Below are positions 1 to 64,000 of a stretch of DNA of 64,000 nucleotides, piece by piece; the stretch's first letter is position 1, and each line of letters starts with the position of its first letter. The translations under genes were made by a program, and so were the position numbers. The notes beneath the pieces were generated by a model. That model did not search any database and was not told the DNA's origin. It was given only the letters and a program-made list of their open reading frames with translations. This stretch comes from a virus, in IMG/VR virus record IMGVR_UViG_3300027126_000006; one strand, written 5' to 3'.

Positions 1-350
1 AGATCAGGTCGTTCTAAGACACGACGATCGAACTGTTCACGAGCTTCAAGATAGTTGGCTGTACCCTTGTTGATGCATAGGTGGAGAATCTCACGAGTGA
101 AGTTCTCCTTACCCAACCTTTCAACATCTGCCTTCAGTTCTTCAGAAGACGACCAGTAATCGCGCCAATCAGACTCAACCACATATCGTTTCTTCTTACC
201 TTTGATGGTTTTTGTCTTGCGCGATTGAGTCGTTTTGAGACCAATGTATTGTTTGTTATTTATAAGATTGGTTATATTATAGACGAATGCAACATACTGT
301 AGTTCAATACTTTCAATGACCTCGCCCTTATAGGTCCAAGGAGCTGTCAT
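1..350 (-). CDS. GIY-YIG (Seg-like) nuclease-domain protein, runs off the window edge
   Basis: Manual translation from ATG 350: MTAPWTYKGE...AFVYNITNLINNKQYIGLK...ESDWRDYWSSSEEL...FTREILHLC; not in the ORF track. Confidence 0.75.
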   Translation of the reverse strand, partial: MTAPWTYKGEVIESIELQYVAFVYNITNLINNKQYIGLKTTQSRKTKTIKGKKKRYVVESDWRDYWSSSEELKADVERLGKENFTREILHLCINKGTANYLEAREQFDRRVLERPD

Positions 351-486
351 CGATATCTTCTTCCTCGTATATGTCGCCTGAGCACACAGGGCAGCATACT
401 ATATCTTCGAACTGAACGTCAGTTCCTTTGATAGTAATCTTTCCCTCAGCTCCGCAATTATCGCATGTGAACTGTTTCACTACCAT
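328..486 (-). CDS. Small zinc-ribbon protein (52 aa)
   Basis: Manual translation MVVKQFTCDNCGAEG...IVCCPVCSGDIYEEEDIDDSSLDL; CxxC...CPxC with acidic tail. Confidence 0.7.
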   Translation of the reverse strand: MVVKQFTCDNCGAEGKITIKGTDVQFEDIVCCPVCSGDIYEEEDIDDSSLDL

Positions 487-751
487 ACGCTTGGTTCCTT
501 AGCTTTAAGTTGAGCACAAAATTTTCCACAATTAGTTTGGTGATCGTGGCAAGGAACACCTCCTTGGCCATCGGATCGTCATATTTATGGGACAAAGTTT
601 CGACAACATTGAGGGCAATCAATCGATATGCATCGTCCTCGCTGATGTTCAGAACACCCCAGTCAATGGGGTCTTCCGTCTCCACTTCTTTGGCGATCTC
701 TACAATTGCATCAACATACTCTGACTTAATCACTTCCATACTGAACCCCAC
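458..751 (-). CDS. Hypothetical protein (likely start at 739, MEVIKSE)
   Basis: ORF packed between nrdB and the zinc-ribbon gene. Confidence 0.6.
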   Translation of the reverse strand: MGFSMEVIKSEYVDAIVEIAKEVETEDPIDWGVLNISEDDAYRLIALNVVETLSHKYDDPMAKEVFLATITKLIVENFVLNLKLRNQAYGSETVHMR

Positions 752-1704
752 GACCCTGTTAGAGCGCCTTTAGCATAGGCTGTAGCTCTCTGTTCAAAAA
801 AGTTTGCGTGTTCTGGTGCATTGAGGATCTCTTCGACCCAAGGTAGAGGATTGTTCTTTACCTTGAAGATTCCTTTCATACCAAGACCAATCAAACGACG
901 ATCAGCGATGTACCTGATGTAATTCTTAACTTCTTCAATGGTTAGCCCTTCTACACCACCAGTTTCGAAAGCTAGGTCGATAAACTTATCTTCAAGTTCA
1001 ACCATCTTTTCTGCAATAGTATATAGTTGACCTTTCAACTCATCGGTCCAGATATCTCTGTGTTCTTTAATAAACTCTTTGAACAGCCATGTCATACCTT
1101 CAACGTGTACGGATTCATCTTTAATTGACCAAGTGATGATCTGACCCATACCATTCATCTTATTAAACCGCGTGAAGTTCAATAACATGATAAACGATGA
1201 GAACAGTTGCATGCCTTCAGTAAAAGCAGAGAATGCTGCAATCTGTTGCACAATCTGTTTCTTGTCAGTACCCATTAGGTTTTCAATGTAGTCATGCTTC
1301 TCGCGCATCGCTTCATATTCCATGAACTGCTTGTAGGTAGTCTCAGGCATACCTAGAGTATCAATCAGATGACTATACGATTGAATATGGACAGCTTCAC
1401 GTGCAGCAAAGCTCAACAGCATCATCCTGATCTCTGGTTTTGGAAACAGAGGAAGGTACTTATTAGCGTATGCACCAGCCACATCAACATCCGATTGAGT
1501 GAACAATCTAAAGATTTGTGTGAGGAAGTGCTTCTCTTCTTTAGTCAGTTTGTTTTTCCAGTCAAGGATGTCTTGATGCATGGGAACCTCATCCGGGCTC
1601 CAATGCATCTTCTCAGACTGTTCATAAAGCTCGTATGCTCGAGGATACTCGAATGGCTTATAGTAGTTTCTTGGTTCAAATAGTTGCTTTGTCATTACTG
1701 TCAT
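730..1704 (-). CDS. nrdB: Ribonucleotide reductase class Ia beta subunit
   Basis: Di-iron ligands and radical Tyr: QSDVDV, EAVHIQSY, FTEG, DESVH; C-terminal NFFE...Y. Confidence 0.97.
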   Translation of the reverse strand: MTVMTKQLFEPRNYYKPFEYPRAYELYEQSEKMHWSPDEVPMHQDILDWKNKLTKEEKHFLTQIFRLFTQSDVDVAGAYANKYLPLFPKPEIRMMLLSFAAREAVHIQSYSHLIDTLGMPETTYKQFMEYEAMREKHDYIENLMGTDKKQIVQQIAAFSAFTEGMQLFSSFIMLLNFTRFNKMNGMGQIITWSIKDESVHVEGMTWLFKEFIKEHRDIWTDELKGQLYTIAEKMVELEDKFIDLAFETGGVEGLTIEEVKNYIRYIADRRLIGLGMKGIFKVKNNPLPWVEEILNAPEHANFFEQRATAYAKGALTGSWGSVWK

Positions 1705-3518
1705 CCTTCACACGCAGCACAAACTGGTTCATCGCTACGCAGCATATCTCTCATATCTTCGATTCGTTCTCGCTCTACTCTCTTACCTACTTTATCTGCT
1801 TTTCGTACACCGTCAGACCGGCAATAGTATAGAGACTTGAGTCCTGTTCTCCATGCCATCAAATGTACGAGGTGTAGATACTCTACATTAGTAGTTGGGC
1901 TGAAGAATAGGTTCAAGGATTGTGATTGGCAGATGTATGGCTGTCGATCTGCAGCGTGTTGAATAATCCACGTTTGATCAATCTCCATCGATGTCTTAAA
2001 CACATCCTTCTCATTATCATCCAAACAATCCAAAGAGGCAACAGAACCATCATTGGAAATGATCTCTGTCCACGTCTTCTGATCGTTTCTACCTTTCGAC
2101 TCTAGTAGTTGCTCGAGATACTTGTTCTTGTGTACCTGCGTACCATTGACGCCCTTCTCAAGGTAGACATTGGCTCGATAGGGTTCAATCGAAGGAGAGG
2201 TGTCAAGTAGAATTGAGCTGGAAGCATTAGGAGCAACGGCAAACAAATGAGCGTTACGAACAGGTGTATCGCTGCCAATAGAATCAGGACATGGACCTCT
2301 CGTTTGTGCTAGTTGAATTGTTGTTTGCTTTGCTTGTTCGTTCATCTTCTTCCAAATGGATTTGTTGAGAGCTACAGCAATAGCAGATTCAAATGGGATA
2401 CCTTTCTTTTGTAGGAGAGCATGCCAACCCATTGCACCGATACCAATAGAACGCTCTTGTTCTGCTGAGTATACTGCATTCTTGATTTCAGGGAATCGCT
2501 TGCCTTCTGAACAAAACAAAGAAATCACATTGTCCAACATCTCGACGATATCAGGAATGAACTGTGGTACATTCTTCCACTCATCATAACGCTCTAGGTT
2601 AACGGATGATAGGCAGCACACGAAAGTGCGATCGTCTCCTGTAGCAAGAGTAATCTCCGAACAAAGATTCGAGCCGCGATTGGCAAGACCCTTTGCTTTC
2701 TGGAATTCTGGTAGAGCTTTATTGACTGTATCAATGAACCAAAGGTAAGGCTCACCCGTCTCCATACGAATCGTAAGGATTCGTTCCCATAGTTCGCGAA
2801 CAGATGCATATTCAACAACTTCACCTGAGTGCTGATTGATCAACGGAAACCGATCTAGCTCCTCGCGTTGTTCTTTTGTTAGCTCATCGTTGTGTAGTGA
2901 TAGAGCTTCAACACGCTTCATGAAATCATCTGTGATATTAATCCCATGATGCAGATTAAGACACTTACGATTGGGATCACCGCCTGTAGGCTTTCGCATC
3001 TCCAAGAAATCGATGATCTCAGGGTGATTGATATCAAGATAAGCTGCAGTAGCGCCACGACGAGTAGTGCCTTGTTTGAAAGCAAGAGTGTCAACATCAT
3101 AAGTCTTTAAGTGAGGGATAATTCCGGAAGATTTCTTATCGCCAGGCCGTAGTCCAATGTGTAGACCGACCCCGCCACCGACAACAGCTAGCATACGAGT
3201 CTCTGATGAAGTGTCGAGAATAGACCTCATCGAGTCTCCTAAAAAGGAAGCGAAACACGAGATTGGAAGACTACGCTTTGTCTTTCCGTAGGACAAGATT
3301 GGTGTAGCATAAGACAACCACATCTTTGATGAATATTCATACAATCGCTGAGCATGCTCAGGGTTTGAAGAAAATGTTTTTGATACAAATGCAAATCGAT
3401 GTTGTGGAGAGGTCTCCCCTTCACTCAAGTAACCATCAATCAATCGACCTAACCCTGACTCTGAAAATAAACTGTCTCTACTATAATCTACTTTAATTCC
3501 GTGTACGATGTCTTCCAT
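1701..3518 (-). CDS. nrdA: Ribonucleotide reductase class I alpha subunit (no ATP cone)
   Basis: ATPILS, PISCF, GSNLCSEI, APNASSS, KSLYY, C-terminal CAACEG. Confidence 0.97.
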   Translation of the reverse strand: MEDIVHGIKVDYSRDSLFSESGLGRLIDGYLSEGETSPQHRFAFVSKTFSSNPEHAQRLYEYSSKMWLSYATPILSYGKTKRSLPISCFASFLGDSMRSILDTSSETRMLAVVGGGVGLHIGLRPGDKKSSGIIPHLKTYDVDTLAFKQGTTRRGATAAYLDINHPEIIDFLEMRKPTGGDPNRKCLNLHHGINITDDFMKRVEALSLHNDELTKEQREELDRFPLINQHSGEVVEYASVRELWERILTIRMETGEPYLWFIDTVNKALPEFQKAKGLANRGSNLCSEITLATGDDRTFVCCLSSVNLERYDEWKNVPQFIPDIVEMLDNVISLFCSEGKRFPEIKNAVYSAEQERSIGIGAMGWHALLQKKGIPFESAIAVALNKSIWKKMNEQAKQTTIQLAQTRGPCPDSIGSDTPVRNAHLFAVAPNASSSILLDTSPSIEPYRANVYLEKGVNGTQVHKNKYLEQLLESKGRNDQKTWTEIISNDGSVASLDCLDDNEKDVFKTSMEIDQTWIIQHAADRQPYICQSQSLNLFFSPTTNVEYLHLVHLMAWRTGLKSLYYCRSDGVRKADKVGKRVERERIEDMRDMLRSDEPVCAACEG

Positions 3519-3530
3519 TATTTCCTCTTG

Positions 3531-4229
3531 TTATTTTGCGACAAACGTTGAACTCAAAGGAAAGATTTGTGCAATAACTTTAGCACACTCTTTAGCAATC
3601 ATCATATGTTCTTTTTGTGTACCGTTACCTGATCTAATCTGAATAAAGTGAACCCATGATCTAAGTGTACCATTCATATACATTCGTGAAACAGTGTTTC
3701 CTTCTGGAAGTACTACTCGTGCTTGCTCCTTAGCAATTCCATTTTTAATCGCCCACGCATATGCTTCTCGGGCTGCACTAATTACTCGACGCTGATGAAA
3801 GTCCCACTGCTCAATAATATTAGCATCACCAAGTGTAGCTACATCTACTTCAATTGAGTTTTGTCGATTATTGGGATCTTGAAGTCGAGCTTCCCTCCGA
3901 ACAAAACTCAGATCCTTTGTGGGATCTGCATACCGCTGACTGAATTCCTGAAAGGAGAATGAACGATGACGAAGGATCTGCCGAGCGATGTCACGAGTTG
4001 TTTCAATCTCTAAGCAAGCTGACACCATCTCCAAAGGAGACCAGTGAGCATTCTTGATCAAGTATCCAATCAGCTTTTCTGATGTCTGCGTGTTGTACTG
4101 GTTGGCAGGATTTGATACTCGAGCACAGTACGCAATTAGGTCTTGTGCATCTTCAATTCCTTCGGTAATAAAATCATCAGTCGGTTGACTGAATGACACT
4201 AGTTTAACTTTCATTAGCACTTTCTCCAT
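3531..4229 (-). CDS. thyX: Flavin-dependent thymidylate synthase
   Basis: RHRSFSFQEFSQRY ThyX motif, HWSPLE. Confidence 0.96.
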   Translation of the reverse strand: MEKVLMKVKLVSFSQPTDDFITEGIEDAQDLIAYCARVSNPANQYNTQTSEKLIGYLIKNAHWSPLEMVSACLEIETTRDIARQILRHRSFSFQEFSQRYADPTKDLSFVRREARLQDPNNRQNSIEVDVATLGDANIIEQWDFHQRRVISAAREAYAWAIKNGIAKEQARVVLPEGNTVSRMYMNGTLRSWVHFIQIRSGNGTQKEHMMIAKECAKVIAQIFPLSSTFVAK

Positions 4230-5239
4230 GTCGAAAATTTTAGTTGAGCTTCTATACCTTGAACCGCGTTTCTATCAATGATATCTTGTACTTGTTCAGA
4301 TGTCAACCCAGAAACGATCATATCATTGATATCTTTTTGTGTAATAGTGTCTGGCCAAAGACATACTTTATATCCTTGTCCAATAGTCTTCTCAATCAGC
4401 TTTGTGAGTTCCTTAGACCTGGGCTCATTGTCATATACTACTGTACACCTATCTTTTAATGTCTCTATAATCTTAGAACTAAACGATGATCCTGATACAG
4501 CAATGCTGTTAGGGATGAATAGAGAGTCGATAGGTCCTTCTGTAATGTACATCGGCTTGGTTCTATCGAGTCTCTCTAAACCAAAAATCTTCTCAGCATC
4601 ATCGTCAATTTTTATAGTGTAGTATTTAGGGTCTTCTTTACCGAATGCTCTCCCTTGAAAGGCAATACACTCTCCATCTTCATTGAAGAACGGAATCACC
4701 AATCGAGGATGTTCTTTCGCATTAACGTTAAACTTACCTGGCACCACATCATTAACAAACTTTACAAACTTAGGAGCAATATATAGCAACGATAGACAGT
4801 GATCTGGTATCATCCTCTTCTTTACATATAACATTGCAGGATGATCGCTTGGTAGCGAATCAAGTCTATGAATGGTTGATAGGAATGTAGGCTTCGGTTT
4901 GGATGATGTCCTGATCACATCAGGTACGGCATCTTCACCCGAATGGTGGGACCTTGGAAGACCACTTTCTTTGTAGTTCTCTAAGGTATATTCTTGATAC
5001 AACGGTGAGTCAAGATATTTGATGAAGTTGCCAATGTTCGTGCTGTATCCACAGTTGTGGCACTTGACAAACAACCCCATCTTTACCTTGTAAACATAAC
5101 CACGAGCCTTGAGCTTGTTCTTCGACGAGTCGCCGCAAACAGGACAAGAGTAGTTCCACAGGAATTCACTCTTGCGCTTGAAGTTCCTTAGATAAGAACC
5201 AAGCATATTGGCATACTTTACATCAACCCACAACATCAC
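4214..5239 (-). CDS. gp61: DNA primase
   Basis: CPVCGDS...CHNCG zinc finger, TOPRIM EGPIDS, DNEPR, KDIND. Confidence 0.95.
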   Translation of the reverse strand: MMLWVDVKYANMLGSYLRNFKRKSEFLWNYSCPVCGDSSKNKLKARGYVYKVKMGLFVKCHNCGYSTNIGNFIKYLDSPLYQEYTLENYKESGLPRSHHSGEDAVPDVIRTSSKPKPTFLSTIHRLDSLPSDHPAMLYVKKRMIPDHCLSLLYIAPKFVKFVNDVVPGKFNVNAKEHPRLVIPFFNEDGECIAFQGRAFGKEDPKYYTIKIDDDAEKIFGLERLDRTKPMYITEGPIDSLFIPNSIAVSGSSFSSKIIETLKDRCTVVYDNEPRSKELTKLIEKTIGQGYKVCLWPDTITQKDINDMIVSGLTSEQVQDIIDRNAVQGIEAQLKFSTWRKC

Positions 5240-5264
5240 AACACTCCTATTATCTTAGATGATA

Positions 5265-5351
5265 ATAATAGAGGTACAAATAAAAAAGGTCAACTGAAAA
5301 TTAGTTGACCTTTAAAAATTACGCGGCGAGAATCAGTATGTCCGCTGTGAT
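5265..5351. promoter_or_regulatory. Back-to-back sigma70-type promoters (minus: primase; plus: antisense, with conserved downstream motif)
   Basis: Minus TTGACC(5293-5288)-N17-TATTAT; plus TTGACC(5305-5310)-N17-GAGAAT followed by CAGTATGTCCGCTGTGAT. Confidence 0.6.
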
Positions 5352-5355
5352 GTAA

Positions 5356-5493
5356 CTACTTAAGGGTCTTCAAAGGATCAGGTCTCTCAAGAAGTTCTTT
5401 TGGTACTTTAAGTATCAACTGCGCTTCTCCGGGCGGGGGAGTTGTACAACATCCCGCCAAGATCACCAGTAGTAAAGCGAGTGCGATCTTCAT
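5356..5493 (-). CDS. o-spanin (Rz1-like) lipoprotein, 45 aa
   Basis: Manual translation MKIALALLLVILAGCCTTPPPG...; LAGC lipobox, Pro-rich, overlaps the i-spanin stop. Confidence 0.8.
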   Translation of the reverse strand: MKIALALLLVILAGCCTTPPPGEAQLILKVPKELLERPDPLKTLK

Positions 5494-6059
5494 TTGCTGA
5501 CCAACTCGCTTTGTCTAGACTGAAAGTCAAGAACTACATTTTGTAGTGCCACTAAACGAGCAGCTGTGATGTTGCACATATAGTAATTATCTGCTACTAC
5601 TCGGCCTACATCTGATAGTGTAAACTTTGAGTACTGCGCATTGTCAGCTTTAGCAATGTCAGATAGAATCTTACCTTCCGCTGCTGTATTATGTAGATCG
5701 ACAAAACCATTGTTGACAGGTTTATCGACTTCTTTAGGTACATACACGGTAATGTATTCGGTGATGTACTTAGTCGAGCTCGTTGACGTAGGTTTTGTGT
5801 TCCTAAGTTTTTGAACTTCTGTCTGCAGATGGTTGACAATCGTAATGTAGTCTTTGATGATTGTTTCTGTGCTTTCAGCAGCGCTGGCTTGTTGTTCTGC
5901 TACCTTAGCAGTCCACGCAGCTCTTTCAGCAGCAACTTTAGCCTCTGCTAAACTTTCACCGTCTGATCTGCCCTTTACATACGACCCACCAACTGCTGTT
6001 ACTACCACAAGCGCTAATGCCAAATATCGAGCCATCGGGCTCATCAAGAAAGAGATCAT
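5490..6059 (-). CDS. i-spanin (Rz-like)
   Basis: N-terminal TM helix, YVKG, Ala-rich coiled coil, GFVDLHN motif, adjacent lipoprotein gene. Confidence 0.75.
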   Translation of the reverse strand: MISFLMSPMARYLALALVVVTAVGGSYVKGRSDGESLAEAKVAAERAAWTAKVAEQQASAAESTETIIKDYITIVNHLQTEVQKLRNTKPTSTSSTKYITEYITVYVPKEVDKPVNNGFVDLHNTAAEGKILSDIAKADNAQYSKFTLSDVGRVVADNYYMCNITAARLVALQNVVLDFQSRQSELVSK

Positions 6060-6075
6060 AATCTTACTCCGTTAG

Positions 6076-6783
6076 TTATTTTGAAGGTCGTTTTAGTTTT
6101 GACCAGGATCCACCACCACTTCGATTGAAGCGAATTGCTTTTGTATTCTTGCCGTTTTGCAGAATGATTACACCGTTGGGGTTCTTTTTAGCAAATTCAT
6201 AAATTAGTCTCTGGCCATCATCACTTAGATCCAGATACTCTTCCCACTTTCGATACTTTGCTTTACCTTTAGTGAACTTATTATACACACTATCATTCAC
6301 TATGAATTTACTAAATCTGCGAGGAGCTTTGCGACGAATTACAGGTGCATCTGTAGATACTGCAGGCCCTGTTGCGTTAACTGGAGCATCTTCCGCCAAC
6401 ATGAAATCTTCGATCACCAACTGCTCTTCAGCAAGAACAACACCTTCCTCTAGTAAATTGACAAGGTGCTTTAATTTATCCTCATCTATTTTCAAAGAAT
6501 GTGATCCGTACGCCTCTTTAAGGAGAAAGAATGCAGCTACAATATTCTTTGTTTGCGACTCACCGCCTGGCAACTTATTGAGGAGTTTCTTTAGATTGAA
6601 TACCAATCGATGTAGATACGTATAAGCGTTCTTCTGATCCATGGTGGTAAAATCTTTAGACTTAATCAGATTTTTACCTGTATCATCGATAATACCAAGT
6701 TTATATGCATCTGTCTCCGCAAACGGCTTGACAAGCATAGAAAGGACTCGATAAGCAATCAAATTGTCAACAACTTGTGCCAT
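6076..6783 (-). CDS. Conserved T4-like hypothetical protein
   Basis: AYKLGIIDDTGK motif; internal LAEDAPVNATG segment resembling gp21-processed proteins. Confidence 0.65.
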   Translation of the reverse strand: MAQVVDNLIAYRVLSMLVKPFAETDAYKLGIIDDTGKNLIKSKDFTTMDQKNAYTYLHRLVFNLKKLLNKLPGGESQTKNIVAAFFLLKEAYGSHSLKIDEDKLKHLVNLLEEGVVLAEEQLVIEDFMLAEDAPVNATGPAVSTDAPVIRRKAPRRFSKFIVNDSVYNKFTKGKAKYRKWEEYLDLSDDGQRLIYEFAKKNPNGVIILQNGKNTKAIRFNRSGGGSWSKLKRPSK

Positions 6784-7166
6784 TAAATTTCCTTTAAGGT
6801 ATCTGCTATGGTTGGGTCTAAAGTTAGATCTGAAAGTCTAATCCCAAACTCTGGAATCGTTTCTGGCATCTTATTTAGATAGACAAGGAACGTAGCAAGT
6901 ACGCCCCAGTACTCTTTATCTATCTTGAAAAATAACAATTCAGGAGTGACAATTCCAAATAAGTTGAATAGCACAATGATATGATTCAAAATGAGACGGC
7001 TCTTAAGATCTCCATTCTCAGCATATCGACTGAACAACTTCTTTAGGTAACTAAATCTTTTCAGATCCTCTTCAAACTCTGCTATAGAGGTACATTGCGT
7101 GTTGTCATAGTGATGCATTGCCACCAGCAAAAAAGTTTGATCATTAATTGGTAGATCATTAAGCAT
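6783..7166 (-). CDS. Conserved T4-like hypothetical protein
   Basis: YDNTQC...EFEEDLKRFSYLKKL...RLILNHIIVLFN, a pattern typical of T4-like myophages. Confidence 0.7.
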   Translation of the reverse strand: MLNDLPINDQTFLLVAMHHYDNTQCTSIAEFEEDLKRFSYLKKLFSRYAENGDLKSRLILNHIIVLFNLFGIVTPELLFFKIDKEYWGVLATFLVYLNKMPETIPEFGIRLSDLTLDPTIADTLKEI

Positions 7167-7173
7167 AACAAGA

Positions 7174-7199
7174 AGGAGAGGAGGTTAACCTCCTCTCCT
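7174..7199 (-). terminator. Perfect 26-nt palindromic hairpin, probable terminator
   Basis: AGGAGAGGAGGTTAACCTCCTCTCCT followed on minus by TCTTGTT. Confidence 0.65.
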
Positions 7200-7211
7200 A
7201 TCTATAACAAA

Positions 7212-8063
7212 TTATACAACAGTCAGTGTAGCAACGTTTGATGTTGCGCTGATGCCACCACCAGATACGATCACACGGAACTTATCGCCATCAGTTGCAC
7301 CAGCACCATCACCAGTAGCAGTTGCACCAGTTGTATAAGAGGCTGCTGTTGCACCAGTAATATCTGACCAACCACCAATTCCTTCTTGCTGAATCTGCCA
7401 CTGGTATGTTAATGGAACATCGCTGTTAATAGAAGCCACTACAGTAAATGTAGCTGTAGCAGGTGCTGTTCTTGTTATATTTGCTGGATGTGTACCAATA
7501 GTAATTGCTAGATCAACAGCAATTGTATCCTCAGCATCACCAGAATCAGTGGCATTGACGGATAGTGCAATTAAGCATTCTGCCTTATGACGTGTAACTG
7601 ATTGGGCGTCGGTGTATGTCTTATACAACCACCAGCCAGCTCCAGTAAGACCTTTAGCCTTATTAGTTGATACTTGAGCTTCTTGGGCATCGACGAATAC
7701 GATTTGATCACCACCTGTAGTAATGACACCAGCTACACCAGTGCGCTGTAGCGTGTGATTACCCGTCCCAACGTTAGTGACGTCCACTAATCCTGTACCA
7801 CCACCTGCAATAGCTTGAGCAGCAGTGCTGTATAGTGTGACAACCCCTGCAGCAATAACACGTGCAAAGTAAGTAGCACCGCTAGTTGGACCCACGGCGT
7901 TGCCTGTATATATTACCTGATCGCCAGTATTAAACCCAGTACCTGATAATGAAATATCAAATGAATTGGCTGTAGCATCAATATTAGCAGAGGTAAAGCC
8001 AGCAGTACGAGCAATAAATTTTGGCTTGCCTGCCTGATTATCGGTTGTTCCCCAAAGTGACAT
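7212..8063 (-). CDS. Virion structural protein with C-terminal Ig-like domain
   Basis: MSLWG start, GWWLYKTYTD...RHKAECL, Ig I-set-like ATFTVVA...YQWQ...FRVIVS. Confidence 0.75.
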   Translation of the reverse strand: MSLWGTTDNQAGKPKFIARTAGFTSANIDATANSFDISLSGTGFNTGDQVIYTGNAVGPTSGATYFARVIAAGVVTLYSTAAQAIAGGGTGLVDVTNVGTGNHTLQRTGVAGVITTGGDQIVFVDAQEAQVSTNKAKGLTGAGWWLYKTYTDAQSVTRHKAECLIALSVNATDSGDAEDTIAVDLAITIGTHPANITRTAPATATFTVVASINSDVPLTYQWQIQQEGIGGWSDITGATAASYTTGATATGDGAGATDGDKFRVIVSGGGISATSNVATLTVV

Positions 8064-8075
8064 GTTTGTATCTCC

Positions 8076-10268
8076 TTATTTGTGGCGGCGGGCGCCAGAT
8101 GTTGAACCTTTTGGTCGTCCGCGACCACGTTTCTCTGTTGGTACTTCAGCTTTCTCACTGTCTTTTTCATATCCTGCCACGGCACCTAAATTCTCAATTT
8201 TAGAGCCGCTTGGTGTATGCGTTACCTTACGCCCAGTGCCCTCTTTATCAACAACAGTATAAGAAGCTTTTTTGTCTGTATATTTATGATCGATTACAGC
8301 ATTGCCGGCTCGACGATGAGCGTAAATTTTATCAGTGAAATCGACGTATGAAATCATTCCTTCGTTGGTTTGCTCAACTTCCTCATCAACCTTCTTCTTC
8401 ATTTGAGCTTCTTTTGACGCACGTGTACGTGCAACGGCAGCGTGGTGAGCAATGGCGGCTTTTTGCATTAGCAGTTCAAACGACCCAGCAGTTGTTCCAT
8501 CTGGACGTTTGCCAGTAACTGGATCTCTACTTGACAATTCGTCGTGATAGGTTTCCGTCAGGTCCGTTTCTTCTTTTGCATATTCGAGCTTACGTTGTGT
8601 AATTGTATGGCCAGCAGCTTTTAGCTCTTTCTCGTGAGCAGCAGCTGACTTTGCTGTGAAGTGAGTGGCCCAGTGTGACTTGCCAGTCTTAGCGTCTTTC
8701 CAGTGAATAGTTACGCCAGTTGGATTGCCTTCTTCTTGGGTTAGTTCAACTTCTTCAGGTAACTTACCCTTTGGACCAGCAACACCACCTTGACTCTTGG
8801 TGAACTTCATCTTGTCTTTCAGTAATTCTGTTCCGCGATCAAACTCTCTCTTTTTGCCAGCAGCAGTTTTGTTGAAACTTGTTCTGCTACCACGTCCAGC
8901 TAGATCATTATGAGGATTCATGTTTCTCTGAAAGGCTTCTTCAACTTCTTCTGTTCTAAAGTAATTTTTTTCTTGAGGATCACGAATTTTATCAACTTTA
9001 TGATCTGGATAATCAGACTTAGCCTTTTCTGCAGCGTCTGAAGGAGTAAGAGCGCTAACTCTTACTACTTTTTTACCTTCTTTTGGATGACGGAGAACTA
9101 CATGATATTCAACATCAGCACCTTCTTCCAACTCTTCTTCTCTAACAACACCACGCTTAACAAGAACGTCTTTATGAGTGATCTTATCTTTTGGTTCAGC
9201 AGCTGCAGCAAGATCCTTCTCACGCTCTGTCTTTGGTACAGTGTGTGATTTGGCCTCTTCTACTTCCTCAACGTCTTCAGCAACCTTCTTGGCAGTAGCT
9301 GTGGCAATGGCCATCTTCTTTGCCATTGGCATGTCTGGATTCTCGCGCTCAATTGCTTTAGCAACTTCCTCGCGCTTTTTCATCTCAGCAGGAGTAAGCT
9401 TCTTTTCATCTAGTGATGTAAAATCTGAACTATTGCTAATTGCAGCAATGTATCGATCCATTGGGTTCATTGTAGTTACCTCTTCTTTGACTATCTGAGT
9501 GGTGTCGGATTGTAGTGTTTCTTCTTGCATAGATTTCAATTCTGCCTGCAACTCTTTAACTTTAGCATCATTTCCTTTTTGCTTATAACTAGCAATGAGA
9601 TTTTTCAGACTAGCGATCTTATCTTTGTTCATTGTTTCTTTGGCGCCTGGACTCCAGTCTTGGCCTTCCACTACACCTTGCTCTGGTAATACGCCTTTAG
9701 GACCAGCTAAACCACCTTTTTTCTGTGTATACTTCATCAGTGATTTAAGGCGCTCTTGACTTCCACGTTCATCGGCACTTAATTTACCAGACTTCAAACG
9801 ATTGCCCACTGGGTTAACTCGGCGATAACTCAATTCATCGTTGAAGTTAGGATTCTTTACAGTATCACTGTGCCCTTTCCAAACTTCCGACACACCTTGC
9901 TGTTCTTTAACAATCTCACCTGTACCACTCTTGATCTTGAATCCTTTTGATTCTGGAGTAGCTTTGTAGTGTTGGCTGTTGAACTTATAGTGGACAGGCT
10001 TACCAGACTTCTTAGCAAGGTGATGCATATGATCACCAAAGTCACGAATGTCAACCCATGTGTGAGCTGTATGAGGATCTGATTCGGTACCGGATCCACC
10101 TTTCACGAGCTTCTTGCCGTCAGCAGACTCTTCTACTGTTTCTAGTTCTTCTTTTGCTAGAGCTGGACACTTACCACCTTGTGATGGAGGAACGTGGACA
10201 GTTCCACATCGACCACACATAGTTGCTTTTGCTTCAGCAATACCAAGCAATTCCTTGAAAGTCTTCAT
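8076..10268 (-). CDS. Large charged putative internal head protein (modular, AT-hook)
   Basis: MKTFKELLGIAE capsid-targeting-like start, repeated KGGxAGPKGxLPE, many L/V-x-E sites, C-terminal RGRGRPKG. Confidence 0.6.
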   Translation of the reverse strand: MKTFKELLGIAEAKATMCGRCGTVHVPPSQGGKCPALAKEELETVEESADGKKLVKGGSGTESDPHTAHTWVDIRDFGDHMHHLAKKSGKPVHYKFNSQHYKATPESKGFKIKSGTGEIVKEQQGVSEVWKGHSDTVKNPNFNDELSYRRVNPVGNRLKSGKLSADERGSQERLKSLMKYTQKKGGLAGPKGVLPEQGVVEGQDWSPGAKETMNKDKIASLKNLIASYKQKGNDAKVKELQAELKSMQEETLQSDTTQIVKEEVTTMNPMDRYIAAISNSSDFTSLDEKKLTPAEMKKREEVAKAIERENPDMPMAKKMAIATATAKKVAEDVEEVEEAKSHTVPKTEREKDLAAAAEPKDKITHKDVLVKRGVVREEELEEGADVEYHVVLRHPKEGKKVVRVSALTPSDAAEKAKSDYPDHKVDKIRDPQEKNYFRTEEVEEAFQRNMNPHNDLAGRGSRTSFNKTAAGKKREFDRGTELLKDKMKFTKSQGGVAGPKGKLPEEVELTQEEGNPTGVTIHWKDAKTGKSHWATHFTAKSAAAHEKELKAAGHTITQRKLEYAKEETDLTETYHDELSSRDPVTGKRPDGTTAGSFELLMQKAAIAHHAAVARTRASKEAQMKKKVDEEVEQTNEGMISYVDFTDKIYAHRRAGNAVIDHKYTDKKASYTVVDKEGTGRKVTHTPSGSKIENLGAVAGYEKDSEKAEVPTEKRGRGRPKGSTSGARRHK

Positions 10269-10718
10269 TTAGGCTCCAATTCCTACTAGGGACGATCTAA
10301 TCACCCATCTATGTTTTGAATGAGTATCTATTCTACCAGCCAAGAAATCCATTAGACCTTGGTTGCCAATAGATTCTGCAACAGCAAATGATTTATTTAG
10401 GCTTTCCATAACTTCGTCATTTGCTGTTAGTAAGTTATTCAGCATTCCACGAACATCAACTGGTTTAACCATATCTTCTGGTAAGGTACCAGCATCTAAT
10501 AAGTTAGAAATGCTTATAGGAGCATACCCATCTACTTTCCGAATATGCTCAGCAATATCATCAACAGCGCCATGTAGCTCACTATAAAGGTCGCCAAAGA
10601 AATCATGATACAGAGAAAAAAGCACACCTTCTACGTTCCAATGATATGAGTGGGTCTTAAAATACATTACAAATGTGTTGGCTAGTACTACCCTCAACGC
10701 AGCTTGGATTTCGTTCAT
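10269..10718 (-). CDS. dps: Dps family ferritin-like protein
   Basis: HWNVEG...HDFFGDLY...DDIAEHIR ferroxidase motifs. Confidence 0.92.
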   Translation of the reverse strand: MNEIQAALRVVLANTFVMYFKTHSYHWNVEGVLFSLYHDFFGDLYSELHGAVDDIAEHIRKVDGYAPISISNLLDAGTLPEDMVKPVDVRGMLNNLLTANDEVMESLNKSFAVAESIGNQGLMDFLAGRIDTHSKHRWVIRSSLVGIGA

Positions 10719-10720
10719 TA

Positions 10721-12568
10721 TTATTCACCTTTAGTAACAGCAGGATGTGATAACCTCTCATTCTCAATCTTACGAATGTTTGGTACTAGTCTCATTGCTA
10801 GTCTATCAATTAGAGCTTTGCGCTTGGAGAGCATGGCTTCTACTCTTTCCTTTTCAGCAACAGACATTGCACTAACAGGCTTCTTCATGATTCGTTCTTT
10901 TAGCATGTTGATAGCTACTCTACGAGCTCTCTTAGCAATGGTCTTGGAATCGGATCTACGTCTTAGTACTACTTGCAAGCGACGACTGCGCTTTGATTGT
11001 GTTCTTATGAATCTGATACGAGCACGAATTCTTTCAGATCTTGATAGTACCTCATTAAGAACTTCTTCATTGACTCCTTCAATCTCACACTCTTCACCTG
11101 TATCTTGGTCTACAATGCAAACTTCATTGTCATCGTATGCGTCAAGAATGTCATCTTCGTGATCTACTGTAGAAGCCATTTGATCTAGAGCTTTATCATC
11201 TAGATCAACCTCAGCCTCTTCTTTGATATCTTCTTTATCGTCTTCGCCCTTTTTGAATACAATTCTGTGAGCTTTGTATTTGCGGCCAGCTTTATCTACT
11301 TTATAATCAGATGTGTCTTCAACATCTTCCTTTTCACTTTCCGTAACTTGCACTTGTTCAGTCTTATATCTCACTTTCATATGACGTGTGGTATCACCAT
11401 CTGATGAGTGAAGAGAATGACCAACCTCCGAAGGTACAACTGACCCATCAACAGTCTTTTTTGACTTGACGAAATCTGATAGCCTCATAATACCACGAGC
11501 GGCTGCGTAATCAGTACTTGGATCAATGTCTGTTGATTCTTCTTTAGCTTCTGCAACTGCTTTAGGTAACATATTTGTATCAACCTTTACGCCTACTTCT
11601 TGGGCAAGTGCAACCATCTTACGAATGACACCAACTAGCTCTGGTGTCATTCTCTTGTTCTTTACTGACTTTAGACCAGCTGCAATTGCTTGCTCTGGAG
11701 ACTTTTTCTCAGCATCCTCAACACCAAGCATGTCAGCAATTACACGAGCTACCTTGATCTTATCAGCTGATTTGATAGTTTTGTCTGTTAGTTCTTCTTT
11801 TTGCAAGATTTTTGCAGTACCAACCATCTGATCTTTAGGTTCGATTGGTTTTGTATTCTTTTCTTGCTCTTTACGCTTCATCATTGCATTGTAAGCAACT
11901 GATCCCTTTCGAGGCGTCTTTGCGCCGTAACTAAATGGACCAGCTTCATCTAACTCCGTCTCTTCGTTAACATTCTTTGATGATCTAATCATTTTTTGAA
12001 GTCGGATTGCGCGCATTTTGACTGCAAGAGGGTGGCCAGCAGTCACTCTTCTCTTGCTAGCTGGCACACTATTAATCTTTTGCTGCACTTCTTTTTCAGC
12101 ATTAGAAAGCTCTTCATCTGACATTTTACTAAGAGGCTTTGCTTCATCTAACTGATTGCCTTGTGGATCATAAGAGTCTGACATCTCTGCTCCTGCAGTT
12201 TCTGGATTATACTTTGTCATAAGGTCCTGCAACTCATGTTGATGGGTGTGCCAATAATCTTGGTGGTGAATAAATTCGCCAATAGGTAAAAGCGCATCCC
12301 TTGCAGCCCTATGTGCCAGCACCCACCTTTTAATTTCTTTCTCGTCAGGTGATTGACCTTGCTCAAGGTGCATGTCGTTTAGCTTCATGTACATGTCAGT
12401 GGCTTTCAGTGCCATTAACACCTCACGTGGATGTTGATCACCCATCCGTTCAATTGTATCTTGAAAAGCTTTCACGGAGTCTTCAGAGTGATGTAAGTTC
12501 TTTGTTGTAAACCCTCTAAAACTTACTTCAGAAGGAGCATATCCTGGTTTGATATCTTCATTAATCAC
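10721..12568 (-). CDS. Large modular putative internal head protein with Arg-rich C-terminus
   Basis: Acidic linkers ending LDEA/LNEV/IKEE; basic helix RSERIRARIRFIRTQSKRSRR. Confidence 0.55.
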   Translation of the reverse strand: MINEDIKPGYAPSEVSFRGFTTKNLHHSEDSVKAFQDTIERMGDQHPREVLMALKATDMYMKLNDMHLEQGQSPDEKEIKRWVLAHRAARDALLPIGEFIHHQDYWHTHQHELQDLMTKYNPETAGAEMSDSYDPQGNQLDEAKPLSKMSDEELSNAEKEVQQKINSVPASKRRVTAGHPLAVKMRAIRLQKMIRSSKNVNEETELDEAGPFSYGAKTPRKGSVAYNAMMKRKEQEKNTKPIEPKDQMVGTAKILQKEELTDKTIKSADKIKVARVIADMLGVEDAEKKSPEQAIAAGLKSVKNKRMTPELVGVIRKMVALAQEVGVKVDTNMLPKAVAEAKEESTDIDPSTDYAAARGIMRLSDFVKSKKTVDGSVVPSEVGHSLHSSDGDTTRHMKVRYKTEQVQVTESEKEDVEDTSDYKVDKAGRKYKAHRIVFKKGEDDKEDIKEEAEVDLDDKALDQMASTVDHEDDILDAYDDNEVCIVDQDTGEECEIEGVNEEVLNEVLSRSERIRARIRFIRTQSKRSRRLQVVLRRRSDSKTIAKRARRVAINMLKERIMKKPVSAMSVAEKERVEAMLSKRKALIDRLAMRLVPNIRKIENERLSHPAVTKGE

Positions 12569-13355
12569 TTTGACCTACCTCGTGTAACCACTTAGATACA
12601 AGAACACCATTTTCATCTTTACAGAGCAGATGATTGGTGCCGCGCTTGACTATTGTAAACTTCTCTCCATTGATAGACTCTACAATGTCACCAAGGTTAA
12701 AAATCTTTCCTTGGAAATAGTCTTCTCGTAAAGAGTCTACAATGAACTTAACTTGTTCTTTGATAACTTCCAGACCCATTCCTTGACGAACGTCATTCAT
12801 CAAACGTCTTGCGTCAATTTCCCTCATTGTTGTAGGAAGACCTTGCTTGAATGAATTGAAGTCACCCTTTGATGCAAACGCTCTCATTTTGGATGCTGAC
12901 ATACCTGATGTGTCATCAGCATCTGGATCACGTTCACCAGCTGATACTACCTTGACGGAATCAAAGTTGAATAGGTCGCCATTGTACTTAGCTAGAATTC
13001 TTTGGTACTCAGGCACCCTATCTGATCCTGCAACCATGATCAGATTCTTATAACGAGTGTTGAGGTATTTGGCTACTTCAATGAACGTCCTCTGCTCATC
13101 ATTAGCGCCAACAAAATGAGTGTCAGGAAACATCAAGTTCAAGTATTTGATCTTGGCTTCTACTGATAGTGGATTCTTCTTGGGATCTTGGGACCGCGAA
13201 GCGTAGATGACATGGTCGGCACGATTTTGCTTGGCAAGCTTCTTAACAAACTGCACGAGCAATTGGTGACCTGTTGTAGGTGGATTGAATCTACCAAAGG
13301 CAAAAACAACTGTCTTTGATGGCAGGGATTCCACTAAACTGCGGTATGATTTCAT
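12561..13355 (-). CDS. Cytidylyltransferase/NMN adenylyltransferase-like (HIGH superfamily)
   Basis: FGRFNPPTTGH, SQDPKKNPLS, GSDR, SASKMR. Confidence 0.85.
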   Translation of the reverse strand: MKSYRSLVESLPSKTVVFAFGRFNPPTTGHQLLVQFVKKLAKQNRADHVIYASRSQDPKKNPLSVEAKIKYLNLMFPDTHFVGANDEQRTFIEVAKYLNTRYKNLIMVAGSDRVPEYQRILAKYNGDLFNFDSVKVVSAGERDPDADDTSGMSASKMRAFASKGDFNSFKQGLPTTMREIDARRLMNDVRQGMGLEVIKEQVKFIVDSLREDYFQGKIFNLGDIVESINGEKFTIVKRGTNHLLCKDENGVLVSKWLHEVGQSD

Positions 13356-13386
13356 TTAATCCATTTATAAAGTGTTGTGATTGTAT

Positions 13387-13394
13387 TATTTATA
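13387..13394 (-). promoter_or_regulatory. T4-type late promoter TATAAATA
   Basis: Exact consensus, intergenic, upstream of the nucleotidyltransferase. Confidence 0.75.
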
Positions 13395-13406
13395 TATTTC
13401 TAATCT

Positions 13407-14735
13407 TTAAGTCAACTCTTCCCAGTTTATAGATCCAACTATAGTGGGATTTTGAGATGTGGTTGACGCAGCCAAAATAAACTCATAATAGAGTTTTGGT
13501 GTTGATAGTGAATTACGTTCTAATTGGAATGCGAATGGAAATATTTGTGTACTTGGAGCAGCTACAGACTGGTTGGTTGCTAATATATACCCCTGCTCAT
13601 ATACTGATTGAGTTGAAGTGATACTTGTAGCAGTTAAGTTATACTCAACGGAGCTATCGTTCCCAGCAGATACCCAAGTACCACCAGATGATACACCTTG
13701 AATTATCGCCCACATATAGTTAGCAGATGTTAGTGGAGCTAGAGAAAAGTTCTTTGGAAGAACAATGGCACCATCTCTTCCTGCTTTAAGGCGAATGGAT
13801 AGTATTGGATATAGTGTATTTGTAGTGCCAAGGGTGACAGGATTATTTAGTAAGTGACCAACTGATGTTGGTCGGCCCCTCAATTCAAAGCCACCTTCGG
13901 AAATAATGGTAGAGCAAATCTCTCTATATGTACTTGAACTAACAGTAGTCCCAATATTTGTAATCTCTGTTCTTAGGGGTAAACACCCTGTTCCCATGTA
14001 TGTTGTGGTTAAAGGGACACCTGTAGACACCTCTGTATTTGCATTATGGAAAGTATGGCAGTGGATAAACGCACCATCATACACAAACCCACAACGAACG
14101 GACCCAACACCAAGCCACTCAATATCAAACCATAGAATTTGAACTCGATCTAAATCTAGTTGGGGGAATGTATTTTCAGACCAATTTCCTTGAGCAACCT
14201 TTCTTTCAACGGGAGTACCATTGACAGAGCTGGACCTTAGTACAAAATAGGCTGTACCGTTACTACGCTCAAGATACAACCCATTATTAACATCAAAATA
14301 TCCTCTGCGCTGTCGAAGATTAGTTTTATCGGAGTTCATACAGAATGTAGTCATGATTTGTAGACTTTTGCCCGGTTGATAAGCAAACACTCTATTAGTT
14401 TCGCGAACAATACTATCGCCGTTTGCCGTACCTATTGTTAAAGCGATAGTACTAGAATTTGCATCATGAGTGATCGAAGCTGTTCCACTTGTATATGCTG
14501 ATGATTTACTGTTGTCCTGATATTTGTGGGATGCGTCATATAACGTGAAAGGATTTGATACTCTCAGACGACCAAAAGCATCTGATTGTGTTGGGTCAAA
14601 GAAGCTAGTGTCGGCAGTACCTTGAACAAATATTGGGTTAGTGTCTGAATTTACAGTAGTATTTTTGGAAACTGGTAAAGGATTGCCAGAGTCATTCTTG
14701 ACTTCACCGTCATATGGTTTAAACAAATATGTCAT
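13407..14735 (-). CDS. Virion structural protein (lectin/jelly-roll-like)
   Basis: DAFGRLRVSNPFTLYD, YQPGKS, EWLGVGSVRCG; Ser/Thr-rich. Confidence 0.7.
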   Translation of the reverse strand: MTYLFKPYDGEVKNDSGNPLPVSKNTTVNSDTNPIFVQGTADTSFFDPTQSDAFGRLRVSNPFTLYDASHKYQDNSKSSAYTSGTASITHDANSSTIALTIGTANGDSIVRETNRVFAYQPGKSLQIMTTFCMNSDKTNLRQRRGYFDVNNGLYLERSNGTAYFVLRSSSVNGTPVERKVAQGNWSENTFPQLDLDRVQILWFDIEWLGVGSVRCGFVYDGAFIHCHTFHNANTEVSTGVPLTTTYMGTGCLPLRTEITNIGTTVSSSTYREICSTIISEGGFELRGRPTSVGHLLNNPVTLGTTNTLYPILSIRLKAGRDGAIVLPKNFSLAPLTSANYMWAIIQGVSSGGTWVSAGNDSSVEYNLTATSITSTQSVYEQGYILATNQSVAAPSTQIFPFAFQLERNSLSTPKLYYEFILAASTTSQNPTIVGSINWEELT

Positions 14736-15643
14736 ATAATCCTCCAGCCATTCCTATAAATCATTTGTACAGCACCGTTATTGATTTGAATGATGAATCC
14801 CCCTGAATCATTGTCTACATTTCCAACTACTGTGATAGGATTAGTTTCAGCATTGCCAGATTCGTCTTTGATGATAACTACTCTTCCAGAGCTTGGATTA
14901 GATGGTAGTGTGATCGTGGTGGGCCCATTATAGTTAACACCAACATAATAATCCTCGTTACTAACCGTGTATGTTGGAGATTCGACAAGATATGTTGTGT
15001 ATACAACGTCATGTGGGTTAACTTCTGCAAACTCAAACTTCTTTGTAGAGTCATTATACCTCAAATACCTCATATCATAAATTGTTGGACGATCTACGTC
15101 ATCCAACCACCTAAGATTAACTTCACCGCCTCCGGGGCCGGTTGCAGCGATCTTTCCAATCCACTGCTCCATAAATTTAAGTTTATCTTGGATTGCCTTT
15201 AGCGTGGGATCTACAGGATCGGGGTTGGGCTGTTGGAACGATGCATTCTGTTTTATATACTTGTCAATAATATCCATTGGCACCTGTTCACTGGCAGGCT
15301 TAACCTCAGGCACAATCACTTCTGTTAGTACCCTATCCTCAACAAGTTTCTCAGGTATTAACTCACCTACAATTTCAGGTCCTTGTGCTGGAGGTGGGGG
15401 ATTCTCTTTTGCAATGACGGGCGCCGGTTTAGTTTCCTTGAGCTGACCAAACAATCCAGCAATGTCTTCCTGAGCTCGTTTTCTAACTTCCTTCAACATC
15501 TGAGCTTTAGGGTCTTTAGCTTTTTGTTCAGAAACGGCAGAAAGGAAGTCTCCAAGGCTGGCCTTAGATTCTTCCCTTACTTGTTGTTTCTGTTTCTTGC
15601 CGTCAGCAAGAATTTTCAAAAAGCTGTTTAGGTCGTCACTCAT
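14732..15643 (-). CDS. Hypothetical virion-associated protein
   Basis: GGGEVNLRWLDDVD motif and fiber-type C-terminal beta domain (ITLP...IIKDESG). Confidence 0.6.
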   Translation of the reverse strand: MSDDLNSFLKILADGKKQKQQVREESKASLGDFLSAVSEQKAKDPKAQMLKEVRKRAQEDIAGLFGQLKETKPAPVIAKENPPPPAQGPEIVGELIPEKLVEDRVLTEVIVPEVKPASEQVPMDIIDKYIKQNASFQQPNPDPVDPTLKAIQDKLKFMEQWIGKIAATGPGGGEVNLRWLDDVDRPTIYDMRYLRYNDSTKKFEFAEVNPHDVVYTTYLVESPTYTVSNEDYYVGVNYNGPTTITLPSNPSSGRVVIIKDESGNAETNPITVVGNVDNDSGGFIIQINNGAVQMIYRNGWRII

Positions 15644-16055
15644 CTTTCTTCCAAGATTTTACATAATTCCAACCAGCAGTAGGACCAAACCGCTTTTCGT
15701 TCTCGTTTGGTTCTTTATCCCTTATGTACTTATCTACTTGTCTGACCTTACCTGTAGGACCAAAATGAGAGATTGTAAATCGAAGCATCGTCTCGGGCCG
15801 TACTCTACCATCTGGAGTAGTATGGGCGTGCGGGAAGTATGGATACACCTCCACTGTATGAAATCCAACTCTATCTACACCATGCTTCCAAGCCTTATGC
15901 CATGTTGAATAGTCTTTCAACCAAGGGTGCTTTGATAGTGAGGTAAAAGCACCCTTTCCAATCAAACCAGGAAGGTCTGTGTCTCGCACTTGCTCCATTG
16001 GCTTATGCTCGGTAGACACCTTAGCTTCTTTGAAATATTGTAGGAATGATAGCAT
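15636..16055 (-). CDS. Hypothetical protein with capsid-targeting-like N-terminus
   Basis: MLSFLQYFKEA start. Confidence 0.55.
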   Translation of the reverse strand: MLSFLQYFKEAKVSTEHKPMEQVRDTDLPGLIGKGAFTSLSKHPWLKDYSTWHKAWKHGVDRVGFHTVEVYPYFPHAHTTPDGRVRPETMLRFTISHFGPTGKVRQVDKYIRDKEPNENEKRFGPTAGWNYVKSWKKDE

Positions 16056-16064
16056 GACTGTTCC

Positions 16065-16487
16065 TTACCAGGCCTTACAGCTCCAATAACGAGCCTTGTC
16101 CTTTGGACCTGGATCATCGCAATTGTGACGAGCGCGGAAAGATTTCCTGCGTGCAGGAATGTTCTTCTTGATTGTCATGTTTGGGTCACCAAAATTTACT
16201 TTGACGATGTTTCCCTTTGCATTCTTAACATATACCTTTGACTTCTTAACATCGCCAGGCATAGGTTTGTTGAGAGTGACCTCACGACCTTGGTATTCTG
16301 CTTCTTCAATGGAAACGATTTCACCTTCAGAACCATCTTCAAATATAAACCCATCGCCGACAGCCATATCTTCAGGAATGCAGTTTGGCACTTCCTTACC
16401 GTTCTTTTTCTTCATTCCAAGTTGACGATATCCAGTCCAGCAAGGATCTTTTTCTTTCTCGGAAAGGTACTCTTTGAATGATATCAT
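16065..16487 (-). CDS. Conserved T4-like basic protein with capsid-targeting-like N-terminus
   Basis: MISFKEYLSE; CWTGY...KEVPNC; KSFRARHNC...ARYWSC. Confidence 0.7.
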   Translation of the reverse strand: MISFKEYLSEKEKDPCWTGYRQLGMKKKNGKEVPNCIPEDMAVGDGFIFEDGSEGEIVSIEEAEYQGREVTLNKPMPGDVKKSKVYVKNAKGNIVKVNFGDPNMTIKKNIPARRKSFRARHNCDDPGPKDKARYWSCKAW

Positions 16488-16831
16488 TTTGGTGCCTCAG
16501 TTGTCTTAACAGGAGCTTGCTGCTTTACAACAACATTGTTTCGTTGTGCCCATGCGCGTTGTGTCGCTAAGATTTCCATCAAGATCTGGCGCTGCTCCTT
16601 CTGCTCATCTTGCATCTCTTTTTGCTCGCGTTGCATAATGATAGTTCTTTCGTCGATTCGACTCTTGAACTCTGCTGTCGTTTCAATTCTGGATTCACCA
16701 CGAGAAACCTTGTCTTTGAGCTCAGCTACTTGCATGGTTGTTTGTCCCCAAGCAACGCCTCCTGCAACAAGAGCACTAAAAATGAACCAATATTGTTTAA
16801 GCCATTCTACGATTGCATTCATCTTTGCCAT
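16484..16831 (-). CDS. Membrane-anchored coiled-coil protein (holin-like candidate)
   Basis: Single N-terminal TM helix followed by coiled coil. Confidence 0.5.
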   Translation of the reverse strand: MAKMNAIVEWLKQYWFIFSALVAGGVAWGQTTMQVAELKDKVSRGESRIETTAEFKSRIDERTIIMQREQKEMQDEQKEQRQILMEILATQRAWAQRNNVVVKQQAPVKTTEAPK

Positions 16832-18051
16832 CCTTTAATTATTTCTGGTGAAAAGTTATTCTTTGAGAACTCCATCCGATCTACAATCTTAACTGCACCA
16901 TTTGTTAGATGGTCAATTGCAACGAACCCTTCAACTCCAGTGACCTTAAATCCACTAGAGGTACTTACAAACGTCTTAATGTGTCCAGCTTGGTTCATCT
17001 TGTTGATGATTGGCATCTTGATATCAGCAATCATGTTGCTGATTTGAAAGATTTTTACAATCTCTGCTTTATCATTATTGGCAAAGAATGACATAATACC
17101 CTTCAGCTTGGCTTGCTGGGCAGCCTTACCTTTTTCGGTTTTCTTTGAATCGATCTCAGCTTGAAATCTGTTGTGGATCCAATCCAATAGTTCATCGACA
17201 TGAGCCTTTGGATTTTTGATTTGCTCTCCCGCTCTTACTTTGGAATTGTTGAACGTCTTAATTAACATCAACAATTCTTCGTTGTCCCTAATCTGATTTA
17301 GGGTCTTGGGATTCATTGATTGGAATAGTGTGCCTGCAGCAGACAATAAGCTCGTAACGTGTTTTGTCTCTGCAGCTGTAAATGTAGCTGTACCAGAGTA
17401 GTCTTTGTAGTTGGCATCATCCATCCACACTGATGGAACTGAGTTGAGAGTAGTGGCAATTGGCTTTCCAAAGGCTGCTTTCATTGTCTCAAAAGAGTCA
17501 CCAGTGTAGGTGGTATGCCAAACAACCCCTATTTTTGAGCCTTGGATTCTTTTGCCAAGAGTACTATTGAGGGGAACAGCGTAGACAATGGTATTAGGGT
17601 GGAAAGTAATATAATCCAGGCCATCGATAGTTTCCTTTCTGAGTGTGTCGTGTGTGTACATCAGGTCGCCCTGATAAACGCCGGACTTAATGCCCAGCTT
17701 TTTAAACTCTTGAAGTGCAATCTTGAGTTTTACTGCTAAGTCGCCAGATGTATCTGCATCAACATCTGCCGCTGTTTTATATATCTTTGGTTCTTTGTTG
17801 AATACGCCTTTCTTGGCTACAAAGAACTTACCGTCGCGAGGATCAATCCCAGCAAACACTGCTGGAGCTCCATCCCACTTTACTGTAGCTGACACTCTGG
17901 TTTTTGAGTTGCCAGCAAGCATATCTCTAAGGTCACGAAGGAAGTTAATTGCTTTCCGTGTGCCTTCAACTCCCTCATTGAAGACCAAATCTTCAATGTG
18001 TTCCATATGAACATTTTTCTCTTCTTTGAGGAATTCTTTGAGGTTTAGCAT
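16819..18051 (-). CDS. ATP-dependent ligase-fold nucleotidyltransferase (RNA ligase-like) with capsid-targeting-like start
   Basis: Motif I TVKWDG, motif III-like YQGDL, motif IV EGFV, motif V VKIV; MLNLKEFLKEE start. Confidence 0.65.
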   Translation of the reverse strand: MLNLKEFLKEEKNVHMEHIEDLVFNEGVEGTRKAINFLRDLRDMLAGNSKTRVSATVKWDGAPAVFAGIDPRDGKFFVAKKGVFNKEPKIYKTAADVDADTSGDLAVKLKIALQEFKKLGIKSGVYQGDLMYTHDTLRKETIDGLDYITFHPNTIVYAVPLNSTLGKRIQGSKIGVVWHTTYTGDSFETMKAAFGKPIATTLNSVPSVWMDDANYKDYSGTATFTAAETKHVTSLLSAAGTLFQSMNPKTLNQIRDNEELLMLIKTFNNSKVRAGEQIKNPKAHVDELLDWIHNRFQAEIDSKKTEKGKAAQQAKLKGIMSFFANNDKAEIVKIFQISNMIADIKMPIINKMNQAGHIKTFVSTSSGFKVTGVEGFVAIDHLTNGAVKIVDRMEFSKNNFSPEIIKGWQR

Positions 18052-18055
18052 AGTG

Positions 18056-19084
18056 TCATTTAATCTGGAAGGTAATTAATCCACCGCGAGTGGCCATTAA
18101 TTTATAAGGATAGATAGCTACACGAGCTCCATTATATCTCTTCCCTTTGTAGTCGAATCCTCGGCCTGCCCGAAACGTTGCTCCAAATACTGGAAGATAT
18201 CCTCCCGTGAAGTGCGACAAATCTCCTGACAACGACATGTGACTGGAGAATGACATCTCGACGTGTCGTGCAGTTTCTTTGAAAACGGGCTTTCCTTGAC
18301 CAATAATCTGCGTGTGCTGTAAAGAGAACTTCTTACCATAGTCAGGTCCATAAATGGACATGTTAGCAAGCGTAGGATCATTAAAGGTTCCCATTACGGG
18401 TGATGGGAGTTGCTGGGATCCACCAAGAACAGTTGCTACCTGTGATAGAAATTTCTGTACCAGCTTATGACCATAAATCTCTGGCCCAGCTTGTTCTGAA
18501 AGTCCACCATATTGTTGGAACGCTTCAGGGCCACCTTCCTTCTTATGTGAGATGTATATTGAGTCAGGTCCAAACACGTTTGATTTGTCACGACATACAA
18601 TAATATCCGCTTTAGGGTCGCCTCTAACACCTCCAGCTTTCTTGATCGCTGTATCTACCTTCACACAGTATGATAATCCTTTGTATGTCTTGGTGTCGCC
18701 TTTTAACCTAATATCAATCTTCCCACCAGCCTTTAGTATATACGCATTTATTGCATCAACCACTTCATCTTCATACTGAGTACCATTACCACCAGTTGGC
18801 TTGCGAATTGTGTTGATTGGAATAAAACCGGCATCGTTGCCAATTTTAACAGCAGCTAGCTTCATTCCTGACACTTCATGTAGCTTAGAATCTGTAATTT
18901 TTAGCTTGGTGCCTTCTTTATATTCTTTATTGCCGGGGATCAACTTAGATCCACTCTTTTTGTAAACGACAGTCTTCTTCCCTTTCTCCACCTCATACTC
19001 GATGTCGAGAAAGCGTTTATTATCGGTGACGTATTTGGTGAAGGAGAGTCTGCCGTCCGTCGACTTGCTTGCTAGATCTGCCAT
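18056..19084 (-). CDS. Restriction-endonuclease-like PD-(D/E)xK nuclease
   Basis: YEDE helix, PKADII...YISHK, FQQYGG. Confidence 0.55.
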   Translation of the reverse strand: MADLASKSTDGRLSFTKYVTDNKRFLDIEYEVEKGKKTVVYKKSGSKLIPGNKEYKEGTKLKITDSKLHEVSGMKLAAVKIGNDAGFIPINTIRKPTGGNGTQYEDEVVDAINAYILKAGGKIDIRLKGDTKTYKGLSYCVKVDTAIKKAGGVRGDPKADIIVCRDKSNVFGPDSIYISHKKEGGPEAFQQYGGLSEQAGPEIYGHKLVQKFLSQVATVLGGSQQLPSPVMGTFNDPTLANMSIYGPDYGKKFSLQHTQIIGQGKPVFKETARHVEMSFSSHMSLSGDLSHFTGGYLPVFGATFRAGRGFDYKGKRYNGARVAIYPYKLMATRGGLITFQIK

Positions 19085-19108
19085 GGTATACCCGTTACTA
19101 TAATGTTA

Positions 19109-19116
19109 TATTTATA
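19109..19116 (-). promoter_or_regulatory. T4-type late promoter TATAAATA
   Basis: Exact consensus just after the helicase terminator. Confidence 0.8.
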
Positions 19117-19117
19117 C

Positions 19118-19143
19118 AAAAGAAAACCCGCCGAAGCGGGTTT
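19118..19143 (-). terminator. Rho-independent terminator with cUUCGg loop
   Basis: AAACCCGC-TTCG-GCGGGTTT-TCTTTT. Confidence 0.9.
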
Positions 19144-19158
19144 GTTGAGTGTCGATGA

Positions 19159-20547
19159 TCACTTGAACCCATCAAAACTAAGCTCACGTTTGGCTCGTTT
19201 TCCAAAGGAGCTCTTATCAAATACAGGCTCATCATCCTGGCCAGAATCAGCTAGATCCTTCTGTGCAGATTCCTCCACATCATAGAGCTTCATCTTTGAT
19301 CGATCTACACCAAGTACAAACCGTTTGTAGTATGAAGGATCCGCATATCGGTTCTTCAACTGCTTGATCATAACTTGATTGAGATCGTCAAGTTCTTCAG
19401 ACCTAATCAGAGCAAACATTAAGTCTGCAGTTGCTGGTAGACCAAATGACTCGGAAGTGTCAGTTAGACTTACATCTGAATTGTCGTAGCCGCCTCTCGT
19501 CGTCTGAGTTGCAGATAGAAGTGGAATGCTATACTCGACAGCCAGGCCTCGAAGTTCTTCTGCGATCGACTTTACATATGTATATGAATTCACAGCAGCA
19601 CCCATCTTGAGGCGAGCACTAGAACAGATGTTCAAATAATCGATGATCAGCAGATCTGGGCTAAAATCACGCTTGGACTTCAACTCTTCAATCAAAGCTC
19701 GAAAGTGCCCTGAATGAGCTCCTGCAGTAGGATATTCCTTAATGATCAACTTACCTTGAGTTTTTCCAGCAATCCTTGATACTCGATTTTCGAATGACTT
19801 CTTGTCGACATTCTTAAGATCATCCATCGACAAGTTCATCAGATTGGCATCGATCCGTTCAGCAATCCTCTCCTCAGCCATCTCTAGTGTAATGTATAGT
19901 ACATTCTTCCCTTGCATTAGAGTACTTGCTGCCACGTGACACATAAACAAAGACTTACCGGCTCCAGTACCTGCTAGAACGATATTCAAGGATTTCTTGG
20001 AAAGACCACCAGCAGTGATCTTGTTCATCATCTCGAGATCAAATGCAACCTTCTCCTCTACACGATGGTAGAATTCATATCGATCATCTGCATTATCAAT
20101 ATAGTCGTGGCCGACGTGTTGGTCAAAAGACACAGTCAAAGCATCTTGTAGGAGCTTAGGGAGAGCTTCATCTGTTAACTTCGTGTCCGTACCATCAATG
20201 ACTTTGATTGATTGTAAGATTGCATTGTACAGAGCTCGCTTCTTACAGAACTGCTCTGTATGCTCAATTAGCCAATCAAGATTAGTTCTGTCAGGATGTA
20301 ATGAAGACACAATTCGCTGAGCTTCTGCAAGCTCTTTGTCAGTCAGATCTTTACGATTACTAAGCTCGATGCTAATCACATCCTGTGTCGGAAGCTTGTT
20401 GTACTTCTCAAAGAAGGCTACAATTTCAGTAGCAATACACTTCTCTAGTTTCTCTTGAAAGTAAGCTGGAGAAATGAAAGGAGCCACCTTGCGAGTGTAC
20501 TCCTCGTTATGAATCAGTGATGATAAAATTTTAACTTCGATTCTCAT
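19159..20547 (-). CDS. gp41: Replicative helicase (DnaB-like)
   Basis: AGTGAGKS, TLEMAEE, IIDYLNI, SATQTTR, SESFG; start set at MRIEVK. Confidence 0.96.
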   Translation of the reverse strand: MRIEVKILSSLIHNEEYTRKVAPFISPAYFQEKLEKCIATEIVAFFEKYNKLPTQDVISIELSNRKDLTDKELAEAQRIVSSLHPDRTNLDWLIEHTEQFCKKRALYNAILQSIKVIDGTDTKLTDEALPKLLQDALTVSFDQHVGHDYIDNADDRYEFYHRVEEKVAFDLEMMNKITAGGLSKKSLNIVLAGTGAGKSLFMCHVAASTLMQGKNVLYITLEMAEERIAERIDANLMNLSMDDLKNVDKKSFENRVSRIAGKTQGKLIIKEYPTAGAHSGHFRALIEELKSKRDFSPDLLIIDYLNICSSARLKMGAAVNSYTYVKSIAEELRGLAVEYSIPLLSATQTTRGGYDNSDVSLTDTSESFGLPATADLMFALIRSEELDDLNQVMIKQLKNRYADPSYYKRFVLGVDRSKMKLYDVEESAQKDLADSGQDDEPVFDKSSFGKRAKRELSFDGFK

Positions 20548-20803
20548 CGAGTTCGACTCCACCTGTATAAACAATGCTGTTCTTAAGAAGACCTTCTTCA
20601 ATCATCTCTGAAAGAATTGGGCCAATGTATTGTACAAACTTGTCATCCAACCTTGTACCATCAGCCAATTGATATTCAAACCTAACACGAAGAGTGTCAT
20701 CTTCTTCGATTAGTTGGACACGACCGTACTTGTAAATTATACCTTCATACGGCCCCTCTGTCAACTCAATCCATTGGTCATTCACTACCTTGTAGGGCTT
20801 CAT
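20531..20803 (-). CDS. gp40-like protein (positional call)
   Basis: Lies between uvsX and gp41, as T4 gp40 does; sequence identity not established. Confidence 0.45.
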   Translation of the reverse strand: MKPYKVVNDQWIELTEGPYEGIIYKYGRVQLIEEDDTLRVRFEYQLADGTRLDDKFVQYIGPILSEMIEEGLLKNSIVYTGGVELDENRS

Positions 20804-21839
20804 CGATTTCCTCGTCTGACATTAGTTGACCAGCACTAATTTGATAGTTGTTCTTGACCCATTCCTGGAAAGTTTTGTCCATCAGAATTGGCATCCAAAA
20901 GTCTTTGGTGTCCGTTTCTTTCAGACGGTACTTCTTGTCTTCAACTTCTCCAGTTTCTGTGTTAACACGCGAATACCATCCGTTGGTAGGTTTGATTACA
21001 ATCTTAGCTTCTAGAGCCATGTCAAGAAGACCAGACCAGCGAGACAGACCACCATCAAATTTAACAGTAATAGGAATCTTTGATTTTTCCTTGACATATC
21101 GCGACTTCTCCACGTTAATGATAAAGTTCCATCCTGCTAGTTCGGTGCCATCCTTCTCTTGTTGCCGTCCAAGAATGAAGATGTTATCGGCTGAGTAATA
21201 TGAACCAGTACCACCACCAACAATATCTTTTGGATACAGACCAATCTCTTTGTAGGTGTGATTGACTACAACCATTGGAATGTCTTTGATTGTCAGGTGT
21301 GGTGTAATCATTCGGAACAAAGACTTGATCTGCTTAGCTCGCGACATATCGGCAACTGACTTCTGCTCGAGAGTATCTTCAACTTCTTTCTTCGAAGCCA
21401 AGTTACCAATAGAGTCAATAATGATTGCTACATGCTCACCTCGCTCGATGTTTTGAAGTTGTTGCATGATGTCAAACTTCAACTGCTCTACATCAGTGAT
21501 AGGTGTATGAACTACTCTATCAGTATCAATGCCAAGTGTGCTAAAGTACGATTGTGGTGTACCAAACTCTGAATCATAGAACAATACGACAGCATCTTGG
21601 TGTTTGTCCATGTACGCTTTCGCCATGATCAAACTGAACATTGTCTTGAAATGTTTAGATGGACCAGCCCACATAGTCAATCCAGGAGTTAGACCTCCAT
21701 CCAACCTACCCGACAGTGCAACATTAATTGCGGGTACGCTTGTAGGAATCATATCCTTCTTTGTGAAGAACTTACTTTGTGCAAGGATAGCGGTATCCTT
21801 GATTGTAGAGTTCTTCTTAATTTTATCCAATAGACTCAT
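20778..21839 (-). CDS. uvsX: RecA-like recombinase
   Basis: AGPSKHFKT, YDSEFG, DSIGNLAS, VNHTY, GGGTG. Confidence 0.96.
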   Translation of the reverse strand: MSLLDKIKKNSTIKDTAILAQSKFFTKKDMIPTSVPAINVALSGRLDGGLTPGLTMWAGPSKHFKTMFSLIMAKAYMDKHQDAVVLFYDSEFGTPQSYFSTLGIDTDRVVHTPITDVEQLKFDIMQQLQNIERGEHVAIIIDSIGNLASKKEVEDTLEQKSVADMSRAKQIKSLFRMITPHLTIKDIPMVVVNHTYKEIGLYPKDIVGGGTGSYYSADNIFILGRQQEKDGTELAGWNFIINVEKSRYVKEKSKIPITVKFDGGLSRWSGLLDMALEAKIVIKPTNGWYSRVNTETGEVEDKKYRLKETDTKDFWMPILMDKTFQEWVKNNYQISAGQLMSDEEIDEALQGSE

Positions 21840-21840
21840 A

Positions 21841-22089
21841 TCATTCTCCAACAAATTTCTTAAACTCTTCTGCTGTCATGCCACCTGAAGCACGTCGAAT
21901 CTCTTTACCTTGATCATCTAAGAGAATACAGGTGGGAATTGATCTAACCGTATATTCAACAGCAGCGTCAACATCTTCTTCAATGTTAATGTTATCGATT
22001 TCAATCTTTAGATCAGGAATCCCAGCAATCACATTTGATAGTGATTTGCATGGACTACACCAATCAGCGTAAAACTTTAGAACCTTCAT
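21841..22089 (-). CDS. Thioredoxin
   Basis: FYADWCSPCK, VRSIPT. Confidence 0.92.
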   Translation of the reverse strand: MKVLKFYADWCSPCKSLSNVIAGIPDLKIEIDNINIEEDVDAAVEYTVRSIPTCILLDDQGKEIRRASGGMTAEEFKKFVGE

Positions 22090-22412
22090 TGTCTTTCCTT
22101 ATTGTATGTGTTTTCATCAAACCATTCCTCCAATGTTGACTTAGGCTGTTCAGGAACAACCCACTCCAAATACTTTCTAATACCAGGATCAGCTGCATGT
22201 TCAACACAAATGTGCAATAATCTCATTACTTCATCAAACCGACCATCACCAAGCTCTGCAACTGGAACTCCAAACCTGAGTTTGATCTCCTTGTACAGAT
22301 GAGCCTGAGCTTGTCGTACAGGATGACCAGGAAGAGGAGGAAGGATCGATTGGATCTCATCCCCCTTCTTCTGAATAAACTCATGTATGAGTTTCAAGTT
22401 ACGTTTGTTCAT
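22086..22412 (-). CDS. Hypothetical protein with C-terminal clamp-binding-like motif
   Basis: Start MNKRNL overlaps the gp43 stop; STLEEWF near the C-terminus. Confidence 0.55.
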   Translation of the reverse strand: MNKRNLKLIHEFIQKKGDEIQSILPPLPGHPVRQAQAHLYKEIKLRFGVPVAELGDGRFDEVMRLLHICVEHAADPGIRKYLEWVVPEQPKSTLEEWFDENTYNKERQ

Positions 22413-24898
22413 GCAAACCAATCCTCGAGAGTCGCTCTTTGCTCTACAGACCAACCTAGAGCATCCAGAATGTTCTGGACAGCATCTTGAAACGTCTTCT
22501 CGAACATCTTATTATAATCTACATATTCTGTCAAATTAAATTCAGCAGGTAGTTTGTCCACGAACGCAATACAATCTTCGCCGATTGGATTTGGAGTCTT
22601 AAGGTATACAAACTTGATCTTATCCTTGTCTTTGATCAGAGGATACTTCTTGTCTAGCTGCATCGACTTCACTAGATGATTATACATCAATGCACCTCGT
22701 ACATGGATTGGCGTACCTTTCACGTAGATGTCTTTTCCAGCATACTTTTGCACATCAGTGATACCTCGAGGGAATGCAATACTCTCAACATCCAGATTCC
22801 TGAATGCAGTCTTATAGTCAGCAACATACAGTTGAACATCTTGTTCCTGGCCGTGGAGGATGATTGGCAACGAATCTTTCAACTTCTCCTTGATCACGTT
22901 AGGAGTACTTGACTTGACCATCTGCAGTCCCATCACCTTTAGTTGAGGTTCCTTGTATTGGACACCCTCACTATTGTGAACAGACATCACATACCGCTTC
23001 TTGCTAACACTGATCATCACATCGACGAGATTCTCTCTCTTCATTTGCATCTTCTGCTCATATGCGTTCACATAGTCGGCAAGCTCTTGATAAGATTTGT
23101 CGAGGAACGGTTGGATCTTATCTTCCGCAAACTTATCCATGAACCGAATAGTCTTGTCTGTTGATTGTCCCTTAAAGAACTTGTTGACCAAATCGTTCAG
23201 TGTCAGAACAACCGAGTCTGTATCGATTAGGACAATTCGATCTTTCTTGTCGTCGAGAATCTTGTCTAGATAACCATTTAGCTTGTTGGCAATCCAACGA
23301 ATTGATAGCTGACCACTGATAGTAATCCCTTCAGCAATACGAGTATCAAAGTATCGGAAGTATGCATTCCCGCAAGCACCATAAGCGCTGTTCAAAAGAA
23401 TCTTCATCGCCATCTGGAGATTGTTTAGCCTACTGATCTCCATCTTCCACTTAGGATCGTTTGTATTCTCGTACTCTTGCTTCGCTTTCAGCATCTCCTT
23501 CTTATAGATCACTCGCTTGTCGTAATACAACTGCATCTGAGTTGGCAACAGGCCTTTCTTATCGCGCCTGAAGCACCAACCATTAGCTGCAACAGCATAG
23601 TCATTATCATATGCTTCCTGCAGATCACACTGCCTATCAAGAAGACTGTCGACAGATACATTCAATCTCAGATCCGTAATAGTCTCGGGGCTCATGTTAT
23701 ACTGCATGATCAAATGAGGGTACAGCGAATTCAAGTCGAATGAACAACACCAGTTATGTTTACCAACCAATGGATCTTTAACGAAAGCACCTTCGTACGC
23801 TTCGGTCTTCTCGCCACCTTTGCGAGGTGGGACAACAATCTTCTGCTCGTTGAGGTAGTTGTAGATAATGATGTCCCAAGTCTTTACTGGACTGAACACA
23901 TCCTCATAGTTAACTTTCGCTGCATATGCAATCGTTAGAGCAAGGTCCATCAACTTCATCTTAGCATCGAGTTTGTCAACAAGCTCAACGTCTCGAATGT
24001 TATACTCTACAAACGTCTGCCAATGATTAGTGTAGAAGTCTTTGAATGTCGTTCCAGGATTCTCTACCTTACGCTCACCAAGCTCCACGAATGCGATGTG
24101 ATCTAGTTTATAGCTTTCTTGGGCTGTGTAAGTAAACTTGTTGTATAGATCCAGGTAATCCAAATCAGCAATACCTGCAATGTCACGCACAGTGACCTTA
24201 CGATTACCATAATTGATTTCACGAGGACTAACTTGTCCCCAAGGACTGAGTTTGTTTGCTAGCGTCTCTCCTAGCACTCGACACATCCGATTGTATAGGT
24301 ATGGAATGTCGAACATTGTAATGTTCCATCCTGTAACCACATCAGGATAGTTCTGCTGCCACCATACAATGAAGTCCTTCAGCAGGCCTTGCTCTGTATC
24401 AAACTGTCGATACTCAACATGCTTAAGATTGTTCTTGAATGGTCCAAGTCCCCAAGTAATCAACTTCTCGTGACGAGTGTCCTTGATAGTTAGAAGAATG
24501 ATCTGCTCACCAGCAGTGTTAGGATCAGGAAATCCATACTCTGTTTGCGTTTCGATGTCTAGTGTGAATACTTGGATGTCTTTAGGATACCATACAATCT
24601 CTTCTGGATAGTTCTCGGCGATCCATTGATACACATGGCCAGGAGACTCATACAGAGCCATACCGTGTACGTCAGAATACCTTTGTAGGTAGTCTTTTGT
24701 ATCATACATTGTACCAGGCTGGAGTGCATAGACAATCTTTCCATCGAGTGTATGCCATTTGCCAGTAGCGTCTTTGACTTTACCCTCTGTCCAAATAGTT
24801 GGACGGAAGTCAACCTTCCGGCTGAACCTCCGTCCATCCTCCACTCCCCTTACATAGAGATAATTACCTTTTCGGTATACATTAGTGTACAACTTCAC
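22409..24898 (-). CDS. gp43: Family B DNA polymerase
   Basis: DIET exonuclease motif, FDLNSLYP, KILLNSAYG, DTDS, KKRY. Confidence 0.98.
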   Translation of the reverse strand: MKLYTNVYRKGNYLYVRGVEDGRRFSRKVDFRPTIWTEGKVKDATGKWHTLDGKIVYALQPGTMYDTKDYLQRYSDVHGMALYESPGHVYQWIAENYPEEIVWYPKDIQVFTLDIETQTEYGFPDPNTAGEQIILLTIKDTRHEKLITWGLGPFKNNLKHVEYRQFDTEQGLLKDFIVWWQQNYPDVVTGWNITMFDIPYLYNRMCRVLGETLANKLSPWGQVSPREINYGNRKVTVRDIAGIADLDYLDLYNKFTYTAQESYKLDHIAFVELGERKVENPGTTFKDFYTNHWQTFVEYNIRDVELVDKLDAKMKLMDLALTIAYAAKVNYEDVFSPVKTWDIIIYNYLNEQKIVVPPRKGGEKTEAYEGAFVKDPLVGKHNWCCSFDLNSLYPHLIMQYNMSPETITDLRLNVSVDSLLDRQCDLQEAYDNDYAVAANGWCFRRDKKGLLPTQMQLYYDKRVIYKKEMLKAKQEYENTNDPKWKMEISRLNNLQMAMKILLNSAYGACGNAYFRYFDTRIAEGITISGQLSIRWIANKLNGYLDKILDDKKDRIVLIDTDSVVLTLNDLVNKFFKGQSTDKTIRFMDKFAEDKIQPFLDKSYQELADYVNAYEQKMQMKRENLVDVMISVSKKRYVMSVHNSEGVQYKEPQLKVMGLQMVKSSTPNVIKEKLKDSLPIILHGQEQDVQLYVADYKTAFRNLDVESIAFPRGITDVQKYAGKDIYVKGTPIHVRGALMYNHLVKSMQLDKKYPLIKDKDKIKFVYLKTPNPIGEDCIAFVDKLPAEFNLTEYVDYNKMFEKTFQDAVQNILDALGWSVEQRATLEDWFA

Positions 24899-25092
24899 TC
24901 CTCAACTTTTAGATAAAACTTCACGAGCTTATCTTTGATCATGTCTGGAACATTTGCCCATGGATATTCCAATGCGAATGGGCAACCATTTGTCCACTTC
25001 GATGAGATCAGAAAATCTCTATACAATTGTATATGATCTTTGTTGTTCAAGTCAAACTTTTCAAGTGCTCGGCGTGTCAGTACAGTCGTCAT
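24895..25092 (-). CDS. Hypothetical protein
   Basis: Translationally coupled between ligase and gp43; W..GCPF.LE.PW motif. Confidence 0.6.
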   Translation of the reverse strand: MTTVLTRRALEKFDLNNKDHIQLYRDFLISSKWTNGCPFALEYPWANVPDMIKDKLVKFYLKVEE

Positions 25093-26408
25093 TTGATATC
25101 CTTAGATTTGTCAGCAACATTCTTGTCGTCACGGAATTCAACAAACACGGGAAGAAACAAAGAATCTAGACCTGTACGCTTGTCGGTGATTCGGGCATTG
25201 TACTTGACGGCAACGATCCGTCCAACGTCAGCACGAGTAATAGCCATACGATCAGCATCACTAAAGCCCGTACCCAAACCGACTTTGACAAAACCGTCAG
25301 CAGACTCAACAACAAGAGCACCCATACGTCCAACATTCTTTCCAGTCCCTTCAACCCAATCAACGACTTTCAAATCACACTCCATCTCACCCTTGAACTT
25401 GATTTGGTGTTTGGATCTCTTGTTCTCCCAAATCATTTCTTTTGTCTTGAGGATGATACCTTCTTGACCGAGTGCAAGAAATTTCTCGAAGTACTTCTGC
25501 ACTTCATACACACCATTCACTGGATACGTTGGTGCCATTGATACTAGGAAAGCGATACCTGAACTGCTGGAATTGAGATCATTAATCGCTGCATGAAGTT
25601 TCTGTGCCCGGTCATCATAAGACACTTTATAGATCCCTTGCTCGAACGCATCAAGTGGAATAGCATCCCACACGGTTGCTCGAACCATCGACCCTTCTTG
25701 TTTAGATTGGGTTCCCTTAACAGCTTTGTTCAGGATTCCATTACCAGTCTTACGATCAAGAGTCTTACCAGCACTATCAACAACAAGAAGCTCGCCATCA
25801 AACACCACGTCGGATTTATAGAACGCAGCAAGGTGAATAAACGGAAGTGCGAATAGAGGATCGGCGATGTCAATCTCCTTTCCATTACGAGACCGAAACT
25901 GCACAGTGCCATTCTTAACGATAGCATTGAACCTCATACCATCCAGCTTGAGTTGGATATAGGCCGGAAATTTAACCTTATCGACTAATTTCTGATCATA
26001 AGCTGAGGCAAGCATACAGGGATACTCAGGAATCAATCCAGGCCACACGGCGTTCACAGTAGCCTCACTAACTCCACACTTTAGATCCTTGCTAATGATC
26101 CGCTCAATCACTTTCGCATCATCTTCATTAACGCTTGACAAGATGTACTTCAAGTGTTCGATTGCAGCATTGCCAGTCAGCTCTCGTTTTGAGAACTTCT
26201 GCAGCTCGTCGAGCGCCCACTCGAGACCAAACGTCATCTTGTAGGTTTGTGAGTACGAGGGGATCTTGCGAATGTAGAATTGTGTGAATGGATCCAGAGC
26301 AAGGAAGATAACCCTTTTCAGAGTATCATTGTCTTTGTTCTGGGTGAGGAAATCAATCTTGAAGTTACGGCTGCTGTTCGCAGCGAGCTGTTCAAAGATA
26401 TTGTTCAT
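25089..26408 (-). CDS. gp30: ATP-dependent DNA ligase
   Basis: QLKLDGMR, FDGEL, EGIILK, IKFK, OB fold SLFLPVF. Confidence 0.95.
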   Translation of the reverse strand: MNNIFEQLAANSSRNFKIDFLTQNKDNDTLKRVIFLALDPFTQFYIRKIPSYSQTYKMTFGLEWALDELQKFSKRELTGNAAIEHLKYILSSVNEDDAKVIERIISKDLKCGVSEATVNAVWPGLIPEYPCMLASAYDQKLVDKVKFPAYIQLKLDGMRFNAIVKNGTVQFRSRNGKEIDIADPLFALPFIHLAAFYKSDVVFDGELLVVDSAGKTLDRKTGNGILNKAVKGTQSKQEGSMVRATVWDAIPLDAFEQGIYKVSYDDRAQKLHAAINDLNSSSSGIAFLVSMAPTYPVNGVYEVQKYFEKFLALGQEGIILKTKEMIWENKRSKHQIKFKGEMECDLKVVDWVEGTGKNVGRMGALVVESADGFVKVGLGTGFSDADRMAITRADVGRIVAVKYNARITDKRTGLDSLFLPVFVEFRDDKNVADKSKDIK

Positions 26409-26517
26409 TGGCTTTCTTGTTCTTCAGTTTACGATTGTATCGGTTCTTCAGTGGTACTGATTTCGACTTGAAAGGGGTCTCGCGTTTGAATAGTATATTA
26501 TGAAATCGATTTTTCAT
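26392..26517 (-). CDS. Small basic protein (41 aa)
   Basis: Manual translation MKNRFHNILFKRETPFKSKSVPLKNRYNRKLKNKKANEQYL; GGAG SD. Confidence 0.55.
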   Translation of the reverse strand: MKNRFHNILFKRETPFKSKSVPLKNRYNRKLKNKKANEQYL

Positions 26518-26528
26518 CAACTTCTCCA

Positions 26529-27425
26529 TTACGCCGTAAGGGCGTAGGTGGCCAAATCTTCCCAATCGCTATCGCCTTCAGCACGAATCTTGGCAACAGC
26601 AATCAGAGTCCTCAGCGACACTTCACGTGCAGCAGTCTTGTGCTTCTGAATCAGCTTCAGAGCATCCTTCTTGAACGCAATCGCAACATCCGGCAGGAAG
26701 TCGCTCTCGTGCATAATTACATCCATACGCTCGATCTTCTGATCAAGAGTCATCGACAGATCAACACACATCGAACGAGTGCGAAGTGCTTGGTCGATCT
26801 TATTCATCGGACGATTCGAGATGAAGATCACACCACCTTCGAATTGAAACGAACGGGGCATGTCATCATCAGCACGCATGCTGTTCCAAGTGATGATACG
26901 CTTATCGTAGCTATCGAGAGCACCCTTGAGCAGGTTAACAGCGTCTTCGTCTTTGAGAATCGAATCGCAGTCATCGAACACGATAATCGACTTACGGTTC
27001 TCATACAGGATGCTGTACAGGCCACGAGCAGTCGAGAAGCCTTTCACAACACGGAACATCTTCCGAGTGTTGACAACGAAGCTCTCGTCTTGATCTGACA
27101 TATCTTGCAGACCAAGAGCCTTCAGCGAATTGATCACGACGTGCGACTTACCCAAGCCGCCTTCACCAGTAACGACTGCCGATGCAGTCGTACCACGACC
27201 AACCATCTTGACCAGACGCTCAACGAAGTTGAATCGCTGGTTGATCGGAAACTTGATAGCAGGATTGTCTTCTGCAGGTTGCTCAACCACTTGCTCTTGC
27301 TGAGCAAGTTTCCGCTTCAGGTAGTACTTGCTGCTTGATTGAGCAACAACACGACCAGCAGCATTCTTAGCCACATACTTACCATTCACAAATTCAATCT
27401 TCATCACAAATCTCTTCTCATTCAC
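26529..27425 (-). CDS. AAA+ ATPase, early gene
   Basis: Walker A GEGGLGKS, Walker B IIVFDDCD, LLKGALDS, ALRTRS. Confidence 0.85.
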   Translation of the reverse strand: MNEKRFVMKIEFVNGKYVAKNAAGRVVAQSSSKYYLKRKLAQQEQVVEQPAEDNPAIKFPINQRFNFVERLVKMVGRGTTASAVVTGEGGLGKSHVVINSLKALGLQDMSDQDESFVVNTRKMFRVVKGFSTARGLYSILYENRKSIIVFDDCDSILKDEDAVNLLKGALDSYDKRIITWNSMRADDDMPRSFQFEGGVIFISNRPMNKIDQALRTRSMCVDLSMTLDQKIERMDVIMHESDFLPDVAIAFKKDALKLIQKHKTAAREVSLRTLIAVAKIRAEGDSDWEDLATYALTA

Positions 27426-27434
27426 AATAGGTAC

Positions 27435-27464
27435 ATTATCCGTTAATTCGGATTTAATGTCAAC
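27435..27464 (-). promoter_or_regulatory. Early sigma70-type promoter, family copy 1
   Basis: GTTGACATTAAAT; TTGACA-N17-GATAAT. Confidence 0.85.
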
Positions 27465-27470
27465 CGATTT

Positions 27471-27764
27471 TTACCTGCCCATTTTCGCGCGAAACTGCGC
27501 CAGGCAAGCGTCATACCAGCTCCGGTTGGCTTGCCGCAGGATATCCAGAGGAGCCATACGCTCATTTTCCATCTTAGCGAAGTACCCTTCAACGGTGTGA
27601 TTCTTGATCAGCTCAGCAAGGAACTTCGCTTTGGTGACCGGACCACGATACTTGAAGCGAGCAACAACTTTGCGCTGACCATTGTCAGTGTAGGTAAGAA
27701 AGCCACCGTGATAGTTGAATTCTGACTTGATGAACTTGGACATTTCAATTCCCTTGTTTTTCAC
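27471..27764 (-). CDS. Hypothetical early protein
   Basis: ORF downstream of an early promoter; VARFKYRGP motif. Confidence 0.65.
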   Translation of the reverse strand: MKNKGIEMSKFIKSEFNYHGGFLTYTDNGQRKVVARFKYRGPVTKAKFLAELIKNHTVEGYFAKMENERMAPLDILRQANRSWYDACLAQFRAKMGR

Positions 27765-27773
27765 TGTAGGGAC

Positions 27774-27803
27774 ATTATCACATAATTGGGAATTAATGTC
27801 AAC
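27774..27803 (-). promoter_or_regulatory. Early promoter, copy 2
   Basis: GTTGACATTAATTC; TTGACA-N17-GATAAT. Confidence 0.85.
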
Positions 27804-27821
27804 CGGGGAAATCCCCCGGGA

Positions 27822-28046
27822 TTATACGAAGGAATTGTGGTCGTTAAACGCCTCGTCGATCAAACGAGCGACGATTTGGTCCTGTTCAGGAGTCCTTTTG
27901 GTGGCAGGGTGGAACCCAACATACAGTGCTTGATAACCGCAGTTCTGGATTGCGATGGTCAACTGTACTGCTTGATCCTCACACCCCACAAACAACGGAA
28001 CCTCTTCACCAAAGTACTCCACAACGATCTTATGCATGCTCTTCAT
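27822..28046 (-). CDS. Hypothetical early protein
   Basis: Probable start MKSMHK overlapping the upstream stop (ATGA). Confidence 0.55.
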   Translation of the reverse strand: MKSMHKIVVEYFGEEVPLFVGCEDQAVQLTIAIQNCGYQALYVGFHPATKRTPEQDQIVARLIDEAFNDHNSFV

Positions 28047-28147
28047 TCCCGATCTCCAAAGACTTGTTCCATGTGATTCATCCATTCCTGGTACTCTAGG
28101 AGTTCCTGTTCTTCAGAAGTCATGTCTACAGGCTGCTGATCATTCAT
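28043..28147 (-). CDS. Small acidic early protein (34 aa)
   Basis: MNDQQ start with GAGG SD, just downstream of an early promoter. Confidence 0.55.
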   Translation of the reverse strand: MNDQQPVDMTSEEQELLEYQEWMNHMEQVFGDRE

Positions 28148-28174
28148 ATCACACCTCATTACTGATGAGTGATC

Positions 28175-28204
28175 ATTATAGGACACTTTGGAATTAATGT
28201 CAAC
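28175..28204 (-). promoter_or_regulatory. Early promoter, copy 3
   Basis: GTTGACATTAATTC; TTGACA-N17-TATAAT. Confidence 0.88.
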
Positions 28205-28502
28205 CCCGAGATAGACCCGAAAGTGCAGTGGCTGGTGCAACCATGATCTTGGAGAAGATTCTTGTGTACTCTTGTACCATTTGTTCTTTGACGTCTGCCA
28301 CGCATGCAACAGAAGTCTTGAGAAGTTTTATCTCTCCTTCTGCGTACGGCATGAACGGAGCAAACCCAGCAGACATTCTGCCGTCCTGCATGTTTTGGTA
28401 GATTAAAGTTACTGCATCCTCGAGTACATAGTGGTCTGAGGCTTCACCGGCGATAGTAGCAATCATCTCTTCGCCCGATACCATTTTGAATACTTGAATC
28501 AT
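28200..28502 (-). CDS. Conserved T4-like Sm/SH3-fold small protein
   Basis: KMVSGEEMIA...GFAPFMPYA. Confidence 0.7.
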   Translation of the reverse strand: MIQVFKMVSGEEMIATIAGEASDHYVLEDAVTLIYQNMQDGRMSAGFAPFMPYAEGEIKLLKTSVACVADVKEQMVQEYTRIFSKIMVAPATALSGLSRG

Positions 28503-28717
28503 TGTCTCTCACTTAGAAAAAATATAAATGCGCTGAGTTCTTCTTCTGTAACAAAGGATCTTACGACACAATCATAAGTCTTGATGTGAACAGCTATTAA
28601 TATGAAGTGTTCGTGACTTTGCACATAAGAAAGTTTAATATTCCACTGATCTAATCTCACTGGGCTAAAAGACATGAAGGAGGAGAGAACTCCTCCTTCG
28701 ATTTGTCGCTTATTCAT
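28499..28717 (-). CDS. Hypothetical protein (start uncertain)
   Basis: ORF between hsp20 and the Sm-like gene; its 5' part overlaps a 10-bp hairpin. Confidence 0.5.
   Translation of the reverse strand: MNKRQIEGGVLSSFMSFSPVRLDQWNIKLSYVQSHEHFILIAVHIKTYDCVVRSFVTEEELSAFIFFLSERQ
28676..28699 (-). terminator. Hairpin after hsp20
   Basis: GAAGGAGGAG-TTCT-CTCCTCCTTC; U-tract is weak. Confidence 0.5.
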
Positions 28718-28738
28718 AACGAAGATACACTGTAAGTG

Positions 28739-29224
28739 TTATGCTGCTTCTTGGAGCAGCTGTTTGTTTGGTTGAATTGTGCGTAGCCCATCTCCCACCT
28801 CAATCTTACGGGGTTTCTTGTGATCGGGGACGATACGCTCTAGAGCAATCTGCAACATTCCGTTTACGATATCTGCTCCAGTTACTTCAACGCTATCCTC
28901 AAGAACGAATGTTCGTGTAAAGTCGCGGGCACCAATCCCTTTGTAGATGTAATATGTATCATCTGAGGGAGTCTTAACTGAACCTTTGACGGTCAGTTTG
29001 CCATCTTCGACTGAGACATCGATATCTTCTCGAGAAAACCCAGCAACAGCAATCTCAATCATATAATGATTGTCCTCACATTTCCTAATGTTGTATGGAG
29101 GATAATTTGGTGTTGTGGTTTTGGCAAACTCGTTGTGGATACGAGTTAGACGATCAAGATGATCATCAAAGCCTACAAAGAAGCGGTCAAAGTCTTTGGT
29201 TGATAGTGATAGTAAGTTTGTCAT
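28739..29224 (-). CDS. hsp20: Small heat shock protein (IbpA-like)
   Basis: NYPPYNI, EIAVAGFS, YKGIGARDF, NGMLQI, KPRKIEV; start at 29224 with AAGGAG SD. Confidence 0.95.
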   Translation of the reverse strand: MTNLLSLSTKDFDRFFVGFDDHLDRLTRIHNEFAKTTTPNYPPYNIRKCEDNHYMIEIAVAGFSREDIDVSVEDGKLTVKGSVKTPSDDTYYIYKGIGARDFTRTFVLEDSVEVTGADIVNGMLQIALERIVPDHKKPRKIEVGDGLRTIQPNKQLLQEAA

Positions 29225-29231
29225 GGTAGTT

Positions 29232-29366
29232 CTCCTTAAATTAAGCGAGTTATAAAACGCACACCCATATGGCATGTGCTAGTCCCGGTTACCGATCCGG
29301 GGTGCTCGTACGCCAGCACGGCAAGACGATCCTAAGGTGGATCCGTTGCGTCCCATCCCGAAGGGA
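29232..29366 (-). ncRNA. Multi-hairpin leader ending in a ROSE-like thermometer hairpin
   Basis: CUCGCUUA/UAAGGAG pairing over the SD with a bulged G; five further hairpins upstream. Confidence 0.65.
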
Positions 29367-29374
29367 ATCTTTCC

Positions 29375-29524
29375 TTATCGGCTACTGTTGTATTGCTTCA
29401 ACCAGTAGTCGACATCAGCGGCAGATTTAGGATGCTTCGATAATATATATCTTTCCACATCCTGTTGTCTCGAGACTTCCACAAATTTAATCATTAAATT
29501 TTGGAGTATGCTCAGTAAGATCAC
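29375..29524 (-). CDS. Small hypothetical protein (49 aa)
   Basis: Manual translation from GTG: ...VERYILSKHPKSAADVDYWLKQY...; overlaps the upstream stop. Confidence 0.55.
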   Translation of the reverse strand: MILLSILQNLMIKFVEVSRQQDVERYILSKHPKSAADVDYWLKQYNSSR

Positions 29525-29763
29525 TTCGACACCTCTTTCGTAGAGACGAACGAATATAACTCTTCTGCCTTCTTAATTACATCCGTGAAGTCGTAGAAGG
29601 GAGGGGCGTACTTTTGCCACTCTTCAAGAGTAGCTTGGCCGACTTCAACTGACTTCTCAAATGCTGTACGTGCAAACTCAAAGTTCCTTTGGTATTGCTG
29701 TTCAAGGTACTCCTTGGACATGGCAAGTAGGTCGACACGTAGTTCGTATGGTGTTTTGCTCAT
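29521..29763 (-). CDS. Conserved phage hypothetical protein
   Basis: MSKTPYELRVDLL...DVIKKAEELYSFVS; AAGGA SD. Confidence 0.75.
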   Translation of the reverse strand: MSKTPYELRVDLLAMSKEYLEQQYQRNFEFARTAFEKSVEVGQATLEEWQKYAPPFYDFTDVIKKAEELYSFVSTKEVSK

Positions 29764-29825
29764 TTTGTTTCCTTTGTGTGTGAGTGTGTATGCAGATTTA
29801 AAGGCTCTGCAAAAGACCTTCTTAC

Positions 29826-29996
29826 TTATTCTTCCGCCTGGCGGTTGGCGCTAGCCTCATCAATCTGCGATTGAGCCTGACTCTGAATCTTGGCGATCAA
29901 CTGAACTACCTCATCGTACGGACCTTTACTGAGGGCTCTTAGAATGATGTTAGTCTCATTAACATCTAATGTGAATTTAAATTCTGTACTTTCCAT
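29826..29996 (-). CDS. Small hypothetical protein (56 aa)
   Basis: Manual translation MESTEFKFTLDVNETNIILRALSKGPYDEVVQLIAKIQSQA...; AGGAG SD. Confidence 0.7.
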   Translation of the reverse strand: MESTEFKFTLDVNETNIILRALSKGPYDEVVQLIAKIQSQAQSQIDEASANRQAEE

Positions 29997-30008
29997 TGTA
30001 TGATCTCC

Positions 30009-30431
30009 TTAAACACGTTTTTTCACGCCGATCTGATATTTCGGCACCAATTCCCATTCATTCTTCTCTTTATACGAGACGATCTTGATTTGAGACATAA
30101 TAGCATGCACGTTGTTGGTTGGTTTGTTGACGACGGTTAGTAGTCCCCAATCTTCCAACAGCAATGCAATTGCATTCCGTCGTTCAATATCACTTACAGA
30201 GATGTTCGATTCCTTGTTGTCGAGGATAAACAACTCTTTGAAGTGCACAATGAAGTATCTGCCCTGCTTATGTAGGATATGGGCAGATTGATATAATTTT
30301 TTGTCTTTCTTTGAAGCAACACCAATCCGCGTTAAGGTCTCTTTGACCTTAAGAAAGTTATCTGGTGATTGTAGTGTTACTTCTAGCATTGACTGTGGAG
30401 TCCAGTCATAATAAATCACTTCTGACGTCAT
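30009..30431 (-). CDS. regA: Translational repressor RegA
   Basis: FLKVKETLTRIG, LYQSAHILHKQGRYFIVHFKELF, WELVPKY. Confidence 0.96.
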   Translation of the reverse strand: MTSEVIYYDWTPQSMLEVTLQSPDNFLKVKETLTRIGVASKKDKKLYQSAHILHKQGRYFIVHFKELFILDNKESNISVSDIERRNAIALLLEDWGLLTVVNKPTNNVHAIMSQIKIVSYKEKNEWELVPKYQIGVKKRV

Positions 30432-30808
30432 GATTTCCCACCTTGTTCCATTTGTTGTTTTATCTTAGTAATTTGCTCGTCGGAAAGGAGGGACATAGCT
30501 TCCACGGCCTTTTCCATGGAGTATTTATAATATTTGGAAACAGCGATCACATCGTCAGATGATGGTGACTTCTTAGACCACTTCGAAAACCGTTTGCGTT
30601 TAGGAACTGCATGGAGTAGAAACTCAAACTGCCATTGTTTTGGTGCATGCGATAGACGATTCATTTCATTCGCATAGAACACTGTGTCGGGGAAGTAGGA
30701 CAGCGCCCTGTTAGTTAGGAATGGGGAGTAGTCCTTCTCAGCTTGCGGATCTTCAAACAAGTTCTCTTTTGTAAAATTGATTGCATTAACCATATCAAAG
30801 GGATTCAT
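30428..30808 (-). CDS. gp62: Clamp loader small subunit
   Basis: YSPFLTNRALS, ANEMN, KRKRFSKW; synteny. Confidence 0.93.
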   Translation of the reverse strand: MNPFDMVNAINFTKENLFEDPQAEKDYSPFLTNRALSYFPDTVFYANEMNRLSHAPKQWQFEFLLHAVPKRKRFSKWSKKSPSSDDVIAVSKYYKYSMEKAVEAMSLLSDEQITKIKQQMEQGGKS

Positions 30809-31142
30809 GATCGTATCCCTTTTCTTTCAAGTGACTGAGGCTTGCGATGAAGGTAGTGTTTGGAAAGCGTTGTGATAGGACTTCCGATACCTCGTCATGA
30901 GACTTACCTTGAGCTAGAAAGTTCCCGGTGTTCTTATCGTAAACGAAAAACGACCCTTCATACTTCTCGATAACAATCTCGGTTTCGTTTACAGTTTGCT
31001 GTTCCGCCATCAATTCAAGATTCTTGAAGTAATCCTCTCTGAGGGATTGGATTAGTTTCTTAGCTTTATATTCGCGATAAATCCACCCAGCCTTGAAACC
31101 GATCAAGAGTGTAACCACAGCAGTTAATAGAATTTCCATCAT
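30795..31142 (-). CDS. Membrane-anchored hypothetical protein
   Basis: N-terminal TM helix; FLAQG motif. Confidence 0.6.
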   Translation of the reverse strand: MMEILLTAVVTLLIGFKAGWIYREYKAKKLIQSLREDYFKNLELMAEQQTVNETEIVIEKYEGSFFVYDKNTGNFLAQGKSHDEVSEVLSQRFPNTTFIASLSHLKEKGYDHESL

Positions 31143-32077
31143 GAGAATTTACACTCCCCCATCACCTCTGTCAAGCATGCCATTAGGTTTAACTCATGGT
31201 CTGCTACGAACGAAGCCTTGTATTGATAATCGGCTAGAATAAGAACCAACTGAGGGATACTGTGCTGATCGAGGAATGTAGAAGATCCTTCATAGAGATC
31301 ACGAAACACTCTTGAAGTATCTCCATCACTATTCATTGCAACCCACTTACGCACTTCTGTGAAGTTCTTTTCCTTCATCATCTTATATAGCTGACGATAA
31401 GAATCGCCGTTTAGATTGACGAAGATACCAGAATCGATCTTACCGGACACTGAGTACCGTTGGAGTTCATTAAGAATCCGTCGACCATCAGGAAAGTGCT
31501 TCTGCACAAGCTCAGCTACAACCTTCGTGTCGAATTCTACATTCTCCATTTTCAGGATGTTCACGACACGCTTAAAGAACAGTCCAGCGACTTTTACTTT
31601 CTCATCGCCAGGAATCTTGAAGTCAACGACTGCACACCTGCTATGCAGAGGATCGATGATTCGATTCTTGAAGTTACAAGTTAGGATGAACCTACAATTG
31701 TCAGCAAACTCTTCGATAAACGACCGAAGAGCTGGTTGTGTAGAGTTGGGATTAAGATAGTCTGCTTCATCGAGGATGACTACCTTCTTGGCATCAGTGA
31801 GGCTGATTGACGATGCGAATCCTTTAATCTTCGTTCGCAGTACATCAATACCTGATTCATCAGAGCCGTTGATGAACATATACTCTGCACCGATTTCATT
31901 ACACAGTGCTCGAGCTACTGTAGTCTTGCCTACGCCAGCAGTACCATGGAACAGAAAGTTTGGAAGTTCACCTGCTTCCACATACTCCCGAAAAGTCTTC
32001 TTGAGACCTTCCGGAAGAATGCAGTCGTCAATTGTTTGTGGTCTGTATTTTTCCGTCCAAATGAAATGTTCACTCAT
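31139..32077 (-). CDS. gp44: Clamp loader large subunit
   Basis: WTEKYRP, GTAGVGKTT, DEAD, LHSRC. Confidence 0.97.
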   Translation of the reverse strand: MSEHFIWTEKYRPQTIDDCILPEGLKKTFREYVEAGELPNFLFHGTAGVGKTTVARALCNEIGAEYMFINGSDESGIDVLRTKIKGFASSISLTDAKKVVILDEADYLNPNSTQPALRSFIEEFADNCRFILTCNFKNRIIDPLHSRCAVVDFKIPGDEKVKVAGLFFKRVVNILKMENVEFDTKVVAELVQKHFPDGRRILNELQRYSVSGKIDSGIFVNLNGDSYRQLYKMMKEKNFTEVRKWVAMNSDGDTSRVFRDLYEGSSTFLDQHSIPQLVLILADYQYKASFVADHELNLMACLTEVMGECKFS

Positions 32078-32108
32078 AATATAACTCCATCACAAAAACA
32101 ATATTATA

Positions 32109-32771
32109 TCAGAAATCAAATGTAGAGTCAAGTTCGATTGCAGCAAAGTACACGAGCTTTTGAGATGTGGAAGCGAACCTGCTAATCTTCTTGCCACCGA
32201 TGTCAACAATGTAATCGCCCGGCATCATCTTCATATTCTCAATCTTAAAGTTGACTTTGAATGATTTGTCGGTTGTACCAATTTCCGAACTAAAGCTATT
32301 GCCTGTTGGATTGGTCTTATCTCCAACAGCAACACTGATTACCTTACCGTCTCCTACTACCGAGAAGTCAGATACACGAAGGATTGAAGATACTCGTTGA
32401 ATTTGGCTGAGCATCTGACTTGATAGATTAAATGAGATATCGGGTGTAGGAAACTGCTTAATGCTTGGTACAACAGTAAGCACAGATTGACTAGCAGCAA
32501 AGTATCGAACACTGTTCTTCCCTTCATAGATGGTTACATATTTATCGTTGAAGTCCAATTCCGGTGAATCAAACAGAGACATAGCTCCGAGGAACTCATT
32601 CAAATCGTAGATGCCAAAGTCTGTTGGGAATGTCTCAACAATGGTGGCTTCGCTGATGATGTTCTTGCCAGATGAAATTGTAGTAAGTTTTGATCCTGGT
32701 TTGATTGTTAGGTTGCTGTTGATGTTAGCAAAGTTCTTAAAAATTGCTAGTGTATCTTTCGATAGTTTCAT
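32109..32771 (-). CDS. gp45: Sliding clamp
   Basis: MKLSKDTLAIFKNFANIN, FGIYDLNEFL; synteny. Confidence 0.95.
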   Translation of the reverse strand: MKLSKDTLAIFKNFANINSNLTIKPGSKLTTISSGKNIISEATIVETFPTDFGIYDLNEFLGAMSLFDSPELDFNDKYVTIYEGKNSVRYFAASQSVLTVVPSIKQFPTPDISFNLSSQMLSQIQRVSSILRVSDFSVVGDGKVISVAVGDKTNPTGNSFSSEIGTTDKSFKVNFKIENMKMMPGDYIVDIGGKKISRFASTSQKLVYFAAIELDSTFDF

Positions 32772-32779
32772 AGTGTATC

Positions 32780-33301
32780 TCACTTGTTGTGGTATTTTGC
32801 TTCATCAGGCTTTGCTTGGCCCGACTTATCAAATCCATACGACCCATTATATTCATGCATCATCTCAGCATTGAAGCTGAGGTACTGTCCGATCCGTGTT
32901 CCTTGTTTGATCTTGGCAGGCCCAACAGTTACATGAAGGACGCCAGCCATTGTACCATGGTAACCTGAATCATACAACCCCGATGTTAGATATAGACCGT
33001 TGCGATTTAGAGTCGACCTGGTGATCACCCACCCAGCTTCATTCTCTCCGACTTTGATGATGTTCTCCATTACAACTTCATAGTGACCAATCTCGAGATA
33101 AAAATACCCATCTTTATCTGCAATCAACTCACGGCCACCACGATGTTTTTTATGTTCATTCGAAATCTCGAAAATATTCTCATCGTTAATTTTAAACACT
33201 TTACCTAAACGTAGATCTACAGCATTAGGCTGCACATCTTCATTCTGAACTTCCGTGAGAGAAGATTTAGAATTAGGTCCCATAATATGTTTCATGCTCA
33301 C
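32780..33301 (-). CDS. dut: Trimeric dUTPase-family protein
   Basis: AVDL, RSTLNRNG, GLYDSGYHG, RIGQ, YNGSYG; no dCTP-deaminase catalytic Glu after motif 3. Confidence 0.75.
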   Translation of the reverse strand: MSMKHIMGPNSKSSLTEVQNEDVQPNAVDLRLGKVFKINDENIFEISNEHKKHRGGRELIADKDGYFYLEIGHYEVVMENIIKVGENEAGWVITRSTLNRNGLYLTSGLYDSGYHGTMAGVLHVTVGPAKIKQGTRIGQYLSFNAEMMHEYNGSYGFDKSGQAKPDEAKYHNK

Positions 33302-33882
33302 TCCTTTACTAAGGCAACTGTTTGTAAAATTTTATGCATCTCTTGTACTGCTAGTTGGTTATACTGATCCAGTGTTAGATCGACATTGTTAATGATGCTG
33401 TGACACAGTTCATCAGGGAACTCAGTCTCTGTTACATGGCCATCAAATGCCACGCCTCCTCGTTTGATCTTAACAATGATTCCATCAAGTCGTTTGGTGA
33501 TTGATTCCAGTTCATTATGAAACCGCAAGTCAGTGATGCACCAAATCCCTGTACGATCTCGATTGATAGTATCTTCCACATATCTAACAAACTGCTGTTC
33601 GTCAAATGATCGCATCATCATTCCAATCTCGCGAACAACACGTCGACCATCAACAGAATGAGTTAGGTATCCTGGAAGTTGGTAGTCAACTTTCGTTCGC
33701 TTGAATGCATCATATTGTTCTTCGGTTACAAGATCGAAGATACGAGACACCTCGATTTTGATTGGATCAGCATATGCAATCTTACGCACTTGCAGTTGAG
33801 GAAAGGCATCTTTTACAGCCCTGTAAAACTGGTCTTTACCAGATCCTTTTGCTCCATGTAATCCAATCACCAACCCCATCAT
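33298..33882 (-). CDS. Deoxynucleoside monophosphate kinase (T4 gp1-like)
   Basis: GAKGSGKD, YADPIK, ITDLRFHNE, HVTE. Confidence 0.88.
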   Translation of the reverse strand: MMGLVIGLHGAKGSGKDQFYRAVKDAFPQLQVRKIAYADPIKIEVSRIFDLVTEEQYDAFKRTKVDYQLPGYLTHSVDGRRVVREIGMMMRSFDEQQFVRYVEDTINRDRTGIWCITDLRFHNELESITKRLDGIIVKIKRGGVAFDGHVTETEFPDELCHSIINNVDLTLDQYNQLAVQEMHKILQTVALVKE

Positions 33883-34751
33883 TCACCTCTACACAATTTG
33901 TCAACTAGTCCCATATTATAGTTGATGTCCTTTTGGCTTTCAACTTTATCTGATAGCGAAATATCAAAATCCACTTCTTTTTCAAATTTACCAAATCGAA
34001 GACCAGTTGGACTATTGTCGTATCGGATTCCAGCTAGTGCATGCCATACAGCAGTTGAGCTGTCCCACGAGAAGATGTGGTTATGATATTCGCGAACCAA
34101 AGAAATCTCACGTGGACCATCGGTCATTCCTAGACAATGAAACCTTTTCCGTGTGGCTGGCCCAAGAAGACCACGAGACTTCAGCTCTTCGAAGATAGCC
34201 CAACGAGACAGATACCGTTGCATCATATAACCATCATCTCGTACCTGATGAGGACTGTGCTTAGTTTCATTGACACCAAGAGCAATTGGACATGCGAGGA
34301 TAGAAACACCAATGTAATCTACATCTGGATTGTTGATAGCCCACTCAAACCCTTTCATCAGACCATCAAGATCTCCGAGAGATGATTGAGGGCAGAAGAA
34401 TGTTTTGAAACCAGCTTTCTTAAATTTCGGAGCAAGTTCTTGCGCCTTGTCTGTAGTTTTCATCCAATGGTGCTTCGGATAATCCGTCATCACAATAGAA
34501 TCAGCACTAACCAGTTTACCCATCTCGATCAACTTATCTGATGGGTACATATCAACCCCTCGCTTGAACATCTCGAATGCTGAGTTGTCAAGATGATAAA
34601 CTACATTTGGATTGTCTCGTTTGAGCTGAGCATAGAACTCACGATACTCCTTGTTCTCTTCTACAAGATGTGCTAGAAGAAGATGAACTGGATATGACCT
34701 CACGAGAGGAAGATATGATACAGGTACAATATGACAAAAATTAATCATCAC
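33879..34751 (-). CDS. TGT/DpdA-like guanine transglycosylase (subfamily unresolved)
   Basis: LDNSAFE (cf. TGT DSGGF), HCLG, SWDSS; located inside the folE/queD/queE cluster. Confidence 0.7.
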   Translation of the reverse strand: MMINFCHIVPVSYLPLVRSYPVHLLLAHLVEENKEYREFYAQLKRDNPNVVYHLDNSAFEMFKRGVDMYPSDKLIEMGKLVSADSIVMTDYPKHHWMKTTDKAQELAPKFKKAGFKTFFCPQSSLGDLDGLMKGFEWAINNPDVDYIGVSILACPIALGVNETKHSPHQVRDDGYMMQRYLSRWAIFEELKSRGLLGPATRKRFHCLGMTDGPREISLVREYHNHIFSWDSSTAVWHALAGIRYDNSPTGLRFGKFEKEVDFDISLSDKVESQKDINYNMGLVDKLCRGE

Positions 34752-35137
34752 ACAACCTCATAGTGTTTCACACAACCGTTTTCATTGTCCTCAGCAACGG
34801 AGATGATGAAACAACGATCGGGATATTTCGCATGAATGCTTTCAGCAATGTCGTCTGCAATCATCTCGCAGCTCTTGTAGTTTAGCTCGAGGATACCATC
34901 ATCAAAAAGACGCTCTAGCCAACGCTTAAACTGGATAAACTCCACATCACGATCGTCGTGGAACACATCAAGTTCAACACGGAAGTGGAAAATGTGTCGA
35001 TGTGGTGTTCCTAGAAAACTAACATCATCCCAGCCACCAGTCTTCAGTTTAGGATCTGTTGCTGCAGCTGGGTAGCAATGGATCCCTTCCTTTTGGAAGG
35101 TAACCCAAATACGATTACGTTTCACGATATAACTCAT
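34748..35137 (-). CDS. dpdL: QueD-paralog T-fold protein, DpdL-like (putative CDG decarboxylase)
   Basis: LGTPHRHIF fits the LxxxHRHxF signature as I recall it for DpdL; SCEMIA, EDNENG. Confidence 0.7.
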   Translation of the reverse strand: MSYIVKRNRIWVTFQKEGIHCYPAAATDPKLKTGGWDDVSFLGTPHRHIFHFRVELDVFHDDRDVEFIQFKRWLERLFDDGILELNYKSCEMIADDIAESIHAKYPDRCFIISVAEDNENGCVKHYEVV

Positions 35138-35149
35138 TACAATTCCTTT

Positions 35150-35836
35150 TTATTTTGGTAGACGCGCAATATTCAAAAATTCACGTCGAATGTCTGAATT
35201 GGCTTCAGCAAACACTCCTCGTGTTGATAGTGTGACAGTCGATGATCCTGTATCTTGAATACCTCGACTTTTAACACAGTAATGTGATGCATCAACATAT
35301 ACAGCAACATCAGGTGAGTCGGTGATGAAGCTAATAGTTTCACAGATCTGTTCTGTTAGACGCTCTTGCACTTGTGGTCGTTTAGCAAAGAACTCCACGA
35401 TTCGATTGAGCTTGGATAGACCAAGAACTTTCTTATGTGGAATGTATGCTACAGTTGCAAGACCATCAATTACTACAAAGTGATGTTCACAATTAGATTG
35501 TACATTAATATTACGCTCTAACACAAATGAATCTTTGTAATCCATCTTGTTGTCGATTGCAGTACATTTTGGAAACTTTGAGTAGTCCAATCCCCAAAAG
35601 ATTTCATTGACATACATTTTTGCAACACGGTTGGGTGTGTCGATCAACGAGTCGTCAGTGAGATCCAATCCTAGGATTTCCATGATCTTAGTAAAGTGAG
35701 GAACAATCTCTTTGATCTTTGCTTCAGAAGAAGCAGACACCATATCAGTGATTGGCGTTTCGATACCTTTAGATACTAGGTGACGATGGACTGCCATACC
35801 AAGTTCGGCATTACTCTTATGTGCTGGATGTGACAT
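35150..35836 (-). CDS. folE: GTP cyclohydrolase I
   Basis: TPNRVAKM, CEHH, GLSKLNR, PQVQERL, HYCVKSRG. Confidence 0.97.
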   Translation of the reverse strand: MSHPAHKSNAELGMAVHRHLVSKGIETPITDMVSASSEAKIKEIVPHFTKIMEILGLDLTDDSLIDTPNRVAKMYVNEIFWGLDYSKFPKCTAIDNKMDYKDSFVLERNINVQSNCEHHFVVIDGLATVAYIPHKKVLGLSKLNRIVEFFAKRPQVQERLTEQICETISFITDSPDVAVYVDASHYCVKSRGIQDTGSSTVTLSTRGVFAEANSDIRREFLNIARLPK

Positions 35837-35849
35837 TTTTATTTCCTAT

Positions 35850-35917
35850 CTTGACCATTCAGGTTCGTGTGTAGTATCGCAGAGGTGGAATGGTCAAGGA
35901 CGGACCCTACGATACTA
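35850..35917 (-). ncRNA. H-type pseudoknot abutting the folE ribosome-binding site
   Basis: Two interleaved 11-bp stems: 35850-35860/35888-35898 (perfect) and 35872-35882/35907-35917 (one G-U on minus). Confidence 0.7.
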
Positions 35918-35921
35918 TGAA

Positions 35922-36218
35922 TCATTTCTTCGGTGGTTTAGGAGGAAGGTTGGGATATGTACCCCAAGGAACCTTCATCCAATCATCTAAACTAATATTT
36001 TGAATTGGATCTTCAATCCACATTTTAGATATACAATAGTAGCAAAATTTATCCCAGATGAACATTCTAACTTTCGTATGATCGTCGTCGAATGCACCTG
36101 CCTCAGTCATCCAAGTGTGAGATGGGATCTCACGAACATATAGGTTAGCTTTGATCCCTTCTACTATACATTGAATTTTGTCAGAAGACAACTGTCCCAT
36201 TACATTTTCTCCCACCAA
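35922..36218 (-). CDS. Hypothetical protein in the deazaguanine cluster
   Basis: Trp-rich ORF, probable start at 36200. Confidence 0.55.
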   Translation of the reverse strand: MVGENVMGQLSSDKIQCIVEGIKANLYVREIPSHTWMTEAGAFDDDHTKVRMFIWDKFCYYCISKMWIEDPIQNISLDDWMKVPWGTYPNLPPKPPKK

Positions 36219-36649
36219 AAGTCAAAATACCTCTTCTCCAGTGTGCGAGTGAATGGGGTACCAAAGTAATGGTCAACTCCCATCTTCACGTCCGTGTTGT
36301 GAAGGAGTGTTGCAAGGGATGTATGACAGAAGATCTGAGATGTGTTGCACACCCATTGAACTGTCTTACCGCTATCGATTAGGTCATCTACAACCAAGAT
36401 CCTAAAGAACTTTTCACTCAAGTTTTCAAAGTACTGGTATAAGTTCAGATCAGTAGTAACACCATCTCGTGTAGATAAGTTAAGCATTGTTGCCGGGATG
36501 CCCATCTTATGGGATAACGCTACTGCTGGAATACATCCACCTCGAGTCAACCCTACGATGATATCAAACTTTCGTGATCCAATATTTTCGACGATTGTAT
36601 TGATGTCCCTTGTAAACCTTTCAAAAGTATAAAGAATGTGGTCCATCAC
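36200..36649 (-). CDS. Type I (purine-like) phosphoribosyltransferase
   Basis: GLTRGG, PRPP loop ILVVDDLIDSGKT, C-terminal DFWWE. Confidence 0.88.
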   Translation of the reverse strand: MMDHILYTFERFTRDINTIVENIGSRKFDIIVGLTRGGCIPAVALSHKMGIPATMLNLSTRDGVTTDLNLYQYFENLSEKFFRILVVDDLIDSGKTVQWVCNTSQIFCHTSLATLLHNTDVKMGVDHYFGTPFTRTLEKRYFDFWWEKM

Positions 36650-37164
36650 TGATCACCAAACAGATCTTCGTTCCACTCTCGATGACCTTCGCGGAAAGCC
36701 ATATTGGCTTGAGTCTCTCGAACTTCTACTCGGAAGCACCACAACCGCTCGGCTTCTCCAGGGCCCCAATAGTCTGGGATGTACACTCCATTGACAAACT
36801 TATATAGTTGATCTGCCAGTCCTTCACACCCAAGCCTCGGGAGGATAGTTAGCTTAGCCATCTTCTTTTCTTGAAGGAGCAAGTAAGTTTCTAGCTCAGG
36901 ATCGTCTTCTGCCACAAGTAGTGTATGATCAAACTGATCTTGAAGGATCTCTTTGAGGTCTTTAAGACCACCATAGTCTGCTGCCCAATTGCGAACATCG
37001 AGATCGTTAGTGCCAAAGTAAAACTTCATCGAAAAACTATAACCGTGAATCAGGTTGCAATGCGAGTCTGCTCTCCACTGCCTATAAGCACAAGGAAATG
37101 CATCCACATACTCCTTTGTGCTGACAAACTTATATGTTACTGGTTGAACCATATTGCACTCCAT
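36646..37164 (-). CDS. queD: 6-carboxy-5,6,7,8-tetrahydropterin synthase
   Basis: HCNLIHGY, DYGGLK, FDHTLL, VEVRET. Confidence 0.9.
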   Translation of the reverse strand: MECNMVQPVTYKFVSTKEYVDAFPCAYRQWRADSHCNLIHGYSFSMKFYFGTNDLDVRNWAADYGGLKDLKEILQDQFDHTLLVAEDDPELETYLLLQEKKMAKLTILPRLGCEGLADQLYKFVNGVYIPDYWGPGEAERLWCFRVEVRETQANMAFREGHREWNEDLFGDQ

Positions 37165-38042
37165 TATTTACCAATCGCGTTTCCAAAAATATGTACATGA
37201 GCTCGAGTAGAATAGTTGAACCCTCGCTCGATTGATTGTTCGGCGATCGCCGCTTCTGTAACTTTCAATCCTTCAAGAGTGCCTCCAATACCCATAATCC
37301 AAATATCCCAGTTAACGTCAACTTCTCGGAATAAGGAGATTACTTCGTCAAGCTCATCCCATGCAGCTCGACTACCATTGACGACAAACTTAAGCTGTCC
37401 TTTCGAACTCGCCTTCATATACTTAGCAACATTCTCCGGTTTGATAGCCTTACTTCTCTTCTCTCCTGCTACATTCCATAGTTTAGGAGAAATCGACCAC
37501 ATCCATTCAACACCATGCTCATTACGCAATTCCTGGATTAGGTTGAATAGAGGTTCACTAAGAGTTTGAGTGCCATTTGACTCAACAGTAATGAACTTTG
37601 GAATGTTACCTCGATCAATGAATTCAGTTAGCAGCTCAACAATTGCTTTCTGATTCTGTTTCATTAGAGGCTCGCCACCAGTGATACAAAGATGTGTTTC
37701 TTGACCACTTCGTGCATGTTTAAACTTACCAGTAGGAAGTTTACTTTCTAGCTCATCGACTGCTTCGACAGCAGTCTTATCATGCATCAGGTGTTTAAAC
37801 CTCGAGCTCCAAGTGTATGATGAATCACATCCCTTTTCGAATACAGGGAGATCCTCTACACGAGTGATGTTGCTAATATCGATCTTCTCGTATGGAAGAT
37901 CCCATGTATCTGGTTCAGTGGGACAGCTCTGCCCAAAACCATCGCACTGAAGATTACAAAGAAAGAATCTAATCCACAACGACGATACACCACAATACAT
38001 ACCCTCCCCTTGTGGGGAGTAAAAGGTCTCAGAATATTTCAC
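37164..38042 (-). CDS. queE: 7-carboxy-7-deazaguanine synthase (radical SAM)
   Basis: FYSPQGEG, CNLQC...GCDS, ITGGEP, ESNGT, SISPKL. Confidence 0.93.
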   Translation of the reverse strand: MKYSETFYSPQGEGMYCGVSSLWIRFFLCNLQCDGFGQSCPTEPDTWDLPYEKIDISNITRVEDLPVFEKGCDSSYTWSSRFKHLMHDKTAVEAVDELESKLPTGKFKHARSGQETHLCITGGEPLMKQNQKAIVELLTEFIDRGNIPKFITVESNGTQTLSEPLFNLIQELRNEHGVEWMWSISPKLWNVAGEKRSKAIKPENVAKYMKASSKGQLKFVVNGSRAAWDELDEVISLFREVDVNWDIWIMGIGGTLEGLKVTEAAIAEQSIERGFNYSTRAHVHIFGNAIGK

Positions 38043-38209
38043 ACAAGCTCCTCAATGATCCCAACCGCTTCTGCTAGAACTAGTAGCACACCAGCCCATA
38101 CAAATGGGCCACCAACAAGGATTAGTATACCACCAGCCGCAAACCTAAATCCACTTTTAATAAAGCTGACATAGGCATGTAGATTAGGGTTGGGTTGTTT
38201 AAATTTCAT
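38039..38209 (-). CDS. Small two-TM membrane protein (56 aa) heading the que cluster
   Basis: Manual translation MKFKQPNPNLHAYVSFIKSGFRF...LAEAVGIIEELV; stop overlaps the queE GTG. Confidence 0.7.
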   Translation of the reverse strand: MKFKQPNPNLHAYVSFIKSGFRFAAGGILILVGGPFVWAGVLLVLAEAVGIIEELV

Positions 38210-38218
38210 ATGGACCTC

Positions 38219-38226
38219 TATTTATA
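38219..38226 (-). promoter_or_regulatory. Late promoter TATAAATA upstream of the deazaguanine cluster
   Basis: Exact consensus in a short intergenic gap, followed by GAGG SD. Confidence 0.65.
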
Positions 38227-38227
38227 A

Positions 38228-39370
38228 TCAAAACGGGATGTCGTCGTTGCTATCTTCATTTTTAGTTTCGGGTTGTGCTGTAGGATCTTCACCAGCAGAT
38301 ACCTTATCGAACAGGTCAATGAACGCGTTCTTGGTATTGGTGTCGAACCGATTCACGCACAGCTCGATAGCCTTCTTAGTGTTCTTGAACACTGCGTATG
38401 CATTAACGATGTGAACAATACGACGAGTGGTAATGTTCTCATCCACACCACCATCTTCGAATGTCCGACGAATGGCATCCGCCCACTTAACAAGGTCACC
38501 AGCAAACTGTTCATTGACACAGTTCATACTAGTCATCAGATTGTTAATGATCTTCAGTTCCGTCTTAGCAGGAGGGTATTCTTGGTTGAATGTAATCGGG
38601 AATCGCTCGAGGAAGGCCTCGTTAAGGACATTCGTTCCAATGTACCGACCATCATCCGAACCCTTGCCTTTGGTATTGGCAGTCGCGATGATATTGAATC
38701 CACGAGCCGGAGTGATCAACTCGTTCTTCAACTTGAAGTAGTAAGGCTTGCCCTCAAGGATCGGTTGCAAGCACAGGAGAGTGTTCGCTCCACCAGCATC
38801 GATCTCATCGAGAAGCAGAGTCGCACCAGTTCGCATTGCAATCAGAACCGGACCTTCAACTACTTTCACAGTCCCATCTTCAAGAGTCTTTGATCCAATC
38901 AACTGCTCCTCATCAGACAGCATGTTAAGATTAACACGAATCAGAGGACGCTTGTGCTTAGCACAGATCTGCTCGACCATAGTCGACTTACCGTTACCGG
39001 TAGGACCAGCAATGTAGAGAGGATAGAACACTTGGCTCTTGATGATAGTTTCAACATCATCGTAGTTGCCGAACGGCACGTAATTCGAATCTCGCTGAGG
39101 GACAAGCGAGTCAATGTTGTCGTAGTTAACTTCAACGGCTTGAGGCTTCGCTGAAGCGACTTGAGTGTTGAGCACAGTTACATTTGTCATAGGAGAAGCT
39201 CCAATTGAGGCACCATCAATGGAATACGTTCCACGCGATACTGTGTTAGCAGACATCCACTGAGGGACAAACGAAGATACTTCGAGGACTTGAGCTCGAG
39301 TAACCACTCGTGAAGTGGCCACGTCGGGGAACTTCTCAATCAGCTTGGTGATGAACTTTTCGCGACTCAT
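38228..39370 (-). CDS. MoxR/CobS-like AAA+ ATPase
   Basis: GPTGNGKS, LLLDEID, TANTKGKG, NEAFLERF. Confidence 0.92.
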   Translation of the reverse strand: MSREKFITKLIEKFPDVATSRVVTRAQVLEVSSFVPQWMSANTVSRGTYSIDGASIGASPMTNVTVLNTQVASAKPQAVEVNYDNIDSLVPQRDSNYVPFGNYDDVETIIKSQVFYPLYIAGPTGNGKSTMVEQICAKHKRPLIRVNLNMLSDEEQLIGSKTLEDGTVKVVEGPVLIAMRTGATLLLDEIDAGGANTLLCLQPILEGKPYYFKLKNELITPARGFNIIATANTKGKGSDDGRYIGTNVLNEAFLERFPITFNQEYPPAKTELKIINNLMTSMNCVNEQFAGDLVKWADAIRRTFEDGGVDENITTRRIVHIVNAYAVFKNTKKAIELCVNRFDTNTKNAFIDLFDKVSAGEDPTAQPETKNEDSNDDIPF

Positions 39371-39406
39371 ACTTTCTCCATTACAAAATAATCACATTGA
39401 ACATAT

Positions 39407-39436
39407 ATTATAGGCCAACTGGCAATTATTGTCAAC
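39407..39436 (-). promoter_or_regulatory. Early promoter, copy 4
   Basis: GTTGACAATAATTG; TTGACA-N17-TATAAT. Confidence 0.85.
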
Positions 39437-39442
39437 AGCTGC

Positions 39443-41527
39443 TTACGCAACGCTGTCGATGAATTTTGACAGTAGAACCCGAGAGGTTTTCTTGGTAGTC
39501 AGGTACTTCGTAAACTGCTTTGCGATAGTCCGAGTAGAGGCCTTTTCGCTGATGTTCATCTCATCATAATTGATCTTCGTAGTCGTAGCTGCAATCAAGA
39601 ACATCTTGTCACGATTAGTGCCTTGCAAAGATACAAAACCATCTTGGCGAAGTTTAGTCCGAACTTCCTCTGTCCTATTCCACGACTGCTGACGAGAAAT
39701 GTCAGGGTAGTGACTGAGGATTGCATCCATCACATCGCGCCGGCGATTCGGAAGAACATAAAATCCCATGATGACACAATTGTGACGGTCCTTAATCATC
39801 TGAATCAGAGTTTCAGTTTGAGCTGCTGCAGGATATGTCGGCCAATTATATACTTTACGTGTGCGCTCATCCGTCACACAATGTTTAAGTGCAACTCGAC
39901 GCTGACGACCCTCTGCATCAAGTTTATATTTAAAATCATCTTGGCGGTCTAGAATTCCACCCTCTCCATCGCTGAATGTAATCAGAGTCGTTTTCTCTAC
40001 ACGATACTTCTTGTGGAATGAATCGAGGTAGGTGTTGTAGAGATACAGTAGAGCTTCGTTAAGCGGAGTACCACCAAGACCGTACTCTCGACGCAGTCTA
40101 CGGCTACGGACAAGCATTGACATTGAAGTGAAGTCTGTGTTTGACATTTCGCTGCTAAACAGCTCGAGAAGTGAGAACCCCGATGTATTCGGATTGATAT
40201 CGGTATTACCATGTCGACTAGCTTCGACATTCGCACGTCGAATTACCTCCATGTTGAGCACGCTAGAATGATTGCTGAACGCAACAACCGAATGGCGGAT
40301 ACCAGCACGGCGACAGAATGTAACGAGGTTGATCAATTGATCAACAGTGTCGTCGAGGTGATCCATCATTGATCCAGACCAGTCCAACAGAAACACCATT
40401 CCATGGTTCTTGCCTTCAGGTACAGTGGCAACCTTACGGAAGATATCATCGCTCAACTTATACCGCCACACTTTATTCATATCCAGTGATCCGGATTTAG
40501 TAATCTGCGTTCGTTTATAACTGCTCGCAGCTTTCTTCATCTCGAATTCTTTGACGAGGTAGTTGACGTTGTTGTCTGTATTCTGACGGAATGATCGATA
40601 CGCCGTCACAATTTCAGAGTCTCGAGTAACAGGAGTATCGTAACTCACTTCAACGCGAGAGATGATCTGTTTGTATCCAATAACCGGATCATACTCGAGT
40701 GGCACAAACTTGTGGTAGACGTGTTCAGTATTACCATCGACAGTCATCTTCAGCGATTGTGCAAACGCCTCGTTGGTAACAGGTTGAACATCATCTTCTT
40801 TCGCATCTTCTCCAATGTCTTCATTTCCAGATCCCGAAGATGGCTCACCATCTTCATCCTCTTGATCATCCTCCTCTTCTTGCCCCATATCCTCTCGATC
40901 ACCTGACATCGAGGTACCATTTTCTTCGTCTTCGTCCCCAAACTGAGGTTGGGGATCAGGCTGCAATTCGGGTTGACGATTCTCCTGGAGGTAACCATAC
41001 AGCTCTCGCGCCAGGTCAATTACCTCAGGAAGAGTTTCAAGGCGTTCAGCCTTCTCGACGAAGTAAAGCTCAGCTTCCGTAAATTTAATTGGAGTACGAT
41101 AGCCCAACTTGAAGTGGAGGTTGATTCGATCAGCGAGATTCAACTGATCGACATCCACATTGCCGATCTTAAAGAAATCTCGCTCGTGGAGCATATTGTA
41201 TGCCGTGTTGAATACACGACGAAGACCGATGTACTTGTTTTTGATCAGTTTCTCGATGCGAGCATCCTCGAGAATGTTCATGCACCCAGCAAGATTGGGC
41301 TCTTTCTTAGCAGCGTCGACATACAGCTCATCTGTATACAGAGCATGGCCAACCTCATGAGCAACAAGCAGCTCATCTACGATGGGAGGGAGGTCCTTCC
41401 AGAACGGAAGGATCAGAGTACGGTTAATGATATCAAACGCAGCAGTTTCGACTGTGTCTCGAACTACGTTGATGTTCTCGTTGGCCAAGAGCTTGGCCAC
41501 TAGCTGTAGCGATTGCTGTTCGTTCAT
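39443..41527 (-). CDS. CobT-like protein: HExxH metallopeptidase-like domain plus VWA domain
   Basis: HEVGHALYT...EDARIE, acidic linker, MIDAS DWSGS, GGTPL, SDGEG. Confidence 0.88.
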   Translation of the reverse strand: MNEQQSLQLVAKLLANENINVVRDTVETAAFDIINRTLILPFWKDLPPIVDELLVAHEVGHALYTDELYVDAAKKEPNLAGCMNILEDARIEKLIKNKYIGLRRVFNTAYNMLHERDFFKIGNVDVDQLNLADRINLHFKLGYRTPIKFTEAELYFVEKAERLETLPEVIDLARELYGYLQENRQPELQPDPQPQFGDEDEENGTSMSGDREDMGQEEEDDQEDEDGEPSSGSGNEDIGEDAKEDDVQPVTNEAFAQSLKMTVDGNTEHVYHKFVPLEYDPVIGYKQIISRVEVSYDTPVTRDSEIVTAYRSFRQNTDNNVNYLVKEFEMKKAASSYKRTQITKSGSLDMNKVWRYKLSDDIFRKVATVPEGKNHGMVFLLDWSGSMMDHLDDTVDQLINLVTFCRRAGIRHSVVAFSNHSSVLNMEVIRRANVEASRHGNTDINPNTSGFSLLELFSSEMSNTDFTSMSMLVRSRRLRREYGLGGTPLNEALLYLYNTYLDSFHKKYRVEKTTLITFSDGEGGILDRQDDFKYKLDAEGRQRRVALKHCVTDERTRKVYNWPTYPAAAQTETLIQMIKDRHNCVIMGFYVLPNRRRDVMDAILSHYPDISRQQSWNRTEEVRTKLRQDGFVSLQGTNRDKMFLIAATTTKINYDEMNISEKASTRTIAKQFTKYLTTKKTSRVLLSKFIDSVA

Positions 41528-41832
41528 TTCGTATTCAGAGTGGGATTGTAGAGGGCGATGAGCTCTCGCTCGCGTTGATGAGCAGCCTTGCGACCACGGA
41601 CGACTTCAATCACTGCATACTCGAGCTCAGGATCAGTGCGAAGGAATTCCGCAAACTTCCAATCCTTGGTCAGTCGCCGAGCTTTCGATTGATGGTTCTG
41701 CAGTCGAATCTTCACTGATTTGAGGTAGGCTTGGCCTCGAGCCACAGTCAAGCCGATGTATGTATCCCCAGTGGTCGGGCAGTGGATGCCGTAGATCACA
41801 TGGTTTCTGTCTGAGCGTTTTTTCCGATTCAT
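41524..41832 (-). CDS. Minimal GIY-YIG nuclease
   Basis: VIYGIHC...YIGLT, R...H, ERELIA.YNPTLN. Confidence 0.8.
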   Translation of the reverse strand: MNRKKRSDRNHVIYGIHCPTTGDTYIGLTVARGQAYLKSVKIRLQNHQSKARRLTKDWKFAEFLRTDPELEYAVIEVVRGRKAAHQRERELIALYNPTLNTK

Positions 41833-41838
41833 ATAGAC

Positions 41839-41868
41839 ATTATAGCATAGTTGCGAATTAATGTCAAC
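41839..41868 (-). promoter_or_regulatory. Early promoter, copy 5 (predicted leaderless transcript)
   Basis: TTGACA-N17-TATAAT, then 6 nt, then ATG. Confidence 0.85.
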
Positions 41869-41871
41869 CCC

Positions 41872-42507
41872 TCATTTCCAGGGGAGATTAAACCGTTTTG
41901 CACAGATCGGACCATACCCAACTGCCTTCGAACGATCGTCATCCAGCGTCTTCTTGCAGAAGCAGCAAGATCCGGTCAGGCGACCATAGTTAGCAGCAAC
42001 AACCTCAGGATCTGCAGAGAATTCTTTGATCAGATCAATCACAGGCTGGGTTGCCTTCTGAGTGGGGAGAAACTCACCATTCTCCTGGATGCGACCGAAG
42101 AACATAGCAGCACCAAACGGACCACCATCGCTGATCATAATCTGACCGGCATACTTACTGGTAGGACCAGCAATCTTGCAGACAAGTCGCTGACCCGTAG
42201 AGGTCCGCAGTTCGACCTTAACTCGCTTGACGCTAGCCAAAGCCGCAGTCATCATCGAGAAGATTTTCTGCGCGTCAATACGCACAGTATCTGGAAGTTT
42301 GACTGGGTTCTCAATCCGAGTGATGATTACGTTCACGAGATTGATCTGCTTGTCGGTCAAGCGACCATACCGATTGTATCCCATCACAAGGCTACCAGCG
42401 ATCTCAATATCGCGAACAGACATCTTCTCTTTGAGAGAAGCGAGCTTCTCGACGATCGGGCGCTGAGAAGGGTCTTTGGCAACAGGCTTGCTGTAGATGC
42501 GTTTCAT
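41872..42507 (-). CDS. Early protein with C-terminal zinc finger
   Basis: CCFCKKTL...S.AVGYGPICA. Confidence 0.75.
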   Translation of the reverse strand: MKRIYSKPVAKDPSQRPIVEKLASLKEKMSVRDIEIAGSLVMGYNRYGRLTDKQINLVNVIITRIENPVKLPDTVRIDAQKIFSMMTAALASVKRVKVELRTSTGQRLVCKIAGPTSKYAGQIMISDGGPFGAAMFFGRIQENGEFLPTQKATQPVIDLIKEFSADPEVVAANYGRLTGSCCFCKKTLDDDRSKAVGYGPICAKRFNLPWK

Positions 42508-42534
42508 CTGTGTTCCTTTCGTGACAGTAGGGAC

Positions 42535-42564
42535 ACTATAGGATACATCAGAATTAATGTCAAC
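42535..42564 (-). promoter_or_regulatory. Early promoter, copy 6
   Basis: GTTGACATTAATTC; TTGACA-N17-TATAGT. Confidence 0.85.
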
Positions 42565-42573
42565 CCCCGCTTT

Positions 42574-42972
42574 CTACAGGGGTTTTCCGCGATATCTATA
42601 CCAACTCCGCTTCGCTTCTATCCGTTGAACGATTCGTTGGCGATTGATAGCCATGGCGGCCCAATCAGGTTTCCAATCTGATTGAGGAAATCTATCAAGC
42701 TCTCTCCAACTTACCTTCCTGGATGCCGGGTCGATATTGAACCCTCTATCGTACAACTCAGCAATCAGATCAAGCCACCTGTCGAGTAAGAACTTCCGCT
42801 TGTCATAAAAGAACGACACGTGACCCTTGTTCAGAGTGTATGCAGTCCTGATCACATGCTTGGCAGGATCAGATCGTCGAGCCGACGCCATCACCATTGG
42901 CAGCTCACGATACTCTGCCATTAGGTGTTGGTCTGTCAACTCTTGAACAGGGATTACGTTAATACGAGTCAT
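42574..42972 (-). CDS. denV: Pyrimidine dimer DNA glycosylase (endonuclease V)
   Basis: MTRIN...DQHLMAEYRELP, GHVSFFYDK. Confidence 0.96.
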   Translation of the reverse strand: MTRINVIPVQELTDQHLMAEYRELPMVMASARRSDPAKHVIRTAYTLNKGHVSFFYDKRKFLLDRWLDLIAELYDRGFNIDPASRKVSWRELDRFPQSDWKPDWAAMAINRQRIVQRIEAKRSWYRYRGKPL

Positions 42973-44684
42973 GTGATTACTGAGAAGTCGTTTTTCTTTT
43001 GTACACGGATCACATTATCGAACTTATCAACCATTTGGTCAACTTTATGACTGATCACGAAGATGTTGGTGTGCTCGCCAAACTGATTCATAATCGATAG
43101 GAAGTAATCTATCCCTCCTGCATCCAGGGCACCATCAAGAACTTCATCCAAGATCATAATGTTTGTGTTGACAGAGTTCTTCATCTTAGCCACCTGTCGC
43201 CATGTAAACAGGATTGCTAGATCGAGCCTTCTCTTTTCTCCTTCTGAGAACGACTCGTATGTGAATGTGTCTCTACCTCTTGACTTGATTGTCTCTTGGA
43301 ATGATTCATCAAGCTCAAACTTAGCAAAGAAGTCCATCGCAGCAAGGTACTTGTTGATAAGTTTGTTGATCACAGGCAGGTACTCGTGAATGATTGCCGT
43401 TTTAATTCCAGTATCCTTTAGTAGGATGGCGGCAACGTCATGTAGTTGCTTTTTCTCAAACAATTCAGTCTTCTGAGTAACCATATCGATCGCTTGCTCA
43501 GCCAATGACCTCAACCTTCCCTTCTCAGCAGTAACACTTGATTGATCTCCGTTAGCTGCGTCAATCTCTTGTTGAAGGGATTTGTTCTGTTCAGTCAATA
43601 GCGTGATGTTGTTCGTTTGCACACTCAAAGCGATCGACTTATCATGTAGAGCGTCAAGATATTTCTTTAGCTTATCCAATTGACCCTGTAGTTTAGTTTG
43701 CACAGCATCTGCTTCATCAAACTTTACTTGATGCTCCCTGATCTTCTCGTTGAGTTGCGAGATGATTGTATCCTTGTGAGATTGTTCAATATGTTGATTA
43801 CAGCTTGGGCAAGTTGTGTTCTCGGCAAAGAATCCAATAGTATGGCTGCAAGTATCGATGTTCGTTGCTGTCATAACTTTCATCTTAGATACTTTGGTGA
43901 TAGCATCAGCAACTTTATCTTGTTGATTCTTCTTAGCGCTAAGCTCCACTATTTCTGCGGTCAATTGAGTGACAGTAGTACTTGCCGTATCAATCAAGAC
44001 GTTATTCGCATCGATCTTTTGTTGTAGGGAGTTGATAGCGCTCGTGCGAGACTTCTCAATAGTCTCCACCAACTTTTTCTGGGCAAGGATCTTCTCGCGA
44101 TGAGACTTTATATCATTCTCGAGAGAATCGATCTGTGTCTTAACCTCGCTGATCTTCTCTTTCAAGATGTTGTTCATTAACGAAAACACTTTGATGTCGA
44201 GAATGTCTTCGATCACTTCACGTCGTTGTTGAGCAGGTAGCTGCATGAATGGAACAAATGTCGCTGATCCTAGAATAACAACTTGTGTGAAAGTCTTGTA
44301 GCTAAGTTTGAGGATTTGCTGCTCAAGTACTTGTTGGTAGTCACGAAGAGCTGCATCCTGATTGACCAGCTCACCGTTGCAGTAGATCTCAAACACGTTT
44401 GGTTTGATTCCTCGCTTGACAATGTAGTCTCTGCCGTTGGTGCTAAACTCAATCTCAACGAGACAGTTCTTCTTATTGATTGAGTTTACAAGCTGACCTT
44501 TGTTAATGTTTCGAAATGGCTTACCAAATAGAACGAACGTCAGCGCGCACAGTAAGGTAGACTTACCCTCTCCATTCTTCCCTGTAATCAGGGTTGACGA
44601 TGAGGTGTTAAGATCGATACTATTGGCTACACTTCCTGTACTTAAAAAGTTACGCCACGTGATACGCTTAAAAATTAACATCAC
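42969..44684 (-). CDS. gp46: Recombination endonuclease ATPase subunit (Rad50/SbcC-like)
   Basis: GKNGEGKS, CPSC hook, FSEGE, LDEVLD, ISH. Confidence 0.96.
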   Translation of the reverse strand: MMLIFKRITWRNFLSTGSVANSIDLNTSSSTLITGKNGEGKSTLLCALTFVLFGKPFRNINKGQLVNSINKKNCLVEIEFSTNGRDYIVKRGIKPNVFEIYCNGELVNQDAALRDYQQVLEQQILKLSYKTFTQVVILGSATFVPFMQLPAQQRREVIEDILDIKVFSLMNNILKEKISEVKTQIDSLENDIKSHREKILAQKKLVETIEKSRTSAINSLQQKIDANNVLIDTASTTVTQLTAEIVELSAKKNQQDKVADAITKVSKMKVMTATNIDTCSHTIGFFAENTTCPSCNQHIEQSHKDTIISQLNEKIREHQVKFDEADAVQTKLQGQLDKLKKYLDALHDKSIALSVQTNNITLLTEQNKSLQQEIDAANGDQSSVTAEKGRLRSLAEQAIDMVTQKTELFEKKQLHDVAAILLKDTGIKTAIIHEYLPVINKLINKYLAAMDFFAKFELDESFQETIKSRGRDTFTYESFSEGEKRRLDLAILFTWRQVAKMKNSVNTNIMILDEVLDGALDAGGIDYFLSIMNQFGEHTNIFVISHKVDQMVDKFDNVIRVQKKNDFSVIT

Positions 44685-45733
44685 TCAACTTCCATAGTTA
44701 TTGCTTCTACATACAGACTCTTCATAAACGATTTGATCTTCTCTTTGTCTGCATCTGTTTCGATACTATCAATGTAGTTGCTCAACACATCCATAGTATC
44801 TTCGAGATTGATCTCTTCACCAATCTCACCATCAGCAAACTCTGTCATATCCTCAACAATTTTGATTTCATAACATCCTCTACTGTATAGCTTTTGGATG
44901 TAGTTGTCAAATTTATATAAGTCTGTCTTATTGGATACTACAACTTTAACGAACTTATCTTCGAGGTCTTGAGAGTTGATGTCAACAAGATCCTTTGTGT
45001 CGTCATAGTCAATACGAACAAACACAGTATGAGGATTTTGCACAAACTCTAGCTTCCTCGTTGAGGTATCAAATACATGGAATCCTCGAGGATCATTATG
45101 GTCCTGCCATGTCATCTCATAAGGTGTTCCAACATAAGTGATGTTTCCTTTATGGGACTTGGTATGATAGTGGCCACTGAATACATGCTCGTACTTCTCG
45201 AACATCTCCATCGAGAGACCTTCATGAGATTCCATCCCTCTATACATCGCAAAGCCAGCGATCTCAAAGTGACCCAGACAAAGGTCAGACTTACTAGCCT
45301 TAATGAAGTTTATAATCTCAACTTCATTGTCCTTGCAGATCCAAGGAATGATGTCGATGCTTGTACCATCCATTAGAGTGTGCATCGTCGGCTTATCATA
45401 GATCCACACATTACCGTACTCAGCAAGTACTAGAGATGGAGAGTTAACCTCGAGACTCTCTCTTAGATAGATGTCGTGGTTGCCAATCAACGTATGTAAG
45501 GTAATGCCTGCGCTTGATAGTCGGTCGAACAAGTAGCGCTTCGATTCCTTCAGTGATTGGAAGTTGATGTACTTCCTCCGATCAAACAGATCGCCTAACT
45601 GAAAGATGTGCTTGATGTTTTCAGCAGCCATGTATTTGAGCAGGTCATCATAGAACCGCTCAAAGTGTTTGTGGAACAGGCTTAGATCATTGCGACACCC
45701 GATGTGAGTGTCGCCCAAAACGACAAACTTCAT
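44681..45733 (-). CDS. gp47: Recombination endonuclease subunit (Mre11/SbcD-like)
   Basis: GDTH, GDLFDRR, GNHD, SGHYH. Confidence 0.96.
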   Translation of the reverse strand: MKFVVLGDTHIGCRNDLSLFHKHFERFYDDLLKYMAAENIKHIFQLGDLFDRRKYINFQSLKESKRYLFDRLSSAGITLHTLIGNHDIYLRESLEVNSPSLVLAEYGNVWIYDKPTMHTLMDGTSIDIIPWICKDNEVEIINFIKASKSDLCLGHFEIAGFAMYRGMESHEGLSMEMFEKYEHVFSGHYHTKSHKGNITYVGTPYEMTWQDHNDPRGFHVFDTSTRKLEFVQNPHTVFVRIDYDDTKDLVDINSQDLEDKFVKVVVSNKTDLYKFDNYIQKLYSRGCYEIKIVEDMTEFADGEIGEEINLEDTMDVLSNYIDSIETDADKEKIKSFMKSLYVEAITMEVE

Positions 45734-45741
45734 ATTAATCC

Positions 45742-46272
45742 TTATTCAATGATATCGTCTAGCGTAGCCTTTCGCTTTTGCTTTGCCTTTGCTTTCCGTT
45801 GGTCATCTTTCGCGGCGGCCTCTACGAAGGAGCTTTGGCTTTGAAGGAGAGCCATATAGCCGGATGCAATAGCATCATCCTCATACCCAAGAGATTCAAT
45901 GAAATCTGGGGGAAGATCAAGGATTAGTTTGCCCTTAATCGTGGATTGTTTACCCTCTTTCTGGATTCGCCTGATGAAAGCGAAGTACACAATCTGGGTA
46001 AAGTATGAGAATGGATTTGACGACTTGGCAGGATCAAAGTTGTCGATGTACATCAAGCAGTTCTCGACCCCATCGGAGATCATCTCGTCTTTGAACGAGT
46101 AGTTGATGAAGTTCGATTTGTACGAAAGGTGCCTCGCAATCTTGAGGATACACTCGCCGATGTAGTTGCTAATTCCTGGTTTTTCTTTACCAGCAGCTAC
46201 AGCTTCTGTAACTTGTTGACGGTACTCGACGAGAGCTTTCAAGAATTCTTCATTGTTCACGTAATGGGACAT
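45742..46272 (-). CDS. gp55: Late sigma factor
   Basis: HYVNNEEF, NFINY, NPFSYFTQI..AFIRRIQKE. Confidence 0.95.
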   Translation of the reverse strand: MSHYVNNEEFLKALVEYRQQVTEAVAAGKEKPGISNYIGECILKIARHLSYKSNFINYSFKDEMISDGVENCLMYIDNFDPAKSSNPFSYFTQIVYFAFIRRIQKEGKQSTIKGKLILDLPPDFIESLGYEDDAIASGYMALLQSQSSFVEAAAKDDQRKAKAKQKRKATLDDIIE

Positions 46273-46301
46273 ATTGTACTTCCTTGTTTGTAGTTTTATT
46301 A

Positions 46302-46385
46302 ACTATATACCCAAACAACTTGTAAGTCAAGAAAAAGTTGACTCATATAAAAGTACAGCGTGATAATCAGTATGTCCGGTGTGAT
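46302..46385. promoter_or_regulatory. Back-to-back sigma70-type promoters (minus: gp55; plus: antisense, with conserved downstream motif)
   Basis: Minus TTGACT(46330-46325)-N17-TATAGT; plus TTGACT(46338-46343)-N18-GATAAT followed by CAGTATGTCCGGTGTGAT. Confidence 0.6.
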
Positions 46386-46747
46386 TAATGCTTTGTGTCA
46401 TTACCAGAGACATAATTGTTCTGCTTTATAAGAGCCTCTAGTCTATCTGCGTAAGTGTCTTCTTCTACAGATTCTTGCATGGCTTCGGCTTGGAACGCAT
46501 CTATCAAGTCTAGGAATCTGTACGATATACTTCTCGAGGCCGGCAGGCAAAACTGTACCCGGGCTTTTGGTATGTGGAATACAATTTCATCAGTGAGAGA
46601 ACAATACGGCAGTGTCATCACGCCATACTTTTCATCCATCCTAACATAGTAGGGATGCTCAACGATGAAATATGTATCTGTCTCTTCTAACAGGAAAGCT
46701 AGAAGGTCGTGACCGTCATGTAGACGGATAACTACTACTTCGGTCAT
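46385..46747 (-). CDS. Conserved hypothetical protein between uvsW and gp55
   Basis: IRLHDGHDLLA Sm-like start; T4-like synteny. Confidence 0.65.
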   Translation of the reverse strand: MTEVVVIRLHDGHDLLAFLLEETDTYFIVEHPYYVRMDEKYGVMTLPYCSLTDEIVFHIPKARVQFCLPASRSISYRFLDLIDAFQAEAMQESVEEDTYADRLEALIKQNNYVSGNDTKH

Positions 46748-46756
46748 ACGAACACC

Positions 46757-48232
46757 TCATAAATCGATTGTGGTTATCTTTACGGGAAATCCTTCTTCAG
46801 CATAGAGTTTATATCGTTCTGCCCCGTGCTTTAAGGTATGGTTCTTCCAACTCTTCCAGTGTAGGTCGTCAGTGATATCGAATAGGTTGCAGTACTCCTT
46901 ATTATTATTTAGGCGCAATCCACGACCGATTGATTGAAGGTTCCTGATACGAGACTTCGAAGGAGAGGCAAAGATGATGTTCTCAATTGACGGAATGTTG
47001 ATTCCTGTAGAGAATACCCCAAACGATGCCACAACGATTGCGTTGTTTATGCTAGACAGTGATCGTCTGACTTCCTCGCGTGAAGATACATCGGTGCCAC
47101 CATGAATAAAAAACACCTCTCTATCACCTGCTTTATTACGAATCATATCAAACAAAACAGTGCCATGCTTCTCAACGAATTGAAATAGTACAAGAGTGTT
47201 ACCACTACAGCTCAGAGAGAGGTTGCGGATTGTTCGATTCCTCTTCTCGTTTGTTACAAGAAAATCAATCTCATCCTGGTACTCCATCTTGTTGCATGCT
47301 TTGCGAACCTCATCAGGGTACTGCAGGAGGAGAGCCTTAACTTTCAGTTGAGCTAGCTTACCTGAGTCCTGTAACTTCTTTGTGGTAGTTACCTTATGTA
47401 CAGGACCAAATATACCCTCAAGTACAAGTCTGTTGATCTTCTTATCGTCAAGAGAACCTGTCGTACCAATCTTGTATGATGTAGCAGACATCTTCTCCAT
47501 GATTGTTGTTAGCGACTTTGCTTTGAATAAATGTGCCTCATCGCCAATCACTACACTAAACTGATCAAACCATTGCTTTGGCTGTTTGTATATAGATTGC
47601 CAAGTTGTAAACAGAATGTCTGTTTGAAACTCTTTTGGGAAGCCAGAATATAACTTTTGACAATGGTCTTTTACTTGCCACTGATTGGCCGACGAATAGT
47701 CCTCAAAATCTGAGAACATTTGCTCAACGAGAGACGTAGTAGGGACAACGACCAAGCACTTATGCGACTTATCAAGAAGCCAACGACAAATGGCATATAT
47801 GATAAGAGACTTGCCAGAACCAGTAGGACTAAGTAGCACCCGACGATGATAACGGAGAGCAGTATGTATAGCATCGTGCTGATAATCTCTAACTTCAATA
47901 GGAGATCCTCTCCCCTGTAATACAAGTCCTCTCGTAAAGTCTTCAATCTGCTCAATAGTGATGCCATCATCTCTTTTAACTTCGTTGATATGTTCAAGTT
48001 GATATCCATTGTTGTCAGCAAACTTAACTAAGTAGTCATATAGACCAACATAGAGAGTTTTTCGTATTTGGTCGTAGAGCCTAATTTTGCCATCCCAAAG
48101 TCGAGCCCGGTATTGTGGTGTAAACTTTGCCCCAGGATATTCAAAAGTAAAGTAGTCTGCTAGTTCAGACTCTACCCCACTCTCTGAATAAACTCGAAGA
48201 TGAACCTCATTCACTTTCTCGACTTTAATCAT
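46757..48232 (-). CDS. uvsW: SF2 RNA-DNA/DNA helicase
   Basis: SPTGSGKS, GDEAH, GTTGS, QSIGRGLR. Confidence 0.95.
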   Translation of the reverse strand: MIKVEKVNEVHLRVYSESGVESELADYFTFEYPGAKFTPQYRARLWDGKIRLYDQIRKTLYVGLYDYLVKFADNNGYQLEHINEVKRDDGITIEQIEDFTRGLVLQGRGSPIEVRDYQHDAIHTALRYHRRVLLSPTGSGKSLIIYAICRWLLDKSHKCLVVVPTTSLVEQMFSDFEDYSSANQWQVKDHCQKLYSGFPKEFQTDILFTTWQSIYKQPKQWFDQFSVVIGDEAHLFKAKSLTTIMEKMSATSYKIGTTGSLDDKKINRLVLEGIFGPVHKVTTTKKLQDSGKLAQLKVKALLLQYPDEVRKACNKMEYQDEIDFLVTNEKRNRTIRNLSLSCSGNTLVLFQFVEKHGTVLFDMIRNKAGDREVFFIHGGTDVSSREEVRRSLSSINNAIVVASFGVFSTGINIPSIENIIFASPSKSRIRNLQSIGRGLRLNNNKEYCNLFDITDDLHWKSWKNHTLKHGAERYKLYAEEGFPVKITTIDL

Positions 48233-48669
48233 CACATCCCTGCTAAGAACGCTTTCCACTTGATTCCATTGGATAGCTGGAAGTCTCTCTGTTTGATTTG
48301 CTGCATGATAGATTCAATTGCTTGGATCATAATATCTATGTAATCAAGACGTGATTGAATTTGCGAGAGATCCTCGTCTCCTTTGAGGAACTCGTCCATC
48401 TCAGCTTTGAGGGGCTTGTTGTATTGCCATGGCTCCCAACCAAGTTCTTTAAGTTCTTCACGAGATAGTTCTCCTCGATAGAACCTAAACTTAGTTTTGC
48501 GTAGGCTGTTATAATCAATATCCAGCTTAGTCTTTTTTAGCTTGGCGTCGATTAGTAATCTGAGGTATTTAGAGTGCAACTTTGCTGTTGCAGTGGAAGC
48601 CTCACCGAGATGGTTGTCATCTATAGCACTATCGGCCTCCCACATAATCAAGATTTCATCAAGTTTCAT
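48232..48669 (-). CDS. uvsY: Recombination mediator
   Basis: LHSKYL, FYRG, W.AFLAG; synteny. Confidence 0.92.
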   Translation of the reverse strand: MKLDEILIMWEADSAIDDNHLGEASTATAKLHSKYLRLLIDAKLKKTKLDIDYNSLRKTKFRFYRGELSREELKELGWEPWQYNKPLKAEMDEFLKGDEDLSQIQSRLDYIDIMIQAIESIMQQIKQRDFQLSNGIKWKAFLAGM

Positions 48670-48685
48670 AACAAACCTTATAGTG

Positions 48686-49231
48686 TCAAGTTATTTCAAA
48701 TAATGTATACAAGAATGTTGCCTGTCCTGCTAGATATGTAGTGTCGTTTGTTGTCGACTGGAGCATAATCGAACCCAATGAAGTTGGGTAGATGTCATGG
48801 AAGGTCACTGTGCGGATAGGATTGTTAAAGTTATTTAGTATCTTCAAAACACCATCCGAATATCCTGCTTGCAAGTCACTAGCTTGAGGAATCGGCTTTT
48901 GACTGGATATGTATGATGCATATTGAGTGCGCGACTTGGGGAATCCCAAACCGACCATCCAATCATAGATAGCCTTATAGTTGTTCATGGTTTCATCAAT
49001 CATAAACACAATATCAAGTTGGCCAAACTCAAGTTTATCACCTGGAATATGTGCGTTGGATAGTGGCGTTGCAAATTCCGCTTGAGGAAGGGTCAAGCTT
49101 GGGATAGTTGCTTCTTGGCAGAAGAACGATATGTCTGGTAGTTTATTTACAGCAAACATGAATCCATTTGACTGAAGAGGATTGATATTTGCTGGCACTG
49201 GGCAAGATAAGTTTCTTATGCTCATATTCAC
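48686..49231 (-). CDS. gp3: Tail completion/sheath stabilizer
   Basis: FFCQEATIP, IPGDKLEF, NYKAIYDWM; synteny. Confidence 0.88.
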   Translation of the reverse strand: MNMSIRNLSCPVPANINPLQSNGFMFAVNKLPDISFFCQEATIPSLTLPQAEFATPLSNAHIPGDKLEFGQLDIVFMIDETMNNYKAIYDWMVGLGFPKSRTQYASYISSQKPIPQASDLQAGYSDGVLKILNNFNNPIRTVTFHDIYPTSLGSIMLQSTTNDTTYLAGQATFLYTLFEIT

Positions 49232-49264
49232 CTTGACTGCTATAGTTGGCTGTTATATATTTAT

Positions 49265-49296
49265 CAAATGAAAAGGGCCCCGAAGGGCCCTTTCAT
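49265..49296 (-). terminator. Terminator after gp23 with cUUCGg loop, followed by a GATAAATA late-promoter variant
   Basis: AAAGGGCCC-TTCG-GGGCCCTTT-TCATTT. Confidence 0.9.
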
Positions 49297-49319
49297 ACTA
49301 CCTAGTAAAGATCCAAATC

Positions 49320-50606
49320 TTACATTAGATTTGTAACTTTAACTTTGCGATAGTAGTAGTTGGAGTTAGCTTGTAGATTGCTGTTATCGCCATCAAGCTG
49401 AACAAATGGATTGCTCACTAGGCCATAACGTGTCTTGAAGCCAATCTTTGGCTGGAATGTGTTTGGATCAACTGCACGAACCATTTGTAGAGGAACGTAT
49501 GGGCAGTAGAATAGACCAGCATCAAAGGCTGAAGTGCCTTTGTAACCAACTAGGAAGAACTGAGTAGCAGCAACGTTGGCCTGATATGGATCAACGTATA
49601 CACGATACTTGCCATTTAGAACACCAGCAAATGTTGTTGATGTGTCATCAACATTTAGACCTGTTGAAAGGGCTGGAGCATAGTCGAGAACACCGGCCAT
49701 GGCTAGGGCGGAAGCTACGTCAGCTGTACAGATGAGTAGGTTACCGCGGCCACGACGAGTCTGCTGGCCAACGGCGTTAGCTTCGCGCTCGATTTGGAAC
49801 AATAGACCTTTGAACTTCTCAACTGACCAACGGCCGTTGGCGTCAACGTCAAGGTCGAATGTACCAGCAGCAGCTGTACCAACCTGAGCACCAGCCTTAG
49901 CGACTGTGTAGATTGTACGAACGACTTCACGGTTGATCTCGGCGGTGATCTCTGTTGAGAGGATGTTGCTGAGTTCGCCTTCAGCGTCAAGACCATGAAC
50001 AGCCTTTAGGTCTTGTGCTAATTCTGTTGAGTACTCAGCCTTTAGAGCACGAGTCTTAGCAACAACGCTGGTCTTCTCAACTGAGAAAGCCATTTGTGGG
50101 AAAGTCTCGTTACCTTCAGCTGTAGCTGTAGCAATACCAGTACCTGTTGTATCGGTACCTGAGGTCCAGTTGGAACCTGCGTGTGTACCGGCACCGGCGA
50201 AGTCTGTATCAGCTTCATTGAAGAGAGCCTCACCACCGTTTTGTGTAGAATACTTGCTCTTCATTGCGAAGATTAGACCTGTTGGCTGTGTCATTGGCTG
50301 AACGCCGCAAACATCGAAGGCCATCATCTGTGGGGTTGAACGACGAACTAGGCTGATTAGAACTGGATCATAACCAGCAACGCCGCCTGTTGTGCCACCG
50401 CCGATGGTACCAATCTGACCTGAACCAACACCGTTAACTGGGCTAGCTTCGAATAGGGCTTGAGCTTGCTTGCCCATTTCGCGCTCTTGGTTCTCGAGTA
50501 GAACAGCGGTAACTTCCTTGCGGTAGTTGTCTTTGATTTGTGGTAGAGCGTCGTGGTTTAGAACTGGTGACCACTTCTCTACTAGTTGCTTACGATTTTC
50601 GGACAT
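49320..50606 (-). CDS. gp23: Major capsid protein
   Basis: GVQPMTQPTGLIFA, RALKAEYS.ELAQDLKAVHG, FYCPYVPL, GFKTRYG. Confidence 0.98.
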   Translation of the reverse strand: MSENRKQLVEKWSPVLNHDALPQIKDNYRKEVTAVLLENQEREMGKQAQALFEASPVNGVGSGQIGTIGGGTTGGVAGYDPVLISLVRRSTPQMMAFDVCGVQPMTQPTGLIFAMKSKYSTQNGGEALFNEADTDFAGAGTHAGSNWTSGTDTTGTGIATATAEGNETFPQMAFSVEKTSVVAKTRALKAEYSTELAQDLKAVHGLDAEGELSNILSTEITAEINREVVRTIYTVAKAGAQVGTAAAGTFDLDVDANGRWSVEKFKGLLFQIEREANAVGQQTRRGRGNLLICTADVASALAMAGVLDYAPALSTGLNVDDTSTTFAGVLNGKYRVYVDPYQANVAATQFFLVGYKGTSAFDAGLFYCPYVPLQMVRAVDPNTFQPKIGFKTRYGLVSNPFVQLDGDNSNLQANSNYYYRKVKVTNLM

Positions 50607-50617
50607 TTCTGTTATCC

Positions 50618-51517
50618 TTATTTAAGGTTGTCGAGTACTGACAGATAACCTCTCATATGAGCAGGAATAACCTTCTCTTCTGTTAGGGTGACTGGAGTAT
50701 CGGTGACTACGGATTCAACAACAGTTGTTGTTGCCTTCTTGTTTGTGAAATAGCTTTCACGAATTGTCTGAGCTTTCTTGGTAAATGTTTCAACGCCATC
50801 AAACTCGAGCTCTTCAACTAAAGCGTGGAACTTTTCTTTGTCAGTTTCGACGAGACCTTCTGAGAGTTCTGCGACGATCTGTGCAACCTGATATGTTGAT
50901 AGCTCTTTGTTCAACTCAACGTTTGAAGCAACTTGCTCATTTAGCTTAGCCTTTAGGTCTTCAACTTCCTCTTCGAGAGTTCCTAGTACATCAAACTTCT
51001 CTTCAGGAATATCAATGTAATGCTGCTCAAAGAGTGATTTTAGACCACCGACAAAGCCTTCAAGAATTTCAGACTTCATACCACTTTCAAGGGCAATCTC
51101 ATTCTGTGTCATCCACTGCTCGACTACGTAGTCAAGGTATCCATCAACTTTTTCAACTAGACCCTCTTTGATCTGTTCGACTTGTTCTACTAGTTTTGCT
51201 TCGTAGGATTCGTCGAGTTTAGCAACTTCTTGCTTAACACGGTTCATAACAGCAGCCTCAAAAATTGTAGCGGCTTTCTGTTTGAATTCTTCTGAAAGAT
51301 CTTCACCGTCAACTAAGGCGGCTACATCTTCTTGAATAGAAGCGATAGCTGGTTCTTCCTGAACTTCTTCAGTCTGCTCAGCTACAACTTCTTGACCCTC
51401 TTGCTCAAGATCAACGTTTTCTTCGATCTCTACTTCAAGAGTCTCTTCGACTTGTTCTTCCGCAACGTCAGCTTTTGACTCGGCAAGAATCTTCGCAATT
51501 TTTTGTTCGATAGACAT
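50618..51517 (-). CDS. gp22: Prohead core scaffold protein
   Basis: LSEEFK.KA.TIFEAAV, VDGYLDYVVEQWM; synteny. Confidence 0.93.
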   Translation of the reverse strand: MSIEQKIAKILAESKADVAEEQVEETLEVEIEENVDLEQEGQEVVAEQTEEVQEEPAIASIQEDVAALVDGEDLSEEFKQKAATIFEAAVMNRVKQEVAKLDESYEAKLVEQVEQIKEGLVEKVDGYLDYVVEQWMTQNEIALESGMKSEILEGFVGGLKSLFEQHYIDIPEEKFDVLGTLEEEVEDLKAKLNEQVASNVELNKELSTYQVAQIVAELSEGLVETDKEKFHALVEELEFDGVETFTKKAQTIRESYFTNKKATTTVVESVVTDTPVTLTEEKVIPAHMRGYLSVLDNLK

Positions 51518-51540
51518 AAAAATCTCCTGTTAACTTTTAT

Positions 51541-51548
51541 TATTTATA
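51541..51548 (-). promoter_or_regulatory. Late promoter TATAAATA
   Basis: Exact consensus upstream of gp22. Confidence 0.85.
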
Positions 51549-51580
51549 AAAACTTTTACTTCACATTATCCATTAATGTT

Positions 51581-52234
51581 TCACTTCAAGCTTTTCAGGA
51601 ATGCGTCAAACATTCTTGCTTGAGATTCCGCAACCTCCTTCGCGGACATTTTGAGAATATTTTCTTTGATGACTTCAGCCTTTCTCCATGAGTTGGTAGA
51701 AGCCTCATATACCCACTCAGCTCCTTCCATAACGCCATTGACAAATGCATCTGGTGCTGAAGGATCTGCTACAATATCTGCAGCAGTAGCTAAAACAAAG
51801 TCATCTTGTACAACGTTAACACCATCTTTCTCGACGAGAGACCCTAGGCCTCGAGACGACACTCCTAGATTAGCTCCTTCATCAATTAGAGCCTTGACAA
51901 TGTTACCGTATGGTGTGCTTAGAATTTTAGCACGACCAATCCAATTATTGCCATCTTCCTTGAGGGACTTAATCATCATACAAACGCGATCAAGGTTGAT
52001 GGTAGGTGAATCTGGATGACCTAGTTCTCCGTAAGCCTTATTCTTATCAATGTATTCTTTCGTATAAGAATTGACTGCTTGCTCCATGATCTTTTTGTCA
52101 TACCTACGCTTATTGCGGTTGGTGACATCTGCTTGAAGAAATACGCCTTCAATGAAGTAGTCCTTACTGCCTTTGCTATCCTTAGCTTCAACAATAAGTT
52201 TTACTTCTTCTGTATGTTCTTTAATAAGTCTCAT
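51581..52234 (-). CDS. gp21: Prohead protease
   Basis: GELGHP, GVSSRGLGS, DIVADPSAPDA. Confidence 0.97.
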   Translation of the reverse strand: MRLIKEHTEEVKLIVEAKDSKGSKDYFIEGVFLQADVTNRNKRRYDKKIMEQAVNSYTKEYIDKNKAYGELGHPDSPTINLDRVCMMIKSLKEDGNNWIGRAKILSTPYGNIVKALIDEGANLGVSSRGLGSLVEKDGVNVVQDDFVLATAADIVADPSAPDAFVNGVMEGAEWVYEASTNSWRKAEVIKENILKMSAKEVAESQARMFDAFLKSLK

Positions 52235-52238
52235 CTAA

Positions 52239-52661
52239 TTAGCTCCCTGAAACTGCTGGATTGTCAAGGGAACCAAACTGTTCTGGTTCAATAGTAGTCT
52301 TATAACCACCAATCTTACGTAGTTTTAGCCAACACTGACCGACCCCGCCAGTAATAGCAACTACAATATCAGAAGTGTTTCCTGTTGCTTCAGGTGGTAG
52401 TTGCTGTCCACTAAAGTCGATTGAATCTGCGGCAGATCCGAGTAGTGTCATTACTACTGTACCATTGCGTGTTATGGTAATAACTGAGGCAGCATCCCCT
52501 GTCCAGGTAACACCAACAATGTTAACAGTCTGAGTGCCACCATCAACTACTTGGCCTGTAGCTTGTAGTGTGTTGATATCAATCGTCTCTGTAGTAGAGG
52601 CTGCCCCGTAAACTTTGACGATTGTCTCAGCGTGAGTGTTTTTAACAGTGGCTTGTGCCAT
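52239..52661 (-). CDS. Hypothetical virion protein
   Basis: Beta-rich ORF inside the head cluster. Confidence 0.6.
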   Translation of the reverse strand: MAQATVKNTHAETIVKVYGAASTTETIDINTLQATGQVVDGGTQTVNIVGVTWTGDAASVITITRNGTVVMTLLGSAADSIDFSGQQLPPEATGNTSDIVVAITGGVGQCWLKLRKIGGYKTTIEPEQFGSLDNPAVSGS

Positions 52662-52664
52662 ATC

Positions 52665-53210
52665 TTATTCCTCTAATAGATTAAGTACTTCAAGAAAGTT
52701 GTCCTTACTTTCTCTCATATACTGAACAACATCTTGATGCTCTTTGAATATATTATTTAGCTGTCGTTGTGTGCCCTCAGATATAACTACAACACTGCCG
52801 TCATCTAACTTATAATCCACGCACCCTTCTACAATCTTATCAATTTTGTTAAGAAGTCTAATGTCTAATGACACAGGATCAAGAGTAAAAAATTTAGAGG
52901 AAGCCAGCTCAACATATGACTCAATTAGAGTGTTAGTAACCTTTACTGAGCTATGATGAGATCTAATAATATCAGCAATTGTTGTGTCCGACATCTCTTC
53001 ATATAACTCTTGTTGGATGTTCTCTTTTATAATCTGCTGATTGATATGATCTCTTGCTTCCTCTACACAACTAAATTCTGTACACTGGCCGTCAATAAAA
53101 ATGCCATTCTTAGTTTCAACAATACTATGATTGAAAAACTGGGACTGAGATATAAACTCCTCTCCAGTTACAGCTTCACAAACAAATGATCGGAACTGTT
53201 TGAATTGCAT
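52665..53210 (-). CDS. Prohead core protein-like (gp68 position)
   Basis: MQFKQFRSFVCE start; position between gp20 and gp21. Confidence 0.55.
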   Translation of the reverse strand: MQFKQFRSFVCEAVTGEEFISQSQFFNHSIVETKNGIFIDGQCTEFSCVEEARDHINQQIIKENIQQELYEEMSDTTIADIIRSHHSSVKVTNTLIESYVELASSKFFTLDPVSLDIRLLNKIDKIVEGCVDYKLDDGSVVVISEGTQRQLNNIFKEHQDVVQYMRESKDNFLEVLNLLEE

Positions 53211-53211
53211 A

Positions 53212-53400
53212 TTACTCTTCTGTGGTACCTTCTGTGGTGTCTGCATCTACTGCAGGAGACTTAAACATATTCTGTGCGACATCTTGTCGCATCACATCTA
53301 AACGATCAGCAATACGACTGGCCATAGCAGCCTCAAAAGAGGACTGAATAGCAACCGAATCGCCCGACTCAATTGCATCAATTAATTCACGTGTACTCAT
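53212..53400 (-). CDS. Prohead core protein (gp67-like)
   Basis: Small acidic protein directly after the portal gene. Confidence 0.65.
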   Translation of the reverse strand: MSTRELIDAIESGDSVAIQSSFEAAMASRIADRLDVMRQDVAQNMFKSPAVDADTTEGTTEE

Positions 53401-54938
53401 TGTTTTTGGTCTCCCTGTTGTGTATCAACTCCTGCAGCCTGATCTTTAGCAGCCTGCATCTCACCTTGATGGGAAGCAAAGTCAATTTGACCTTCTCTAT
53501 CATCCATCATCTCTTCATCCATCGTCTTAATGTCATCCTCACTCTGCATAAGAATGTTTTTACGTATCCAGCTGACTGAATAGTACTTTCCTACATATGG
53601 ATCAATGTTTTGTAGCAGAGCAATTCGGTTGTTTATGATCTCAGCGTTCTTCAACTCTGTGAAGTGGTTGTCTCGCTGGAAGTCAAACCTAATCTGATTG
53701 ACTAAATCATCCCACTCTTCAAGTCTAATGATACCTTTTGCAACCAACTGAACCCTTAACGCATCCTTAAAGATTCCTGAGAACTTTTTACGAATACGCT
53801 CAATAAACTTGTTGAACTTGATTTCTTCGCGAGTAATTTCTGATGCGCGACCAAGACTAAAGTTCTGCTGTGGTTGCAGTCTTGTAAGAGGTACGTTTAG
53901 AGCTTGGTAGAGCTTTGTCTGGAAGTACTGGATATCTTCAATTTGACCTAAATTTTGACCGCCAGCTAGAGTAGTAATCTCTGTTCCTTTGCCGCCTTCA
54001 CGACGAGGCATCCAAAAGTCTTCCATAAGAGATAGATGCTGGCGGTTATCTTTAATCTCACCAGTTGCAGCATCATAAACAACTTTGTTTCTAAACTTGT
54101 TCATAATGTCATTGACGTACTGCTCTGCTCTTTGTTTTGGCAAAGTACCTACATCAATGTAAAAAATTCTACGTTCCGGTGCTCGACTAATACGATAGAT
54201 GACTAGTGAGTCCTCCATCATCTTGAGTTGATTGACAGGCTTAATAGCCTTGTGTAGATAACTCAATGTGAGACCAGTATTGGAGTCTAACAATCCTGAT
54301 GACGCCATGATAACTGAATCAAGAGATAGCTTCACACCTTGTGAAGTAGACTCGTTGATTCCCTTATCGTTATAGATGTAGTATTCATCAACAGTCTTAA
54401 CTACTTCTACGCCTTGTGCATTCTTTTCACGCTTAACATTCTTAATCTTACGAATCTTGCGTGGGTCAATGTATCGAAGCTCAACAATACCATTCTTTGG
54501 GTTCTTTTCATCTATTACAATATGGTAGAACATACGGCCGTCAATATACCACTGACGGAACATATCATGTCCTCTATCAGAAAACTTATACAGAGTTAGT
54601 ATCTCTTCAAACTCATCTGTAATTTTTTTCTTAATCGAGTCTGATAGCTTGACGTCTTCGAGGTCAATCGATACAGGAGGGATGTTGGAATCAGCTACGA
54701 TCGCTTCATTGACAATATCTTCGATTGCAGCATCACAATCAGAGTATTGAGCTGACTCACGGTACCTTCTGATGAGATCATTCTCATTCTTGATGGTACC
54801 CTCAATGTCTACTGTTAGCCCGTAATGTGCAGCTGTAGTGACAACAGTAGATCCATCCTCAGCAGACGGAGCAACCACACTAGCGGCTTCCGTCTGAGAG
54901 GACTTCTTACGTTTTATTTCAAATCCGAAAACTTGCAT
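53397..54938 (-). CDS. gp20: Portal protein
   Basis: WYIDGR, YRISRAPERRIFYIDVG, EDFWMPRREGGKGTEI. Confidence 0.98.
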   Translation of the reverse strand: MQVFGFEIKRKKSSQTEAASVVAPSAEDGSTVVTTAAHYGLTVDIEGTIKNENDLIRRYRESAQYSDCDAAIEDIVNEAIVADSNIPPVSIDLEDVKLSDSIKKKITDEFEEILTLYKFSDRGHDMFRQWYIDGRMFYHIVIDEKNPKNGIVELRYIDPRKIRKIKNVKREKNAQGVEVVKTVDEYYIYNDKGINESTSQGVKLSLDSVIMASSGLLDSNTGLTLSYLHKAIKPVNQLKMMEDSLVIYRISRAPERRIFYIDVGTLPKQRAEQYVNDIMNKFRNKVVYDAATGEIKDNRQHLSLMEDFWMPRREGGKGTEITTLAGGQNLGQIEDIQYFQTKLYQALNVPLTRLQPQQNFSLGRASEITREEIKFNKFIERIRKKFSGIFKDALRVQLVAKGIIRLEEWDDLVNQIRFDFQRDNHFTELKNAEIINNRIALLQNIDPYVGKYYSVSWIRKNILMQSEDDIKTMDEEMMDDREGQIDFASHQGEMQAAKDQAAGVDTQQGDQKQ

Positions 54939-54959
54939 AATATGATGTATTACCTATCT

Positions 54960-55481
54960 TTAGGCTGGTTCGAAGTAGTTGTATACAAACTCAACATCAA
55001 ATGTTTCAATCTGATTGTTTGCATCAAAATCTAGTCCAATCTCACCAATTACAACTGGATATGCGTCACGGAATATATACGACTTTGTTGGGTTGTCGTT
55101 TCTATCGAGCTGCGTAACACTTAAATCAACTTGATAGTTGATTGGCATTGTGGCGCCATTTGTTGATCCATAATTGATAATTGTATTATGCCAATCTTCA
55201 AACGCATTTCTAATACCAAAGTTAGCTTCATTATAGATAGTTACACGCCATGGAGCAAATGATCTCTCACCTGCAAAATGCACAGGGCGGCCTCGGTAGT
55301 TAATTGTAATGTCTTCAATTGACGACCCTGGTAAAGACGTGGCCTTACAAAGGAATTGGGATTGTGATGATGCAAATACACCATTTTGAATGAAGGCTGG
55401 AAACATTAACGATACTGTAAATTGGTTTGGTCTTGCACCACCAAAGGCCAATCTGGATTTGAAATCTGAAATCGTTGCCAT
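54960..55481 (-). CDS. gp19: Tail tube protein
   Basis: GARPNQF, AGERSFAPW, AYPV.IGEI. Confidence 0.95.
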   Translation of the reverse strand: MATISDFKSRLAFGGARPNQFTVSLMFPAFIQNGVFASSQSQFLCKATSLPGSSIEDITINYRGRPVHFAGERSFAPWRVTIYNEANFGIRNAFEDWHNTIINYGSTNGATMPINYQVDLSVTQLDRNDNPTKSYIFRDAYPVVIGEIGLDFDANNQIETFDVEFVYNYFEPA

Positions 55482-55498
55482 CTATATTTCTCCTTAAA

Positions 55499-55518
55499 GG
55501 GGGATCTAAAAGATCCCC
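55499..55518 (-). terminator. Hairpin between gp18 and gp19
   Basis: GGGGATCT-TTT-AGATCCCC, preceded by an AATAAATA late-promoter variant. Confidence 0.5.
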
Positions 55519-55527
55519 GTTTATTTA

Positions 55528-57240
55528 TTAAGCAATTTCGTTGAAAGAAATTCCAGAGCGGACAGCAACGAAATTTAATGTGATGAAGTTAATAGAACGG
55601 GCAGGCTTAATGTAAATATCAGCCACAAACTCATTCCTATCAATTACTTCGCCGGTGTTGTTTGTCGCATCACATACAACACGGAAGTCTACCACACCAC
55701 GACGACCTTGCACGTCGCGCAAGAATGGCTCTATCATAGAGCGAAACTGAGCACGTGTCATGTCATCATTAAATTCAAACAACTGGAACTTAGCTGCTGT
55801 TGCTATTGCCTTTTCAAGAACAATAAACAGACGGCGCACGTTAATACGATCAAAGGCTGAAGGCTTAGTTAATAGAGTCTTATCACCAAACAGAACTGTT
55901 CCTTGACCGGGGAATGATACCACAGGGTTGATACCGGCCTTGTATAGTGTATCTCTTTCAGCTTTGTTTGGATTGAAAGATAACTTGACGACATTTTTGA
56001 TTTGCCCGCGATTTAATCCGCCAGGAGACCACCACGCATCATTTGTATAATCAGTTCTAGCGCAAAGACCAGCAATATCACCATTTAGTGGAACCCAGCG
56101 ATACTTGTCATTATAGCGGTCGTATTGATATTTGAATCCTGAATCAAGAACAGCATATGATGAATTGACGTTGAAGTTAACGCTATTTCTAAAGGCAACA
56201 GTATCTGTTGCAATAGCAGCACCTGTAATCATAGCCCCCGTGCTAGCATCTACAGGAGACACAAACACCATACAATCCTTACGAACTTCAGCGACGTTGT
56301 CAATTACATACTTAGCTGTAGCGGCTGTTACCTTACCTGTAATTACTAATGAGATGTCATACAACTCTGTATTAGCATATAAAGCATAGGCAGTTTGGAT
56401 CTGTCCTTCTGTAGGGTTAGTACCATTGTTGCCGTTAGCTAGTGTAAAGGTTATACCTGGCGATGTCATAGCAGCAAACACATCAGCTCCGGCTGCATCT
56501 ACAACCTGCTGGAATGTTTGACCCCAAGCTTGGTTAGCATCAATACCAGATGTTGGATAACCAGTCCACCAAATATACTTTGATTGGGTGTTAATCACAT
56601 CTTTGTAAAAGTTGTTTGATCCATCTGAACGTCTTGCATTTGATGCTTTGGATACAAATGCAAACTTTTCGAGAACAGTTCCTGATTGACCAGAGAAAGT
56701 GCCTTTACCGTCAACAACTACAACATGCAGCTCATCTTTGGTTACGTTGTACTCAGCAGCGGCAGATGATTGTCCAGGAGCACTGTCAAATAGTGATTTA
56801 TATGCCCATGACGTCCATCCATCACTATCACAGATTGATACAATTAACCCGTTACCTAAAGATCCTGGATACTTTGCTGTAAACACATGACCGGAAATGC
56901 CAGTTGATTCGTATGTAGCATAATAAGAATCTCTGTTGATAATGCTTGCACTGGTTGAAGTTGAAGCATTTGTTGCAGATGTAGCCACGGCTCGAGTAAC
57001 ATACAATGAATTGCTATATGCTAGAAAGTTTGCGGCCGCCCACCAACTAGAACTATTGTCGTTCGTAGGTGTACTAAACAGCTCAACAAGGCTACGCTCT
57101 GAAGTAACAAGTTGTGGGTCTGACATTGGACCCCAGTAAAAATGTCCAGCGAATGCACCAGTGGAGGTAGCAACTGCCGGCACAATATTTGTTAGGTCTT
57201 TTTCGGTGACCAACACCCCTGGTGAAAGCTGAAAAGCCAT
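55528..57240 (-). CDS. gp18: Tail sheath protein
   Basis: SPGVLVTEKD, FDRINVRRLF, IKPARSINFITLNF. Confidence 0.97.
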   Translation of the reverse strand: MAFQLSPGVLVTEKDLTNIVPAVATSTGAFAGHFYWGPMSDPQLVTSERSLVELFSTPTNDNSSSWWAAANFLAYSNSLYVTRAVATSATNASTSTSASIINRDSYYATYESTGISGHVFTAKYPGSLGNGLIVSICDSDGWTSWAYKSLFDSAPGQSSAAAEYNVTKDELHVVVVDGKGTFSGQSGTVLEKFAFVSKASNARRSDGSNNFYKDVINTQSKYIWWTGYPTSGIDANQAWGQTFQQVVDAAGADVFAAMTSPGITFTLANGNNGTNPTEGQIQTAYALYANTELYDISLVITGKVTAATAKYVIDNVAEVRKDCMVFVSPVDASTGAMITGAAIATDTVAFRNSVNFNVNSSYAVLDSGFKYQYDRYNDKYRWVPLNGDIAGLCARTDYTNDAWWSPGGLNRGQIKNVVKLSFNPNKAERDTLYKAGINPVVSFPGQGTVLFGDKTLLTKPSAFDRINVRRLFIVLEKAIATAAKFQLFEFNDDMTRAQFRSMIEPFLRDVQGRRGVVDFRVVCDATNNTGEVIDRNEFVADIYIKPARSINFITLNFVAVRSGISFNEIA

Positions 57241-57306
57241 TATTTTCTCCTTGTTCTTGTAAACAACGAATATAGTTCCACACTAATTCTCTTTTATTTA
57301 TTAAAA

Positions 57307-58938
57307 TTAAGATTTCAGAAGCCAGACCTGATCTTCCGTTAGTTGCTGACCTGCTTCTGGATACTTCCTATTTCGTTCCGCAATTGAATCAAACTCATCT
57401 GGTTTGTTGTCCTGATAGAACCCAAATGGTGTCATTGTGGAATCAATATAATCTTGTTTCTTCTCTGTTAGAATTGACCTCAGATTGATATTAGTCACTT
57501 CTTGGAATACATCTTGCTTTGTCAACCAGGCAAGAAGCCAGAGAGTAGTGCATAAGTCATCATTGACGGATGTGTCTTGAGAAGCATAGCTCTTTCTGTG
57601 TTGTACAAATAAGCCGAGCTCTTCAATAATTCTATATGAGTTGACAGTAAGTTGATCCTTCTCAATCAACTCCTTGAGAACTGAACAACCCAAGCTTTTG
57701 ACTTTAGATGTTGTTCTTACTCCTGGATAGCCTCGAGTCTGAGACAGAGAGTTTCCTTGCGTGAAGTATAAGTTTTCATATTCATACTCATACCAGATCG
57801 TATTTGATACTTCTTCTCCAAGATCATTAATCTCTACCAACACATATGCATCGTTATACTGACGCGCTGTATTATATATGAGATGAGGAAACTCTAGTGT
57901 TGTGATCTCGTTGTTTTTGTATGTAGCAACTACCTGGTATGGCATCTTTGTTACATCTGCAATCGTGAAAGCAGAGTAGTCCATATGTCTACCGCGTGAC
58001 ACATCCACAGTGATTACATAGTTTCTATCTTTAGCCGGCTTCTCAAATACCTCAAGCCCATCCTTTTCATAGATTGGTGTGGTGATTGGTAAAGTAGAAA
58101 GTTTTGATCCATCTACAAGGGTATATGAAGATCCCTCAAAAGAACATTCAATCTCTTGACGGTACTTGACCTCGCCCAGCTTCTTCCGTTGGCTCTCTGC
58201 CCACTCTAGCGTCCTCTTTGGATTCTCCTGCCACTTACCATCTACTGTAACGAAGTCATTATTTCCGCTCTTTGCCTCGGCCCAAAGTTTATAGTAGTGG
58301 TTTAACCCGTTAGGTGTCGAGATAATCACCAATTTAGATGTCTCTGAGGACGATAGGGTCGGAAAGACGGAAGCAATGAATTCTTCAGCTAGATTAGGAT
58401 GTAGGTGAGCAAACTCATCAAGAAGGAGAAGGTTTACCGACATACCACGAACTGCAGAGGCAGACGTTGCTGCCGCTATACATCGTGAGCCATTCTCGAG
58501 TGCTAGAGATTTTTTATTCCATTCTACAACACCTTGCTGTAGCCAGTGGGGTAGGTTTTCTATAATGAACTGGACCCTACCAAAAATCTCAATAGCAATA
58601 GCCTGCTTGTTGGCTAGAATTACTGCTGTTTTGTTATCGTTGAAAAGAACATACCAGGCAAAGTACGCAGCTACAATAGTCGACTTACCTGCTTGGCGAA
58701 ATAGCTTACCAAGCGTATTTTTGTTATTATGTATCGTTTCAATGATCCTCTCTTGATATGGGAATGGATTGAAAGCTACAATCCCATCATCAAGAGATAC
58801 AATCTTAGCATACCTGTTTATAAAGTATAGTGGATCCTTCGCACACTTAACATACTCTTGAACTTGTTGTTGCGTAAACGCTACCTGAACACCAGCAGCT
58901 TTTAAGTTACGATTTGCATTATATACCTGAGGCGTCAT
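57307..58938 (-). CDS. gp17: Terminase large subunit
   Basis: RQAGKST, LLLDEFAH, ISTPNG, VDVSRG, NDDL. Confidence 0.97.
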   Translation of the reverse strand: MTPQVYNANRNLKAAGVQVAFTQQQVQEYVKCAKDPLYFINRYAKIVSLDDGIVAFNPFPYQERIIETIHNNKNTLGKLFRQAGKSTIVAAYFAWYVLFNDNKTAVILANKQAIAIEIFGRVQFIIENLPHWLQQGVVEWNKKSLALENGSRCIAAATSASAVRGMSVNLLLLDEFAHLHPNLAEEFIASVFPTLSSSETSKLVIISTPNGLNHYYKLWAEAKSGNNDFVTVDGKWQENPKRTLEWAESQRKKLGEVKYRQEIECSFEGSSYTLVDGSKLSTLPITTPIYEKDGLEVFEKPAKDRNYVITVDVSRGRHMDYSAFTIADVTKMPYQVVATYKNNEITTLEFPHLIYNTARQYNDAYVLVEINDLGEEVSNTIWYEYEYENLYFTQGNSLSQTRGYPGVRTTSKVKSLGCSVLKELIEKDQLTVNSYRIIEELGLFVQHRKSYASQDTSVNDDLCTTLWLLAWLTKQDVFQEVTNINLRSILTEKKQDYIDSTMTPFGFYQDNKPDEFDSIAERNRKYPEAGQQLTEDQVWLLKS

Positions 58939-58941
58939 TTG

Positions 58942-59682
58942 TTATAGATCTCTTAACCACTCTTCTGTAATTGTTCCAGTTGTAGGATTACCTTCTGCAG
59001 TATAAGTTTGACTATTGTTGTTGGTATTAGAATTAAGCTTGATATCAGCAATGCTAGTGTAAATTGGTGTTGCAGGAGATACATTACCAAAGAGATTAAT
59101 CTTTGCGGTAAATGTCAAAGTGTGAGTTACAAATCGACGAGTCTGAAAATCACCATCATACTCATCTGATACTTGTATACTGTTTAATGTAATAGGAATG
59201 TCTTGTACTACATTCATATCAGGTATTGCGTTGATTGCGATTGTATACTCTGGAGCAAATGTAGGTAGAATCTGCTCAATAATCTGCAATGCATCTTCCT
59301 GCGTCTTAGTTAGCACATACAAAGAGAAGTCAAGATTATATGGTACTGGTGAAAATACAGATTCGGCTTGACCTTGTTGCTGGCATACCAACTTCTGCAT
59401 CTTTCCTACTTTTCGCTGAGAGTCGTAATTATATCCTGTAATCTCAAACGACATTCTTGGAAGAGATGTGTAGGTGTTGTTTTCAAGATTGGGGTCCTGT
59501 TCTAACCGGACAAGCCACTTTTCTTTTGGTGCATATGCAATAGGGATATGAAGCCTCTGTACCGCTGTTCCCGTGACAGAATTGCCTTGCCGACGATCAA
59601 TGTAGATGCTGGAAAATAGCCGGCCAAATGCAACTACCGTTTTCCGAATCACTCCATGATAGAATACGTTATTGTTTAACAT
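58942..59682 (-). CDS. gp15: Tail sheath stabilizer/terminator
   Basis: YAPKEKW, LPRMSFE, QIIEQILP.F.P. Confidence 0.94.
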   Translation of the reverse strand: MLNNNVFYHGVIRKTVVAFGRLFSSIYIDRRQGNSVTGTAVQRLHIPIAYAPKEKWLVRLEQDPNLENNTYTSLPRMSFEITGYNYDSQRKVGKMQKLVCQQQGQAESVFSPVPYNLDFSLYVLTKTQEDALQIIEQILPTFAPEYTIAINAIPDMNVVQDIPITLNSIQVSDEYDGDFQTRRFVTHTLTFTAKINLFGNVSPATPIYTSIADIKLNSNTNNNSQTYTAEGNPTTGTITEEWLRDL

Positions 59683-60341
59683 CAGTTCACATCACCAAAA
59701 GGATTGTTCTCGTTAAACATAATTTCAGTGCCCTGCTGTAGGAACTTAGTATTGTCGCCAAAGGAATCTACTTGATCGACTTCGGCATTTTGTGTAACAT
59801 CAAGAGTCTTCAGATCCTCAAATTGATCAACCTCTGCGATACCGGTGTTGATGCGTTCGGAAGAATATTGGAATAGTTCTACTTGAAGCTTATAGACGTA
59901 TAGCTTACCAAGTTGGTAAAATGGATCCTGATGCTTTACAAACTTAATCTCAAACAGCCCCTTCGTAAGAGGGAAGTATAACAGATCGCCCTCACAAGGC
60001 CTGGTAGGTACTATTGTTTGACCGTATCTACCAACCATCTGATCCCACCTTCTTCTTGCCACCACAAGAGTAGCAGACTGTTCCATCATCAATCCAAATT
60101 TTTGTATGAATGCACCTTGACCATCAAATGAATCTACGTTCTCAAAATACATTTCAATAGGATACAAAACCTTAAACTCTGATAGTCTATCCTCACCCAA
60201 TATGTCATCTTTGGATACCAGCTTACGAGGAATATAGAACAGCTCTTGACCATAGATCTTTAGAGATTCTATGATGAGATCCTCAACAAGGTACTGTTCA
60301 TTTCGAGTACCTTGCGAAAAGTAAACATTAACGGTTGACAT
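59682..60341 (-). CDS. gp14: Neck protein
   Basis: ESLKIYG, RPCEGDLLYFP, PFYQLGK, ENNPFG. Confidence 0.94.
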   Translation of the reverse strand: MSTVNVYFSQGTRNEQYLVEDLIIESLKIYGQELFYIPRKLVSKDDILGEDRLSEFKVLYPIEMYFENVDSFDGQGAFIQKFGLMMEQSATLVVARRRWDQMVGRYGQTIVPTRPCEGDLLYFPLTKGLFEIKFVKHQDPFYQLGKLYVYKLQVELFQYSSERINTGIAEVDQFEDLKTLDVTQNAEVDQVDSFGDNTKFLQQGTEIMFNENNPFGDVN

Positions 60342-60342
60342 C

Positions 60343-61305
60343 TTAGCCTAAGAAAAATTCAAGAGGCGCACTCTTGTTTAATAGATCATCTTCAAGGTCT
60401 TTGATCTCTTGCATAGCTTCCACATACATGCTTTGTCCATCTAGAGTAACACCGCCTGGAAGCTGAATTCCTTGAAATTTCTTTAGATTAGTGGCCCACT
60501 GCTTTTTAAACAACGCAGTGGCATAATGCTTCAGCCACGTCTCACTCCAAACGCGCGTAAAGCTTGTTGGATCAAGAGCTCTATAGCATTCAAGTACAAC
60601 ATACTCGCCAGCAACGATATCATTATTCCAACTAATATCGGGATACACTCTACCTTGAAGTCTGTTGAACCTGAACATTGGCTTACCATTTAGTTCTAGG
60701 TCAAGTAATGACAGATGTGACATCACTTGCTTATAGTATATGATTGACGTTGATGCAAGATCGTATAAATCATTGAGTCGAAGCTGATATTGAACATCAA
60801 ACATCGACTTTGACGTTTGTGTACCCGCAAATGGTAGCATTCGGATAACGCCATACACTGCATCTGGAAGAGAGATGTATTTGTTATCCATCTCTCCTGT
60901 AAATACTGCATTTGTTGCTGCAAGCGTGGCAGTTGCTGTGCCGTTTGTAACAGTCTCGCCGTTTGTGAACGTACCACTGGTCAATGTTACGTAAATTGTA
61001 TTTGATGCTGGCGTTGTGTTGACCTGAGAAACTACTGTTGCATTTGCCCCGGACGTTTGACCTGTGATTGTAGTGCCAAGTGCAAATGAGCTGCTATTGC
61101 TAGTGGTGATGGTTAATGTTGAAGCTCTCATTTGTTGCTTCAAGTATACCTTTTCTACCCCTTCGTGATGGTAGGTATTCCAGTATTGAAGGGCTTCATC
61201 AATCCGGTCTTCAAGTTGATCATCATCAACGTTGATTTCCAATACTGGAGCTCCAAGTGCTCTTAGACAGTATTGTTTGAACTGATCTCTTGTAGTGACG
61301 GCCAT
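60343..61305 (-). CDS. gp13: Neck protein
   Basis: YCLRALGAPVLEINV, QLPGGVTLDG; carries a Thr-rich insertion. Confidence 0.94.
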   Translation of the reverse strand: MAVTTRDQFKQYCLRALGAPVLEINVDDDQLEDRIDEALQYWNTYHHEGVEKVYLKQQMRASTLTITTSNSSSFALGTTITGQTSGANATVVSQVNTTPASNTIYVTLTSGTFTNGETVTNGTATATLAATNAVFTGEMDNKYISLPDAVYGVIRMLPFAGTQTSKSMFDVQYQLRLNDLYDLASTSIIYYKQVMSHLSLLDLELNGKPMFRFNRLQGRVYPDISWNNDIVAGEYVVLECYRALDPTSFTRVWSETWLKHYATALFKKQWATNLKKFQGIQLPGGVTLDGQSMYVEAMQEIKDLEDDLLNKSAPLEFFLG

Positions 61306-61339
61306 GGCAACCCTTTAGTGTTTTGATTATTTATTATAA

Positions 61340-62512
61340 TCAAGAGTAGGAGTAGTAAGTTGGATTCTTTCTAAGAATAATCTGTGCTCGTACAATTAAC
61401 CCTCCCAAATAAGGAGACGTGTTATTAGCAATGACAGCCAAACCTTCTCCACTACGTATGACAAATCCTTGAAGTCCATCATCACTAAATGAATATCCAT
61501 ACGCTGTATAATGATCTGTATATTGCATTGCAGTCTGCATTACCCCCGGCAACACGTTACCTGTGAATCCATTCCCATGTTGCAACAGTCTTTGGCCAAA
61601 TGTCCTTGCTCGCCTATAAGCCGTGGTATTAGACGCTGGATATCCCAAATCATCAGGACTAAGACCGCCTATAATTGAAAGAGTAATAGGTAATAAAAAG
61701 GTTCCTTGACGAACACTCAAAAAAGGTGGTGCATCTGATCCATTATGTGCAATAGGGGTGACTGCTTCTCCCTCTGCACGAACATCATTGACTCGTGTCA
61801 CTCTAACGGTTGGTTGATCTAAGTTGCTAGTATTAACAGTACTACTTCCAGGTTGCCAAATTTCTATTTTAACAACTGTAACAGTTACACCAGACCCCGT
61901 TCCGTTGAAAATAGCAAACTGGGAGTTTTGGCCAGTAGGAGGATATAGTTCAAATAGTCCCGTGTAAGTGCTAGCACCTATTACTATAGTAATCTGACAT
62001 ATAAAGCTAGCATTAGCAGTATCATATCTTGGAGCTAGAGCTACACCTTCGCCTTCAGCCAAAACAATACCATCGTTTCCATCAAATCTACCAGAATCCC
62101 AGACAGTGGCATTTCCACTACGAATACTGCCACCCATACATCCAAATTGGTTGGGGTTAGATTGTATTGTTGATAAGTTCTGCACAAACCTTGTAAACCC
62201 CCGCAATGTACTACCACTTACAAAAGTCACACTAGATGGTAAATTTACAATTCGAACTTGGCTGGGTATAGCATTGGCACTAGTATCATGGGCAATCATA
62301 TCGATATCATCGCCGCCTAAAACCTCTGTAATTTTTTCAAGTTCAGCAGCTGATGGTGCGGCGACTAGATCATACGAAGGGACTGTTCGAATGTCAATTC
62401 CTCTAATTTCAAATTCATATTGACCAGTAGTGTCATCATTGAGGAAGGTCAGTAGTCCGCCCTCCTGTCCGGCGGAACACCTAGCTCTAACTGTCCAAGA
62501 TTGTTGTGCCAT
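61340..62512 (-). CDS. Putative virion protein with a tandem-duplicated beta domain
   Basis: Two repeats sharing FxN..., (V/I)xxIAH, GEG(V/L)A motifs. Confidence 0.6.
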   Translation of the reverse strand: MAQQSWTVRARCSAGQEGGLLTFLNDDTTGQYEFEIRGIDIRTVPSYDLVAAPSAAELEKITEVLGGDDIDMIAHDTSANAIPSQVRIVNLPSSVTFVSGSTLRGFTRFVQNLSTIQSNPNQFGCMGGSIRSGNATVWDSGRFDGNDGIVLAEGEGVALAPRYDTANASFICQITIVIGASTYTGLFELYPPTGQNSQFAIFNGTGSGVTVTVVKIEIWQPGSSTVNTSNLDQPTVRVTRVNDVRAEGEAVTPIAHNGSDAPPFLSVRQGTFLLPITLSIIGGLSPDDLGYPASNTTAYRRARTFGQRLLQHGNGFTGNVLPGVMQTAMQYTDHYTAYGYSFSDDGLQGFVIRSGEGLAVIANNTSPYLGGLIVRAQIILRKNPTYYSYS

Positions 62513-62522
62513 CGTAATTGTA

Positions 62523-63038
62523 TTATGTGTTGGTAAATTCTATTTCGAGGTCAGCTACACCTGTGGTTTGGTTAATACTTTGGATTGTATATCCTTCATT
62601 CTGACCGGCTCTACAAGTTACCGGCTCAACAACAGTATCGCCGTACCCCGAATTCCAGATCTCTGCAAACGGAACCAAACACATTAGAGCATCCCAATCC
62701 GCAGTCGATACAGTGGGTTCATCAGGGCTCATTAACAACCTACGGAACTGTGAAGTAGTTGTAACGGTCCTACCAGTCCCGGCCGAAGTATTAGCATTCA
62801 ACGCAACATTAGCTGTATTATGTGCTACCGGTGTCACGTTGCCGGTACTAGCTGCACTAGTTCTAAAAATAGATACAAAGTTTAGTGCACCAGTAACACC
62901 AGTTGTTTGGTTATTAAATAACCACGCACGATAGATTTTCACAGTTGCAGTACTGGCTGAACTATTAAAAATATCCAACATATGTTTGGTACTTGCATAT
63001 GCTACACCACTTGCAAAAGCATGCCATGTATTTGCCAT
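62523..63038 (-). CDS. Putative virion protein, single copy of the same beta domain
   Basis: IFNSS, VTPVAHN, RAGQNEG. Confidence 0.6.
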   Translation of the reverse strand: MANTWHAFASGVAYASTKHMLDIFNSSASTATVKIYRAWLFNNQTTGVTGALNFVSIFRTSAASTGNVTPVAHNTANVALNANTSAGTGRTVTTTSQFRRLLMSPDEPTVSTADWDALMCLVPFAEIWNSGYGDTVVEPVTCRAGQNEGYTIQSINQTTGVADLEIEFTNT

Positions 63039-63050
63039 AATTATCTTTCC

Positions 63051-63353
63051 TTATATGTGTTGTGGTAGACTGATAATCTTACCAGTACCCTCTGTTGATT
63101 TAAAGAGATCAACACCTCTTCCCATATCATTTACGATTAACTTTAGACTGCCAGGCTGAGATAGTTTCTCAATCCTGTCTTTAAACTGTTTCTTTCGCTC
63201 AACGTCAGCATTGCTAGGAATCTCCCTTGCCAACATTATCTTATAAGCCTTAATCCTAGCCGACTCAACCATAGAGTTATTAATCCAGCAGTGATGTGTC
63301 AACTCCCATTGCTGCCTCTCTTGATTGAAGGCAATCATCATCTCTTTCTTCAT
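63051..63353 (-). CDS. Hypothetical protein
   Basis: Coupled ORF in the fiber region. Confidence 0.55.
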   Translation of the reverse strand: MKKEMMIAFNQERQQWELTHHCWINNSMVESARIKAYKIMLAREIPSNADVERKKQFKDRIEKLSQPGSLKLIVNDMGRGVDLFKSTEGTGKIISLPQHI

Positions 63354-63547
63354 AGCGGTCTTTCAAAAATGTATCCATTATCTAGTTCAATTGTTGAGGA
63401 AAAGTTTAGGTTTATGTCAGTTAGATTACATACTGGACATGTGGTGTTGCCGTTAGGATCAACTCTAACTCCTTCTGCAACGGATTCAGGAACAGATGCT
63501 GTCGCACATGTTTTATGTTTGATTTCTGATCTTACAATAGTTGGCAT
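63350..63547 (-). CDS. Small Cys-containing protein
   Basis: HKTC...CPVC; GAGG SD. Confidence 0.55.
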   Translation of the reverse strand: MPTIVRSEIKHKTCATASVPESVAEGVRVDPNGNTTCPVCNLTDINLNFSSTIELDNGYIFERPL

Positions 63548-63562
63548 ATTTATCCTCGTTTA

Positions 63563-64000
63563 TCATGCTGTTTGTAGTTGGCAACTCCAATCTGCTGCCC
63601 CTGATACGGTGTCGATGTCGCAACGCAATAGATCGCCAATAGCCAGTGATCCGCTAACAGATGTGGTTGCGACATAACCAGCACCCGCCAAAATTGATAT
63701 AGTCCCTATTGTTGTTGCAAACGTTGATCCATTATCTGACGATTTCTTGATAGTGACAGTAAACACATCTGTTGGCGGAGTCTTAGCTGTCAGTGTTAAC
63801 GTTGAACATGTCGCAGCTGCCCTAATCATAATCCAAGGAGTAACATCAGTCCCTGCAATTGGTGTACCTGTTCCGCCAAATGTGAATAGCGATGCACCCC
63901 CTCCACCTCCACTTGACCCTGTATATCCAATAGGACCCTGACTACCTGTGTACCCAACATCTCCAGGTGTACCAATACCAACTGACCCAGTGTATCCAAT
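63563..64000 (-). CDS. Collagen-like (GYTGS repeat) fiber protein, 5' end outside the window
   Basis: Frame open to the window edge: GYTGSVG...GYTGSQGPIGYTGSSGGGG, then a beta-rich tip domain. Confidence 0.75.
   Translation of the reverse strand: MGYTGSVGIGTPGDVGYTGSQGPIGYTGSSGGGGGASLFTFGGTGTPIAGTDVTPWIMIRAAATCSTLTLTAKTPPTDVFTVTIKKSSDNGSTFATTIGTISILAGAGYVATTSVSGSLAIGDLLRCDIDTVSGAADWSCQLQTA

Follow-up and report, generated by a model that had tools for sequence, protein, structure and literature searches.

Modification of DNA with 7-deazaguanine is a recently described anti-restriction strategy of phages. To our knowledge, nothing is known about how phages regulate 7-deazaguanine synthesis, and the literature that we searched on phage 7-deazaguanine pathways made no mention of any riboswitch. 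Phages of the T4 type use RNA operators (gene 32, gene 43 and RegA); the pseudoknot of the gene 32 operator lies far upstream and nucleates cooperative binding of gp32 on a long, unstructured, AU-rich tract. In layout, the described RNAs closest to the leader reported here are the preQ1-I type III and preQ1-II riboswitches. In preQ1-I riboswitches an unpaired UC or AC lies directly before the 3′ strand of P1, with its C acting as the specificity base (PMC11625349), and in type III members four to five conserved adenines lie directly before P2 (PMC10622847).

The leader precedes folE in an uncultured T4-like phage, of which we analyzed a stretch of 64,000 nucleotides (hereafter, the window) that includes the T4-type replication genes gp45 and gp44. 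Encoded on the minus strand (35150..35836), folE specifies a type IA GTP cyclohydrolase I of 228 amino acids (Pfam PF01227, E = 1.7e-56), and near it lie a radical-SAM gene (a weak match), a PTPS/QueD-fold gene, a phosphoribosyltransferase gene, a QueD paralogue, a dNMP kinase gene and a dCTP-deaminase-fold gene. The QueD paralogue (129 amino acids; 34748-35137, minus strand) carries the peptide LGTPHRHIF, an instance of the LxxxHRHxF signature that has been assigned to DpdL, which in phages with 7-deazaguanine DNA is the proposed CDG decarboxylase (PMC10516641). This signature points to 7-deazaguanine as the product of the predicted pathway.

Between the ATG of folE (35836-35834) and the stop codon (35924-35922) of an upstream 98-amino-acid ORF that matches no Pfam family (35922..36218, minus strand) lie 85 nucleotides of the minus strand, which form the largest inter-ORF gap across 31139 to 38042, as a preliminary description of this DNA had claimed for the operon. 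Also borne out, by inspection of the sequence and by a repeat finder, were the two interleaved 11-base-pair stems that it had placed in this gap, which occupy 35917-35850 of the minus strand in the arm order S1a, S2a, S1b, S2b. The arms of stem 1 (S1; 35917-35907 and 35882-35872) form 11 pairs, of which the single G-U favors the minus strand, as was first noted; the stem grows by two pairs to 13 (35917-35905 with 35884-35872), and its two G-U pairs then favor the folE-sense RNA. The arms of stem 2 (S2; 35898-35888 and 35860-35850) are perfectly complementary over 11 pairs. The 3′ strand of the extended S1 (13 nucleotides, 35872..35884) was located by sequence, by the repeat finder and by anchored helix extraction. 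Connecting the strands are the segments UCCGUC (L1; 35904-35899), CAC (L2; 35887-35885) and a third of 11 nucleotides (L3; 35871-35861). The end of S2 at 35850 falls 2 nucleotides before the folE Shine-Dalgarno (SD) sequence AGGA (35847-35844), which agrees with the original reading; the SD in turn lies 7 nucleotides before the ATG, and 13 nucleotides separate S2 from the ATG.

When all 11-base-pair stems with at most one G-U and a span of at most 70 nucleotides were listed by script, an interleaved pair occurred at one site in the whole window, on the minus strand only, and at none in 20 Markov-1 random sequences of 64 kb. The arm sequences of neither stem recurred above chance elsewhere in the window. 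Two other features of the vicinity deserve mention. An AUG within the 3′ strand of S2 starts a 13-codon frame (35858-35817, minus strand) that runs across the folE start in a different reading frame; no SD precedes it, and the relatives do not conserve it. Inside the 3′ end of the 98-amino-acid ORF, at 35941-35980 (minus strand), lies an 11-nucleotide inverted repeat with one mismatch and a CCUUCCUCC anti-SD-like run, which is absent from the homologous ORF ends of two related loci (L019 and L024).

Because no sigma-70-like or late-type promoter was found in the 85-nucleotide gap, and because the closest TATAAATA box, the T4 late-promoter consensus, lies at 38219-38226 (minus strand), in a 185-nucleotide gap upstream of the radical-SAM (QueE-like) gene, the leader of the window is probably internal to a polycistronic mRNA. 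Six such boxes occur in the window, compared with 2.45 expected, and the one at 38219-38226 is a possible promoter of the whole deazaguanine operon.

Twelve other distinct leaders, all from uncultured phage contigs in IMG/VR and JGI metagenomes, share the core of the window leader, giving 13 in total. These 12 precede folE genes whose products are at least 76% identical to FolE of the window; although about 120 close FolE proteins were found, exact copies of the window protein among them, the family was counted on the 13 leaders. Among cultured phages, BLAST returned no FolE more than 58% identical and no DNA that matched the leader. No further members came from another FolE query in IMG/VR, from a GTDB scan or from two exact-pattern scans, and a third pattern scan yielded one, L325 (L325:6428-6560, minus strand).

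The core common to these leaders runs from the 5′ strand of S1 through UCCU(U)G, a pyrimidine run and UC[C/U]AC to the 3′ strand of S1, and then through an A/C-rich segment ending in AAYCYGA to a purine run that is the SD. S2 joins the pyrimidine loop to the SD region, so that the two helices interleave. The sequences of both helices vary among phages while their complementarity is kept, whereas the unpaired blocks UCCU, CAC and AAYCUGA are invariant. Each block can be traced in the window: L1 (35899..35904) contains part of the UCCU block; L2 (35885..35887) is part of the UC[C/U]AC block, found in 13 of the 13 leaders; and L3 (35861..35871) ends in AAYCU, which precedes S2 in all leaders. Likewise, the 3′ half of the S2 5′ strand (CCAUUC, within 35888..35898) corresponds by homology to the relatives' anti-SD loop segment, and the first six bases of the S2 3′ strand (GAAUGG, within 35850..35860) align to their SD-containing GAAAGG.

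Three architectures are built on this core. Type A (six leaders, about 45–70 nucleotides) has a 5′ hairpin, S1 of GGUGG/CCACC and S2 of CCUUUC/GAAAGG, both helices being identical in all six copies; S1 includes the AC of the CAC block among its paired bases, and the 5′ hairpin, which overlaps the 5′ strand of S1 by 3–5 bases, could act as an anti-knot alternative. Type B (six leaders, about 105 nucleotides) begins with a two-tier 5′ hairpin that has a conserved internal loop, continues through a CCA(A)GG linker and then has an S1 of 4–6 base pairs, CAC, an A-rich third loop and an S2 of 4–8 base pairs. One coordinated indel suggests a candidate third helix in type B, between CAAGG of the 5′ linker and CCUUG of the loop. 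The third form is that of the window, which has no 5′ hairpin, a far longer S1 (13 base pairs) and S2 (11 base pairs), and about 10 extra bases that shift the real SD past S2, and which is a derived, atypical form of the leader. In the relatives, the 3′ strand of S2 itself includes the SD core (for example, GAAAGG followed by A, or GAAGG followed by AG). Types A and B have a box resembling a late promoter (TATAAGTA or ATAAATA) a short distance upstream, and these leaders therefore look like true 5′ UTRs. As a separate observation, in L001, L009, L012, L103 and L106 a sigma-70-like promoter lies upstream of the type A leader, about 60–110 nucleotides before folE, and is followed directly by a 7-base-pair hairpin with seven U and then by TATAAGTA; the hairpin and U-run resemble a terminator, or else a very short early transcript, placed before the putative late-type promoter.

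The three architectures were not all in register in the covariance-model alignments (A4 and A6), so we extracted the helices by anchored rules and applied the pair counter to the seven in-register rows only. Among 10 representatives, S1 has an invariant G-C closing pair, and each of its positions 2–4 is occupied by three to four Watson-Crick pair types; in S2, pairs 1 and 2 are invariant, and position 4 is U-A, C-G or A-U, with A-U common to the window and L105. In addition, the U-run of the loop and the A-run of the tail change length jointly (2, 3 or 4). In duplex energy, cognate partners outperformed permuted ones (6 of 20,000 for S1; 0 of 20,000 for S2). In the seven in-register rows, 97.1% of cells were paired compared with 78.8% in shuffles, a level that none of the 500 attained, and the covariation score was 0.562 compared with 0.182 in shuffles (reached by 0 of 500) and at most 0.267 in slid controls, in an alignment whose building model included S1, which favors S1, and did not include S2. 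RNAalifold, given the raw MAFFT alignment of type B, recovered S1 and the upstream 5′ hairpin unaided. Nested MFE z-scores, which score nested folds and not the knot, were unremarkable (-1.3 for the window; 0 to +1.3 for L015 and L097).

A covariance model made from four type B leaders found six of six type A leaders at 23–28 bits, which supports homology of the two types. The window leader scored only 11 bits under the type B model because of its insertions, and its assignment to the family rests on the common blocks and registers. Among these phages the adjacent folE genes have mean identities of 0.43 at third codon positions and 0.36 at fourfold sites. With synonymous sites of folE thus near saturation, the invariant unpaired blocks have been kept by selection and do not simply reflect a recent shared ancestor, indicating that the leader is under purifying selection. 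The preliminary description had proposed an H-type pseudoknot at the folE ribosome-binding site and had set an absence of conservation or covariation in relatives beforehand as a ground for refuting it; in the homologous leaders both helices are kept through compensatory changes, and the proposal gained in weight. Together, these comparisons, which draw on 13 distinct leaders with few independent changes, support a real, conserved H-type RNA pseudoknot at the folE ribosome-binding region.

The distribution of the leader ties it to one enzymatic step. It always precedes a GTP cyclohydrolase I gene; two complete, terminally repeated phage genomes (222,825 and 202,272 bp) each have one copy, at folE; and it was absent from about 250 other loci searched. 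In one case the gene that follows is a non-homologous folE2: the leader of L325/L336 differs from that of L097 by a single base up to the SD (T to A, in the loop of the P0 hairpin), and the gene after it encodes FolE2 (PF02649, E = 1.7e-59), a type IB cyclohydrolase that is not homologous to FolE. The closest relatives of this FolE2 (96–98% identical) have no leader. Because a near-identical leader serves both genes, it behaves as a cassette linked to the cyclohydrolase step rather than to a single protein. One upstream ORF (ending in ...YEELV) is in fact followed by three arrangements, a presence/absence polymorphism: leader and folE (L097, L098 and L105), leader and folE2 (L336), or folE2 without a leader (L337-L341). 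Six of 19 close lineages lack the leader, and their folE abuts or overlaps the upstream ORF; in L019, L024 and L100 the ORF that abuts folE has a C-terminal peptide similar to that of the 98-amino-acid ORF of the window. The leader is therefore dispensable, with leaderless lineages coupling folE to the upstream ORF instead.

Two further elements came up during these searches. At 26406-26451 (minus strand), before the start of the ATP-dependent DNA ligase gene, model R1 matched at 19.2 bits, but the match has only an A-rich CUGAAG tail in common with the leader, with no UCCU loop and no S1, and we judged it to be probably chance. More distant folE genes (64–67% identical), many on contigs of 100–520 kb, have a different conserved leader (L054-L080, L267, L272 and L275, about 60 nucleotides before the folE start), in which an ATAAATA box is followed by a small hairpin, its loop rich in A, and by a short element that allows pairing of UCC or ACC to GGA or GGU around an AAGGAAGG run.

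We infer that folE is controlled at translation, that a ligand exists and what that ligand is, and propose the following mechanism. The S1 hairpin bears the pyrimidine-rich loop, the 3′ part of which pairs with the purine run of the ribosome-binding site (S2), the H-type arrangement described above; closure of the knot would make the SD inaccessible to the 30S subunit, and translation of folE would fall. The three unpaired blocks (UCCU after the 5′ strand of S1, CAC before its 3′ strand and AAYCU before the 3′ strand of S2) are predicted to gather at the S1/S2 junction. Since the blocks do not vary even though the helix sequences do, a small molecule of the pathway most likely stabilizes the knot; 7-deazaguanine, CDG or a related purine-like base are candidates, and the leader would then be an OFF riboswitch that provides feedback on the GTP-consuming first step. 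We hold with middling confidence that the leader is an H-type pseudoknot which, when closed, sequesters the SD and lowers translation of the cyclohydrolase, and which is most likely stabilized by a metabolite of the pathway. More tentatively, it may constitute a new, phage-only riboswitch class that senses a 7-deazapurine produced by the phage pathway itself (7-deazaguanine, CDG or a nucleotide of either) and shuts off GTP cyclohydrolase I of either type. The leader is in any case a good candidate for a new riboswitch gating the entry of GTP into 7-deazaguanine DNA modification.

In the window this mechanism would take a modified form, since the AGGA lies outside S2 by 2 nucleotides, whereas the homologous 3′ strand of the relatives forms the SD core. 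Control there might come from steric hindrance just 5′ of the SD or from an alternative UCC/GGA pairing: the nested MFE structure of the window leader is the S2 hairpin extended by pairing of UCC (35904-35902) with GGA (35846-35844) of the SD, and the centroid is the S1 hairpin. A first loop of 6 nucleotides is, moreover, sterically tight for stems of 13 and 11 base pairs, and the stems of the window might alternate rather than coexist.

The invariant unpaired nucleotides would suit a protein site no less than a ligand pocket, and given the RNA operators of T4-type phages and the T4-type replication genes in the window, we considered whether the leader is a translational operator, at which a phage or host protein (a repressor or a pathway enzyme) recognizes the knot and stops synthesis of the cyclohydrolase. 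Autoregulation by the enzyme itself is argued against by the leaders that differ by one base and yet serve the unrelated FolE and FolE2, and a motif present once per genome does not serve a global repressor of the RegA kind. Nor does the leader have a long unstructured AU-rich tract like that of gene 32, and no candidate RNA-binding gene is linked to it. We therefore regard a protein operator as unlikely, if the strongest of the alternatives.

A knot that senses nothing, and that simply fixes cyclohydrolase translation at a low level or protects the 5′ end of the mRNA, seems slightly less probable again. The very long stems of the window (13 and 11 base pairs) do look locked rather than switchable, and in some lineages translational coupling takes the place of the leader. 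A pure attenuator, though, requires only the anti-SD pairing, which leaves the three invariant unpaired blocks, the second conserved helix and the two-tier hairpin of type B, with its conserved internal loop, unexplained.

The covariation backs both helices and would be expected equally if they coexisted or alternated, and S1 and S2 might thus be alternative hairpins of a two-state switch without a pseudoknot, the choice between them being made by co-transcriptional folding, temperature or ribosomes on the upstream ORF. The folds of the window leader fit such a switch, in that the nested MFE structure hides the SD and the centroid frees it, as does the overlap of 3–5 bases between the upstream hairpin and the S1 5′ strand in type A. 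In the relatives, however, S1 and S2 are only 4–8 base pairs long and 0–3 nucleotides apart, which is the layout of a coaxially stacked H-type knot, and each hairpin would be weak by itself, making a switch of this kind quite improbable. Finally, chance or a DNA-level element (a protein-binding palindrome or a recombination site) can be set aside as highly improbable: although the arms are inverted repeats in DNA also, the G-U pairs of both helices are compatible only with the folE-sense RNA and become A-C mismatches on the other strand, the interleaved pair is confined to the minus strand, the changes across phages are compensatory, and the position relative to the SD and start codon is fixed.

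A conserved RNA controlling the initial, GTP-consuming enzyme would be without precedent among described regulatory elements of this pathway. Binding of a deazapurine would make it a new aptamer fold for such ligands and a compact natural sensor, 45–110 nucleotides long, for such bases, and under the more tentative reading above it would let a virus meter the host GTP that it diverts into DNA hypermodification. The three nested forms of the motif, together with the two unrelated cyclohydrolases, make direct tests with purified RNA and reporters easy to design.

How far the leader resembles described RNAs can be judged family by family. The preliminary description had recognized no known riboswitch consensus, and our scans agree: with Rfam 15, nothing came near threshold in the window, the whole loci or leader stretches of 100–140 nucleotides, and the best sub-threshold scores (Mu-gpT-DE, 16.2 bits; gltS, 15.2 bits; SAM-II, 9.9 bits) were at chance level. 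Its analogy to the T4 gene 32 operator fared less well. Both are pseudoknots in gene leaders of T4-type phages, but the phage folE knot abuts or contains the SD and has no AU-rich tract, and with only 13 nucleotides from S2 to the ATG, and folE in place of a gene for a single-stranded-DNA-binding protein, the anatomy does not fit. SAM-II (RF00521) is likewise a classic H-type pseudoknot that includes the ribosome-binding site, and its third loop finds a resemblance in a GUUAAAC; the match, however, was confined to L097 (9.9 bits, E = 5.1, against a gathering score of 36), and there is no link to a SAM-related gene. THF-II, the 'folE motif' (PMC6800512), which acts on translation, shares only the position in a folE leader. 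It has a simple architecture (PMC6800512), whereas a pseudoknot is supported in the phage leaders, which matched no Rfam family, and its folE serves folate synthesis, whereas that of the phages sits in a 7-deazaguanine DNA-modification cluster.

The preQ1 families come closer. For preQ1-III (RF02680), Rfam gave no match in the window or in the leaders of relatives. PreQ1-II (RF01054; Lactobacillus rhamnosus and Streptococcus pneumoniae queT; PMC11625349) resembles the phage leader in having an optional 5′ hairpin followed by a pseudoknot, and in a last helix formed by an anti-SD loop segment with the SD; preQ1-II acts on translation only. It differs in being limited to Bacillota and in its gene association. 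Rfam gave no preQ1-II match, and the phage leaders have no embedded P4 hairpin before the SD strand such as marks the HLout knot of preQ1-II: the 7–22 nucleotides from the 3′ strand of S1 to the S2 segment contain no conserved helix.

PreQ1-I (RF00522) gave no match up to E = 10 in the window or in the type A and B leaders, including 100-nucleotide stretches. The loops of the phage leaders measure 12–24 nucleotides, compared with about 7–10 in preQ1-I; AAYCU precedes S2 in 13 of 13 phage leaders, where preQ1-I has a poly-A run; type B has an extra two-tier 5′ hairpin; and the phage leader is found in phages and would control folE, not que or transporter genes. No one pocket of the preQ1 kind suits every form, because S1 takes up the AC in type A. 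In type B and the window an AC lies just before the 3′ strand of the helix corresponding to P1: CAC stands ahead of the S1 3′ strand in the window, L097 and L105, and in four type B leaders its C is able to form the closing pair of S1. Type B has an A-rich third loop. Within preQ1-I the likeness is greatest to type III, as in the E. coli yhhQ leader (PMC10622847, PMC11625349), with which the phage leader shares the H-type fold, a short P1 with an invariant G-C pair at its top, membership in a 7-deazaguanine pathway and a pyrimidine-rich P1 hairpin loop whose 3′ part pairs with SD bases of the 3′ tail (AAGG, the SD core in the relatives).
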